A stretch of DNA of 64,000 nucleotides, taken from assembly GCA_964270895.1 (NCBI GenBank), contig OZ185437.1. One strand, given 5' to 3'. The DNA is from Podarcis filfolensis. Lineage: Eukaryota. The notes under the pieces are model-generated. The model made no database searches and was not told the origin of the DNA. It worked only from the letters and a program-made list of their open reading frames with translations. Positions 1 to 64,000 of this stretch are shown piece after piece. Position numbers and translations under genes: made by a program. Position 1 is the stretch's first letter. Every line of letters starts with the position of its first letter.

Positions 1-18
1 ACAGCGCCACCCGCGTCC
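1..18 (-). mobile_element. Sauria SINE 5' end, cut by window edge
   Basis: acagcgccacccgcgtcc nearly matches the terminal sequence of the full SINE copy at 53360-53377. Confidence 0.7.
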
Positions 19-511
19 TGGTTCCAAATCTGAAACCATGCGGAAGGTTGGGAAGGTGATAACAACGATGTCTGTGCTTAGCACTTGCCCATCCTGGATT
101 ATAAAAAGGGCAGAGCTGATCTGGTTTACATGGGGTTTGAGTGTTGTGAAATCCTCCTTAAAGTTGTAGTTACATCTAGGCTTATGATAGCTGTGGTAAA
201 CCATTACAGGCATAATTTGTTTTATTGCGCTTAATTGCGTTTCTCAGGTATTGCTCCTTTGTGGAGTTGCAGGCAGCCAGACGACCCAGGGGAAGGAAGC
301 TCCCTGCTGCCCCTCTTCTGGCCATGGGAGTGGAGCTGGCTTGGGCTAGAGCCCCACAGCGACTGGAACCTGGCTTAATAGACAATGGGCTTAATAGTAC
401 ATTGTAATCATATACATGTGTATACAGCGCATATGGAAGGCTTATGGAAGGCATAGAGACAAAGGTCCAAGTGGGTGTGAGTTGCCTATAACTCACTTCC
501 ATAAAGCAGTA

Positions 512-769
512 CAGTGGTACCTCGGGTTACATACGCTTCAGGTTACATACGCTTCAGGTTACATACGCTTCAGGTTACAGACTCCGCTAACCCAGAAATA
601 GTGCCTTGGGTTAAGAACTTTGCTTCAGGATGAGAACAGAAATTGTGCGGCGGCGGCGCGGCAGCAGTGGGAGGCCCCATTAGCTAAAGTGGTGCTTCAG
701 GTTAAGAACAGTTTCAGGTTAAGAACGGACCTCCGGAACCAATTAAGTACTTAACCCGAGGTACCACTG
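512..769 (+). mobile_element. Tc1/mariner (Tigger/pogo-like) MITE
   Basis: 18-bp TIRs CAGTGGTACCTCGGGTTA / TAACCCGAGGTACCACTG, TA on the left flank, three internal 16-bp tandem units GGTTACATACGCTTCA; homologous copies at 9522 and 55149. Confidence 0.9.
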
Positions 770-2577
770 GTATACTCAACATGTAAGCCTGGTAGGCTTT
801 CATCTCAGTATAGACATGACATGAATACTTTATAGCAGAGAAACCCAACAGCAACAAAACCCCAGTACAGAACAGTTAGCCATTATAAAGCTCTGTTAAT
901 TCCAAAGGGATTGAAGCAGTGAACTATGCAGTGGCTTGTGGTCACCCAAAGCCACTCCTGTTATCATGTGTGCACAATTCTGCCTTGTACATATGGAGCA
1001 CACACTGCTCGGTCAAGAAGACTGATAAGCTCTTGCACGCACAGAGTTCTATGCATGCATTGAAGCTGCTGGAGAACAGCCAAAATGCAGATTTATGTAA
1101 AGGACACATGGTTACAAAACAGATTATGCTGATTATGCAGAAATAAACTTGACTAAATAGATTCAAATTGCAGACCAGAGAGGACAAATAAATGTACAAA
1201 TTCATTTACAAAAAGATAATGAACTGAATGACAGATGCCTTTACTAGAAGCATGCAATTTGTGTAGAAAACCACTGCAATATTTTGTCTTTTAAAACACC
1301 AGGACACTCAGATTTACAGCAGGCCTGCTTCTGTGTAGGAGTTTTAGCTATTTTGAATTATAATGAAATGCAGCCTTAATTATCATTAAATCTGAAGGCA
1401 AGAGGAAGCCTTCAAGGCCAATTAAGTTTAAAGTAAAGTACTCCACAAGGAAGTTGCTTAAGATCCCTGGTGCACCCGTTTATTTTTATATCATATTTGA
1501 AACAATCTTCTAAGCATAGAGAATTTAGATTTTGAAATTAATTTTTTTTTGTTGAAGCACACAAAAATTGCTCTGTTTGGGACTTTAGCAGTTAACAAAA
1601 TAGTAGCATAATTTTTACTTCTTTGCTGCCCTCTCAGCAGCTTTTCATTAGCACAGTTTACCTTACCAAATTGACTGAATACATTCTTTCATCTTTGGGG
1701 GGATTAGATTGAAGAAACTGCTCCATGATCTCCCTCTGAAATGTCTTATTGAAGATGTGAGAAAGATTTGGCTATGTGGCAATGTCATAAAACCAATGCA
1801 GAGTGAGGTCTGAAAGCCTTCATTGCACTTACTGAAGAAAGACGGAGGGGCACCAGCTGCCATTGCTAGTAAGATGGATAAGACACTTTGTTCCTGTTCA
1901 CAGCCCCAAACAACAACAATAACTGAATAATAACTTCTTAATAAATGAAATGGTGGCAGGTTTAAAACTCCCAAGTAGGTTTTTGAAGTCAGATATGTGG
2001 CTTCAGCACAGCCCTAGTATTAACCAAGGAGGTGTGGAATGGTTCAGCTTTGCTGGGATTTTGATGCCAGGTTAAAAATATACTTGTTCTCCTGGACATG
2101 TGTTGGAATTTAACTGAAGTTGCTCAATGTTCTTAAGATATTGTTGGGTTTTGTATAATGCATTATTTTGTATTATTTGGAAACAGCTGTGATTCTTCTG
2201 TAATCTCTCCCTCCCCCCAAGAATAATTTGCACTGTCATCTATTGCATTATTTCCCAAGATAAGTCAGATTAGTGCAGAAATTCCCATAATAACCAGTGA
2301 TGCTTATTGTGAAATTGCTATTGTGGGCACTTAAATGCTGCTACTGCCTTTAGTAGTAGCAAAGTAATACTACAATAATTCACTCACTGGAATGAGCCCA
2401 GAAGTTACTGATGGAAAAATAAGGTGAAAGCTCAGGTGTTACTTCCCATCAGTGGGTGACTAGAATGTTGGCTCTTAAGGACAGGTAGATGTAAAAAATG
2501 ATTGACTGCAAGATTAAGTCTCTCTGCAGGATGCTAAAAAGATATCATCTGTCCAATTTTAAAAGATCAGCTGTCAT

Positions 2578-3122
2578 GGTATTGTCGGCCAAGGGGTATT
2601 AAAGACGGATATAACTTTCTTTATGTATGCTACAACAGCAGCTAGAATACTCATTGCGAAGTACTGGAAGACGCAAGAGCTACCCACACTGGAAGAATGG
2701 CAGATGAAGGTGATAGACTACATGGGCTTGGCAGAAATGACGAGCAGAATCCGAAACCAGGGAAGAGAAGCAGCGCAAGAAGAATGGAAAAAATTCAAGG
2801 ACTATTTAAAGAAATATCACAAAGTTAACGAAAGTTAGAATGATGTTGGATTGGAAAGTAAATGGTTACTATTAGCAATGGTTAAGACAAGGAGAATAAG
2901 GAAGATTACTTTAAATCTAAATTAAAATAAGGGAAGATTTGCTGAGTAATTGATAAGAATTTGGAATACAGAAAAGGGAGGCATGAGGAAGTCGGGGAAG
3001 AAAGGTATAAGAAATTAGGATATGAAATGGTACATGTTTTTTGTTTTGTTTATGTCTTTGTATGTTTATGTATGTTATGTTTATATGGAAAAAATTCTTG
3101 AATAAAAATGTTATAAAAAAAA
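2578..3122 (+). mobile_element. 5'-truncated L1-clade LINE (ORF2 C-terminus, 3' UTR, poly-A)
   Basis: Open frame 2578-2838 (GIVGQGVLKTDITFFMYATTAARILIAKYWK...), AATAAA at 3101, A-tail, perfect 17-bp TSD AAAAGATCAGCTGTCAT (2561-2577 and 3123-3139) at a TTTT|AAAA site. Confidence 0.9.
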
Positions 3123-5008
3123 AAAAGATCAGCTGTCATAACCACACAAAGTCTTATCCCTTGATAAATTTGATGCTGTTGTTAGTGAAAGAAAGTGGAA
3201 TTTTAAGCAAAGAGGTCAACAAATGTTGTGAATACTGCCCTAATGTCATATAGTGCTTTTTTATTGTTTAACATATTCTCCTTTACAAATTAAGTAACTG
3301 ATTAAGTTGGGAAGGTAAAGGGATGATGTAGGAGATCTTAATTCCATTTTGAAACATTTGCAGTAAATTCCAGACTAATCAGTTTCATTCTACTTTTCTT
3401 ATTGGCATACTATGTTATAAAACTTTAATTAGAAAGTGCAAATCTACCTAATCATTTACCCATTTGCAGGCACTTCCAATTGATTCTGAATCCACAAGGG
3501 TTTGCCTGCAAAGTTTTTTTTTTTAACTTAAACTTCACTGCTGTTTTGGAAACCACAGCTTTCCTGTGCCCCTAGCAGCCCTTTGACTTCTAGGACCATC
3601 CAAGGTTTCATTTGGCAGGCCATGGACATGAGCATGCTTTGTAGTGGGTGCTTGCCAGTGGATCTGTGCCAACAGCTGTTACTTTGTTCATTTCAGCTTG
3701 AACAGGTATTACTGAGAAATAGCCAACATCCACACAGATAATGAGAGTCCCAAAATCCAGGTTTCATCACATGGGGGAAATAAATTGTTTCTCCCAAATC
3801 TCTCTTAGCATCATAGAAAGATGGGTGGATTGGTGCTTATACATGTATATTATCCAGCGCACAGCTGAAAAACGTAACTGCTTGTCTCTGGCAGGGTCCT
3901 TTTACAACTTGGTTGGTGCATATTTAGGATTGGAAACGTCTGCTGTTCTTGTTTTGTCCTTTATTTAAAGCCTGGTTTCTTACTGAAACGTTCAGAACAA
4001 GATAGTTATTACACTCTGTGAACTTAATTCAAGAAAGTATTGTGTTTTGTGAATAGTTTGAAAACATACACAAAAACATATGGCTAGAGAAGCATTTCTA
4101 CTTTCACAATGCATGCTTGCAAAGAGTTTGATGGATGGAAGTAGTGAACAAGGCAGATGGGAAACATGTGGGTGGACAGAGATGGGAATGGAATTTTGAT
4201 CACCACCTTTTGAGAGGGTGTGCAAATCTAGGCTGTTAAAGTAGATTTATCACAGTTGTGCCTCAGAAATCATGGTGTGTGTTGTGGGTGTGTTGGTGTC
4301 TGTGTGTGCCAATTGGAAGTTAGATATTGATGTGGTCTGTAAAGCTGTTCTGTAGCTTTTCTCCACATATATTATCATATAGTGGCTGAGCAATTTACAA
4401 CATAAATTTCGTACATCACCCATTTAGCCTGTTGTGATTAATTTCCTGCAGGGCCATGTCTTTGAACCTCAGGCAATCAATGAAGTACAGTAGTAGATGT
4501 TACCAGCAAAAAAGGAGCATTTGAAAGAGATATTTACAGCCATGTGTTTTATAAGAACAAATATGATATTTTGAATCGCAGGTATGGAATCTAAAGCCTA
4601 TGCCATTATGATGATAACAGATCTGTGTTTACACAAAGAAATCTGTGTTTACAACAATTATTTAGATTTGTTAGGTTATTCAGAAATGGCTTTATTCTAT
4701 TATGTCAGCACATTTTAATGCACTGAAACACTTGTCCTGGTTTTTCCTTGAATAAAAATACATTCATTTGGGGGCATTCCACTGCATCACTGGTCACAAC
4801 TACTATATCTTTCCATAATTATTTGATTTGTATTTGTTATTCTGTATTTTGCTTTATACTAAAAAGTCTCAAAGCAATTTACAAGTTATACAATAAAACA
4901 TACAAACACATTAGAACAATAAGCAATAAACAATAAAAATGCAGTAACAATTATAAAAGAAACACTAAACCTTCAGCTATAGCATCAATATAATTAAAGT
5001 CAGTTTAA

Positions 5009-5100
5009 TATAGTAGTTAGAGTACTTGACTAAAACCTGGATACGAGGGTGCAAATCCCCACTCAGCTCTGAATTTCACCAGGCGCGCTGAGTTGCACCA
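5009..5100 (+). mobile_element. Degenerate tRNA-derived SINE head
   Basis: A-box-like tagtagttagag and B-box-like ggtgcaaatccc; resembles the SINE head at 50661. Confidence 0.55.
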
Positions 5101-5775
5101 TGTTTGGACTTCTTGTGGTATTGACCTTGGAATGAAACCTGATCTATCAAACAGATTTTGGACCTGAATTGATTCCCTGTGTTTGACCCTGGTGTGTTTG
5201 GACTGCACACCACTGTATAGTTCCACTGGAGGACAAGTCAATGATACAATTGGGGGGGGGGGCTTACACTGCCAGAGTAAGCTCAAGAATGACCATGCAC
5301 TTGCATTTGGTTGTATTTGTCTAGAGTCTTTTCTTGCATTCTAGCTGTTTTCTAATCTGCTTCATCAGCCTCAGCTCCGGCTTTATCACAGATCTTTCCA
5401 GGCTGGTGAAGTGGAAGAGGGCATGGCAGGATGCATGTGTGTCAACCACCCAAGTCATCTCTGATTTCCTCAGATTGACCTAGACTTTGACAGTATCACT
5501 AGACTTGTCAGCTGGGAAATCCCCCAGAGCCCTTTGGAAGGCATCAGTCTCTGAGGGCAAGGTATTTTAATTGCTAGTTTGCAACTGGCAGGATGGAAAA
5601 TGCTAATATGAAGGCTTTCTTCCTAGAAAGCAGATGGCTACCTCTCATGTATGAATGAAGATACTATCGGCATCTGTAGCAGACAGTATGGAGGGGATGG
5701 CAGTAGACACTGATTTCCCATTGGCTGAGTTCCTGCCCCCATACCAGGAAGGAGAGGAGGAGGGGTGAGGTGGCA

Positions 5776-5855
5776 GGCAGGTCAGCACAGTGCAAATGCA
5801 CTAGCAGGAGCATCAGTTTAGCCCCACTGGTGCATTTGCACTGTGCTGACTTGCC
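5776..5855. repeat. Inverted repeat, core of a palindromic MITE-like element
   Basis: 29-bp arms 5776-5804 and 5827-5855 with 2 mismatches and a 22-nt loop; imperfect purine/pyrimidine pairing continues outward. Confidence 0.75.
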
Positions 5856-6398
5856 CACTGCCTTGCCTCTTCCCCTCTCCTTTCCGGTAAGCAGCAGCAA
5901 CTCAGGTGTCAGGAGATCAAGTGAGTGCTGTACACCACCACATTAACTGATGGGCATAGTTGAAAAGAGCCCTACTTTTCCAACATTCTCATAAGCAGAG
6001 CTTTATACTTGTAAAATTCTGTGCAATATTTAGGTAGCATCTTAATTTACACACAAGCCTCTTTCTTTTGATTTGGTTAGGCAATACGGTTCATTGTTCT
6101 TCCATGCCATCTTGGCTGCATTGTTGCTGAAATTCTGCCTTGGCGCAAAATTGTCAAACTGGGAGTAGGATAAATGACCTAGAGGAGGTGTGTTAGCAAA
6201 TGGGCAGAAATTGCAGGGAAGCAGATTTCAGCTAAAACATTGGAAGGATTTCAACGTCATGCTAAGATGATCATTCCATCAGGGCAAGTATTTTGGCTTG
6301 CCATATGGAGCATCTCCCTCTCCTCTGTCTGCACACTATTCTGTGGGTTCTACCAATCCATCCACCCCAAGCAAATTGTGGGGGGGTGGGGCTTATAG

Positions 6399-6501
6399 TA
6401 AGGTTACCAGATTTTTTTCAATGAATCCGGGGACACTTTTCAACTTCAATGGATTTTGTATGGGGACTGTCCCTGGGAAACGGGGACGTCTGGTAACCTT
6501 A
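6399..6501. mobile_element. 103-bp hAT MITE
   Basis: 13-bp perfect TIRs TAAGGTTACCAGA / TCTGGTAACCTTA; perfect 8-bp TSD GCTTATAG (6391-6398, 6502-6509). Confidence 0.9.
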
Positions 6502-6574
6502 GCTTATAGGGGGAGGAGAGAGGGAAACCCCATTGCATGAGTTGAAGTCCTCATGCAGGACTTTCATTGACAGA

Positions 6575-6795
6575 ACTGATTAACTGGCTTCCACTCTGGG
6601 AGAAACCTCTTAATAGTACAAGCTGTTTGACAAAGCAGCAGAGTGTCTTGGGAGGTAGTGAGCAATCCTCTGCTGAAGGTATTTAAGCAGAAGTTGCATG
6701 ACCATCTGTCAGGGATGCTGCAGTTGCAGCCTGCATTGCAGATATTGGACTCAACAGAGGAAACTAGGTGACTTCTAAGGTTCATTCTGTTTCAC
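6575..6795 (+). mobile_element. Old CR1 LINE 3' fragment
   Basis: Degenerate match to the remembered CR1 3' end (gaggtatttaagcagaag...gaccatctgtcagggatgct...ttggactc). Confidence 0.6.
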
Positions 6796-7120
6796 ACTTT
6801 GCTTTCTGACAACTGGGTTTCATAACAATGATCGTTGTCACCATTCCCAATTTCTCTTCCTCAGTTTCAACAGCACTTGGACATTAGGGGTGCCTTGCTG
6901 GATTGTAGGCTACACTTGTAGCACAGCACAACTAGTGGACCCTAGGTTAACCTGCCCCAAGCTGTAATTGACAACTCCAGAGGCAAGGGAGGGGTGTGAA
7001 TGAGCAACTTCTGCGACAATGGGAATCACAGCAAGGCTGCTTGAGACTGTGATTATCTACTCCTCTCAACTTATTCCCTTGTCAGAAAAATAGCTGGCAA
7101 TGGTAGTATAATAACAGACA

Positions 7121-7130
<10 letters not shown>

Positions 7131-7173
<43 letters not shown>
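7131..7173. repeat. Compound (CT)n(CA)n microsatellite
   Basis: Read directly from the sequence. Confidence 0.95.
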
Positions 7174-9330
7174 TTTTGTCCCTTTGTTTCTTTTTAGACT
7201 AGCAGAAAAATCAACATTGAGCTATTTGTTAAGAAAATATGAAACTTTTTCTATGTGAAACAATGCAGAATACCATTTGTCAGACAAATATCCCCCCAAA
7301 TCCTGTTACAGAATCACAATGTATAGTTTAACATCTGCCTTAAAATGCATTAAAAGCAAACAACTCAATGTCATTTTCAACTGACTTTATAGTATTGCCT
7401 GCTTGATTATAGCTTTCGCCAGGAGAGTAGAGCGTTTTGATATCATCCAACCCCCCAGAGACCCATTCAGACCAGCTGGTTTACTATATATTACATAATT
7501 ACCCGGCACCTGGAGCAATTTTGAATTCTTAAGAGGCACTGGGGGCCCACTTCTCAAAATATTTACAGCCTTTTATTCTTTTCAAAACAATCATTTACAT
7601 ATTAAAACATGCTATGTGCAGATTTGCTTTATTTTTATTTTCCTTTAAAAAAATTCCCTGATTGTTTTCAGTGGTTAACAGATTTTTTAAAAAAGGCAAA
7701 AGCAAAGAAATCTCTATATGCACTGAACAAAAAATTGTGTGCTTCAATAAAAAATGAACTATTAGACTACTTTATGAAAATATTATACTGTATGTAGAAT
7801 ATTTCTGCAGAGTCTGAAGCTACATCACAAGTCCTTCTTCCAATATCCAAAATATTTTCACATGAATTCAGATAGGGACCATATGCTGGTAGAGTAAGGT
7901 CCTACAGCTGCAACTGCGTTCCCTGATCCATGAGAGGATGAATTTTGAGCATAAACTAAAAACAAAAGGACAAGGAAGAAAGGAAGGAAGAAAATATTCT
8001 GGCAATCAGCTGTTCAGGAGTGGGAAACAAAGGACTTGATTCCCCTTCCCACACTAGACAGCTGCTTAATGAGAATTCTACCTTTTTCTTTTTCTTTTTA
8101 AAAGGTACTTCTCATGGAGCCTTGGATACTCCACCCACACTATGATAAGTCTCAGAGTCAATATATATTTGTTTAAAACATGCTTAGGTCAAAAGGGAAA
8201 TCCAAATGCAAAATACTGGTCAGCAATCATTTTATTTTATTTCTCTTGGGGTGATAATTTTTGTTCTTACACTGCAAATCTATCAAACAGGGATATGTCC
8301 TTAAAAGTGAAATTGCTGCCACTTGCCCTGAAGAACATCTACAAATATAGATCAATAATTGAACTCAAAATATATCCTTGTCAATGACTGACTAATCTGC
8401 CTGTCAGTTTATGTGTGATACACACACACACCTTCTCTAATATGTACCTTAGAGCATTGTATATTGTTGGGCACTCAATAAATGTTAAATAATGGTCACA
8501 GAAGCAGTATTATTGTATACATTACTGTATTGTGATATATTAGGTTCTTTCCTAACTAATGACAAAAATATGCTACATTTAAGTGCAGCAACTATTGACT
8601 TTCAGAAATTGGGTGGGGGAGTGAAGCAAGTGAAGTGATTATTCTTATAATAACTATATAGAGCCAGAAGGAAAGTAGTGAAAAGAGCATTAAAAAGCTA
8701 ATGTGAAGATTTGTAAAGAGAAATGAACCCACTCCGTAAAATAGATAATTGACAGCTGAAGATGGAGGACACTTCATATAGACTGCTCACTTTATGATTT
8801 TCCAGCACTAAAAATATTTTTCTATACCTTTCTGAGAGAACAGCTATTACCCTAGATTCAGACAAAGTATGCTGCCAGTGCAGATGTTCCACATGGTTTA
8901 ATCTCTTTCATCTTTCTTGGGGTCTCACCTTAGATAAATGATTCATAATTGTTAATTTAAAAATATTAATTGCTCTTCATCTGAGTAACACTACAGTAGT
9001 TCGCAAAATACAATAAGGTAAATACATATTAAAACTGCCATTTTGGTTGCCGCCAAGCTTCCTTTTAATTTTTTTTAAATTTTTGTCACAATTGGCCTAC
9101 CTTATGGCAGTTTTTCCATGGTAATGTCTTTGCCGAGGCCTGATGATCTGATGAAGAAGATGAGGCATGAAATCTCTGAATATAGTTCTAGAGGTTTGCT
9201 TTATCAAACCCTAGAAGTTTTCTATTCTGGCATGCGGTTGAATGGAGGCAAGAAGGAGGCAAGAAATATTTTCATTAGATTTTGTTATTGTTACATCTGA
9301 ACTGGCCCAAAATGGCAAGTGAGCAGATTT

Positions 9331-9446
9331 ATTAGCAACTCTATCTATGCGTCAAAATCAAGATTGCAACCCTTTTCCTCATTATTATTATTATTATTAT
9401 TAGGAAAAGGGTTGCAATCTTGATTTCGACACAAAGAGTTGGTAAT
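9331..9446. repeat. Inverted duplication flanking an (ATT)7 tract
   Basis: Inner 24 bp AATCAAGATTGCAACCCTTTTCCT / AGGAAAAGGGTTGCAATCTTGATT are perfectly complementary; outer arms are diverged. Confidence 0.85.
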
Positions 9447-10008
9447 CATAATAATGATTATTATTTGTACTCAGTCAAATAATTATTTGTGCCCCAGCCA
9501 CTCTAGAAGGCTTCCAGCATACAGTGGTACCTCGGGTTACAGACCCTTCAGGTTACAGACTCCACTAACCCAGAAATAGTACTTCAGATTAAGGATGAGA
9601 GCAAAATTGCACGATGACGGCGCGGTGGCAGCGGGAGGCCACCCTCAGGTTAAGTGGTCCCTCAGGTTAAGAACAGTTTCAGGTTAAGAACGGACCTCCA
9701 GAATGAATTATGTTCTTAACCCAAGGTACCACTGTATATAAAAACATAGCAAAACATTAAACCTTAAAAAGCTTCCCTATACAGGGCTGCCTTCAGATGT
9801 TTCTTAAATGTTATATAATTACTTATCTCCACAACATGGGAGGGTATTCCTACATGCCACTACCAAGAAGGCCTTCTGCCTGATTCCCTGTAGCTTCACT
9901 TCTCACAGTGTGAGAACTGTCAGCAGGCCCTCGGTGCTGGATCTCAGTGTCCGGGGTGAACGATGGGGGTGGAGACACTCCTTCAGGTATACAATGCCGA
10001 GGCCGTTT
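9443..10008 (-). mobile_element. L2-clade LINE 3' fragment interrupted by a MITE
   Basis: Homologous to 38650-38995; encodes PEGVSPPP / EGLL-type decayed L2 C-terminus; split at 9522-9734. Confidence 0.85.
9522..9734 (+). mobile_element. Tc1/mariner MITE nested in L2
   Basis: CAGTGGTACCTCGGGTTA...TAACCCAAGGTACCACTG with TA duplication on both sides; same family as 512-769. Confidence 0.9.
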
Positions 10009-10996
10009 CCTTTTCCTTACAAGATGGGAAAATATTCCTCCTTGGCTCATCTTATTGAGATATTATTTGATTATACATCTTTTGCATGTAAGAGATGTCA
10101 ACCTCTTTTCTAATAGTTATCTTTACGTTCTAAAATGTATCCTCATTGTAGAGAACAAGTCTGTATTGGTAAACCAACAGATCAACATGGTCTTGGGTGC
10201 AAATTATGGCTCAGCCATCCATTTAGACATGGTGTCATTAATGGGGAAGATTATTCCCCTAATGTTCCTGCAATGCGCTCCCCCCCCCCCTCGGAAGAAT
10301 CTATATATCTCTGGTTAATTAATTCATGGAGCGACCTTTTCTTTAAAATAAATAAATAAATAAAGTGCATGGGCCAAGGCATGCATACCAAAGCACATAC
10401 TCATTTCCTTCAAGAAAAGCAGGAAGAGTTGTTTTGTGCTTACAATATAGTGACATTAGGGTGTCCCAACCATAGAGGCAAACTAGACAACCACCTAGGG
10501 TGCCAAAATTCTAGGAGTACCGGCCTTACCTATGTAAATGTGTTGCAGAGAGCATTAGCTCCTATGCTTTTGGAAGAGGGTCACAGAGGCAGCTTTGCAA
10601 TTCACTAACTGGGTTGATGGTATCTTTTGCATTCCAAGGGATATGATCAGAACTTTCTGATATCCACCATCTGTGTCAGGAGTAATGAACCTGTAGCCCT
10701 TCACATGTTGTTGGACTCAAACTTTCATCTGTCTCAGTCAGCATGACAATTGATTTCTAGAGGTTGCCCTTCAATGACAACTAGAGGTTGTCTGTCCATC
10801 TATTTTACTGAGGCTCAAATACAGCTGTAAAGGAAGTATAAGAAAGCCAGATATTAAAAATGGGAAAACAAAACAAAACAGTGCCCTAGTGAAATGTCCA
10901 TCTCTTCATGTTGACAATGTCCAGGAGCTTTGAAACATGTTGTGACTCTTCCCATACAGACACAAAATTTGAAATCGGAAATGTGTCCATTTAAAT

Positions 10997-11295
10997 CAGG
11001 GATGGGAAACCTCAGCCCTGGGAGTAAAATGCAACTCTCTTGGCCTCTCCTAGGACACAACCCAGGCAACACACCTCATCTGCCCTGCTTTGTGCCTTCT
11101 TTTGAGTAGTTTTGCCTGGCAGAAATATGTCCTTGGACTCTGATAATACCTGGATGGCAGAAAGAGAGGGGTGGGAGAATGTAAACAAACTAGTTACTGT
11201 ACACATTTATTGATCCTTTGGCCCTGCCCACCACTGACATGTGTATTCATAAGGTTGCCCAGGAGGGAATGTGGCTGAAAAGCTTTCTCCACCCC
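10997..11295 (+). mobile_element. hAT-type non-autonomous element
   Basis: CAGGGATGGGAAAC start; ATTTAAAT on both flanks; internal homology to 14712-15067 and 59690-59940. Confidence 0.65.
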
Positions 11296-12481
11296 ATTTA
11301 AATCATAGAGTGTATATTTTAAGACTGATGTTTTGGAAGTTTTATAGAAGTATAATAACAATAATAGAAGCAGCTCACACACCAGAAGAAAAGTGACTCA
11401 TGTTTTTAATGGCAAATTAGACATTCATTATTTTATAAAAGCTCATGCACAAGGCAGAGTAGTTTGGAAATTAACTTTCACTTTATCATTTGAGCCACTG
11501 AAGATCACATTTAGTTCATCCCTGATAATAGCTTTTACTCTAAAACAAATGAAATGGTGACTCCCAAATTGAAATAGGCCATGCTTGCCTCCTCCAAGTC
11601 ATCCATTTGATGTCAACTCCCATTTATAGCATTGCCTGCACAAGCAGCAGCATTCCTGACCTGTAATAAATAATTTTGGGCTATCATCATTGTTTTATTA
11701 CAGTACTATCAGCTTTTATATTTATTCCCATCTATCAGCGAGTGTTCTGTTGTTGCTGCCAGGTATGTGGGCACATTATTACTTCCAACCATTGGTAGCT
11801 GGCTTTGAACCAGCCACTGTTGTTGCTAGCAGTATGGAGACTCGCTGCATTATGGTTTATTATTAATGTCTTGTCAATCATTTTCAGCTTTGGAAAAGTA
11901 CAAAAGAAGCCTATGCTGCTTATAAAGGAGCTTTAATCAGATCATTTTCCCTAGCCAACCAAAGGAATGTGAGAGAAAAGTTAAACAAGCTAGAAGAATT
12001 AGAGCGAGCAAATGCATTCTGAATACATTTAGATGAATTAGCAGAGAGCTGAAATTGAGATTGATTATTGTTACTGAACCAAATTATGTGGATCATGAGA
12101 ATTTGGCATGATGTGGTTTAAAATCACTGACTGAAATTTGGCTGGCCTTGTACACATGGAACAGCATTAGGGACTGACCCATATAATTTTTCTCTCCTGA
12201 ACCAGGAGCTTCCATATTGGAAGCACCCTTTGCACCGAAAGTCAAAGTGTTCCCTGCAAAAATGCACTAGTTTATACTTTCCAAGAACCTCAGCACATAG
12301 GCTACATCAGTGAAAGCAAGAATACATCTTTTTTGCATCACTCTAGATGTTCCTGGAGTGGGATGGAATGCTTCACCTTGTAACTTGGTTGTGACGCTGC
12401 ATATCCAACAGCATGGTGGAAGCCTGAATTAGACCTGACCCTGCAAGTGGATAGAGTAGGATAGCCATTTATGCATTGACA

Positions 12482-12543
<62 letters not shown>
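12482..12543. repeat. (GA)n microsatellite
   Basis: About 30 GA units. Confidence 0.95.
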
Positions 12544-12546
<3 letters not shown>

Positions 12547-12619
12547 GGATAAGATGTTTGCCTAAAATTGAATGTGCTGATTTACATGTGTAGATGCACA
12601 CTTAGAAATAATTTTAGTT

Positions 12620-12719
12620 CAGGGCTTGAGAACCTGTGACCCTCCAAGATGACTGGGGCTGGGAATTATGGGAGCTGTAACCCAAAAACATGTGGCAGCT
12701 CATAGATTCACCATCCCTG
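12620..12719. mobile_element. Old hAT MITE
   Basis: Degenerate TIRs cagggcttgagaacc / ttcaccatccctg; internal gggagctgtaacc motif shared with other short MITEs in the window. Confidence 0.5.
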
Positions 12720-14711
12720 CCATAATGCATGAAACTGAGGGGGGAAATGCATGAAACTGTGACTAGGTGCCACATGTCCCTGCTCAGTCTGCTCTCCAGG
12801 TGCTAACCATTAATCGGAAACTTCAGGGCCCCCACTCTACCTTGATCTTTAAACGGACTGAACAGCCCTTCAGTTAAAGAACTCTAGGACTGTCCTATCT
12901 AAATAATGACAAGTGGGCATCCTAGACTGGAGAGTTATGCTAATTTAGATGAATGACTTGTGCACTGCCCTATATATACAGGGCCATCAGGATTGTTCCT
13001 GCTTCTGCTCCTCTGTGCTAGCCACCCACAGCAAAAACAGCCCGAGGAAGGCAAGGAAGCAACTTTCTTTCTTATGCCTTCTGTCAGGGGAGGGGGGCAA
13101 AATTTAGCCTCACGTTGGGTGCCATATTATCAAAGTCCAACCCTATTTCAGACCCTCTGCCTTGAACTCCACTCTTTCACACCTACAAGACCTTCAGCTT
13201 CTCAACCTCTTCCTTCATGCCTGCCGTTTCCCCGTTTTGCTCTACCAAATAGTAGGCCTAGAGCCTTTCAACAGGTACGCCTCACTTTCTGCAAAGCATC
13301 ACCAGGGCTGGCTCTTCTTGTTTATGCCAGCCTTGATATGGAATAGTGGTGAAGAGTCCCTGCACCAGGTCTACATCTATTCATCGCTTGGGCCACAGGT
13401 TTACACATTTGACATGGAATTTTCTGTGATTTCCTACTGGGTATTAAAATGTTAAGAATACACAAATATGAATATTCAGTGAGTTCTTAGAATTTAATAT
13501 ACAATATGTACAGAACTTGTGGCAAACAGTATGATGTATTTGAAATTCAGATTTTAAATGCAGATTCTGTACCAGCTTATATTCACCATCACTTTGTAAA
13601 TTGTTTGGAGATTATTTTTTTCTGTGTTCTATTCTCGTGAGAGTGGTTTCTTTCAAGAATCTAAAACCATGACAGTCGAAGAAATTATACTTTAAGACTT
13701 GAGAAAAATTGTGATCAGATAAGGAAAAAATCCAGGCACTAGTGGAAAACCCAAGTCATTGTTATGATTGACTTTGCAGTCGTAGCATTGGTTGAATATA
13801 AGTTTGGTTTAGATACATATATTGTGTTCACCTTGCCAACTGCATTTTACATTCCCTTTGATTCTATACTTAGCCAGCATCAAAGTGCTTCCCAACCTAG
13901 TCATCTGGGAGCTTGGCTACAGACATTTCTTCATTTACACGGAAAGGTGAATTTTGACTGACACTGCATTGGTGCTGGGCTGCTATCTCCAGAGGTTTTA
14001 TACATTCTCACAGAACAGGCTACCACAGGCACTGGCATGGAAAAGTTTCTCATACGTTGCTCTCAGAATATCTTAAGTCCCCCCCCCCCCCGAATGAGAA
14101 TGCTGCAGTATTCCCCATCCTGGGGGAAAAACAACCTTAAGATAAACTGAGCACTGTAATGTTGCAAACGCCACATATTTATGAATTGTTAGCCAGATGC
14201 AACTATTAAAAATATATATATTATTTTTGGTATTTTGGATAATTGCACTCTAGTTCATTGGTGTTTTTAATAACTATTTGTTACAATATTTTCTTCTGTC
14301 ATTTTATAAATGCACATTTGTAACTGGCTGAATCTTTTGTCTTTTACAAAGGTCTCTAAACAATATTCAGCAGTGTGTGTTAGCCAGCATCTAACTAGAT
14401 TGTATTAGGAGGTGGAAAAATCCATAATTCATTACCAGCCTAGTGATACTTCTTTAAATTATTTTTGCCTCACTATGGGCACAATCGAAAAAGTGATCTT
14501 CTCCTTCACATGATCCATTACAATGAATGGTAGCTGCAGAGTTTTACAGTTAGGCAACTGCTATCAATTTCAACAGAGCTTGACCTGGAGATGTACCTGG
14601 TGAATTATGCTCTGTAACTTAAACGTCTGGTTGGTAAAGTTACTGTTACCACAGTGTTTTAAAGGCAGAATGTAAGGAACCAACATGCAAGTCTTATGCC
14701 AGTATTTATGT

Positions 14712-15067
14712 TAGGTGTGGGGGACCATGTTAAACTCAAGTGCTACATTCAGTTCTGGACAACCTTCCAGGATCTGCATGCCAGTGGTATGTGGGACCAG
14801 AGACAAAAGTGTACAGGGCAATGAATGTGAATGTTACCTTTGTACAGTAGACTTGTTTCTACACAAATTCCTACACCACTCTTTATCCTCCGCCCAGATA
14901 AGCAAGAGGTATTATCAGAGTTCAAGGACACATTCCAGCCAGGCAAAAACCTTTGGGTGGGGAGTGTGGCTGAAAAGAGGGTGTGACTTGAGAAGAGTCT
15001 TGAGAGCCTGGATAGAGACCCCTGCGGGGGCCACATTTTATTTCCTGGCCTGAGGTTTCCCATCCTC
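14712..15067 (-). mobile_element. hAT-type non-autonomous element (same family as 10997)
   Basis: Reverse-complement homology (ttatcagagttcaaggacacattccagccaggcaaaaa); ends gtttcccatcctc. Confidence 0.65.
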
Positions 15068-16287
15068 AATTTATTCCTGTGAATGCATCATAGTTTTATC
15101 TGGAATGAAAAGAACCATGAAACTACTTCCCTGAACTTAAGAGGGCTTTGAGCTTATATTTCTCAAACAGCAATCCCCCTGACGAACTGAAATGGGGGGA
15201 ACCGAAAAACAGTTTGTCTGAAGCATTCAAAGAAATAAAGTTAAAAAATAATAACCACAAGGTCCAACTCATTGACCATACTTAAAGTGGCATTTTCAAG
15301 TCTGGCCAATACATAAAATGTTCATCGGGGCTTTGTTTGAGCTAAGGCTCCCCAGGCTCAGTCTTGCCTGAAGCTGTTTGTCAAGAGTCAATCATCATTT
15401 GACATCACAGATTCTCCCAATGCTGCATCATATTTACAAAGTATTGGGAATTCATTTTTTGGGCAGGCAGGTCCTCGGATTTTGACATAGCCTAACACTG
15501 CTTGGCAGAATTTCTGGGATCTTTCATGACCAGAACAGAAGGTCACAACAGCAGCATTTTCAGAACTTGTAGTTGAATCCATTTATGAAGAAAGAGGAAC
15601 CCATATTCCCAGTACTAGAGTAGTAAGAATGGGACATAATTTTGAATGTCATGGTTTCAGCCTAGAAAAGAATGTTTGGACCCCCTCTGCCAAGTCCTTG
15701 AGCCAGTCCCCATATAATGAGTTTATGGGGCAGGACTTCCACACAGGTTGTGGCTTTCAAGCAGCCTTGAGTTCAGACACCACTCTCTCTCTTTAAATGA
15801 AATTAACCATTCTTGCTTGTGTAACGTCAGAAGAATTTTCTGGCTACTTCTACAACCTTTTAAAAATAAACTCTAGAGGCAGGAAGTATCATTCCTTTTA
15901 TCTGAACAGCAAAGTAAATTAAAACAATTTATGAAAGATCCAAGTTTATTACTTTTGTGCTGTGCCAGGTTTGCTAAAATAAAAGCTGGCAGAAACATCT
16001 ACTTAACACTGGAATAGCCGTCACTGGAAGCAGCAATAAAATGAAACAACTTATATAAATAGTGAGTTAGTATTGCCTTTCTCTTTTCATTTTCTTGCCT
16101 AAACCATAATACTGTATTGCTCTTAATTTTAATTGAATTTTTAAAATGTATTAAACCCCTTAGTGGTGCACTTATACGCTCTGTGTAAACCACACATTAT
16201 TTTGGGATGTGCTGAATCTTTCAATATTGCCAGGATTATATCATTCTTTAATGGCTATTACATTCTGCTCACTTCCTCTGCTATCAG

Positions 16288-16420
16288 GCTGACCTTGGGC
16301 TAGTCACACTTCTCTGAAGTCTCTCAGCCCCACTCACCTCACAGAGTGTTTGTTGTGGGGGAGGAAGGGAAAGGAGAATGTTAGCCGCTTTGAGACTCCT
16401 AAGGGTAGTGATAAAGCGGG
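16288..16420 (+). mobile_element. tRNA-derived squamate SINE 3' part, truncated by gap
   Basis: gaccttgggctagtcac...ctctcagccccactcacctcacagagtgtttgttgtgg; resembles 51402-51500. Confidence 0.7.
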
Positions 16421-16600
16421 NNNNNNNNNNNNNNNNNNNNNNNNNNNNNNNNNNNNNNNNNNNNNNNNNNNNNNNNNNNNNNNNNNNNNNNNNNNNNNNN
16501 NNNNNNNNNNNNNNNNNNNNNNNNNNNNNNNNNNNNNNNNNNNNNNNNNNNNNNNNNNNNNNNNNNNNNNNNNNNNNNNNNNNNNNNNNNNNNNNNNNNN
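16421..16600. other. Assembly gap (180 N)
   Basis: Run of N. Confidence 1.
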
Positions 16601-18029
16601 TTTCAGTCATTTGTAGTAGAAGATTTTTAAATATTGGCTTACCCATGCATGCTTGCTCCCCAGATATAATTATCATGTTTTAAGAAATAGTTTTTGAAAT
16701 TAATTTTTTTAAGAGTGATAACTGTATGAGAAGCATGCTAGCAAGAAAAAGAGATAGTCAACATGAAATCTTAAGCCCTTCTGTAATTTTGAGTAAAGTT
16801 TTGTAATCTCATATCCATGCCACTAGAAAGTTAATCTACATTGGCTGTGCTTGTGACTATTTCATATCTATCTATATTTCAATATCTATATCTATCTATA
16901 TTTGAAAGATCTCAGGTAAGTGAGGGGTTTCTCTTTGTATGTGAATTGTTCAGACTGTACATAGGAGCTACATGAAAGTTCAAAGAAAGCTATTCATTTC
17001 CCTGTCTGTAATGCAGAAGAGCAATGAGGAGCATGGCTAGGTCAATGCATGTTGTCAGAGCAGTCCTAGATTCCATTCACCAGTACAAGCTGTATCTTAT
17101 TTTTCTTTTTGAAGAATGTGGACCTGTACAGGTTATCAGAGTAGATGTTCTTAATAGGTTCACATGGGGTAACATGCAAACTGGCTCTGAGAAACAAGAC
17201 CCAAAGTGAACAATGAAGGTGGGGAAGGATTATGTAGGCTTAACAGGTTTAGTTCCCACCCCAAAGCTATCCTTAATTGTGTATCTTGACTTTTCCCCAT
17301 ATAACAGATCAGCTGTCATTCATACCTATGAGAAAATATGAAGCATTGCACTTGTGGACATTGGCATAAAAGTAAAAATTATCCCCTATCTTACATTTGG
17401 AAGTCTAGTCTCAACTCTAGAGATGGGGATTGCAATGTGCTTCTTTTCTAATAAGTCCTTGTCTTTCAGTAACATCCTACATTAGTTCAATGAGTCTTAT
17501 TCCAAGGTAAGTTTCTATAACATGGGTCACCAATGCAGCAGGCACACATGAATCCACAGGGTATTGTTTTTCCTGTTCCCCTTGTAATTAAAATTAGGCT
17601 TGAAAAAGGTCTTCTACCAAAGGCTACACAGTTGGTTCATAAAATGGACATAAGATTGAATAGATAAAGGCTTGTTATCCAGGAGATACTTGGAGATACT
17701 TTTTATAGTAAGTGGTTTTTCTAGTAAGTGGTGTATAAATTGATTAAATAAATAAATCGCAGCTAAATCAAGAGAAGTGGTACTCAGACCCCTACATCTA
17801 AGTGTACTCATGTACCAAACCCCTTCCCATTTGATTCCCCACATGTGCTCATCTATGTTCTTCATATTTTTATCCCAGAAACTGATTCTATATCCTTATC
17901 CAGACAATTACGACTAAAACACACAATCAGTATAAATATTAAAAAGCAAAATTAAATAAATAGACCCTTATTAAAAACAGCCCTGCAAACACAACCATTA
18001 AAAGCACACACATATGTGGATGTACAATA

Positions 18030-18250
18030 TCCACCCACAACAGCCAATTTCTGGCCAAGGGTCTGTTTGAACAAACAAACAAAATTCTTTGACTGCTTGT
18101 GAAAGGAAAGCAGAGAGAGGGCTCCCCTAGCTTTTCATGGAAGGACGTTCCACCATCTGGGAGCAGTTCCTGAGAAGGCCCTCTCTCATGTTCTTGCCAA
18201 GTGTGCCTGTGAAGGTGGTGGTATACTAAGAGAAAGCCTTCCCCAGAAGA
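18030..18250 (-). mobile_element. Old L2 3' fragment
   Basis: gttccaccatctgggagcagttcctgagaaggccctctc resembles the other L2 copies in the window. Confidence 0.55.
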
Positions 18251-20042
18251 TGACTTAATTTTTCATAAATATTTATCTGTGCCTCTAAACTTAGTGAAAA
18301 GGAAGTGTAATTGTGTATGTCCCAAGATGGCAATCAAATATTTAAAACATCCCAATTATCTGGAAGTAAAGCTCTAGCTGAAGTAAACTAACAGTATGTG
18401 TGTTTATATTTTTCAAAGCACCTATAGGAAAATACAAAGCCATACATGTTTTCATTCAGAAAACAAATTTCCCTTAATAGAGGAAATGGGGGAAGAAACC
18501 ATTATTTTTACTAGACAACTAATCTTTATCCTGTTGCATAGGTAAACATACATTACTCTCAAATTAGCAGCATTCCATAATAAAAAATTCCAGTTTCAGC
18601 AAGTTTATTTTCTGCTGAGCATTATGAAATTTAATACAGAGGTAATGTTTTATTGACGCTTGTTTTTGGTGACCTTTTATGTCTTGCGTTTGTGACATAT
18701 TGGTCCTCTGTCTCCAATACTATGGAATTCTAATGGCTAGAATGGAATGGGTCAGATAATGAAAGTCTCTGGTACATTAACTTTCAATTTCATGAATGTC
18801 TGAATACTGTATGGAAGATAAATAACAGGCATTTTCTTGCTTGTACATGTTAACATTTTATAAGCTGGTTATATTCTCTGCTGTATTACTTAACAGCAGG
18901 CTGTATGTTATGAGAGTAAAATGAGTATGTACATTTTTGACAAGGATAAGATTGCATAATAGCTTGTAACTTTTAGGAGAATCCGGTAGGAGAATATGCT
19001 GAGTAAGGTGTTCTAAATGTACATTTCATTTTGCTTAATGTAGGTGAATATTGTCCTTACCTATTGCTCTTTGCAGGAAAGTTTTGTTTGGCTTAAGAGG
19101 CTGACTTGGTTTTGACACTTTTCATAGTATATTTTGGGCTGGATGCTAAACTTAAAAGAATGCAAAACTTACAGATGTTAAACTTTTTTAAAAAAACAAA
19201 AATGTAACTCAGTTTGTCAATTAGAACAAGTCAAAGGGACAGTAAAATAATATATTTTTATGGACCAACTGAAATTCATAAAATGCTATGTGAGCCTTTG
19301 AGTTGCACAGATCACTTCCTTTGGCTGAATATAAAAAGAACAGCAAAAATATATATGGGAGTATTACTTCAAACTTGAAATGGTAGCAGAGAAAACCAAA
19401 ATATCGCAGACCTGTGATTGGTATAATGAATAAATCTCAAGTTGCATAGAAATATTCTGAAACAGGAAAACAAAGGCAACGGGGGGGGGGGGCTCTCACT
19501 TTAGACAAATCCATAGCTGCTGGGGCACCTGGCAGAAGGAGTTCCCAATGTCTCTTAGATGAATCCACTGAGCCAGGAAGCATCAGACACCAATCATAGT
19601 CCTGAGCTGACAGGACTATCAGTGCCCATACCTTAAATATGAGGTCTTATACTGGTGGCCTTAGATTGTGAGGTCCTTTTCAGTAAGCCTCTCTGCTACC
19701 AGGTCTTACCAGTTCAAGAAAAGGGAGGATTGGCAGGGAGTGCTACAGTGCCATAGCGAGCAATTATGAATTAGTCCAAATTCAAGAGGTTTTGTGTTCA
19801 GTTATAATTTGCCCCTGTTACACATTTTGTCACCATCGCCAGTCTTTTTTCAGATCGGTTTTTTTTCTGGTCACCATGAATTCTCTAGCTTTATTCAGGA
19901 ATTCAGCTTAACATGTGAGGGCACAAACTATGTAGGAAGCATGTGGGCATGTGTGCTAGTCCTGTTCAGCATCTCTTCATTTGACAAGCCTGTCCCCTTT
20001 ATTCCTGACCTTTACACATTCAGTGCAAAGGTCTGATTAGAG

Positions 20043-20353
20043 CAGGGGTTGGAAAACCTTTTCAGCAGGGGGCTGGTCCACTGTCCCTCAGACAGGGGCC
20101 GGACTATATGGGGGGGGGATGAATCAATTCCTATGCCACACAAATAACCCAGAGATGCATTTTAAATAAAAGCACACATTTTACTCAGTTAAAGACACCA
20201 GGCAGGCCCCACAAATAACCCAGAGATGCATTTTAAATAAAAGGACACATTCTACTCATGTAAAAACACGCTGATTCCCGGACTGTCCGCAGGCCGGATT
20301 TAGAAGGCAATTGGACCGGATCTGGCCCCCAGGCCTTAGTTTGCCTACCCAAG
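20043..20353 (+). mobile_element. hAT (Charlie/Buster-type) non-autonomous element
   Basis: Perfect 8-bp TSD GATTAGAG (20035-20042, 20354-20361); imperfect TIRs; internal duplicated ~50-bp block cacaaataacccagagatgcattttaaataaaag; same family as 25709. Confidence 0.9.
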
Positions 20354-22029
20354 GATTAGAGGTTTGAAGGCCATCTTTTCATGTAATCAAATTTACTAAG
20401 CCAAACAATAGTTTAGCATGGATATATAGTGGTTTCTGGAGAGAAGATTGCAGCTACTGAGCTCCCTCCTCACTACTGCTGCTACTGTCTCCCCCAGACA
20501 AACCATGAGTGGTAAACAAAGAACAAACCTTGGAGAGACAAACCTGGGGCCCAGGTTCAGACATAGTGCAAAACCATGGCTAGCGTGCCCTGGGCTACAG
20601 GGGAACAGGGGAAGAAGTGCAGTGACCATAATCTTCTCTCTGGAAATCTGCACATTTGCTTGTTCTTCCAAAACCATGGTTTGCCTTAGTGTTACATGCA
20701 AGCTGAGAACAAGTGTGTTCAGCTGAATACATGTAGAAGCCTCCTCATGAGTCACAATGGGGAATTTTGCTGGGGCCTACAGACATCTCACATTTCCTAC
20801 ACTGTTTAGCTGAATGTTTGACTAGAGCTTCTTTTACGTCTCAGGTACATGTCCTGAATTACAACTACCAGTAAAGCAAACGTTGTGCCTGCTATTCCTG
20901 TGTCAAATCCTGTCCAACTTTTGTCCTACATCTGATTTTACATTGGAACTGATCAAGCCAAGGGTTAATTTCCTTGAACCTAATGAACCTAATTCCACAT
21001 GTGTCACATGCACTGATTGACATCTGACACAGGTTAATTGTTTTTGCACATGTGATGATACTACAAAAAGTGTGACAATCTGTTCTACCTTTAGATTTAA
21101 GGACACACTCTTATTTCTGATTCCTTAAAGCACAGATAAGGGGAAAGACTCCCCAGCTCAGCTAGGGAGGTTTTCTTTCCCTTTTTTGTGGTAGGTTTCC
21201 AGTCATGATAGATTTATACTGTTGGATTACTGTTGGGCACCAGTGTCTTCTTTCTTAAAATCCTGACTTTCCAGATTAGATGAAAAATGTAGTCAGATGT
21301 TAGAAACTTTTCAATAATGAACAAGGTCTCCTGTTGACCAGCAGAAGTTGGACTGCAATATTCTTTAAATGCAATTTTTTTTGGGGGGGGGGGGTAACGT
21401 ACTTTATTTTTAACTATAAAGAAATACATACATATATATAAAAAAACCTATATATATATTTTCCCTTTGCACTTTTGAATTCATTGGTATTGGACAGCGA
21501 CATCCTTAAATGTGCATTCCTACAAGATATATTCAGAGCAGTTCCACAATGTATGCATGTTCAGTGCTGAGGCAAGGTTTTCTTCTGCATATTCAATAAA
21601 TGCTGCTTGTACGTCATGCAATTTGAGTGGCTTATCTCCCAGTGACAGTATGAGCTTCATCATTATCAGTCTTTCCCATACTTAAGCAAAACACAAATCT
21701 AGAGCTGTCCTCATTTTTTCCTTTTCCAGACAAATGTTGTTGAACATTTAGGTGTAGTATTTTAATTTAGAATCTTGTATTTGGGTTGGTTTACTAGGTG
21801 GGTTTCCCTGGTGCCATTGGACCCTTTCTGTAAACTCCCACGAGGTCACATGTGTTAGCTCTGCTGTACTGTAGCTTAATGGAGTGGTGTGCGATCACAT
21901 GCGGAGATAAGCAGGTTATCCCTTATTACAGGTCAATTATAGTTGAAGCAAGGAACTATTTTTAAAAGTGCCCAAGTGTCTTTGACACTCCTCAGGCAAA
22001 GGAATGTACACGGCCTGTAGTTAATTATT

Positions 22030-22750
22030 TATTGTCAGAAGCAATCACTTACAGTAGTTTCTACAAGACATTGAGTACACGGGCACACAAGTTCTAGCAT
22101 CTAGGCAGCTGTTCCCAGTCTGCATCCAAGGGAGCAGTTAAAGTTACAGGGTATCATAGACTGGCTGGATGCAGAGGAGTGTCCTTCTGGCCAAATTCTT
22201 ATCCAGGAACTCCTGTGCGCCTCTGGGAGTAGCTTGACCGTGCAATTGTATGGCAGGTGTGGAGGCAACTTGTCTGCCTCCTCGTAGAACATATCCCTGA
22301 AGAAGTGGTACTCGGGTAGAAGTTGACCCTCCTAGCCTGTAAGCAGCCTTGGTAGAGTGTTGGCCTCAGATCTTCAGAACTCCGTCTGCCCACTCATGCA
22401 GCCCATGACTCCTTGTGGCTCTTTGCAGCCCCCCATGACTCCTCACAGCTCCTCAGGGCCACTCATGGCCCTCAGTACTTCCTGTGGCTGCAGCAACTTC
22501 TTGTGGCTGTTCACACCACTCTTCTGCATGGCAGTGGCTCTGGCAGCGCTCAGACCTAAAGACCATTGAGTACTAGACCCAGGCGATGCAGGAATCATGT
22601 TGAGTGAGCCAGGTCATTCCCAGCACCAGGGGGTAGGTGACCAGTTTGGCCAAGGAAAACACAGCTTCCTCGCAATGTGCTGGCAGTTGAGAGTTAATTG
22701 AATGGTCAGATGCATGGCAGTCGTGGAGACCAGTAATCCTCAGCAGTCAG
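22030..22750 (-). mobile_element. Decayed Ty3/Gypsy internal fragment
   Basis: Minus-strand peptides LPEYHFFRDMFYEEADKLPPHLPYNCTVKLLPEA and, after a frameshift/deletion, QEFLDKNLARR match the Gypsy protease-RT junction motif (LPPHRPYDCAIDLLPG...EFLDKNL). Confidence 0.75.
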
Positions 22751-23939
22751 GAGAATTCTACAAAACCTTTTGATGTTAGAAAACTTTGTGAAGCCACATT
22801 TGAAAGCAGAAGATGCTTTTGTGTTCAAATGTTCTTCTTACTCAGAATTGAATAGATAGTTGCTTAATATCAAATAATACTGTCGCTGCAGAGTCATCAA
22901 AATATTCCCATTGAGAACCATGTTTTGCTAAGAAGAGATGGCATAGTGGGTGGGGAAAATCTGATGCATTCATTATAGCCTCATTCAGTGCCCACATCTT
23001 TAAAAAAAACACTGGATGCAAAGTGATTAGCGTCAGTACTAGTTTCATCCTTTGAGACTGATGGATCTGAATGAATAGGGTGGTTAACAAGCTGGGAATT
23101 TGGCCAACATGCAGTGTCTAAATAGAAATTGAAGTTGACTTCCTCATTACAGGGAGGTCTTTGGTTTCTATAGTACATTCTGAAACCAATCCAAGATGTG
23201 TGCGTCCCCTCGAGAGAGAAAAAAGGGGTTCTGAGTTTTAAAAAAAGTAACCTCGAAGGGTTTATATTAAATGAGATTCCATATAAGATTGTATGAAACA
23301 TGATGCCAACAGCAGGGTCATTCACTTCGGGAATGTTTCATCATTTTATGGTGGCAGCAGCTGAGTCAGTTCACCATGCATCTCTGAGACAAATTATATG
23401 TCACATTTTTCAATTCACACTTTTCAGCATTATTTATGATGTTGTATGAGAATCCTAAACATTCTGAGACTGGGTGGAATCTTCAGCTCATAGTGGCAAC
23501 TAATTCCTTTTTAAAAAAGCTTTTTTTGTGTGGAAATGAAAGCAGGACATTAGGTTTGATCATTGTCCGACTGATGTTGTTGCTTAGGGAGTGAATATAA
23601 AAATCTGAAGCAAAAAATAAAAGCAAGATGTAGCAGTTGTGTAAGATGTGCCTTTTAGGAAAAGTAAATGTGATCTATTACATAGCAAGCTGGAGTGCTA
23701 AGAGACCCCTGCCCTGGATGCATGTGAAATGACAGTAATAGTAATGTGCTGCACTTGGATGGTCCCAATATAGTTTGTATAACACAATGGCTGCATATGA
23801 TGATGAATAATTGTAATTTATATAAAAATCAATATTAAAAAGGGAAGAAATTGTAGAATCTGTTTACCAAGGCAAGCCTTCACAAGGCAGTTAAAAAAAA
23901 TATATTGTTGACTAGTCCATTTCATCCCCTGCCCCAAGC

Positions 23940-25500
23940 TGCAAATCAAAGTCCTGTCACAAGTCTTTATCTGGGGATACAGTATCTGCTTCAGGATCAG
24001 TTGGCCCAGTCTACCCAAGTTGGTGGCCAGGAATTCCCCTCTCTACTTACTCTCAATTTCTCTCAAACACCTCATGGGCCCAAGCAAAGAGAGGTAACCC
24101 TCCCAATGGCTCTTGCCCTCCAGACTCATGGGACCCTGAGTATCCTTTGTTGCTGGGACCTGCTTAAAGGCTTCTCCCAGTACAGAGACTGGTCTCCACC
24201 TCACAAGGCTATATTGGGGTGCCCAAGGGGTATAGTCATTGGAGGGTTTTATCTCACCCAATTCAGCAGTCACTGGCTGCTCCCCTGGTGCATTTTCCTC
24301 CACCACTATTCCCTCGGGTGCTCCTGCATGTTTACCTGCACCTCCAAGTCTTCCTGCTGCATCTCTTCTTCTGTCATCTCTGCAGGCACTGATTCCTCTT
24401 GCTCATATATGCACACCTCTTGAATATCCTCCTGCACTGCTGGCACACATGGAATAAAGAGATTTATAAGCAGCCGCTCTTCACCACTCTCTTGCAGTTT
24501 GCTGTTCTCTGAGGCAGTTTCCTCCTACACCCCCTCTTCCAACATCAGGCTCGCAAGGGGTAAAGAAATCAATCAGAAGCAGCTCCTCAGTTCCTCAGCT
24601 CTAGTCAGCTCACCCTTCTCTGAAGCATTCTCTTCCCCCTTGCCTTCAGCTACTGACTGCATCTCTTTGCAGTCCCAGCCCCTCAGCTGGATGCCTTGCA
24701 GCTGGGCTCCTGGGTCACTTTCAACCCTCCATCTCATCAGGCAGGGGTCTCACCTCATATGAAGTCACACCTTTATTTCCAAAGAGGCTTCTCACTCTGC
24801 TTGCAACTGCTCCATTTTACCGAACCACTGACAATACTGTTACTCTAGCTCATCAAACTGCTGGCTTTGTTGCTGCCCCATTTTGTCAAGCATCTGGTCT
24901 CGCTGCTCCACTGGCTGCTGCTGCTGCTGCTGCTGCTGGTGGTGGTGGTGGTGGTGGTGGACCATCAACCTGACCTGCTGTTCCCTCCATTTCAACTCAG
25001 GGACACCTCATTCAGAGGCCCTCCTCCAGGAAACATAAATCCCACTCCTGACTCCAGTGTTGCATGCCACCCCAGTCTCCAGAAGGTGTGAGATTCTCAG
25101 AGTTCCAGGCACTTACCCAGGATTTGGTTTTCTCATAATAACGGGCAGCAGAGACTGTGGTGTCTTTAGGATATATGGTTTATCACACATGTATACAAGC
25201 CTGTGATGGGGGGGGGGTGTCTCACACTATTAACACCACAAGAAGGTTTTGCTTCTCCCATATCCACAGCCTTGGATTCCAGCATAAATCAAGCATGTCT
25301 CTCCCTTACAGACTTCAGCCTGCTTCTAGCTTCTAGCTCTCACATGCCTGAACTTTGTCTTTCTAACTACCAACCAGTTGAGGTAGGGGGGCCTACCCAT
25401 ATTTTTTTCTTGACACAGAGCCACTTCCTTTGTTACCTTAATGACACATACTTACGGGGCCATTACCAAGAATAGGCCTGGCTATTCCAACAATGTAATG
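23940..25500 (-). mobile_element. Decayed LTR-retrotransposon gag-like region plus probable LTR remnant
   Basis: GC-richer block; minus-strand E/Q-rich coiled-coil-like frames with many stops starting near ATG GAG GGA ACA at ~24991; family not firmly identified. Confidence 0.45.
24915..24960. repeat. Compound trinucleotide (CTG)8(GTG)7
   Basis: Read directly from the sequence. Confidence 0.9.
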
Positions 25501-25708
25501 CTTGCATGATCCAGAAATTAGAAGGGACTCAGGCATACAGCCTCTCCCCCCCCCCCCCGCACCGCACAATAAAAACTCACAACACTCAGTTAAAAACAAA
25601 ACAACTGGAAACATAATAAAAACAGTACCAGAGAAAATAATATACAGATAGCCCCAATTTTTTAAAAAAGATCATTTGTATATTCATAATCATCATATCT
25701 CCTTAGGG

Positions 25709-25958
25709 CATAGGTAGGCAAACTAAGGCCTGGGGGCCGGATCTGGCCCAATCGCCTTCTAAATCTGGCCCACGGACAGTCCGGGAATCAGCGTGTTTTT
25801 ACATGAGTAGAATATGTGCTTTTATTTCAAAGGCATCTCTGGGTTATTTGTGGGACATAGGAATTTGTTCATTTTTTCCCCAAAATATAGTCCAGCCCCC
25901 CCACAAGGTCTGAGGGACAGTGGACTGGCCCCCTGCTGAAAAAGTTTGCTGACCCCTG
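25709..25958 (-). mobile_element. hAT (Charlie/Buster-type) non-autonomous element
   Basis: Reverse-complement homolog of 20043-20353; TSD CCTTAGGG / CCTTAAGG (7/8). Confidence 0.9.
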
Positions 25959-26080
25959 CCTTAAGGTCTGCTTTAAGAATGCAAGAGAGGGAGCCATGCA
26001 GACATCAGGGGAGAGGAAATTCTACAAGTGTGGAGCCACCACTGAAAGGGTCCCTGTTACCCACAAATCTGACTAAACTT

Positions 26081-26147
26081 AAAGGTAAGGGGTAAAGGGA
26101 CCCCTGACCATTAGGTCCAGTCGTGGCCAACTCTGGGGTTGTGGCGC
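26081..26147 (-). mobile_element. Sauria SINE 3' fragment
   Basis: aaaggtaaggggtaaagggacccctgaccattaggtccagtcgtgg matches 53021-53085. Confidence 0.85.
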
Positions 26148-26904
26148 AATGGGCAAAAATGGATCTTTCACCATTTTTGCTATATTTGTTTCACCAAATG
26201 TTTCATTGTCCTCCTTTGCTCAGTATACCAAGGAGGTAAGAAGGCTCTCTGGGTTTGGGTGAGAATATTTGGAAGCAATTACTTCAGTGCCCTGTGCCAT
26301 CACCTCACTCCAAGGAGATACTCAGTTCAGAGGAGGATCAAGCAGGAAGAAATAACCCTAGACATTCATGTGTGCAAGCAGGGAGAAAACATGCAACCCA
26401 ACATAGATTTTGAATATTTTTACTGCAGCTAGTTTTAAATAGAAAAGGTGATTGACTGCAGAAAAAAGAAAACCCCTCACTCTATGCATGCTTCTTCTCT
26501 GCCTGCGCAATAGCTCTGTAGGATTGTAGCCTAACTCTGAGTCATTAGAGGAAATTGCATACTTCAGCAACTAGGCCTACATACTAGAAGATCACTGCCC
26601 ACTCTTCTTACCAAATTGAAAAGGATAGCTAATGCCATTATTTGTGACTGATGGCATTTCACACAGCCAGGAATTCAAACTCTAGCAACTGAAATGGGAA
26701 TGAAGCATCACCTGCAGTAAATTTGATCTATTTGCATTTTAAGTGCTGAGTGTAGCAGATTACATTACTCAGCTTTGACCTACTGGTGGCATAGAACTAT
26801 ATTTAACTGCTACTGCTATGATTACTATTATCATTAATTGTTATTATTTTGCACCCCAAAACATTCTAGCACATAATTAGTAAAGAACAACTTATTACTC
26901 AAAG

Positions 26905-27026
26905 CAGGCATGGGGTAACTGTGGCCCTCCAGTTATTGTTGTGCCACAACTTCCATGAGCCCCAGTCAACATGGCCAATGGTTGGGGGTGATAGAAAATC
27001 TGGAGGGCCACAAATCAGAAACCCTA
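26905..27026. mobile_element. Old hAT MITE
   Basis: caggcatggggtaactgtggccctccag...ctggagggccac inverted ends; similar to 45073 and 48674. Confidence 0.55.
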
Positions 27027-27853
27027 TTATATAGTATGCATGTAGATATATATTTTTTTCTCTTTAATACTATTTCAGACCAAGAGACTAGACAGCAACA
27101 TAACTGCAATGGGTTCTGCAATATCTGACATGCAGTATAAATATAGTGACAGCAATTTAGTTGCCTGTATCCCTTAATATATATAAAGAAGTTGAGATTT
27201 TCCAAAGATGATTTGTCTTCCATGTCATAAACAGGCATAACATCTGGGCACCCAGTTTTGCCCTTTAATTAAGGTGTGCTTAATTGCGAGGATAACAACA
27301 TTTTTCTCATTTTGTTTGAGGTTCTATTAGCATTAATGTGTTGGACTGTATTAATGTGTTGAACTAATTGAGATGATCTACTTAAATGAGGCTATCAACA
27401 AATAGCATTAAAATGAGACAGAACAGTTTGGGATATATTGCAATAAAATTAACTGTGGGGAGATAATCAATGTTTTCAGCATTTATTGATTTATTTTAAT
27501 AAATACTCATGAGTCCCCCTACATGGGGCTGTCAAAATAAGCTGCTCTTTATGTATAAACTGCTAAACATACCTGGATATGGTTTATTTACCTCAATGAA
27601 ATTCAGTGAGATAGTGATAACTCTGAGTATACATTGCTAGATGCCCTAGATAGCAGGCATCAATTTATTTACTATGTCCAAAAGTAAATTAGAAAAGGAA
27701 ATAAGCAATTCCAAGACAGACAGGAACACACTTGGGTTGAGTTAACAAGGTGACACTTCTGAATTAGACTGTGGTTAATGCCCCTTGTTTTCAAGAAAGT
27801 CTAAGAGAGATCAAAGTCCAGTTTTCAAGAAAGGCTAGCAAGTGAGATGCACA

Positions 27854-27968
27854 GGATATTCAACTAAGTTTTACTGAGGGTAGACTTACTAAAATTAACA
27901 GGTTTAATTTAGTCATATTCATTAATTTCAGTGGCTCTACTCTGAGTAAACCTTAGTTGTATGCCACC
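27854..27968. mobile_element. Palindromic MITE
   Basis: caactaagttttactgagggtagac / ctctactctgagtaaaccttagttg arms; homologs at 58063 and 58311. Confidence 0.65.
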
Positions 27969-27984
27969 CATAAAAAGCTTGCCT

Positions 27985-28155
27985 AAACAGAGTCAAACCA
28001 TTCGTCTGTCTACCTTAGCACTGTCTGCACTTACTGGCAGTGGATCTCTTAGGGTTTCAGGCAGGAGTCATTCCCAATCCTAGCTGGAAATGCCAGAGGT
28101 GGAAACTGGGACCATATGTGAGCAAAGCAGACGCTCTACCACTGAACTATGGTCC
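27985..28155 (-). mobile_element. tRNA-derived SINE
   Basis: Ends with a reverse-complement tRNA-like head (gctctaccactgaactatggtcc; ggaaactgggacc B-box-like). Confidence 0.6.
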
Positions 28156-28285
28156 TGAGCTACTGGATGCTGTGTGTCTCAATTCCTTTAATAAGTATGG
28201 TCTTTGCAACACATGCTATCCAAGCAGGTTTTCATTTTGATGACCCAAAACATACTTGATTTTTAAATATGTTGACGGCTTTTTT

Positions 28286-28867
28286 GGTGCATGGAGTTCT
28301 AGAGGATGGTGTGGGACATGTCATGCTCCTTCTGCGGTAGTTTGTCTACCTTTGGTCCCCTCACTGCACTCAGCTCTCACCCGTGACTCCTAGAAGTCAG
28401 CATGCGACAGCAGCCACACCCCAGGAATGGCTTCAACTGGCCATCAAAACCATGTGAGGGTAGCTGATGAGTCTCAAACCCTCGATGAGTTAGGGACGTC
28501 CCCTGCATGTTCTGATGGAGTGAGCAAAAGAGAACAATAGTGGGTCCACCAGCCAAGAAGGTGGTTTCTGCACATACTATACAGGGAAGTGAGAGGTAGA
28601 TAGGGGTTGTCAACCTGGAAAGGTAGCCCATCTAGGAGATGAAAAAACTCTGATCCTAAACTTCCGCTGCCTGGTGGGATATCTTAAGGAGAAGAAAAGG
28701 CTACCTACACAAATCTGGAGTGGAGTTCCTAAGATGGTTGGATGGCACCTAGAATGCCTCCTCCTAGCAACTCCTGCAGCTAAGCCAGACGTATTGCTCT
28801 GCTTTCCCTTGGACCACATCAGTGAGGCCGACAGGGAGGTCTTTTTGTCTGGGCAGCCCAGGTCACC

Positions 28868-28915
<48 letters not shown>

Positions 28916-29115
28916 CCCGCCCATCTGGCTGGGTTCCCCCAGCCACTATGGGCAGCGTCTAACACTACACTAAAATTGGAATAAAACTTCAAACATTAAA
29001 AATTCCCCTAAACAGGGCTGCCCAGGCTTGTGCCCCAGAGAGGTCACTTAGGTGCTGCTAATGCAGAGGTCTCTGGAGTTGCACTACATTGTCTCTCAAG
29101 GCAGGTTGATTCCAA
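28286..29115 (+). mobile_element. Non-autonomous RTE-like retroelement, interrupted by an L2 tail
   Basis: GC-richer non-coding block recalled as a lizard repeat; continuity ccaggtcacccat | ctgcccaggcttgtg across the L2 insert. Family assignment is from memory only. Confidence 0.4.
28871..29022 (-). mobile_element. Short L2 3' fragment with (TAA)n tail
   Basis: (TAA)~14 then accccgcccatctggctggg...aacagggctgcc, homologous to 38601-38763. Confidence 0.85.
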
Positions 29116-29804
29116 CCATGATGAGGGTATGGATATTTTCAGGCATATTCTAGTCAATCCTTTGTTGAATGTCAAATTTGTGCTGTTTTAGGTTTGCTTT
29201 GTGATACAATCTTTGCCTGCAATTTCTGGGATTCATATCATGATGTGAAAGATGTAGAGTTTTGAAACTTCTCATCCTTCTGGAACAATGTATAAGACAA
29301 ACATGGAAAACAAGGATAATCTGGCATATAAAATGCTGATGTAGCAGGATTTCACTCCTTCTCCAAACTCTGTTACAGAGTGCCATATAAAACATTTTTA
29401 CTTTTCTGGGGATGAATGTGTGAGTAATTCTTTAATAGATTTGTTGATGTTGGCTGTTGCTCATTCAATAGCATTGATCCAGAAATGCCAGAGCTTATGA
29501 TTTTGCATAGAGAAGGTTTCCTTCCATTTAGTGAAGATAACACTGGACTCAACACACCAATGGTCTGGCATAGTATAAGGCAGCTTCCTTTGTGGTACTA
29601 TGTGTTTCCTATGTAGTACCTAAGCTTGACCTAAGCCTTTTGACAGAAAATGTTTTTATTTATTTAAGACAATCTTTACCATCCCGGTGCCCTCCAGAGG
29701 TTTTGGATTGCAACTTGCACCAGCCCCAGTCAGCATGGCAAAGTCTGATTTAGGATATTTATAGATTGCCCTTCCTTGGAAAGAACCTAATTCTAAGAGA
29801 TAAA

Positions 29805-30004
29805 NNNNNNNNNNNNNNNNNNNNNNNNNNNNNNNNNNNNNNNNNNNNNNNNNNNNNNNNNNNNNNNNNNNNNNNNNNNNNNNNNNNNNNNNNNNNNNNN
29901 NNNNNNNNNNNNNNNNNNNNNNNNNNNNNNNNNNNNNNNNNNNNNNNNNNNNNNNNNNNNNNNNNNNNNNNNNNNNNNNNNNNNNNNNNNNNNNNNNNNN
30001 NNNN
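29805..30004. other. Assembly gap (200 N)
   Basis: Run of N. Confidence 1.
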
Positions 30005-31632
30005 CTTGTGAGATGATAATGAGAGGAAAGGGCATTAACGTTGTTTCACTGATCAGTAGTGTCCCTCTTCTTATCTTGGAATACAATTCGGCTTTGTGAA
30101 GGAGAGTCCCTCCTTTGAAGGAAAGCTTAATAAGATTTCAAGCTCCCATTTCCCAGCAAGATATGTGAATCTCTATTTGCTCATGAGAAACATTAAGGCA
30201 GCAGCTTCTTTCAGAGAAAAATCATATTTGTTTCATCTGCCATCTGGCATGTCCAAAATAAAATACCGATACATATAAAATCTGAGAAAATGGGAGGGGG
30301 AAACATGATCAGTGACTATAGGCAGCTGTCATAAAATTCCTTTGTCTTGACTATTCATTCTGTAGCTGGAGTTAAAGAACTATCTGAGGGACTTTAGTCT
30401 CCCATTAGCTCAGGCTAAACTTCATTGCAAAAGGAAACATTTAAAGCTTCTTCTTTTTTAAGCACACCCAAAACAGGAAATACTCTTCTGACTTGTCCCT
30501 GTATTTAGAAGAAAGGATGAGATATCAGTTTAATAAAGAAAAACAATCTGGTTGGAACTATTAATGTTTCCCTCATCTAATTTTAAGTTTGACCACCTCT
30601 GTTTCTCAGAATGTATATTTTGGTTCTATTGGCAAGTAGCTTATTTTGTGTTGTTTTATGGTACTTTGTGTTTTATTGTATTTGTATATACTGTTGTGCA
30701 CAGCTTTGATATACTTTTATAAATAAAACTAAAATAACCTGGTTATCTAGTATCTTCAAAAAGAAGAAAACTAGGTAAGTTCTGTCTTCAGCATTATGAG
30801 ACAGCAAACTATACCACATTTAATTGGTTTAGAGATATCTCATCATAGAAGTCTGAGTAAATGACTTCTTAAGTGATCAGATCAATAAGTAATACTCAAG
30901 CCAAAAGACAGATCTCATGGGCACTGAGAATGAAATGTTTTGAACATTCTACACTGATGCAGCTCTTTGTGGGAGTTGCTGGAATTTCTGTTGTTGTTCA
31001 TCGGAGTGAAAGTTGTTAAATAGCTGGAGGGCTGACTTCTCCCTACTTTTACATAAATGAATCTTAGCATTGGAATATGCATACGTATGAGATTTAACTT
31101 GGTCTTTTGTGATGATCCCACCAGGAAATTGGAAAATACCATTATAACTATAGAAAACTTCTGCCCTTTGTTTGACTGTCACACCTAAGTAGCAAAAGAG
31201 ACAGGTTCCCTCAAAGAAGAGGTAAATTATAGGACTCTGTGGCCTTGCAATAAATAAATGTGGAACAATGGGAAGATAAAGAACAAGATTGGGGTGCATT
31301 ATTGGGAAGAGCTTTATAAATATTCATTATCTTTAATATTCACTAACTGCTCTTAAGCCAGAATAGGTTAATTCTTAATAAGAAATACTAAAACCTGTAT
31401 TTTTGTGCATTTTGCACATTAGTCATTCATTAAAAGTTCCACCCCACGTTGGACTGCTGGATGTTCCATGTTAATTAGTTTAAAATTTCAGAAATAATGA
31501 TGGGTATACTATTTGGGTAATTTTATACTGCAAGTTTTCTGAGCAGGAAATTCTGTGTTGATATCATGGTCCCAGAGCAGGAACCCTCAAATGCAGAGTC
31601 CTTGTACTGTGGTTGCTCTAGGGAGAAACAGA

Positions 31633-32423
31633 CAGTGTTGTAGCATTGGGGGGGAGCACAGAGGCGGTTTCCTTTGGCACAAAATTCTTAGGGAGTGCTA
31701 CCCGCGCTATGCCACTGGGCCGCAGTGGTCCTGAAGGTACTGCAAGACTGGGAGGGAAATGACTCCTTTGCCTGGACTGGCAACATATGGAGCATGCAAC
31801 ACGAGCATCTCTCAGGCGTCCAGGTGGGCTCCAAGCAGGAAGGGGAAAGCTGGCCAGGCCCATCCTTGTCAGAATGGAGCACCCTCTAACTGCCTGTCCC
31901 CTTCAGCACCTCAGCTCTGTGTCCTTTGCTCACAGGCACTGCATGCCACATGCTTCTCGTGCCATGACTGGTGCTGGCACTGGGCGTGCCAGGTCACTTC
32001 TGTGCTGGGTGGCCCTCATGGCTCCCTCCTGCTCCCACTTTGGGACAGAAGTGGTCGGGGGCCCTGTAGCACTGCAGAGCCCACAGCCCAGGCTCCTGTA
32101 TGGTAGCAAGCAATCCCAGGCACAGTGGTTAACCACTGCCTAGCAGGGTTGAAGAAGTGGGTGCACGAGCCATGGCTGGCAGCATACTGGTTCCTGGGCT
32201 GGACTGGTAGAGCTTCCTGTGGGTGCACTATGGAGAGCTGAAACGGCTGGAGGGGCTCCAGTTGGGTGGTTGGAGTCCACGTCTGGCACCTCCCAGCTAG
32301 CATCTCAGAGGCTGTGCTAAAAATGAGGGAGGAGGACCCATGGCAACATGCTAGCCCCCTTCCCCATAGGGATGCAACCCCCTTTTGCACCTTGCCCCAG
32401 GTACTGGCAACACTACACCTCTG
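31633..32423. mobile_element. GC-rich putative hAT-like non-autonomous element(s)
   Basis: Degenerate CAGTGGCGTAGC-type termini at 31633, 31717 and 32423; no TSD found; internal ORFs are not recognisable. Confidence 0.35.
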
Positions 32424-32666
32424 GATCCACTTCCTCTTCTTTCCCATGTGGAACTACGGCATTTTATACCACATCTTGTCCTTAAACTCTTAGCTGACAC
32501 CCCCACCACTGGACGCTGAAGACTCCCTGGAGGATTAGGAAAGACCTGAAAAGCTTGAATGAAAGGTTAAAAAGGAAATTCTTCCTGCTTGAAACACCAC
32601 TGCCTAGAAAAGGGTGATAGCTGAAGGAAAAGGCACTGACCATTTAACTAGCCATGTGCATTACTC

Positions 32667-33470
32667 ATGGATGGGATTTTAAATATCAACAACCTCAGAT
32701 ATGCAGATGACACAACCTTGATGGCAGAAAGTGAGGAGGAATTAAAGAACCTTTTATTGAGGGTAAAAGAGGAGAGCTCAAAATATGGTCTGAAGCTCAA
32801 CATCAAAAAAACGAAGATCATGGCCACTGGTCCCATCACCTCCTGGCAAATAGAAGGAGAAGAAATGGAGGCAGTGAGAGATTTTACTTTCTTGGGCTCC
32901 ATGATCACTGCAGATGGTGACAGCAGCCACGAAATTAAGAGACGCCTGCTTCTTGGGAGGAAAGCAATGTCCAACCTAGACAGCATCTTAAAAAGTAGAG
33001 ACATCACCTTGCCAACAAAGGTCCGTATAGTAAAAGCTATGGTTTTCCCAGTAGTGATGTATGGAAGTGAGAGCTGGACCATAAAGAAGGCTGATCGTCG
33101 AAGAATTGATGCTTTTGAATTATGGTGCTGGAGGAGACTCTTGAGAGTCCCATGGACTGCAAGAAGATCAAACCTATCCATTCTTAAGGAAATCAGCCCT
33201 GAGTGCTCACTGGAAGGACAGATTGTGAAGCTGAGGCTCCAATACTTTGGCCACCTCATGAGAAGAGAAGACTCCCTGGAAAAGACCCTGATGTTGGGAA
33301 AGATGGAGGGCACAAGAAGAAGGGGACGACAGAGGACGAGATGGTTGGATAGTGTCTTCGAAGCTACAAACATGAGTCTGACCAAACTGCGGGAGGCGGT
33401 GGAAGACAGGAGTGCCTGGCGTGCTCTGGTCCATGGGGTCACGAAGAGTCGGACACGACTAAACGACTAA
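32667..33470 (+). pseudogene. Stop-free C-terminal part of BovB reverse transcriptase ORF (267 aa, TE-derived; first codons come from flank)
   Basis: YADD catalytic motif; no frameshifts or internal stops. Confidence 0.9.
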
Positions 33471-33484
33471 ACAACAACAACAAC
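32681..33484 (+). mobile_element. BovB (RTE-clade LINE), 5'-truncated
   Basis: NINNLRYADDTTLMAESEEELK...GVTKSRTRLND, stop at 33468-33470, then (CAA)n tail. Confidence 0.97.
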
Positions 33485-36400
33485 CTAGCCCAGACTCTAA
33501 AGCTCCATGGCACTGTTGAAACAACTGGCTCATTTAGGGTAGGAATGCTAACTGTGGTTTTGAACCAGTACCTTGGGCCTTGTCCAAGGTCCTGAGCTTC
33601 CCTTGTTTAATGTTCCCAGCCTGTTCCAGAATCCTGGGCTCTGATCTCTATCTTGCTTGGGCCACCACCTTCCCTTGGTTCTTAAAGCAATCATTTTGAG
33701 GTAGACACTATTACCTCCATTTTGCAGATAAATATTTATTTAGCTCAAGCCAGTAAAGTTATGGTTAAGGTGAGATATGAACTGAAGACTTCCCAGACCA
33801 TGTTCTCAGTAAATACACCAGCTCTAAGATAATTGTTGTTCATATTTCTTTTACAAAAATAATGGATAATAAGAAAGTGTCTTGTTGTTCTGGTGTCAGT
33901 GAACTAATCGGCTTATGAAATGTGCCAGGTTTTTCAAGTGATAAATGATTTCTTTATTGATTTGTGGGTTTTGTTGCTGTTGTTAAAGATATATTGCCAA
34001 AACAGTAAGATTTTTTATTTTATTTTAGAGTAAGCACTTAAAAGCCAATAGATTTCTTGAAACGGGCCATCAGATGCTTTGATGCCCTGGGAATCAGCAA
34101 TAAGATTGAAGATGTAAATTTGAATGGGAAAGATTTAATTAAGTGTGGACAAAGGATTTGGGTGTCTGTAGTTTCTTTGGACAAGGCTGTGATGAATCCT
34201 GAAGCATGGTGCAGAGTCTCATTAGCTGTGTGCCAATCACTTTCAATCATCAGAAAAGGAGTTTGATGTGATTGCCTCCAGCAGAGCACAGAAGGTCAGC
34301 TTGGGCCAATACCCTCAGCTAACAGAAATATAGCAAGTCTAGAGTGTAGCATGACAGCTAGCTCCAATAATCCTGACTCCTGTGTCCAGATGAGTTGCTT
34401 CTTTGGGAGAAGCCTATTGTCGGCTGCTGCCAAAGGCACTTGCCATTTAAACTCCTGCAGCGATTTGATTTGATTATCAGCTGACATTTCCATGATAGCC
34501 TACATGACTTAGCATTATTTAAGGGAAAGGTAAGGTTCAATTAGACGGTTTAAAGGCAAGGACATGGTCTGTGAAGTTGTGTGTATCTAGTTCTGTTTCT
34601 CTGAATGCATCACTGCTCTCTAGGCTTTAATGCAATTTCATTTATTCCTGTATAGATGGGAGCAGAGTCCTACTTCGTGGTATACTAATGGGACTTGTCA
34701 GAACTGAGTGGTTTACTGTTTACTTCCTATGAGGTCAACAATACTGACAGAGGGACAGAGCAATCTTAAATAATTTATTTTACATTTATTTATGGGTTTT
34801 CTCAATGAAAAGCATCCCAGGGAAGTTTCTAAATAACTAATAAAACACAGTTAACATTGGAAGGTGGCGGCTTCCTTGATCCAAAGGCTCAGATGTGTAT
34901 AGGTTTCCCCTGGCTAGCTGTGGGAGAGAATCCTATCAGATGCCCAAGGTTCTTTCCTGTGCTCTAACTGGCAACAAGGAAGCTCCTGGCTGGTTTCTTT
35001 TTGCAACAACACTTTAGTTTTAAACTGACAATCTGCAGGAAGGTGTATGTGCTCTTTTACACATATACAGAACAAATTTAGCAATGCGGGGGGGGGGGGG
35101 GGTAAAGCCGTGGCTCCAATGAAGCTCCCCTGCAATGGATTTCTTCTTCTTCTTCTTAGGTGAAATACAAAATTTTTTCCCCAAAGTAAAATTTCATGCA
35201 CCTAATGTATAACAATGTTGCTAGCTTTTCTAGTAATGCTCCTCAACATGTGAACATAAACATTGATAATGCCATTCCCAAATTGGATGTTATTAAATAA
35301 CTTTTTTTCTGTTTAAATGCCACTGTAGAGGGATTGGAAAAGCTAATTGCAGTATGGAAAATAGTTTTCTGAATCTACTACTGGTTACGTTTTTCAACAG
35401 TGATCACAGAATCTCCCTAACTCTTCATCAGTAAACCACTTAGTTAATTACTTTAGTATTATCTTGCATCTTTGGAGTGTGTATCCTTGGGGTTTGCTTC
35501 TCAGAATTTCTATTCTGTATTTGTTGATCTCTTTTTGGTTGCTATAGCCCATGATTTATGTCTGTTTGGTGAGCACATTCTGTAGAATGTCAAAACTAAT
35601 TGTGCTGTGGACAAGAAGCAGCATTAGAATTGAACAACAAAAAGTCACTGCCTGATATTAACAGATGTTAAAAGCAATAGGCAAGCAACATTATTTGCAT
35701 TTTCTAAGTCAGAATATTAATCCCTCCAGAAGTATCAAAGATTTCTTTAAGATTATGGGAACTCTTTCTTAAAAGAGTCCTTGAGGACTTCTTTCTGCTT
35801 CTGATCAGAGCATGTAGCTGTCATATTGATCAACGTTACATTTCCATGAGAACGAACATTATTGAAAGAACAAAAGTTTGGATAAACTTTGCTTGAAGGA
35901 CTTGACCTTGTGTTCCAAAACCAACTATATTATACTTTTAAGTTTGGTTTTTTTCTGGGCGCACTGATGGTTTACTTGAACTGATTTTTCATTTTAAAAA
36001 TCTCCCCACTATTGGGACTAAAAGGGGAATAGTATCTGAGTATCCAGAGCACTCTTTTAAGAGCTGAACATTAGAATTGGTTCAGCCCACTCCTTGAAAA
36101 TATTTCTGATGTGATATTGGCAATGAAAGTTAGCTTTCAAATGCACAATTTTCATACTTACATGGATGGTTTGGCTCAACTATTTCTGAAAATAGGATTT
36201 TTAAAATATCATAACAACTGAAATTCAAGACCCGAAGTATCTCTTGTAACAGCAGCTAGCACAGCACAGAGAAAGATAAACAGTACACGGACAGACTGCA
36301 GTACAGGTCTTCTCCCATCATATGCCCAAACTAGCCTCAGATTGAAGTGTGACTTGTAGCAATATCTATAATACTAGCAATATCTACTAGTATCCCATTT

Positions 36401-38599
36401 TTGAGTCAATTCAAATCCACCCAGATGTTTGTGGATATTGAATAATACCCCTTCTGTGGGTGGAGAGGCATGCTGGCACTTGGGGAGGCTTTAGCTTTTC
36501 CTAGTTGTGCCAGTGGCCCCAGCTTTGCAGTACCGTAGTTGGTGGAAACCTACACCTAAAACTACACCTAAAACAAGTATAGACTGAAGAAGCCCAGTCC
36601 TCTGACTCTTCAGTGGCACTAATTTGTAGCTGGCATACTGAAAAATCAAGGAGAGTAAGCAATTCCACCCTGAACTGCTGCTCTGATTTGTTGCTGTAAG
36701 TTTGTCAAATATTTTACACAAAGTACTTGCTTGTATCAGTTGTTCTTAATCCTAACTTTTAAAAAGTGAGCTAGTTTTCCAGCTGATGGTCTGCACACTG
36801 TGACTTTTATCTATCTGCCACTTAGGTGGGCATTGCTTTCTCTGAAGCATGACTTTGCTGTGCCCTCTTTGAGTCCCAACATATATTATTTTTACAATAT
36901 TTGCTCCTAGTTTGACATACTGTAGCCACAGCTCTTACATAGAGGTGACCCATAAAGTCGGGGCTTCCAGGTGTTGATGGACTCCAAGTCTCTGCAGCCC
37001 CTGTCAGCTTAGCTAATGACCAGGTTGAATGAGAGTTGTGGTCCAACAACATCTGGAGAGCCATAGGTTCTTCACCCTTGAGTTAAGCAATATACAACTG
37101 AGGAGTGATTAGTGGGAAGGGGCTCCACCACACACCTGGTTTTCCAGCAGTGGAGTTGCTGCTGCTCATCACGAGGGAGAGGGGAACGGGCAACACAACA
37201 GTGAGGCTGGCACTATTTGGCACATCAGTGGGAGCACTGGATTGGATCTGTTGAAGTGCACATGGAGCATCAACCCCTACCACTACCTTGCCTTTCCCTC
37301 CCCAAAAAAGCTGGTGTGATTCCACTGCCAGGAGGCCATCTGTACAGTGGCATCTCGCTTCACTGGTCCTGGTACAATTTATGTTAAAATGACGTGGAAA
37401 CATACAAATTACATAGCTACATCTTTCTGAAGCCATTGGCATTGTTTGGGAAAATTCAAGTTTGAAATTAGTCCTTGGAATAAAAGTGGTTAAAACTCAT
37501 ATAACATAACTAATAGGAGATACATTTGCTGAATCTTTCCTTGATTAAGGAGCTAGATAGTCATCATAATAATAAACTGTACAATTTAACCTTCATGTAA
37601 AGTGCTGATAAATGTATGTTGATGGGTAATTTATATTTGCCACTAATATATGCTTACTTAAATTTTACACTGGTATGAATATTTAGAGAACAATATTCCA
37701 ATGAAAGCAGTTTTGTATACTCCTATAAATTACTTTTTGGTTCCTGTAAATTTTGTCTGATGTCATTATATGGATAATTTGTTCCTTAGTAAAGTAGTTT
37801 GTCAGGTTACGAAACATTAATCCTCCAATAGGTTTTTAATTAGTACAGATGAACTAAATAATTCATAGCACGACTTGGCCTGAAAACATTTATAATACTC
37901 AATTATACAATTTTACATGCAATGACAAATTGTTTTTGTGTAGTGTGGAAACAGTGGGACTTAATTAATTACCTTCAAGGTTCTGGACATCTGCTGTGGA
38001 CTCTTTAAATGCATTAGACTGGAAATTCAGAAGAGCTAAATATAGAGTTGAGACCCTCAGGACTGAGAGACAGGAAGAATGGTTCTAAGAATGAAATGTG
38101 TGTATGAAGGGGTAGAGAGTAACAAAACAGCTAAGGAAAATAATACGTTCCCCGCTTTTCACATCAGAGGGTAGAAAAGGTCTAGCAACACTTAATGTAA
38201 TTAGGAAAATTATTGGTTTGAATGTTTTTAGCCAGCTGATACACATTCTGAGATCCATTTAGTGTGCCTTGTTCACCAGGTCAATATGATTAACATACAT
38301 GAATACTGAAAAAGAATGGCATGGAAGGAAAGAAAGAGGAAACTTAAAGAATAAGCAGGATTGCAATAGATACAAAGAAAGGGGAGGGGAGCAAATTCGA
38401 GACTGTGGACCAACAGAAGGATCCAGCTAATTAGAGAGAAAACCTACACATCCTTGTGATTTGTGCTGCTGGGATGCGATAGGATAAGGGGGCAGCCCAA
38501 ATATTAGCTCTTTCACCTGCACTATTCTTGAACAGCTACAGTAAAAAGTAAAACAATAATTGTTCCCCTTGTATTCCATCCTGGCTAGCAGAAAGGACA

Positions 38600-38600
<1 letters not shown>

Positions 38601-38646
<46 letters not shown>

Positions 38647-40365
38647 TTATTATTTGTACCCCGCCCATCTGGCTGGGTTTCCCCAGCCACTCTGGGTAGC
38701 TTCCATAGAAACCAAAAAACACTAAAATATCACACATTAAAAACTTCCCTGAACAGGGCTGCCTTAAGATGTCTTCTGAATGTCAGGTAGTTGTTTATTG
38801 CTTTGACATCTGATGGGAGGGTGTTCCACAGGGCGGGCGCCACTACCGAGAAGGCCCTCTGCCTGGTTCCCTGTAGCTTTGCTTTTCGCAATGAGGGAAC
38901 CGCCAGAAGGCCCTCGGCGCTGGACCTCAGCGTCCGGGCAGAACGATGGGGGTGGAGACGCTCCTTCAGGTATACTGGGCCGAGGCCGCTTAGGGCTTTA
39001 AAGGTCAACACCAGCACTTTGAATTGTGCTCGGAAATGCACTGGGAGCCAATGTAGGTCTTTCAAGACCGGCGTTATATGGTCTCGGCGGCCGCTCCCAG
39101 TCACCAGTCTGGCTGCCGCATTCTGGATTAGTTGTAGTTTCCGAGTCACCTTCAAAGGTAGCCCCACGTAGAGTGCATTGCAGTAGTCCAAGCAGGAGAT
39201 AACTAGAGCATGCACCACTCTGGCGAGACAGTCCGCGGGCAGGTAGGGTCTCAGCCTGCGTACCAGGTGGAGTTGATAGACAGCTGCCCTGGGTACCTGC
39301 GCCTCCATGGACAGCTGTGAGTCCAAAATGACTCCCAGGCTGCGCACCTGGTCCTTCAGGGGCACAGTTACCCCATTCAGGACCAGGGAGTCCTCCACAC
39401 CAGCCCACCCCCTGTCCCCCTTCTGTCTTGTCAGGATTCAACTTCAATCCATTAGCTGCCATCCATCCTCCAACCGCCTCCAGACACTCACACAGGACCT
39501 TCACCACCTTCACTGGTTCTGATTTGAAAGAGAGGTAGAGCCGGGTATCATCTGCATATTGATGGACACCCAGTCCAAACCCCCTGATGATCTCTCCTGG
39601 CGGCTTCATATAGATGTTAAAAAGCATGGGGGAGAGGACGGAACCCTGAGGCACCCCACAAGTGAGGGCCCAGGGGTCTGAACACTCATCCCCCCCCCCA
39701 CTTTCTGAACACGGCCCAGGAGGAAGGAGCGAAACCACTGTATAACAGTGCCCCCAGCTCCCAGCCCCTCTAGACAGTCCAGAAGTATGTTATGGTCAAT
39801 TGTATCAAAGGCTGCTGAGAGATCCAGCAGAACTAGGAAACAACTCTCACCTTTGTCCCTAGCTCGCCGGAGATCATCAACCAGTGCGACCAAGGCAGTT
39901 TCAGTCCCATGGTGAGGCCTGAATCCAAATGGTCCGCATCTTCCAGGCGTGCCTGGAGTTGTTCAGCAACCACGCGCTCAGTCACGTTGCCCAAGAATGG
40001 AAGATTTGATACTGGGCGATAGTTGGCCATACTGGCCGGGTCTAAAGATGGTTTTTTTAACAAGCGGTTTAATGACCGCCTCTTTCAGCGGATCTGGGAA
40101 TGTTCCCTCACAGAGGAAGCATTCACCACCCCACAGAGCCCATCGCCCAGTCCTTCCCCCGGCTTGCTTTTATTAGCCAGGATGGGCAAGGATCAAGGAG
40201 ACAGGTGGCTGGTTTCACGCGTCCAAGTAGCCTATCCACATCCTCGGGGGTAACGGATTGAAATTGATTCCATGCAACTTGACCAGACAGGGCTCTAGCA
40301 CTCTCCCGTGCTAGCCCTGCTCCCACGGTGGTGTCTAGCTCCTTCCGAATATGAGTGATTTTATG
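38601..40365 (-). mobile_element. L2-clade LINE, 5'-truncated, frameshifted RT
   Basis: Consecutive frames KITHIRKELD / LLDPCPSWLIK / YRPVSNLPFLG / LLDLSAAFDTIDH / GVPQGSVLSP / QYADD / ALWNTLPSDV...REVFNV, with a (TAA)15 tail. Confidence 0.95.
38730..39398 (-). pseudogene. L2 ORF2 C-terminal fragment (222 aa)
   Basis: LDYCNALYVGLP...QNAAARLVTG...LHWLPV, typical of the L2 RT C-terminus. Confidence 0.9.
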
Positions 40366-40490
40366 TAGGTCACCGCAGCAGGAGTCCCTTTATAGCTGGG
40401 AGATAGGGCCTGGGTCACGCCCCCTGGGCCAGCTGGAAAAGGCCTTGGAAGGGAGCAGGCCCTGCAGTCCTCCCCATAGCCAATGGTCCC
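40365..40490 (-). promoter_or_regulatory. Candidate Pol II core promoter (CCAAT, GC box, TATA)
   Basis: Minus strand: ATTGG at 40480-40484, GGGGCGTGAC at 40414-40423, TATAAAGGG at 40386-40394, in canonical order and spacing. Confidence 0.4.
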
Positions 40491-42317
40491 TGACAGGACT
40501 TCAGATGCAGTGATAAATCTACTGTTCCATCCCATCGTTCCTGGCAAGGGTTTAGAATTCCTCTGAAAATGTGCCATTCCAAAATGTGAGAAAAATCCAT
40601 GCCATGATATCTGGTGACTTCCAGTCTGGGGATGCCACAATTCTGAGCCACTTTGCTAAGCCCCTCTCACCTCTCCTTTGCTTCCCCAGCCCCAATTAAA
40701 CGGAGCCATGCCAGTTTTGCCTATGGTAGCCCTTCCTGTCAGCCATGATAACTAAATGGAACATTTGGTGCCTTAAAATAGAAAATGCAGGGGAATATTA
40801 TGCATGTAAGATTTCCAAGGGCTTTCATGTTGTGAAAAATAATGCAGCTGCTTTAATATGTGTAGTAGCCATCAGAAGAAAACATGAGCAGTATTTTTGT
40901 GATGTGATTGCTTCAACTATTTCAAAAGTAATAAAGACTCCCAGACAGTGTGTGAGGTAGCAAAATTAGAGAAATATAAGGAAGATGATAAAAAGTGAAA
41001 GAAGATTCAGTCTACAGAAAAATGTGAACTGTAGCATTTCAGCAAAATTGAAAGAATCTGAACTACCACAAGTGTGCATAGAGCGTTGAATTATTGATTT
41101 TTTTTTCAGCAGCTGCTGATAGGTGTCCTGTGTTGAGATGCATATCACCTTTTCCATGAAGACTGGATCAGAATTGCTTCTGGTACCATGGTTTATGTTA
41201 ACAACATGTCATTCTTCATAGCTGTTTTCACAATGAAAAGGTATTGGGGGATTTTATATACGGTAACCTGCCACCTGAATCCTTTTATCAGGCTGACTTT
41301 ATTGACATAAACTTACTAGCAAAGGTCATTATTTTAACTATTATGTGCCTCATTCTTTGAAAATGAAAGAACATCAGAACTGTAAACAATATTTTCATGG
41401 ATTTGGATGAGATGGCAAAGTTGATGTGCTTAATTAGAGAAAAATCACTGTTGACATTTATTAATTATTGGAAACCCCTTATTAACTTTCTGCACAACAA
41501 GGAAAATGAACTTGTGATATCAGGGTTCAAAGACTGATAAAAACGGTTGGTTTATGGAAAGTAGAAGAGTTGATTTTATTATGAAGTCAGAATTTTACAT
41601 AAGTTTGTAAAGCTGATAGAAAATTGGAGGTTATTTCCTTTCCTTTCTTTTCTTGTATGTTAAAAATGCTTGATCATTATTTATGTATATTGTCTTTGTT
41701 TTTTCAAGCTTTAATTTTAAAGAATGGGGAAAAGAAACTGTAAACAATATTTTTGAGAGTAATTGAATATTATTTTTAATTTTATTCATGCTGAAAAAAT
41801 ATTAAAATCAGGGTTCCAGGTGCTCCATAAATTAGATTTCCATTTGCAATGGTTGCTTATTTGGAATCTTCTCCTGTTTATTTGGAACTGGTTCAAAAAC
41901 TGCTGTTAGTTCAGTAACTGGACTGCTGGTAATGGAAATATGTAATCTGGTAGTATTTCAATAATAACTTTCAATAATAAATAAATACTAGAATCTTAAA
42001 ACTACCATGAGATGGTTCACCCCTCCTATCATGAGACTTGCACAGCTTCCAAAGAGTGCAGAATTACCCCAACTAACATCATGGGTGTACATTTTCAGTT
42101 CAAAGAAATGCAGAATGGAAGTGATTACTTGTGTCCCATAGTATCCTTTCTTTCAAACTCTGTGTTCCTGAAATATATATTATGTTCAAAAGATATCAGC
42201 AGTTAATGGTGGCCAGGTGGCAAGCCTTGAGATAAATACAAGGGTAATACATACTGCCACTACTGGAGTTTGGAATGCGGGGATTTGTAATGGCAAAATG
42301 AAGGGTTCACCCTACAA

Positions 42318-42340
42318 ACACACACACACACACACACACA
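42318..42340. repeat. (AC)n microsatellite
   Basis: Read directly from the sequence. Confidence 0.9.
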
Positions 42341-42480
42341 GTGCCAATTTACCACAATCCAGTCCCAGTTCCAAAGGCTTTCTGCCAGTCATTTATCATC
42401 ACTAACTTCCCCAACTACTTTCCCATATCAAACCCTTCCAAGGGGTAGCAGCCAACAACTCTTGCTTCTAAAAAGTGTTA

Positions 42481-44548
42481 CCGTATTTTTCGCTCCATAG
42501 GACGCACCTGACCAAAAGACGCACCAAGTTTTTAGATCAGGAAAACAAGAAAAAAAATATCTGACTAAAATGTTGTACTAAACTATTTAAAACAGCAAAG
42601 TGGGTGGCTCCTGTCCACTTTGCTGCTTTAAAGCGAGCCACGGTATATATTGAAGAGAATGGAAAAAGGACAGACATTCCATTATAATGTAGCTGTTTTC
42701 ATTATCACTGGGAAGTCAGTATTGGCAGCAGTCACAAAAACTAAAATTTGAGCATTTTACTGTTATTAATCAAGAATATTAATAATCAGGGAGAGAAACC
42801 AGGGCTGTGCAAATGAGGAGTGCTTGGAGTATGGAGGAACAGCAAAGAGATCAAATGATTGCGCTCCAGTTCCTAAATCTCTGAAGTTTTCTCAAAACAG
42901 GCATGGTTGTTTTGAAAGGAAGATTCAAAATGGGGTGACTCAGCAAAGAACAGAGGAGGAAAAGAGGGCAGATAAATAGCTTCCATTCAATAACAAGAGA
43001 ACACAATGTTTTTGGTTTGGTATAGGTGGACTGTACTTGTAATAATTTGTATAATGAATTATAGATTTGGAGTAGAATATCAGTGCCTCTTTTCAGCAAT
43101 AAAGATTAGCTGCTAGGAACATGGTCCACACACAAACACACAGGATGTCTGGTTATAGTTGTGCAGTTTAAACTGTTCCTGAGCCAGATGCCTGCTCAGT
43201 TTTAGCTGAGCTCACTATTACTGGTTTGTGGAGATGCTTTGCATGTATTTATGACTATTTCTGCAAAACTGCTACTTGAAGAAATCCCCAAACTTAATAT
43301 TTTTAAACTTCAAATGGAGCTCAGAATCCAGTTAGGCAACCCTTTGCAGTTGAATTAGGAGGCACTGAAAGACAGCAATTTGCTAATCCCCACCAGCATC
43401 CCAGGAATACACAGCCTTCCCTCTGCTTGAAACCTTGTCGGAGCTTCAGGGGAAAGCAAAGGCTATAGGCAGAGCAGTGTGGCTCCCCACCCCCAAAGAG
43501 CACCCCAGGAGCGCGGGGCAAAGGCACACAGCCTTCCCACTGCTTGCAAACCTTGTCGGGGCTTCAGGGGAAAGCAAAGGCTGTAGGCAGAGCAGTGTGG
43601 CTCCCCCCCCCCCATCCTAGGAACACACAGCCTTCCCTCTGCTTGCAAACCTTGTCCGGGCTTTAAGGGAAAGCAAAGATTGTAGGCAGAGCAGTGTGGC
43701 TCCTCCTCCCACCCCAAAGAGCACCCCAGGAGCGCGGGGCAAAGGCGCACAGCATTCCCTCTGCTTGCAAACCTTGTTGGGGCTTCAGAGGAAAGCAGAG
43801 GCTGCCGGCAGAGCCGCGTGGCTCCTCCCCCCACCCCCAAAGAGCAGCCCAGGAACACACAGCCTTCCCTCTGCTTGCAAACCTTGTCGGAGCTTCAGGG
43901 GAAAGCAAAGGCTATAAGCAGAGCAGTGTGGCTTCCCCCCCCCACCCCCAAAGAGCACCCCAGGAGCGCGGGGCAAAGGCGCACAGCCTTCCCTCTGCTT
44001 GCAAACCTTGTCGGGGCTTCAGGGGAAAGCAGAGGCTGCCGGCAGAGCTGCGTGGCTCCTCCCCCCACCCCCAAAGAGCAGCCCAGGAACACACAGCCTT
44101 CCCTCTGCTTGCAAACCTTGTCGGAGCTTCAGGGGAAAGCAAAGGCTATAAGCAGAGCAGTGTGGCTTCCCCCCCCACCCCCAAAGAGCACCCCAGGAGC
44201 GCGGGGCAAAGGCGCACAGCCTTCCCTCTGCTTGCAAACCTTGTCGGGGCTTCAGGGGAAAGCAGAGGCTGCCGGCAGAGCTGCGTGGCTCCTCCCCCCA
44301 TCCCCAAAGAGCACCCCAGGAGCGCACAGCCTTCCCGCTGCCTACGAACGTTGCCGGGGCTTCAGGGGAACGCGGAGGCTGCCGGCAGAACACCGTGACT
44401 CCTCCCCCCACCCCGAAAGAGCACCCCAGCAGCGCAGGGCAACAGCGATTTGGCTCCAGGGACCACACATTCGCTCCATAAGACGCACAAACATTTTCCC
44501 TTCCTTTTTAGGAGGGAAAAAGTGCGTCCAATGGAGCGAAAAATACGG
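42481..44548. mobile_element. TcMar-Tc2-type non-autonomous element (possibly composite)
   Basis: 27-bp TIRs CCGTATTTTTCGCTCCATAGGACGCAC (42481-42507) and its reverse complement (44522-44548, 26/27); TA on both sides; subterminal AGACGCAC repeats. Confidence 0.7.
43405..44445. repeat. GC-rich minisatellite, 9 units, alternating ~123/110 bp (233-234 bp dimer)
   Basis: Unit starts (acagc) at 43411, 43528, 43627, 43749, 43859, 43983, 44093, 44216, 44326. Confidence 0.95.
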
Positions 44549-45072
44549 TAAGTCTTTTTTGGAAATGGGGATGATGAAGAGTTCCCATGGATGTACTCTC
44601 CTTCCCCTACCCTATGATGCTTAGGTTTCTTGGAGAACTGTTGTAAAAAATAGTTTTGCCGAAAAATGTCCCAAGAAAGTTTTTCGGGGGGCAAACTTTA
44701 AAAATCTGTTTCTCCCAGTTTTTGTTTGTGTGTTTGCGAGTAGCCATCAAGCCACCTATCACTGCTACCTAATGGCTGGTTTTACAGAGGAAATTTCTAG
44801 TTTATACGCTAACAGCTTTATCACATAGAAATGTTATGTTGGCAGTAAGTTTAATTTGTTTCAATAAATTTAGACATGGAGAAAGCAAAGGCATTCAAAA
44901 GGCACATATATAATGAAAATATAAAGCAAAATATCTACTATGCATTATTACCATGGGAGTGAGATGAAGGAATTATGCCAGGGAAATATTACCAGAGTGA
45001 GTGCAGTTATGGTTCAATAAAATCACTATCCCCGAAGATTAGCTATAGGTGTATTTCTCAGTCTATCTATAT

Positions 45073-45205
45073 CAGGAATAGCCAACAATCTCCAGATGTT
45101 GTTGGACTACAACTCCATTTCAGCCCCAGCCAGCATAGCCCATGGTCAGGGGTGAACAGCATTGTAGGTCAGCAAAATCTGTCGGGCACAGGGTTGGCTG
45201 ATCTG
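45073..45205. mobile_element. Old hAT MITE
   Basis: caggaatagccaac / ggttggctgatctg ends; ccagatgttgttggactacaactcc core. Confidence 0.55.
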
Positions 45206-45532
45206 TATAAAACACATTAGCCTATATCTCATTCCATTTTCCTTAAGTACCAGTGTGACTAAATGTGAAAATGCACTGGGTCAGCTTTATGTTCAATGGC
45301 TCAACCCAGCAGGGTGAGGAAGCAGACTTAACTCCAACGCCAACTGTGCTTTCAAAACAACAACCCTTCTTTGTTTTATTTCATATATTGTTTTGTTCCA
45401 TAAAGCTATTCAATCCTATGGGGTAAAGTGCATTAGGAGGGAAAACTTTAAATGAGGACAACTCATGCCCTCCACCAATGACACTGATGCTCACTGGTAG
45501 GGATCCTGTAGGCCTCCCAATATTTCTTACAG

Positions 45533-45559
45533 GATTGATTGATTGATTGATTGATTGAT
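45533..45559. repeat. (GATT)n microsatellite
   Basis: Read directly from the sequence. Confidence 0.9.
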
Positions 45560-48500
45560 ATTAAATTTATATAGATGCCCTTCCATCAAACATGTACCAT
45601 GCATCATAATGAAGGGAATTTTGCAGGTGCTTTTGTGAGAGACATTATTGGCACAGTTTAGAACTGGAACCTAGATCAAGGTCCCATGCCTTTATCCATA
45701 CCAGCACCATATATTTCTCTTGCTTCTAATCCTCTTTTTCCCTTCATCCATTTTTTCTGCTGGTTTCCATATATTTCTTTTACATTTACTCACAGTATTG
45801 AGATGTAGCATAGAAATAAAAACCAAGTGCCTAAAATGGATAAGGCCAACTAAAAACCATTCAGCACAGAAACATTAAAATAGCTGATTATAACGTTCAA
45901 ACTCTACTGTATTGAATCTGCCTTATGATGTTAGAGCTGTGGGAATTTGTTCAGCAATTGAAATCTTTGGGAGCAAGTCAGCTCTAAAGTGTCTGAGGTG
46001 AATAGACTTGAACTCCATTGAATGACCCCTAATGGGTTGAATTTCTCTCCTGATGATAATTACACTAGCTAACCTCTTCTGTGTGGATGACATTTTCCAG
46101 GGTAATTCTTTCCATTGGGAAAACACTTACTGTTCTACTATTTTATTTTGAGTATGATAAATTAGAAGCTGTCTTCAAAATGTTACTCTGTTTCTCTTGT
46201 TATATATCTTCATATTCTCCAGTGGTCACTGAATTGAAAAAAAATAATAGCCACCCATTTCCAGCATGGTTTAATAACAACTACCTTTTATCTTATTTTC
46301 CAAATCACTGATTAGATAAATATAGCAATACAGTACAAGACAGACACTAAGTTTAAAGTAAAATGAGATATTATATTACTGAAACAAGCTGATCTTCTGT
46401 AATTCCAAAAGTCACCTGTGGAAATGCTTACTAAGCAATATACAGTAAGTTGGTACTGCTGATCTCAATGCAACTGATTGCTTTACTTTCAATCTTTCCT
46501 TTCCTTTAAGGTATGTCTATTGCGGTTAGAATTCTTCCTCAAAGATGAGCAAAGGACAGTCTCTCTGAAATTTTGCCATCTTCATGGAAGTTTTGTTATA
46601 CTCTCCCACTAAGGTTGCATCAGATGTGCCCTGTGGCATAAAACAATACAGTAATGCACTTTGCTATCAGATAACTTATGTGTATATACAGGTGAAAGTG
46701 GCATACAATAACATTATTGCATTATTTGGCTCTTTTAGGCAACTTTGATGCCTCTCATTAGAATTGTATTTATAACAACGTCCAATTTCATTGCAGCAAA
46801 TGTTTTGCAAATTTGTTTCTGTGTAGTAATGTGTGCTCTGGATTTTGTAGCTATGTATATGGCTAAGAAGCTGTGCCAAAAGGCACAAAAGTGTCTGTGG
46901 CATTTTGTTCAGCTGCAGAGGTTATTATGACAACAAGCTTTTCAATGGGCAAGATTAACTAGTTGATTGTGAATGAAGGGGGAGCAAAGAGAGCTGCACC
47001 CAAATGCGAAATGAACAAAGGCCTTTATTGCAAATGCACAAGCATCTATATAGTTTGGCAGGGACTGCTTGTGATATAGTGCATTGTGGATTTTTGTTAG
47101 GACAAGGTTGTCCTCCTTGCCCTCATTGGATTTATAGGACACTGCTGTCCCCTTATCCTTGACTTTATGTGGAACAGCAGTCTTTCTCTTTGAGAGTTTT
47201 GTCTAGAAACGTACAAGAATTGTGTCACTCAGTACAATTGTAAAATAGTGGCTGCACCTGAAGGACCTGAGTGCTTGAGATGGGTACTGGTTTTCTGATC
47301 AACCCCCTAGCTAGAGCAAAGCAGGTAACAGTGATGTCATCATCTCTCTTTTTTATGTATTTGTTTTGTTTAAAGGTGTGATATAAATATTTTAATTAAA
47401 AAAATCAAGGCAAGAAATAATCTCCTCATAAAATAATACTTCAACACAATACAATAAAATAAGCACACTTTGAAGTTACAATATGTCCAAAACTGTTACA
47501 GATGCCCAACATTTTGTTGCTGCTAAATCCACTGCTCCTGCTGATTCTCTCTGCTGAGCCTTCTCTTTGCAACCTTTCACTGCTATTCCCCAGATGCAGT
47601 TTTAGGATAGCACAACTAGTTCAGCCACACTAGGTGCCAGCGCTACAGGGGGCACTGCAACAATGTTGTAGAATGGAGCAAGAAAGGAGGAGGACACCTA
47701 ATTTTAGTGTCACACAGGGTGCTGCTGAAATTTGAAAGTCCAACATCCACCCTGTACTACCTCCTCTGTAAAAGCTGGAAACTGAATGGCCAGGTTGTTG
47801 GCCATTCCTCTTATTTGGCTTGCTGTACAGACCAGAGCAGTATAGTTTTCATTCATGTCCAACTACTTGATTCTTCTCACTCCGAACTAATACCTTGTGA
47901 CCTTGACACCTTCTCCTGATTTCATGAAGAGACAACAAGAAAGTGGAAGCTTACCATCTCCTTCAATGAAGGAGGTGGTAGCACATGAGCCCTAGGCTCA
48001 CATCAGCGTGTTCTCATGAACTGGACCACAATGATGGCACATTTAAAAGTATTGGCATTGTTTCCAAGCCATGACCTGGCATGTGCTGTGTTAGTCACTT
48101 GTACTTATAAAATGGTGGCAACAAGAAGTGGTAGCTTTAAATATTTACATTTTAGAAGCACACTCAGATCTCTTCATCCCAGTAATGGGGATTACAATTC
48201 AACACTTGTAGGGTTCCTTGTAGTTCCCACTACATAACAGGCATTCCATATATCTCCTCATAGTATTGATTTGAAATGTCTCCAGGGTATAGGGAAAACT
48301 TATTTGTTGGTTGCATCAGATAACTTCCATAATCAGAACATTTTCTTCAATCTATAAATGACCTTTTCTTGTATTTATCATCAGGTTATGTTTCCAACAG
48401 AGATTTTGTTATGGAGTGAAAACCATGTTTTACAAGTGAATTATCTTCAGTTTTGTTCTATAAAGCTCTTCTTACAGATGCTTTATCTACTTGGCCCAGC

Positions 48501-48673
48501 GTTTTTACTTATATATTGTCTGACACAGTCATCTTAGACAAGGCTTCATCAACTCTCCAGGTGATATTGAACACCAACTCCCATCTGCATGGCCAATGGT
48601 CAGAGATGATGGGAGTTATCATCCCCGAAGGACACATCTGGAGGGCACCACATTGGGGAAGGTTGCCTTAGAT

Positions 48674-48804
48674 CAGGCATGGCCAAACTTGGCTCTCCAG
48701 CTGTTTCTACAATTCCCATCATCCCTGACCACTGGTCCTATTAGCTAGGGATGATGGAAGTTGTAGTCCCAAAACAGCTGGAGGGCCAAGTTTGGCCATG
48801 CCTG
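48674..48804. mobile_element. 131-bp hAT MITE
   Basis: 33-bp TIRs (1 mismatch) CAGGCATGGCCAAACTTGG...; perfect 8-bp TSD CCTTAGAT (48666-48673, 48805-48812); abuts an older related MITE at ~48560-48665. Confidence 0.92.
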
Positions 48805-50416
48805 CCTTAGATCTTCATTCTGTACAGCTTGCTTGTAGATTAATGTCAAACCTAAATTCCGAACATAAAAAATGGGCAAGTAATTGTGCTAATTAAATGT
48901 TCGTCCATGAAATTTAAGACTGTCAGGCTGTCCATTCTATATATAATGTATAGATACCAGTTTACATATGTAAACCAATATTTGTGCACACCAGAATTTT
49001 TAAGGATCAATGCCACCCTGAGGTGGGGAGGTGCCTGTATAAGGTGCAAATGGAGACTTGCTGTATTATTTAGAGCCCTGATTTTCCAGGATTTTGAAAC
49101 GCTTAGGGAGCCTACGCAGTTAGAATAGGCTCCCCACTTCAGACAGTCGCCCTCCACAAGTGGGAGGGTGATGGGACTGATGCTGTGGGTGGAGCTTGCA
49201 CCTTCATTCCTGCAGCCCCTCCCTATAGTGTTTACTTAACAATAGATAACACATCTGAAGAGGGCTATTGTGAACCTTCTTAGATAATAGCGGCAGTAAA
49301 TGTACACCGCTGTGCAATGCAGTATGATTACACACACTACTTATGTAATATAGTGGTTAATTTTTTTATATAATATCTGCACAATAATCTCCCCAAACAG
49401 AATTGCTACAAAATCCTAACGAGTTCAATGGGAGCATTAAGCAAATGAATAACCATCTCCAGTTGAAATCAATTACACTTAAAAGTGCTTAACTTTTAAG
49501 TTAATTATAATTATAATATGCTAAATATGTCTGACCTTAAAAAATATTTTGGTTTTCTCATTTGCTTTTTAGCAGACTTTTTGACAAAATCCTGTCTGGT
49601 CAAAACAATTTCCCTCAAGTAATTACATAACTGAACAGTCTCCTGACCTTAGGTTAGTTTCCATGGATCATTCACAAGCTAGGAATGGAATGATTGATGG
49701 ACTGATGGACCGTCTGTCAGACAGGAAAAAATCCATACCCAATGAAGCATTCTAAAATACGTATTATAGCCTGGATTATCCATATGAGGCAGACTTTATT
49801 TTTTTGGAGTAGCTAGCAAAGTGCTTTAGTAAGAGAGTGGATGCTTAATAGAAAGGGAGAAATACATTTTACATTTCATCTTGGATCTTTAAATTAGTTC
49901 CATTTTGCTTATGGAGTTTGCTAGCCATTCATAGTCTAGACATGTTTTTGTAACATGATAAAATATGAAAAAAATGATAAATACCCTTCACAGATTACTC
50001 ATTGTATTCCAATGTCTCCTGTCAATAGGCTGTTGCAGCACAAACTTAAACATAAGTGTATGTGCTTCTGTGAGCTTAAGATGTTGCACTGAAACCCACA
50101 AAAGAATAATACTGATATTTAATTATAGATACATACCCTTCTACCAATGTAAGTGGGACATAAAATATATTTACAGTACTAATAGACTGGATAGATAATA
50201 ACTCTTCCTGCCATAGTTAAGTATGTCACATAAAACTCTGCCCCTTTACAAGATAAATACAAATAAATTATTTCCCATGATGAAAATATATGCTCCAGAA
50301 TCTATGTCTTAAATGCATACTTATCTGTCAAGCTTTAGGTTACACTGACTCTCAGGTTATGAGATTTTTCCTGAGTCTCCATACTAGGGATGGAAAAGAG
50401 CCAGTATGGTGTAGTG

Positions 50417-50660
50417 AAAACAAACAAAAAAAAAATTTCCTTCCAGTAGCACCTTAAAGACCAACTAAGTTAGTTCTTGGTATGAGCTTTCGTGTGCATG
50501 TACACTTCTTCAGGGTGTATCTGAAGAAGTGTGCATGCACACGAAAGCTCATACCAAGAACTAACTTAGTTGGTCTTTAAGGTGCTACTGGAAGGGAAAA
50601 AAAAATTTTTTTTGTTTTGACTATGGCAGACCAACACGGCTACCTATCTGTAACTGGAAC
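50417..50660. mobile_element. Penelope-like element remnant with inverted (palindromic) arms
   Basis: 75-bp arms 50439-50513 and 50521-50595 (1 mismatch), 7-nt loop; 12-bp TSD TATGGTGTAGTG (50405-50416, 50661-50672); carries a hammerhead motif. Confidence 0.75.
50517..50554 (+). ncRNA. Minimal type I hammerhead ribozyme motif
   Basis: Stem I GTAT/ATAC; core CTGAAGA(A); stem II GTGTG-CATG-CACAC; GAA; palindromic stem III AGCT; cleavage after C50550. Confidence 0.75.
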
Positions 50661-50741
50661 TATGGTGTAGTGGTTAGAGTGTTGTACTAGGACCTGTGTG
50701 ACCAGGGTTTGAATCCGCACTCAGCCATGAAGTCCATAAGA

Positions 50742-51396
50742 TGTCCTGAACCCCTGGCCTACCATCAGTAAGTCAGTATGTCAAGTCCAAAGTCGGGGGG
50801 GGTCAAGCCACATAAGCAAAGGCCAAAGTCTAAAGGTCAGGAAACACATTCCAGGGTCAATTCAAATTCACAGTCCGACCCGAAGCATGGTCCAATAGCA
50901 GTCCAGGAGCATCCAAGCCAAGAGACATCAACATGGGCAGTTGAGTAGACACAGCACCTTACCTCTGCTTCCCCTTTTGTACTTTGCATGCTAATCTGGG
51001 CTTGATGAGGCAGCATCTGGGCTTGATGAAGCATGTGACCCTCACTGGTTCCAAGTCTACTCCTACCCTTCCTCCCAGAGGTAGCGAGCCCCACCTGGCC
51101 AGCTAGGGAGCTGGGCTGTTGGCCCTTGCCTGCCTCATTCTTCTAGAACACCACTCCCACTGCTCCCTACACCTCAGAGCCTGCCATGTTTGTGGAGACT
51201 GGGGCTCCTCTGGCACTGGTGGTGGGTCCTGCTGCTCTGGTTCTTGTGCATTGACCTCCATCCCCTTGCCATCCTCCCATCACCCTGTGAGTACTTCCTT
51301 CCCCATCCCCTGCTCACCTTAGTGTGTCTCAATCCCAGCTACATCCCCTCACCTGGATCCCCTTCCTCCTCCCCATGGTCCTGCCAGTTCATGACA
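50742..51396 (-). mobile_element. Solo LTR (Gypsy-type), 655 bp
   Basis: TG...CA termini with inverted TGTCCTGAA / TTCATGACA; flanking TAAGA / TAAGT duplication; removing it rejoins the SINE. Confidence 0.75.
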
Positions 51397-51559
51397 TAAG
51401 TTGAGCTTTGCTCCAGTCACATGCTCTCAGCCTCACCTACCACACAGGGTTGTTGGGAGGATAAAATGAGGTGTCTGTGTGTATGCCATTTTGAACTCCT
51501 TGAAGGAAAGGTAGGATAGAAATGAAATAAATAAATAATTAAATAAATATATTGATTCC

Positions 51560-51900
51560 AAGTTCACATACCAAATATTTACTTTTTGAAACAATATGCA
51601 ACTGAAACAGCCATCCTTCAAAATTATCTGAATTTTGCAATGCAGTTCTTCAGCCAAATAATGTGTACAAAAATGCATATTTTGGGGTAAAATGTGCATA
51701 AAAATGTATACAGTAGAGAAAATAACATACAAAAATGTATTATATTTGCCGAAACATGTGTTAGAAAAAATTGCATACAAAAATCATCTTATTAGGATAA
51801 ATCTGTACTATAATACTGAAGAATTTTCATGGGTTGTTTTTTTTTTTAAAATTGTGCATATTGCTGCAGAAATGTGGAGAACTAAATTTCAATTTGGAAA
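51560..51900. mobile_element. AT-rich DNA-transposon-like repeat fragment
   Basis: Recalled lizard repeat (cagccatccttcaaaatt...gaaatgtggagaac); possible left end TAGGGATGG at 50385. Confidence 0.4.
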
Positions 51901-51902
51901 TT

Positions 51903-52448
51903 AGTAGTAGTAGTAGTAGTAGTAGTATTACTATAACTATTAGTGTTAGTGTTACTGAATTTATATACCGCCCTATACCCGGGGGTCTCAGGGCAGTTCA
52001 CAGAATAAAATCAAAATATAAAACCACAAAATACATAACCAAAATAGAAACAACAACCCAATAACACACACCGCCTGAAAAAAATAACCCACCACATTTT
52101 AAAAGGGTGTAGAATATCAATCAAATCAACAAAAGGCCTGGTTAAAAAGGAATGTTTTTGCCTGGTGCCTAAAGGTGTATAATGAAGGCGCCAAGCGAAC
52201 TTCCCTGGGGAGAGCATTCCACAGATGAGGAGCCACTGCAGAGAAGGTCCGCTCTCGTGTTGCCACCCTCCAGACCTCTTGAGGAGGCGGCACATGAAGA
52301 AGGGCCTCAGAAGATGATCTCAGGGTCCAGGTAGGTTTGTATGGAAAGAGGCGGTCCTTGAGGTATTGTGGTCCTGAGCCATTTAAGGCTTTATAGGTCA
52401 AAACCAACACTTTGAATTGGGCCCAGAAACTAATTGGTAGCCAGTGCT
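51903..52448 (-). mobile_element. L2-clade LINE 3' fragment (second family)
   Basis: VLTYKALNGSGPQYLKDRL...RSSSEALL...APHLWNALP...KTFLFNQAF; (AGT)n-type tail at the left. Confidence 0.9.
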
Positions 52449-52963
52449 ACCTTGTACAAACCTTGAGCCTGCTGATACCTCTCTCTGTTGTGTCTAGATG
52501 GTGCTGTTTTGACTACATAACGATAGGCACTAAAATAATGAGTTAACTATTATTGTAAATTATTGAGGTTGCAACACAGTACTTCAGCAGATTGCTCTCA
52601 TGACTACTGGTTGCCCCAAAGTGGTAACAATGGAGAAACTCTTGGGTGCGCTTCTGGATGTTTTTCAGTCAGACTTAGCATTCTGAGTAATAGGCACAAA
52701 GTTACAAAAGGAAAATTCCAGAACTGACTGGGGACTTCTGTAAAACACAGATTTTGTATAGAGTGCTGCAAATTATTTATACTTAAAAGGAAACAAAGTA
52801 CAGTAAAGTGCTGAATTGCAATACATTCTTATCTTGGAAACAGTTGTACTGCAGTATTTGCAACTAATATTGTCATGTCTTTGCTGGGCAATGGTGACTT
52901 TGGTTTTAAATTGTAGAGTTGCATGGGACCAGGAGGGTCATCTAGTCCAACCCCTCAATGCAG

Positions 52964-53606
52964 CCATCCCTGGTAAACTAGTTTCCCCCACAAGTAATGG
53001 CACCTTCATTATACACCTTTAAAGGTAAAGGTAAATGTGACCCCTGACCATTAGGTCCAGTTGTGACCCACTCTGGGGTTGCGGTGCTCATCTCGCTATA
53101 TTGGCCGAGGGAGCCGCGTACAGCTCCTGGGTCATGTGGCCAGCGTGACTAAGCTGCTTCTGGCGAACCAAAGCAGTGCACGGAAACGCCGTTTACCTTC
53201 CTGCCAGAGCAGTACCTATTTATCTACTTGCACTTTGACATTCTTTCGAACTGCTAGGTTGGCAGGAGCACGGACCGAGCAACGGGAGCTCACCCCGTCG
53301 CGGGGATTTGAACCGCCGACCTTCTGATCGGCAAGTCCTAGGCTCTGTGGTTTAACCCACAGCGCCACCCGCATCCCTCATTATACACCTTTAGGCACCA
53401 GGAAAAAATGTTCCTCATTAACCAGGCCTTTGGCTGATTGACATCCAATGCCCTTTTAAAATGTGTTAGGGAGAGTTATTGGCCTGTTTTTGTTTTTATT
53501 ATATATTTTGTGCTTTTATATTGTGATTCTGTTTTGTAACTGCCCTGAGACCTGCGGGTATAGGGTAGTGTACAAATAATAATAATAATACTGTAGTAAT
53601 AATAAT
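52964..53606 (+). mobile_element. L2 3' fragment split by a Sauria SINE
   Basis: tggcaccttcattatacacctttaggcaccagg is the reverse complement of 52160-52192; (AAT)n tail at 53575-53606. Confidence 0.75.
53022..53377 (-). mobile_element. Full-length Sauria SINE
   Basis: tRNA-like head GGGATGCGGGTGGCGCTGTGGGTTAAACC, (ACCTTT)n-type tail, 16-bp TSD TCATTATACACCTTTA (53006-53021, 53378-53393). Confidence 0.95.
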
Positions 53607-55148
53607 GTTCAAAAATGGAATTGCATGAACTACACTTTATGTACAATTCTATTTATCTACTTTTTAATTTTGCAGTGCTGTGTCTTTTGAAATAGTATTT
53701 TTAAAATAGTTTTCTTGTGTTTTGTAGTTTCATATGTTTAATTTTTTTCTGTAGGTTTGTGAGGGCAAAGAGCCCTGAAAGGCTAGATAGAAATGTGTTA
53801 AATATAGTAAAATTGTGACTTCAATCCTCGTCTGAAAAACATGAGTCCCAGTATATTACTTTTCAACTCTATAACGGCCAGGATATGAACTGTGACTTTC
53901 ATTAAAAACCTATATATTATGAAATACCATGATATAATTGCAAGTTCTGACAGAACTGAAAAAAACAGAGGAAGATATGTTGCTGCATGTATTCTGATCT
54001 GTATTCAATTACACATTATGCTATGCCTTCATGCACACCAAAATATGCTAGAGTTTCGGCTATGTGATTAGCATTGCATTATTATTCATGGTGCATAGAC
54101 TATTGGCTGCATACTGAAGGAACATGCATCTTTAATACACATGTATTTAAAAGACAAGAAATAGCCTCTCTACCAAAAAGGAATAATTGGTTCAATTTCC
54201 CAAATGCAAACAAATAAAAATGAAAACATGCATTTTAGTGTAGATATCCAGAACTACTGGTTAGCTCTTCTAATACCAATGAAACATCATTTCACTTTGT
54301 ACACTTTCTTCCCTATAAATATTGTGAAAAAAAAATATATCTGTGTGGTAGGGATGTCTCTAAGGAAATATCACTGACCATAGTAATCATACTTAATTCC
54401 TCATAGGAGTAAGGTTGCTTTTCAGAAACATCTTGAACATAACAATTTCAGATCTGGGTTTTTTGTTTGCTTGCTTGCTTGCTTGCTTTATGCTACTTGT
54501 GCATGTTTTAGGGCTACATTTCTTTATTTAACAAATTTATCAAGTGTAAATTTCCCATCCCACAATTCTTATGTGTGCCCTTGTGCAATTCTTCAGAGCA
54601 GTGGTTCAGTGACAATATTTTTATTCAAAAATAGTGTGTGTGTTTTTAATCTCCCTTATGGCTTCAACCCCACAGAATAGAGTTCAGTGTTTAGTGGCAT
54701 TCCGCATCAGTGCTTCCTTCATTTGGGGCACTGAAATTGATTTTCCCCATCTGGGAATGTGAAAACTTGGTATTCTTCTTGTACAAACACCTGCAAGTAG
54801 TAGCATACTAAACACAGCAGTAGGGGTAGCGAAGGCAGATGCTTTGGGACTTCAGGAGTAGTGCTGTCAGCATGAGCAGTATGTGCAGAATCATCTGATC
54901 CATATGTTGGCTTCAGGAGGCCAAGCATGTATTGTGTGCACTGAGCTGTGAGACATCATGCACCTTTAGTGATGAATACTTTAAAGTAACAAATTCTGCA
55001 TCCAGATTGGCACAGTGCCTTTAAGCCATAAAATGACAAAAAGGCTTGTGGGACAGTATGTGAAAGAAACCCACGCTTAACTATTCAGGAATGTGAGATT
55101 ATTTTTCCACTCCAGAAGCTAGGTACAAGACGTTTGTTGTTTTAACTA

Positions 55149-55390
55149 CAGTGGTATCTCGGGTTAAGAACTTAATTCGTTCGGGAGGTCCGTTCTTAAC
55201 CTGAAACTGTTCTTAACCTGAAGCACCACTTTAGCTAATGGGGCCTCCCACTGCCACTGCACTGCTAGAGCACAATTTCTGTTCTCATCCTGAAACAAAG
55301 TTCTTAACCCGAGGTACTATTTCTGGGTTAGTGGAGTCTGTAACCTGAAGTGTCTGTAACCTGAAGCGTCTGTAACCCGAGGTACCACCG
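55149..55390 (-). mobile_element. Tc1/mariner MITE (family of 512-769)
   Basis: Reverse-complement homolog with TA flanks on both sides. Confidence 0.9.
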
Positions 55391-58062
55391 TAGTGCCACA
55401 TTCTGCATATATTGACAGCTTGCAATACTTTTTGCTTGTGAGTCCTTAAAAAAACAACAGTTGGCATTTAATGGTATAATGTTTCTGTGTGTTATATGGA
55501 GTTTGGAGGGGGGGAAGAGTTCCATAGTTGTTGGCTAGTGATAAGCAACATCACTCTTGATGAATGAATGCTATATCTGTTGGGGTGCCAAGCCTAGGCC
55601 ATGGAAGACTTTATACGTAAAAAGTGGCTCAGGTAGCTTTAGAATGCAGCTACAAGCACCATGATATTGTTATAATGTGCTTTCAGTGATTCATTCCTAG
55701 GAAGAAATAGACTGTCACATTTTGTAGCAGTAGTGGAAATACCAGGTTCTGCATGGTGCAATGACATCATACCCTCCAACATGTTGCAGCCCAAAACTGG
55801 GCCACGCATGTTCTGGGCTGTGCTCCCAGGTGAATCATATGACCCACACAGAGCCCAAAAACGTGTGTTGTTGGCTACCATGTTATCACGTGAAATCATG
55901 TTTTTGAGTGCTGTGCTCTTGGGTCCTGATAGTTGAGGGGTATGGAACACGTGAATTGGCTCCTAGGAAGGCATAAATGTCTGAATTAGAGAAAGAAGGT
56001 TATTGTTTTCTCAGCAAATAAATCTGATAAACATAAAATAGATAATACAAACTTATCACAAAAACAGAAAGTTTAAAACCTGCAATCAGATAAAGCGCAG
56101 ACAGTGGAGGCATTTCCATGTGTTAACATATATGCTTCACCACATTTTTTAAGGGTCTGTATGAATACCTCATAAAGCAGAATTACCCAGAATTCAGATC
56201 TAGGTAAATAGAGCTGAACTCTGTATTATCCCCACCTTCTCCAGTATTTCACCCAGACTAATCTGTTGGTTTCAGGCTTGCTAACAATACGAACAGGCAT
56301 TTGTCAATGGCAATGTGTATGTTTCAAGAGTTTTATTATTTATAATTGCAGTAACTAATTAGGAGAGGAGGGCTGAAAAAAACAGCAGCTTTGCATGTGC
56401 AGTTTCAGGGTATATTTTCTCTTATGCCATGCCCTTTGCACCTGCGTCTCACAGAGGAAAACACGTACAGAAAGGAAATTGACCTAGAATCCAAATTGGA
56501 GGAAGCCATCAAATCATATGAAAAACATTTTGGTTGGGGGCTAAGACTAGAAGATTTGAGATGACAGCATAAGAATAGTTCTGCTTGAGGCAAATGAATT
56601 ATTGGTGCAGAGAGAGAAACCCTTGTTTTGTATTAATTTTTTATTTTTTTGCTGGAGTTATTGGTTGTTCATTTAAGCTTTTTACAGTGCAAGCCTGTAA
56701 GTGCAAACTCAAAAGTAAGCCCATGCTGAGTCAATTGGACTTACTCCTAGGTAAGCATGTTCAGGGCTGCAGTCTTAATGGCTTTCAAATTCGATGCCCC
56801 GGCTTTCTTTTCCTTCCAGAAAATGTCCTTGCCAAAGTGCTGAAATAATGACTTAAGAACTATTTTGTTGCTGCTGTTGCTACAACCCCAGAGGACCTTT
56901 AACTAAAATATATTCAGGCTCTCCTGTTTCTTTGTCTCTCATAAATGTATTCTTGTCAGGGCTACCCACATAGTGACTCCATAGAATGAAAAATGAGGAT
57001 GGAAATGAAAATAGATTCTGCTGCTGGTCCATGTTTGCTAAAAGCAATGAGAGAGACATTTCCAGCAATGAATAAGAAAGAAGAAAGGACAGACCAAGAT
57101 ATGATATTGGATGTGGCCTCTTCTGCTCCTTACTTATACCTGTTGTTGTCCTGGTGCTATAAAACTGTGCAAATGGAAGTAATAAAGGGAATGATTTTTA
57201 TTTTTATTTTTAAATTCTCCTTAGGCATCTCTGCCAATCACCTTTAGAAAATAAGACATTTTCTGGGTGGGGGACAACAATTGTATGATGACCTGAACAC
57301 AGGAAGTTGGAAGGACTGGAGAAGAGGATGTGATTGATTTGACCTTGGACACATTACAATATAAAGTTGAATATGAGGCTATTACACTACTGCAGTATAT
57401 TCCAGCCAATATGTATAATAGCTGTGGCTACAATCCTAAACTTGTTTACCTGATAGCCAGTGCTTCTGAAATTCTCTCTTCTGGATAATGATTAAAAATG
57501 CAGGAGCCTTATCTCCTTTTGAATCTGGCCTCTCAAGCTCTCTGGCTTAATTTTCTCTTCCTTTTACCCTCCCCACAGATACACAGATCTTAAAGCATAT
57601 TCCACATGTCAGACTATTTCTTGTCCTGATTTTTATGCTTATGAACATGGATACTTTGGATTGTTGCCAATTAAATTTTATTCAGAGTAGACCCACATGG
57701 AGCTTTCAGGGCAAGCAAAAAGCAACAGAAAAACAAAAATATGCATATTCAAATATCTTTATAAGTAGACGTCTAGGTCTAGAGCTGACATTTTTGTTTA
57801 CATAAGGGACTGCAATTCAGTGGAGGCTCATGCTGGAGGAAGTGGGGAGACCACAATGTGCTTTTTCTGATTCTCCTTTCCCTGCAAGTCCCACCAACCA
57901 CAACTATTCCATAAGACACACACACCCCAGTCCTCTGGATCAGGTTACTAAGGGGGCACAGAGAGCTTTGAGTGGAAAGGGGGAATCAGTAAAGACAACC
58001 ACCATCTTCCTCCAGTGAGAGTATCCCATATGCAGAGTTCACAGAATGCATAGAAATTTTAG

Positions 58063-58173
58063 CTGGTATCCAACTAAGTTCTACTGAGAGCAGACACATG
58101 GAAATGAATGAACTTAAGTTAGTTGCATCCTTCAGTGGGTCTTTTCTGTGCATGACAAACTATGGATACAACC
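58063..58173. mobile_element. Palindromic MITE
   Basis: ggtatccaactaag...ggatacaacc inverted ends; family of 27854. Confidence 0.6.
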
Positions 58174-58310
58174 TTTTATTAACACTATCACAGTTGTTAA
58201 AAATAATTTGCTGTAGTTTAACATACATTTTAAAATACTGATATTTCCTTTACCATATGGAACTTAATACCAATGGTTATGGCTGCTGCCCATAGCCTGG
58301 AAGAAGGGTT

Positions 58311-58421
58311 GGGTTGCATTCAACTAAGTTTAACTCAGAGTAGACCCACTGAAATAAATGGCCCTATGTTCCATATTTTCAGTGGGTCTACTCTGAGAAA
58401 GACTAACACTGAATGCAACCC
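58311..58421. mobile_element. Palindromic MITE
   Basis: GGGTTGCATTCA / TGAATGCAACCC termini; 21-bp inner arms CTCAGAGTAGACCCACTGAAA / TTTCAGTGGGTCTACTCTGAG. Confidence 0.75.
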
Positions 58422-59214
58422 ATAGACATTAAGGTTAATATTTTATCCTAAGTACTGTAATCAATCAGTAAAACAATATGTTTTAATACAATTTTTCTAT
58501 TGCAATTTGTTTAAAATGTAGTGTATGCCCCAAGTTTTAATAAATTAAATAAATAAATGTAATAATATTTTTTAAATAAATTACAACTTTAGTATTCGAT
58601 GTTTGTGTTATTCCCAAAATTTATTTCTCATATTGGAGAAAAAACAAGAGACAGACATTTCTCATGGAGAGGGGGAATTTTTCTATTTCGTGACTGATTC
58701 AAGCAAAGCCTTCCATTATTGCGGAAATACTTATCCGCATTAATGTAATATCTAAAGTGGTCTTGTCACAGGCAGTCATAACAGAAATTATTTCATAAAG
58801 CAAATGAGAACCAATCAAAAACTACTCTAGAGATAGAGAATTGGCATCTTGAAGATAATTTGAGCTTCATTTTAGCCAAGCAGGAAATCAGAACATTTGA
58901 TGACCGTAATAAGAGACTTTTCATCACCTTTGCTTACTTTCTGTCACAATTAATTAATCTTTGTACATATAAGACTACATCATCTCTATTCCTGATGACA
59001 CTGTGGCACAATCTACTTGCATTATGAATGCAATGCTTGTGTGTAGAGGATCTTGACAGGGCTCAATATGGTCATGTTTCCCCCCTCATCTCTACCCACT
59101 CTGCATACATGAATGCATGGATTCATGGGTGAAGGCAAGGGCACCTATGATAGAAAGTTACAAACATATGATGTCTGCCCATTTCTTCCAGCCCTTCCTC
59201 TGTGTCTGGTGTAA

Positions 59215-59585
59215 GTTTATTCATTCATTCATTTTCTATAGTGCCCTTCATCCACGGATCACAGGGTGGTTTACAATACAAAACACAAAAAACACACAAC
59301 ATAGTAACAAACAAAAAGAATAACCCCTGTTGCCCCCCCCCCCCGTTTAAAACACTATAGATAGTTTAGTTAGCTTAGCCAAAGACCTTGGGAGAAGAGG
59401 GGTGTTTTCACCAGGCACCTAAAGACTTCTAATGAAGTCACCAGGCAAACTTTCCTGGGGAGAGCATTCCAGAAGCAGGGAGCCAGCACAGAAAAGACCC
59501 GCTCTTATGTTGCCATCTCTTGTGGAGGAGACTCACAAAGAAGGGCCTCAGATGATGATTGCAGGGTCCAGGTCAGTTCATAAAT
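59215..59585 (-). mobile_element. L2 3' fragment (family of 51903)
   Basis: ggcacctaaag...ctggggagagcattcca...gaagggcctcagatgatg homologous to 52160-52330. Confidence 0.75.
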
Positions 59586-59689
59586 TGCATGTAGACTCGG
59601 TGCACCTGATGTGTGAGTACCCCATCTCAAATTGCTTAAGAAATAAGCCAAGCTATAGCCGCAAAAGCTGGAAATTGCCTGTCTATCTA

Positions 59690-59940
59690 TCCCAAAGCTG
59701 CTCCCCCTACTGACCCTTCTCCCCCTTCTTGAGTGTTTTTGCCTGTCTTTTAACTCTAATAATGCCTCTTGTGAAGGATAGGGTGTGTGAGTGTGTGTAG
59801 AAATTAGGCTAGGGTACAAAGGTAAAGTTTACATTCTTTGCTCTGCCCACTTTTGCCTGACCCTGCTCACCCCTGGCATGTAGTTCCTGGAAGAGAATGT
59901 GGCCATTGTTCTGTTCTGAAAAAAGTTACAAACCAGATGG
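59690..59940 (+). mobile_element. hAT-type non-autonomous element fragment (family of 10997)
   Basis: ttgagtgtttttgcctg...taatgcctcttg shared with 11100-11150. Confidence 0.55.
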
Positions 59941-60669
59941 TGTATGTGAGGCATGCACAGATTTCTAGTTCCTTTGGCCCAGGATATCTTAAGGACCACC
60001 TGAGCCCTTATATCTCAGCTCAGTCATTGAGATCATCTGTAGGAGCAAGGGGAACCAGCTTCTGGAGGCTGAACCCTTCCCCCCCCCATTTTTGAGGTAG
60101 AGGGCTGCCTCCATGTCCAAAAAGCATGGGGACGAAGCACGGAGTGGACTGTGACACAGCTACTCCTCCTCCTCCTCCTGTTGCAGAGGGGAAGGAGAGT
60201 CAAAGCAGTTTCCCACCAGTGGCAACACCAAGAGGAGGTGGAGGAAGAGCTGCCAGCCATTGAAGCCACACAACCACCACATTCGGCTCTGCACCTGGCA
60301 GTGGAGTGACTGCCTCAAGCAATAGATGCTAGATAACAGCAGCTGCAGCCCCCTATTTGTTACTTCTGAGCCCCACCCCATTCTTTTTGTTGTTGTTGAA
60401 GGATAGATATGTATATGCCACATGGCGTGCCCTGGGTCCCCTAAACAGGTCTGCTCCTTCGGGTGTGGAGTAGAGGGCACCATCCTGTTGCCAGTATTGA
60501 AGTAAAATTCAGCTGCCTGCCAAGTCAGTATCTGTACATGGAATGTGGAGGGGAGCACCATCCTGCCATTCGTCCCAGGCAGCAAATTTTCATGGGACAC
60601 CCTGATATTCAGCATATTTCAGAATATAAGTATGTTTTGCATTCCTGAATATTAGCTGCCAAGACAATA

Positions 60670-61090
60670 TAACACTGGTCCTGAAAGACCTACATTGGCC
60701 CCCAGTACATTTCCGAGCACAATTCAAAGTGTTGGTGCTGACCTCTAAAGTCCAATGGCCTTGGAGTGTCTGAAGGAGTGTCTCCACCCCCATTGTTCAG
60801 CCTGGACACTGAGGTCCTCCTCCGAGGGTCTTCTGACAGTTCCCTCACTACGAGAAGCGAAGTTACAGGGAACCAGGCAGAGGGCCTTCTTGGTAGTGGT
60901 GCCCACCCTGTGGAACACCCTCCCATCAGATGTCAAGGAAATAAACAACTATCTGACTTTTAGAAGACATCTGAAGGGACCCCTGTTTAGGGAAGTTTTT
61001 AATGTTTGATGTTTTATTGTGTTTTTAATATTCTGTTGGGCCAGAGTGGCCGGGGAAAGCCAGCCAGATGGATTGGTTACAAATATCAAC
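60670..61090 (+). mobile_element. L2 3' fragment
   Basis: RSSSEGLLTVPSLREAKLQGTRQRAF...REVFNV, homologous to 38730-39070. Confidence 0.9.
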
Positions 61091-61120
61091 ATCATCATTT
61101 CCTATCTTGTTGGCTCATTA

Positions 61121-61150
61121 ATGATGATGATGATGATGATGATGATGATG
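61121..61150. repeat. (ATG)10 microsatellite
   Basis: Read directly from the sequence. Confidence 0.9.
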
Positions 61151-61159
61151 CCGATCAGA

Positions 61160-61338
61160 CTGGGTTGCGCCAGCCACTCTGGACAGCTTCCAGCATAGTT
61201 TTCCTATACATATATGGATTGAGAAATTCAACTGAGAATGCTTCAGATGTCTCCTAAAGATTATATAAGTACTCATAATATAATTATTCATCTCTTTGGT
61301 ATCTGATGGGAGGGCATTCCACAGGGTGGGCGCCATGA
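61160..61338 (-). mobile_element. L2 3' fragment, tail-to-tail with 60670-61090
   Basis: cccagccactctgg...atctgatgggagggcattccacagggtgggcgcc. Confidence 0.75.
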
Positions 61339-61802
61339 ACAAAAGAACTAAACCAGCCCCAACACAGCTACTTGTCTGAAATAAGTAAGCATTTGTTTAC
61401 CCATCCTCCATCTTGACTGTGTTTCCTTCTTTCTGAGTTTGGGTTGTAGAAGGAAAGCACACATTTTATAGCAATTTGGAGGAGCAGGGGCTGACATATC
61501 CAGTAAACAGATGGAAATGAATGGGAGAATTCAGGATAAGTGAGATTTTTATTGCCCTCTGTTTTGTATGTTTATCCTTTGTTAAAAGGTCTAATAGTAA
61601 TGGACTCTTAAAGACAAGTTAAGGATTGAACTACTATTTAGAGACTCTTTAGGCACATAGCAATTAGGAAATAGTTTTACTGCATCATTAGAGGTTTAAT
61701 TCTTACAAATTTAATACCTTGTGGAAAACCACACAGAGTATTCTGTTTCCAATGTTTTCTCTTACAAACCAGACTTTTCACTTTTATATTGTCCATTGTT
61801 AC

Positions 61803-62160
61803 TGTCAGGGAACTGACATCGGAGCCCAGAGTGGAGGTAGGGCTCTCCAATGATGCAGGAGAAGGGACCAGCAGGGAGAGGGAGAACACTTCCCTTGGGG
61901 AAGGAAATCGGCGTGACACCAGGAAAGAAGGGGAGGAGGGAAGGTCTTCGGAGAGAGGGCTCCAAGACCCTTCCACAGGGTCCAGCGGGGAGAGCCCAGG
62001 ACCTCCGCTGGCCACGCCCACTCTGCGCAGGAGACTCCCGCGCAGAGAGGCTAGGCGGAGACTTGGCGTCAAACAGCTTTTATGTTGGAAGAAGTTCAGG
62101 GAACGCCCACTGACGGATTCTGCCAGTGACTGAGACAGTCGCCTTGTAAGGGCTGTCAAA
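61803..62160 (+). mobile_element. Truncated LTR-like fragment (Gypsy-type)
   Basis: Starts TGTCAGGGAACTG; purine- and CpG-rich; no matching end or TSD seen. Confidence 0.55.
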
Positions 62161-62892
62161 TCAGGGAAAGGTTTAGCTACCCCAACAGCTGGGAGCAGTT
62201 TGGAATTTACGCACAAGCAACCCCAATTCCCATTACAGTTACTAACCATACATGGGGGGAGGATGAATCTAAGCCATAACCATTCTGAATACCTTAAAAA
62301 TAAATTCATCAGGCATTTATGAATCTTGAAGAAGGGTTATTTTTAAAGCGTGGGCCAAATTCTCATTTTTTCATGATAATAAGTAACTTGTCAAGAATAA
62401 TTCAAACTTCTATGAAGTGAGTTGGGGGGCATTGGTTCTGCTTTACAAAGAATTGCTTTCAGCAATACATCCTTGTTTTGGCCATGGATATGTACGTGGT
62501 TACAAATGTCATTAATTTTAATTATACATAGCTTGTTATAATTTTCAGTTTCCTATTCATTTTGACTCTCACATGCCAAGCTTCTGGCTCTTTTGCTCAT
62601 GTGTACAATTCTATTTTGAAATCATTATTTGTTACCACGTAATGAAACTTTGGAAAATTATCTTTAAATGATAGGGGACATATTATTTATTTATTTATTA
62701 AAAATGAGTGTAGGTTGAAATTTGCATGGAATTACCCTTTATCATTTACTGGCTTTAAATGCACAACATGATGAATGGGATTCAGCTAATGCATGCCATC
62801 AGTGGAAACCCGAAGCAAGTACTTCCACATGCGCAATGGGACTCCCCCCACCCTCCTTTCCTGGCCTCTGTCCCCTCAAATTTGCTCTAGGG

Positions 62893-62961
62893 CAGGGGTC
62901 CTCAAACTTTTTAAACAGGGGGCCAGTTCACTGCCCTTCAGACACTGTTGGGGGGCCAGAC
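62893..62961 (+). mobile_element. hAT left end (family of 20043), truncated
   Basis: caggggtcctcaaactttttaaacagggggccagttcactgcccttcagac. Confidence 0.75.
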
Positions 62962-63300
62962 AGGAAGTTTTGGAAAGTGAGCTGTCACGCTTGTGGGAGC
63001 TGGGTGCCTCAAAAGCTGGGAGCCTGCAGGACCTGGCCAAGAGCGGCGTACACTGCCCAGTGCACCTCTTCAAGGAGCACGGAGATGGACAAGGACAAGC
63101 TGGTGCCTCACCTGCAGCTGCCACCCTGTGCGGGCATTTCCGCCCCTTCATCCTTCTGCTCCCCAGAGGTGAAGGCCGCTGTCTGGGCCATTTCACCGCC
63201 GGCCTCATCGTCCTCCACCATCATGTCGGCTGGCAATGGGAGTGTGGCGGCGGTGTCCCCGCCGAGCCCTAGCCCGGGCCAGCTGTCCTCCAGGAACTCC
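62962..63300. pseudogene. Unidentified GC-rich coding-like fragment (possible retrocopy or captured exon)
   Basis: About 63% GC in a sampled 60-bp line, roughly 15 CpGs, GC3-biased triplets; no protein recognised. Confidence 0.35.
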
Positions 63301-64000
63301 AGAGCAGGGAAGTCAGGAGAACCTCTGGAACAGCATTTGATGGGGAAGAGAGCAGGACCACCCACCCATGAGGCCAAGTGAGGTTAGTGCCTCAGGTGGC
63401 AGGATCCACAGGGATAGTAGATCCTGATGTAGATCTTCACTTACACCTTCTTCCCTGTGGGGAGGGGAGCATTTTGCAGTTCACCTGAGGTGCCAAAATG
63501 TCTTGGGCCAGCCTTAGAAGAGAGTGGGGGATTGTTCCATCTCACAAGCTGAAATGCTTGTCCTGAAGGAATGAGTGCCTTAGTGTGATGTTGAATTCCT
63601 CCCATTGGTATTAAATATGTGAATAAACTATTAAATCTTACCATGAACCATCACAAGCATATGGAAGTGTTGGTAGGGGGCATGAGAAACTTTCTTTCTG
63701 TATGAAAGATCCTGATCTACCTCAGATTAATGTGCTCTTTGTTGTGTTCCATGTGGAAAGCCCGTGATGCTACCCCATCTTCAAACCCACAATGTCTTCT
63801 ATTGGTATAAACATATCCTACCTGTACTATACCTTCCTGAGGCTTTGTCATCTGTATTTTTGTTAAAACTGAAAAGATAAACTGTTTTGCAACAGTATCT
63901 GATATTCAACAATCCTGAACTAATGGGAATGACTTTAAATAGATAGCTCTCTCACATGTGTATCGTAAAAAGGAATTAAATTAAGAGGGAGATACACCAG

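Follow-up and report, generated by a model that had tools for sequence, protein, structure and literature searches.

A head-to-head Penelope-type insertion in a SINE of Podarcis filfolensis carries a minimal hammerhead motif that is probably silent

Results

The insertion and its host SINE

The window analysed here is a stretch of 64,000 nucleotides of Podarcis filfolensis DNA (contig OZ185437.1 of assembly GCA_964270895.1), and all positions are counted from its first letter. It contains a 244-bp insertion (50417-50660), a head-to-head pair of copies of a short element that lies inside a SINE (Table 1). In SINE copies elsewhere, GAGAGCCAGTG stands directly 5' of TGGTGTAGTGG, according to a read-derived consensus of the sequence before 50663, and therefore the host SINE is continuous once 50417-50660 is removed. 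This continuity, together with the 12-bp direct repeat at the two edges, identifies the 244 bp as a discrete insertion with a target-site duplication.

In an alignment of the two arms, the inverted arm extends only to the position equivalent to 50617, where the duplicated target follows, and on the left arm multi-copy depth begins at about 50419. Flank contigs of related species end about 10 nt past 50416, as is expected beside any repeat. The A-run/T-run at 50596-50606, between body and tail, varies in length and differs between the two arms; roughly half of the RNA reads are 8 letters shorter at 50596.

The host SINE itself (50385-50416 and 50661-50741) is tRNA-like and multi-copy, with a summed depth 10^3-10^4 times that of the unique flank. 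No tRNA was called in the flanking SINE by ARAGORN, and a search with the rebuilt empty site found no second SINE copy within the window. Two runs of N in the window, 16421-16600 (180 letters) and 29805-30004 (200 letters), are assembly gaps or masked stretches.

Table 1. Features of the insertion, its edges and the hammerhead motif.
Feature	Position	Strand	Basis
Left copy of the target-site duplication, 12 bp TATGGTGTAGTG, in the 5' part of the tRNA-like SINE	50405-50416	.	direct repeat, 100% identical
Inverted element copy, 5'-truncated exactly at C3 of the core, lacking the 3' tail	50417-50513	-	arm alignment, inverted repeat
Hammerhead core lacking helix I (minus-strand twin)	50484-50513	-	descriptor and sequence
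GGT, joining letters of the two copies; 50515-50516 shared with the family long form	50514-50516	.	family 5' boundaries 50515 and 50517
Forward short-element body; start 50517 common to many family copies	50517-50617	+	contig ends
Helix I, GUAU/AUAC, 4 bp	ends of 50517-50554	+	sequence
C3-A9 of the hammerhead core (CUGANGA)	50521-50527	+	sequence
Unpaired A between positions 9 and 10.1	50528	+	sequence
Helix II, 5 bp, opened by G10.1-C11.1 (50529/50542), loop CAUG	50529-50542	+	sequence
G12-A14	50543-50545	+	sequence
A15.1-G15.2-C16.2-U16.1 (AGCU, palindromic, no loop 3)	50546-50549	+	sequence
C17, predicted cleavage on its 3' side	50550	+	sequence
38-nt 3' tail, forward arm only	50618-50655	+	arm alignment; family 3' boundary 50655
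GGAAC, five letters that separate the family 3' end from the target duplication	50656-50660	.	depth falls after about 50656
Right copy of the target-site duplication, 12 bp	50661-50672	.	direct repeat

An abundant family of short non-coding elements

DNA contigs from three related species were mapped to the interval 50300-50800, together with raw RNA reads from one of the three. Between 7,726 and 10,244 contigs per DNA run match the family at a level of at least 88% in the three species, and the summed depth over 50419-50656 is 10^4-10^5 times that of the single-copy flank, a value that indicates abundance only roughly and should not be read as a copy number. The ends of the family are sharp: 50-68 contigs per species carry unrelated sequence before 50517, and 37-40 contigs per species carry unrelated sequence behind 50655. 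With these two ends the unit measures about 139 nt, is non-coding and starts at helix I of the hammerhead. A second class of copies extends further 5', with a common sequence ahead of 50515, and this long form predominates among the RNA reads.

The majority of the family consists of non-palindromic copies. In other palindromic copies the forward start is fixed at 50516-50518 and the break of the inverted arm is variable (50457-50471). Within the window, blastn found no other element copies, since only the two arms match, as one inverted pair; a metagenome scan gave no match to the element body. Inside the motif (50517-50554), C50550>T is the only change among the variants listed at a frequency of at least 5% of copies, and it leaves position 17 an allowed H. 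According to the per-site tables, the sites listed as variable amount to about 1 of 38 in the motif and about 10 of 101 in the rest of the element. Low variation of the motif among copies could mean constraint; the contrast with the rest of the element is not significant, and therefore no constraint is claimed.

Penelope-like architecture of the insertion

An inverted, 5'-truncated copy directly upstream of a forward copy is typical of insertions of Penelope-like elements (PLEs), as is a tail of 30-40 bp at one end (Craig et al., PMC8557442). Both traits are present here: the inverted, truncated arm (50417-50513, minus strand) directly precedes the forward arm (50517-50655, plus strand), and the 38-nt tail is one-sided, being absent from the inverted arm. 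The 12-bp target-site duplication and the dispersed, multi-copy nature of the family are further traits of PLE insertions.

No RT/GIY-YIG gene was found beside the insertion in the window, and the 244-bp insert is non-coding. Membership among the PLEs thus rests on architecture rather than on homology, and because a telomerase-like RT with a GIY-YIG frame is missing we classify the insert as a non-autonomous derivative of a PLE and not as an autonomous one. Two RT relics, the only ones in the window, lie 11-18 kb from the insert and are LINE-like in appearance. The first (32667-33470, plus strand) matches Pfam RVT_1 with E = 4e-10; the second (38998-39738, minus strand) matches the same model with E = 1e-15 and resembles LINE-type RT clusters in a protein atlas. 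For neither relic was a PDB relative or a GIY-YIG domain seen.

The plus-strand hammerhead motif

The plus-strand letters at 50517-50554 read GTAT-CTGAAGA-A-GTGTG-CATG-CACAC-GAA-AGCT-C-ATAC, just as the sequence-only reading had given them, and every invariant base of the hammerhead core is present. That reading had placed the predicted cut after 50550, which is correct in standard hammerhead numbering, where C17 corresponds to 50550. Its assignment to the minimal type-I hammerheads of the kind found in Penelope elements is likewise supported, as the motif has every trait listed in PMC4209133, four of which count there as emergent in PLE hammerheads, are PLE-specific and are not demanded by the core descriptor that we used.

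This descriptor, our own for minimal hammerheads, consisted of CUGANGA, a bulge of 0-1 nt, a helix II of at least 4 bp, GAAA, complementary positions 15.2 and 16.2, U, and H. In the window it matched only 50517-50554 on the plus strand, with a helix I of 4 bp, and a core-only twin at 50484-50513 on the minus strand. When the window was randomised 400 times with a first-order Markov model, the chance rate was 0.0075 matches per 64 kb when helix I was not required, and a full match with a helix I of at least 4 bp occurred in none of the 400. We therefore regard the motif as real and not as a chance occurrence in the window.

The Rfam hammerhead models, which had been proposed as a check on the motif, gave a negative answer: there was no match in the window at the gathering score, nor in segments of 281 nt and 59 nt at E<=10. 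This is likely because the motif lacks a hairpin helix III. The exact motif string is absent from the searchable full-text literature.

The palindrome and the minus-strand twin

The Penelope-type palindrome that had been described around the motif is real. Its arms, 50436-50513 and 50521-50598, are 78 nt long and 97% complementary, and they are separated by a 7-nt spacer (50514-50520). A second, smaller palindrome lies within the motif, where helix II plus its loop, GTGTGCATGCACAC, forms a perfect 14-nt palindrome, again as first read.

Because the 5' truncation of the inverted arm lies exactly at C3 of the core, the minus-strand motif is left without helix I (0 bp) and lacks the short-helix-I trait. 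Its helix II is in addition cut to 4 bp by an A.C mismatch at the loop end, which stems from a private change, T50501 on the plus strand; in reads of other family copies this position is C.

The palindrome also attracts Rfam microRNA precursor models below threshold. Such matches were obtained for 50459-50575 on both strands alike, the best being MIR1222 with 61.8 bits against a gathering score of 90. We rejected the microRNA, FasX and leader matches on the palindrome as a generic hairpin effect far under threshold.

Predicted folding of the insert and of dimers

The fold predicted for the whole insert is a nearly perfect hairpin with an energy of -156.8 kcal/mol (z = -23), the stem of which is extended by the flanking A/T runs. 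In this hairpin the whole motif is paired with its own antisense, so that both cores are buried, and the structure should keep the motif from folding or cutting.

The motif of the right arm on its own has a monomer fold of -6.8 kcal/mol, which gives -13.6 for two monomers. The classical double hammerhead, with AGCU/AGCU as helix III and a swapped helix I, reaches -11.1 kcal/mol and is thus weaker than two monomers. The homodimer of minimum energy is a different one, in which helix II and helix I are swapped between the RNAs (-29 to -30.6 kcal/mol), and a tandem of two units adopts the same fold as this helix-II-swapped dimer.

These predictions bear on the earlier suggestion that both stems could strand-swap between two RNAs. 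The swap as such stands, since the best predicted dimer (-30.6 kcal/mol) exchanges both helix II and helix I; the same dimer, however, cannot form helix III, because a 14-bp helix holds its two AGCU strands apart, one at either end. A closed dimer that combines the helix II swap with helix III was accordingly rejected on topology. On the same topological grounds, the swap of helix II would more likely yield an inactive, competing structure than promote cleavage, except in assemblies of three or more RNAs.

RNA of the family in a related species

In run X23, from one related species, the RNA reads of the family are about equal in the two orientations. No position, 50550/50551 included, has an excess of molecule ends in this run, and the depth across 50550/50551 is continuous (346 and then 302 per bin); standard RNA-seq has little power to reveal 5'-OH or cyclic-phosphate ends, and cleavage may still occur at a low level. 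RNA depth on the unique flanks of the insertion is zero in X23. The depth profile also shows that genomic copies do not start at 50551, which implies that the motif was uncut in the templates of these copies.

The long form shares an upstream sequence ending in CTTCTGTTTCA before 50515, and was seen in 329 RNA reads with an agreement of 0.83. This points to one or a few longer copies as the main expressed source in the related species.

Reads of the left arm differ from the genomic letters in a strand-specific way at sites among 50455, 50466, 50468 and 50472. T>C changes were found in 34/72 and 32/60 reads of one orientation and in 0 of the other, and A>G changes in 12/54 and 12/52 reads of the opposite orientation. 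DNA contigs of that species show almost none of either change. A-to-I editing of the hairpin RNA could explain the differences, and so could a single expressed paralogue.

Discussion

Origin of the insertion and fate of the motif

The locus is very probably the product of one retrotransposition of an abundant, non-coding, short Penelope-type element into a SINE, which left a masked and silent hammerhead copy. We hypothesize that this single event would account for both of the head-to-head copies in the SINE. The inverted copy would have been begun from the inner 3' site and would break off where the hammerhead core begins, and the forward copy would span the sequence from helix I of the hammerhead to the outer 3' site, which would explain its 38-nt tail. 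The likeliest cause may be reverse transcription primed on both cut DNA strands, as has been seen in vitro for Anolis Poseidon. The Poseidon enzyme cleaves and extends both DNA strands in vitro, and its reverse transcription starts at two nearby internal sites whose spacing equals the tail (PMC11167929). Applied to the present locus, two cDNAs, one per start site, would have been primed from the two cut strands and then joined head to head.

The hammerhead motif would have been inherited from the family, whose source RNAs may cut weakly as a dimer or with the help of an element protein. A transcript that runs across both arms would form a perfect hairpin of about 80 bp in which the motif is paired with its antisense, and this pairing would leave the copy at 50517-50554 catalytically silent; we infer that it is probably a neutral relic. 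A transcript that starts inside the insert and covers only the right arm would, on the other hand, escape the hairpin.

Alternative readings

Could the long hairpin, rather than the ribozyme motif, be the relevant feature of the locus? It might provide double-stranded RNA for small-RNA silencing of the family or for ADAR editing, a role that would be compatible with the retrotransposition described above. The near-perfect 78-bp stem, lengthened by the flanking A/T runs, would suit such a role, the sub-threshold microRNA matches reflect the shape of a hairpin, and the strand-specific T>C and A>G changes of the left-arm RNA reads, nearly absent from the DNA contigs, are what editing could leave. 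On the other side, the microRNA scores are far under gathering (61.8 against 90 for the best) and equal on the two strands, RNA depth is zero on the unique flanks in the run examined, and the RNA differences can stem from one expressed paralogue. Taken together, we consider a role of this kind unlikely.

A more elaborate proposal is that the helix II palindrome has been selected. Chains of more than two RNAs would then be held together through helix II, helix I and AGCU and would carry composite active sites, and in parallel palindromic insertions would act as antisense hairpins that feed small-RNA or ADAR control. We put this forward as a decidedly long shot.

That the plus-strand motif is active here, cleaving transcripts of the host or the element 3' of C50550 either in a dimer formed with a second copy or with an element protein as chaperone, is very improbable. 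In favour of activity, the core has its full set of invariant bases, helix I has 4 bp, the family is transcribed in a related species, and the related hammerhead of the Anolis element PAc cleaves when protein is added (PMC11167929). Set against this, the motif is paired to its antisense in the hairpin of -156.8 kcal/mol, and the double hammerhead ranks below two monomers in predicted stability. Loop-loop contacts give natural hammerheads their activity at cellular magnesium (summarised in PMC4209133); since helix I is open and has only 4 bp, these tertiary contacts are absent here. Published minimal hammerheads cut poorly in vitro, even as dimers (PMC4209133), and X23 shows neither a pile-up of RNA ends nor a step in depth at 50550/50551, with no RNA on the unique flanks. 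The PAc hammerhead cuts only with the element protein, its cleavage is dispensable for insertion, and RNA-seq ends at its cut site are not seen either (PMC11167929).

Finally, an origin unrelated to PLEs, from a hairpin-forming DNA transposon or foldback element with a hammerhead-like string that arose by chance, would fit the lack of an adjacent RT/GIY-YIG gene, of an Rfam hammerhead match and of the motif string in any searchable paper, but it is hardly credible, as most copies are non-palindromic with fixed ends (50517 and 50655) and variable inverted arms, which is the pattern of a retroelement and not of terminal inverted repeats, as the asymmetric tail and the inverted truncated copy are PLE signatures, and as the motif has the four PLE-specific traits that go beyond the core descriptor.

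Comparison with known hammerhead systems

With a retrotransposed, non-autonomous Penelope-type element as the preferred reading, the closest relatives of the motif are the minimal hammerheads of metazoan PLEs, which were described by Cervera and de la Pena 2014 (PMC4209133) and, as cited in PMC6765202, also by Lunse, Weinberg and Breaker 2017. The common traits are the type-I topology, the full core, the unpaired base between positions 9 and 10.1, the G10.1-C11.1 pair, the absence of loop 3, the palindromic 15.2/16.2 positions, which allow a helix III only across a pair of RNAs, a helix I of 4 bp and a huge, dispersed copy number. Close twin motifs on opposite strands have also been reported for metazoan PLE hammerheads, as are found here at 50484-50513 and 50517-50554. 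The present motif differs in its helix II, which has 5 bp in comparison to the 6-8 bp stressed in PMC4209133, and in its CAUG loop, which turns the whole stem-loop into a 14-nt palindrome.

The Poseidon element PAc of Anolis carolinensis (PMC11167929) shares CUGANGA, the bulged base, helix II, GAAA, a palindromic helix III of 4 nt, C17 and a short helix I, and it resembles the present family in having two 3' ends that differ by the tail and in the lack of RNA-seq ends at the cut site. It belongs, however, to another sequence family, with CUGAGGA, a longer helix II and CG at 15.2/16.2. Moreover, PAc is autonomous and its reading frame starts inside the ribozyme, whereas the element here has about 139 nt and is non-coding.

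In being short, non-coding, hammerhead-bearing repeats, the elements also resemble the non-LTR retrozymes of animals, for which an origin from the terminal repeats of PLEs and mobilisation by PLE enzymes have been proposed (PMC7229834; preprint 10.64898/2026.07.22.740005). Retrozymes form head-to-tail tandem arrays that give circular RNAs, while the locus described here is a single head-to-head pair; head-to-tail tandem units with a hammerhead were not found, the element matching only itself in the window. In comparison to the canonical type-I form of Rfam (Hammerhead_1), the catalytic core and the order of the strands are the same, and the motif lacks the hairpin helix III and the contacts between loop 1 and loop 2.

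Significance

The motif belongs to a known class and is probably an ordinary, inactive copy of a very abundant family. As a discovery it carries little weight, since minimal, dimeric PLE hammerheads have been described since 2014 and inverted, tailed insertions are textbook knowledge. Its value is that of a clean worked example of the published PLE insertion signature, in which the target duplication, the inverted truncated copy and the tail on one arm are seen side by side. The locus also illustrates that inverted duplication can disable a ribozyme motif, and it advises caution: motifs of this kind should not be counted as active ribozymes or as host regulators.
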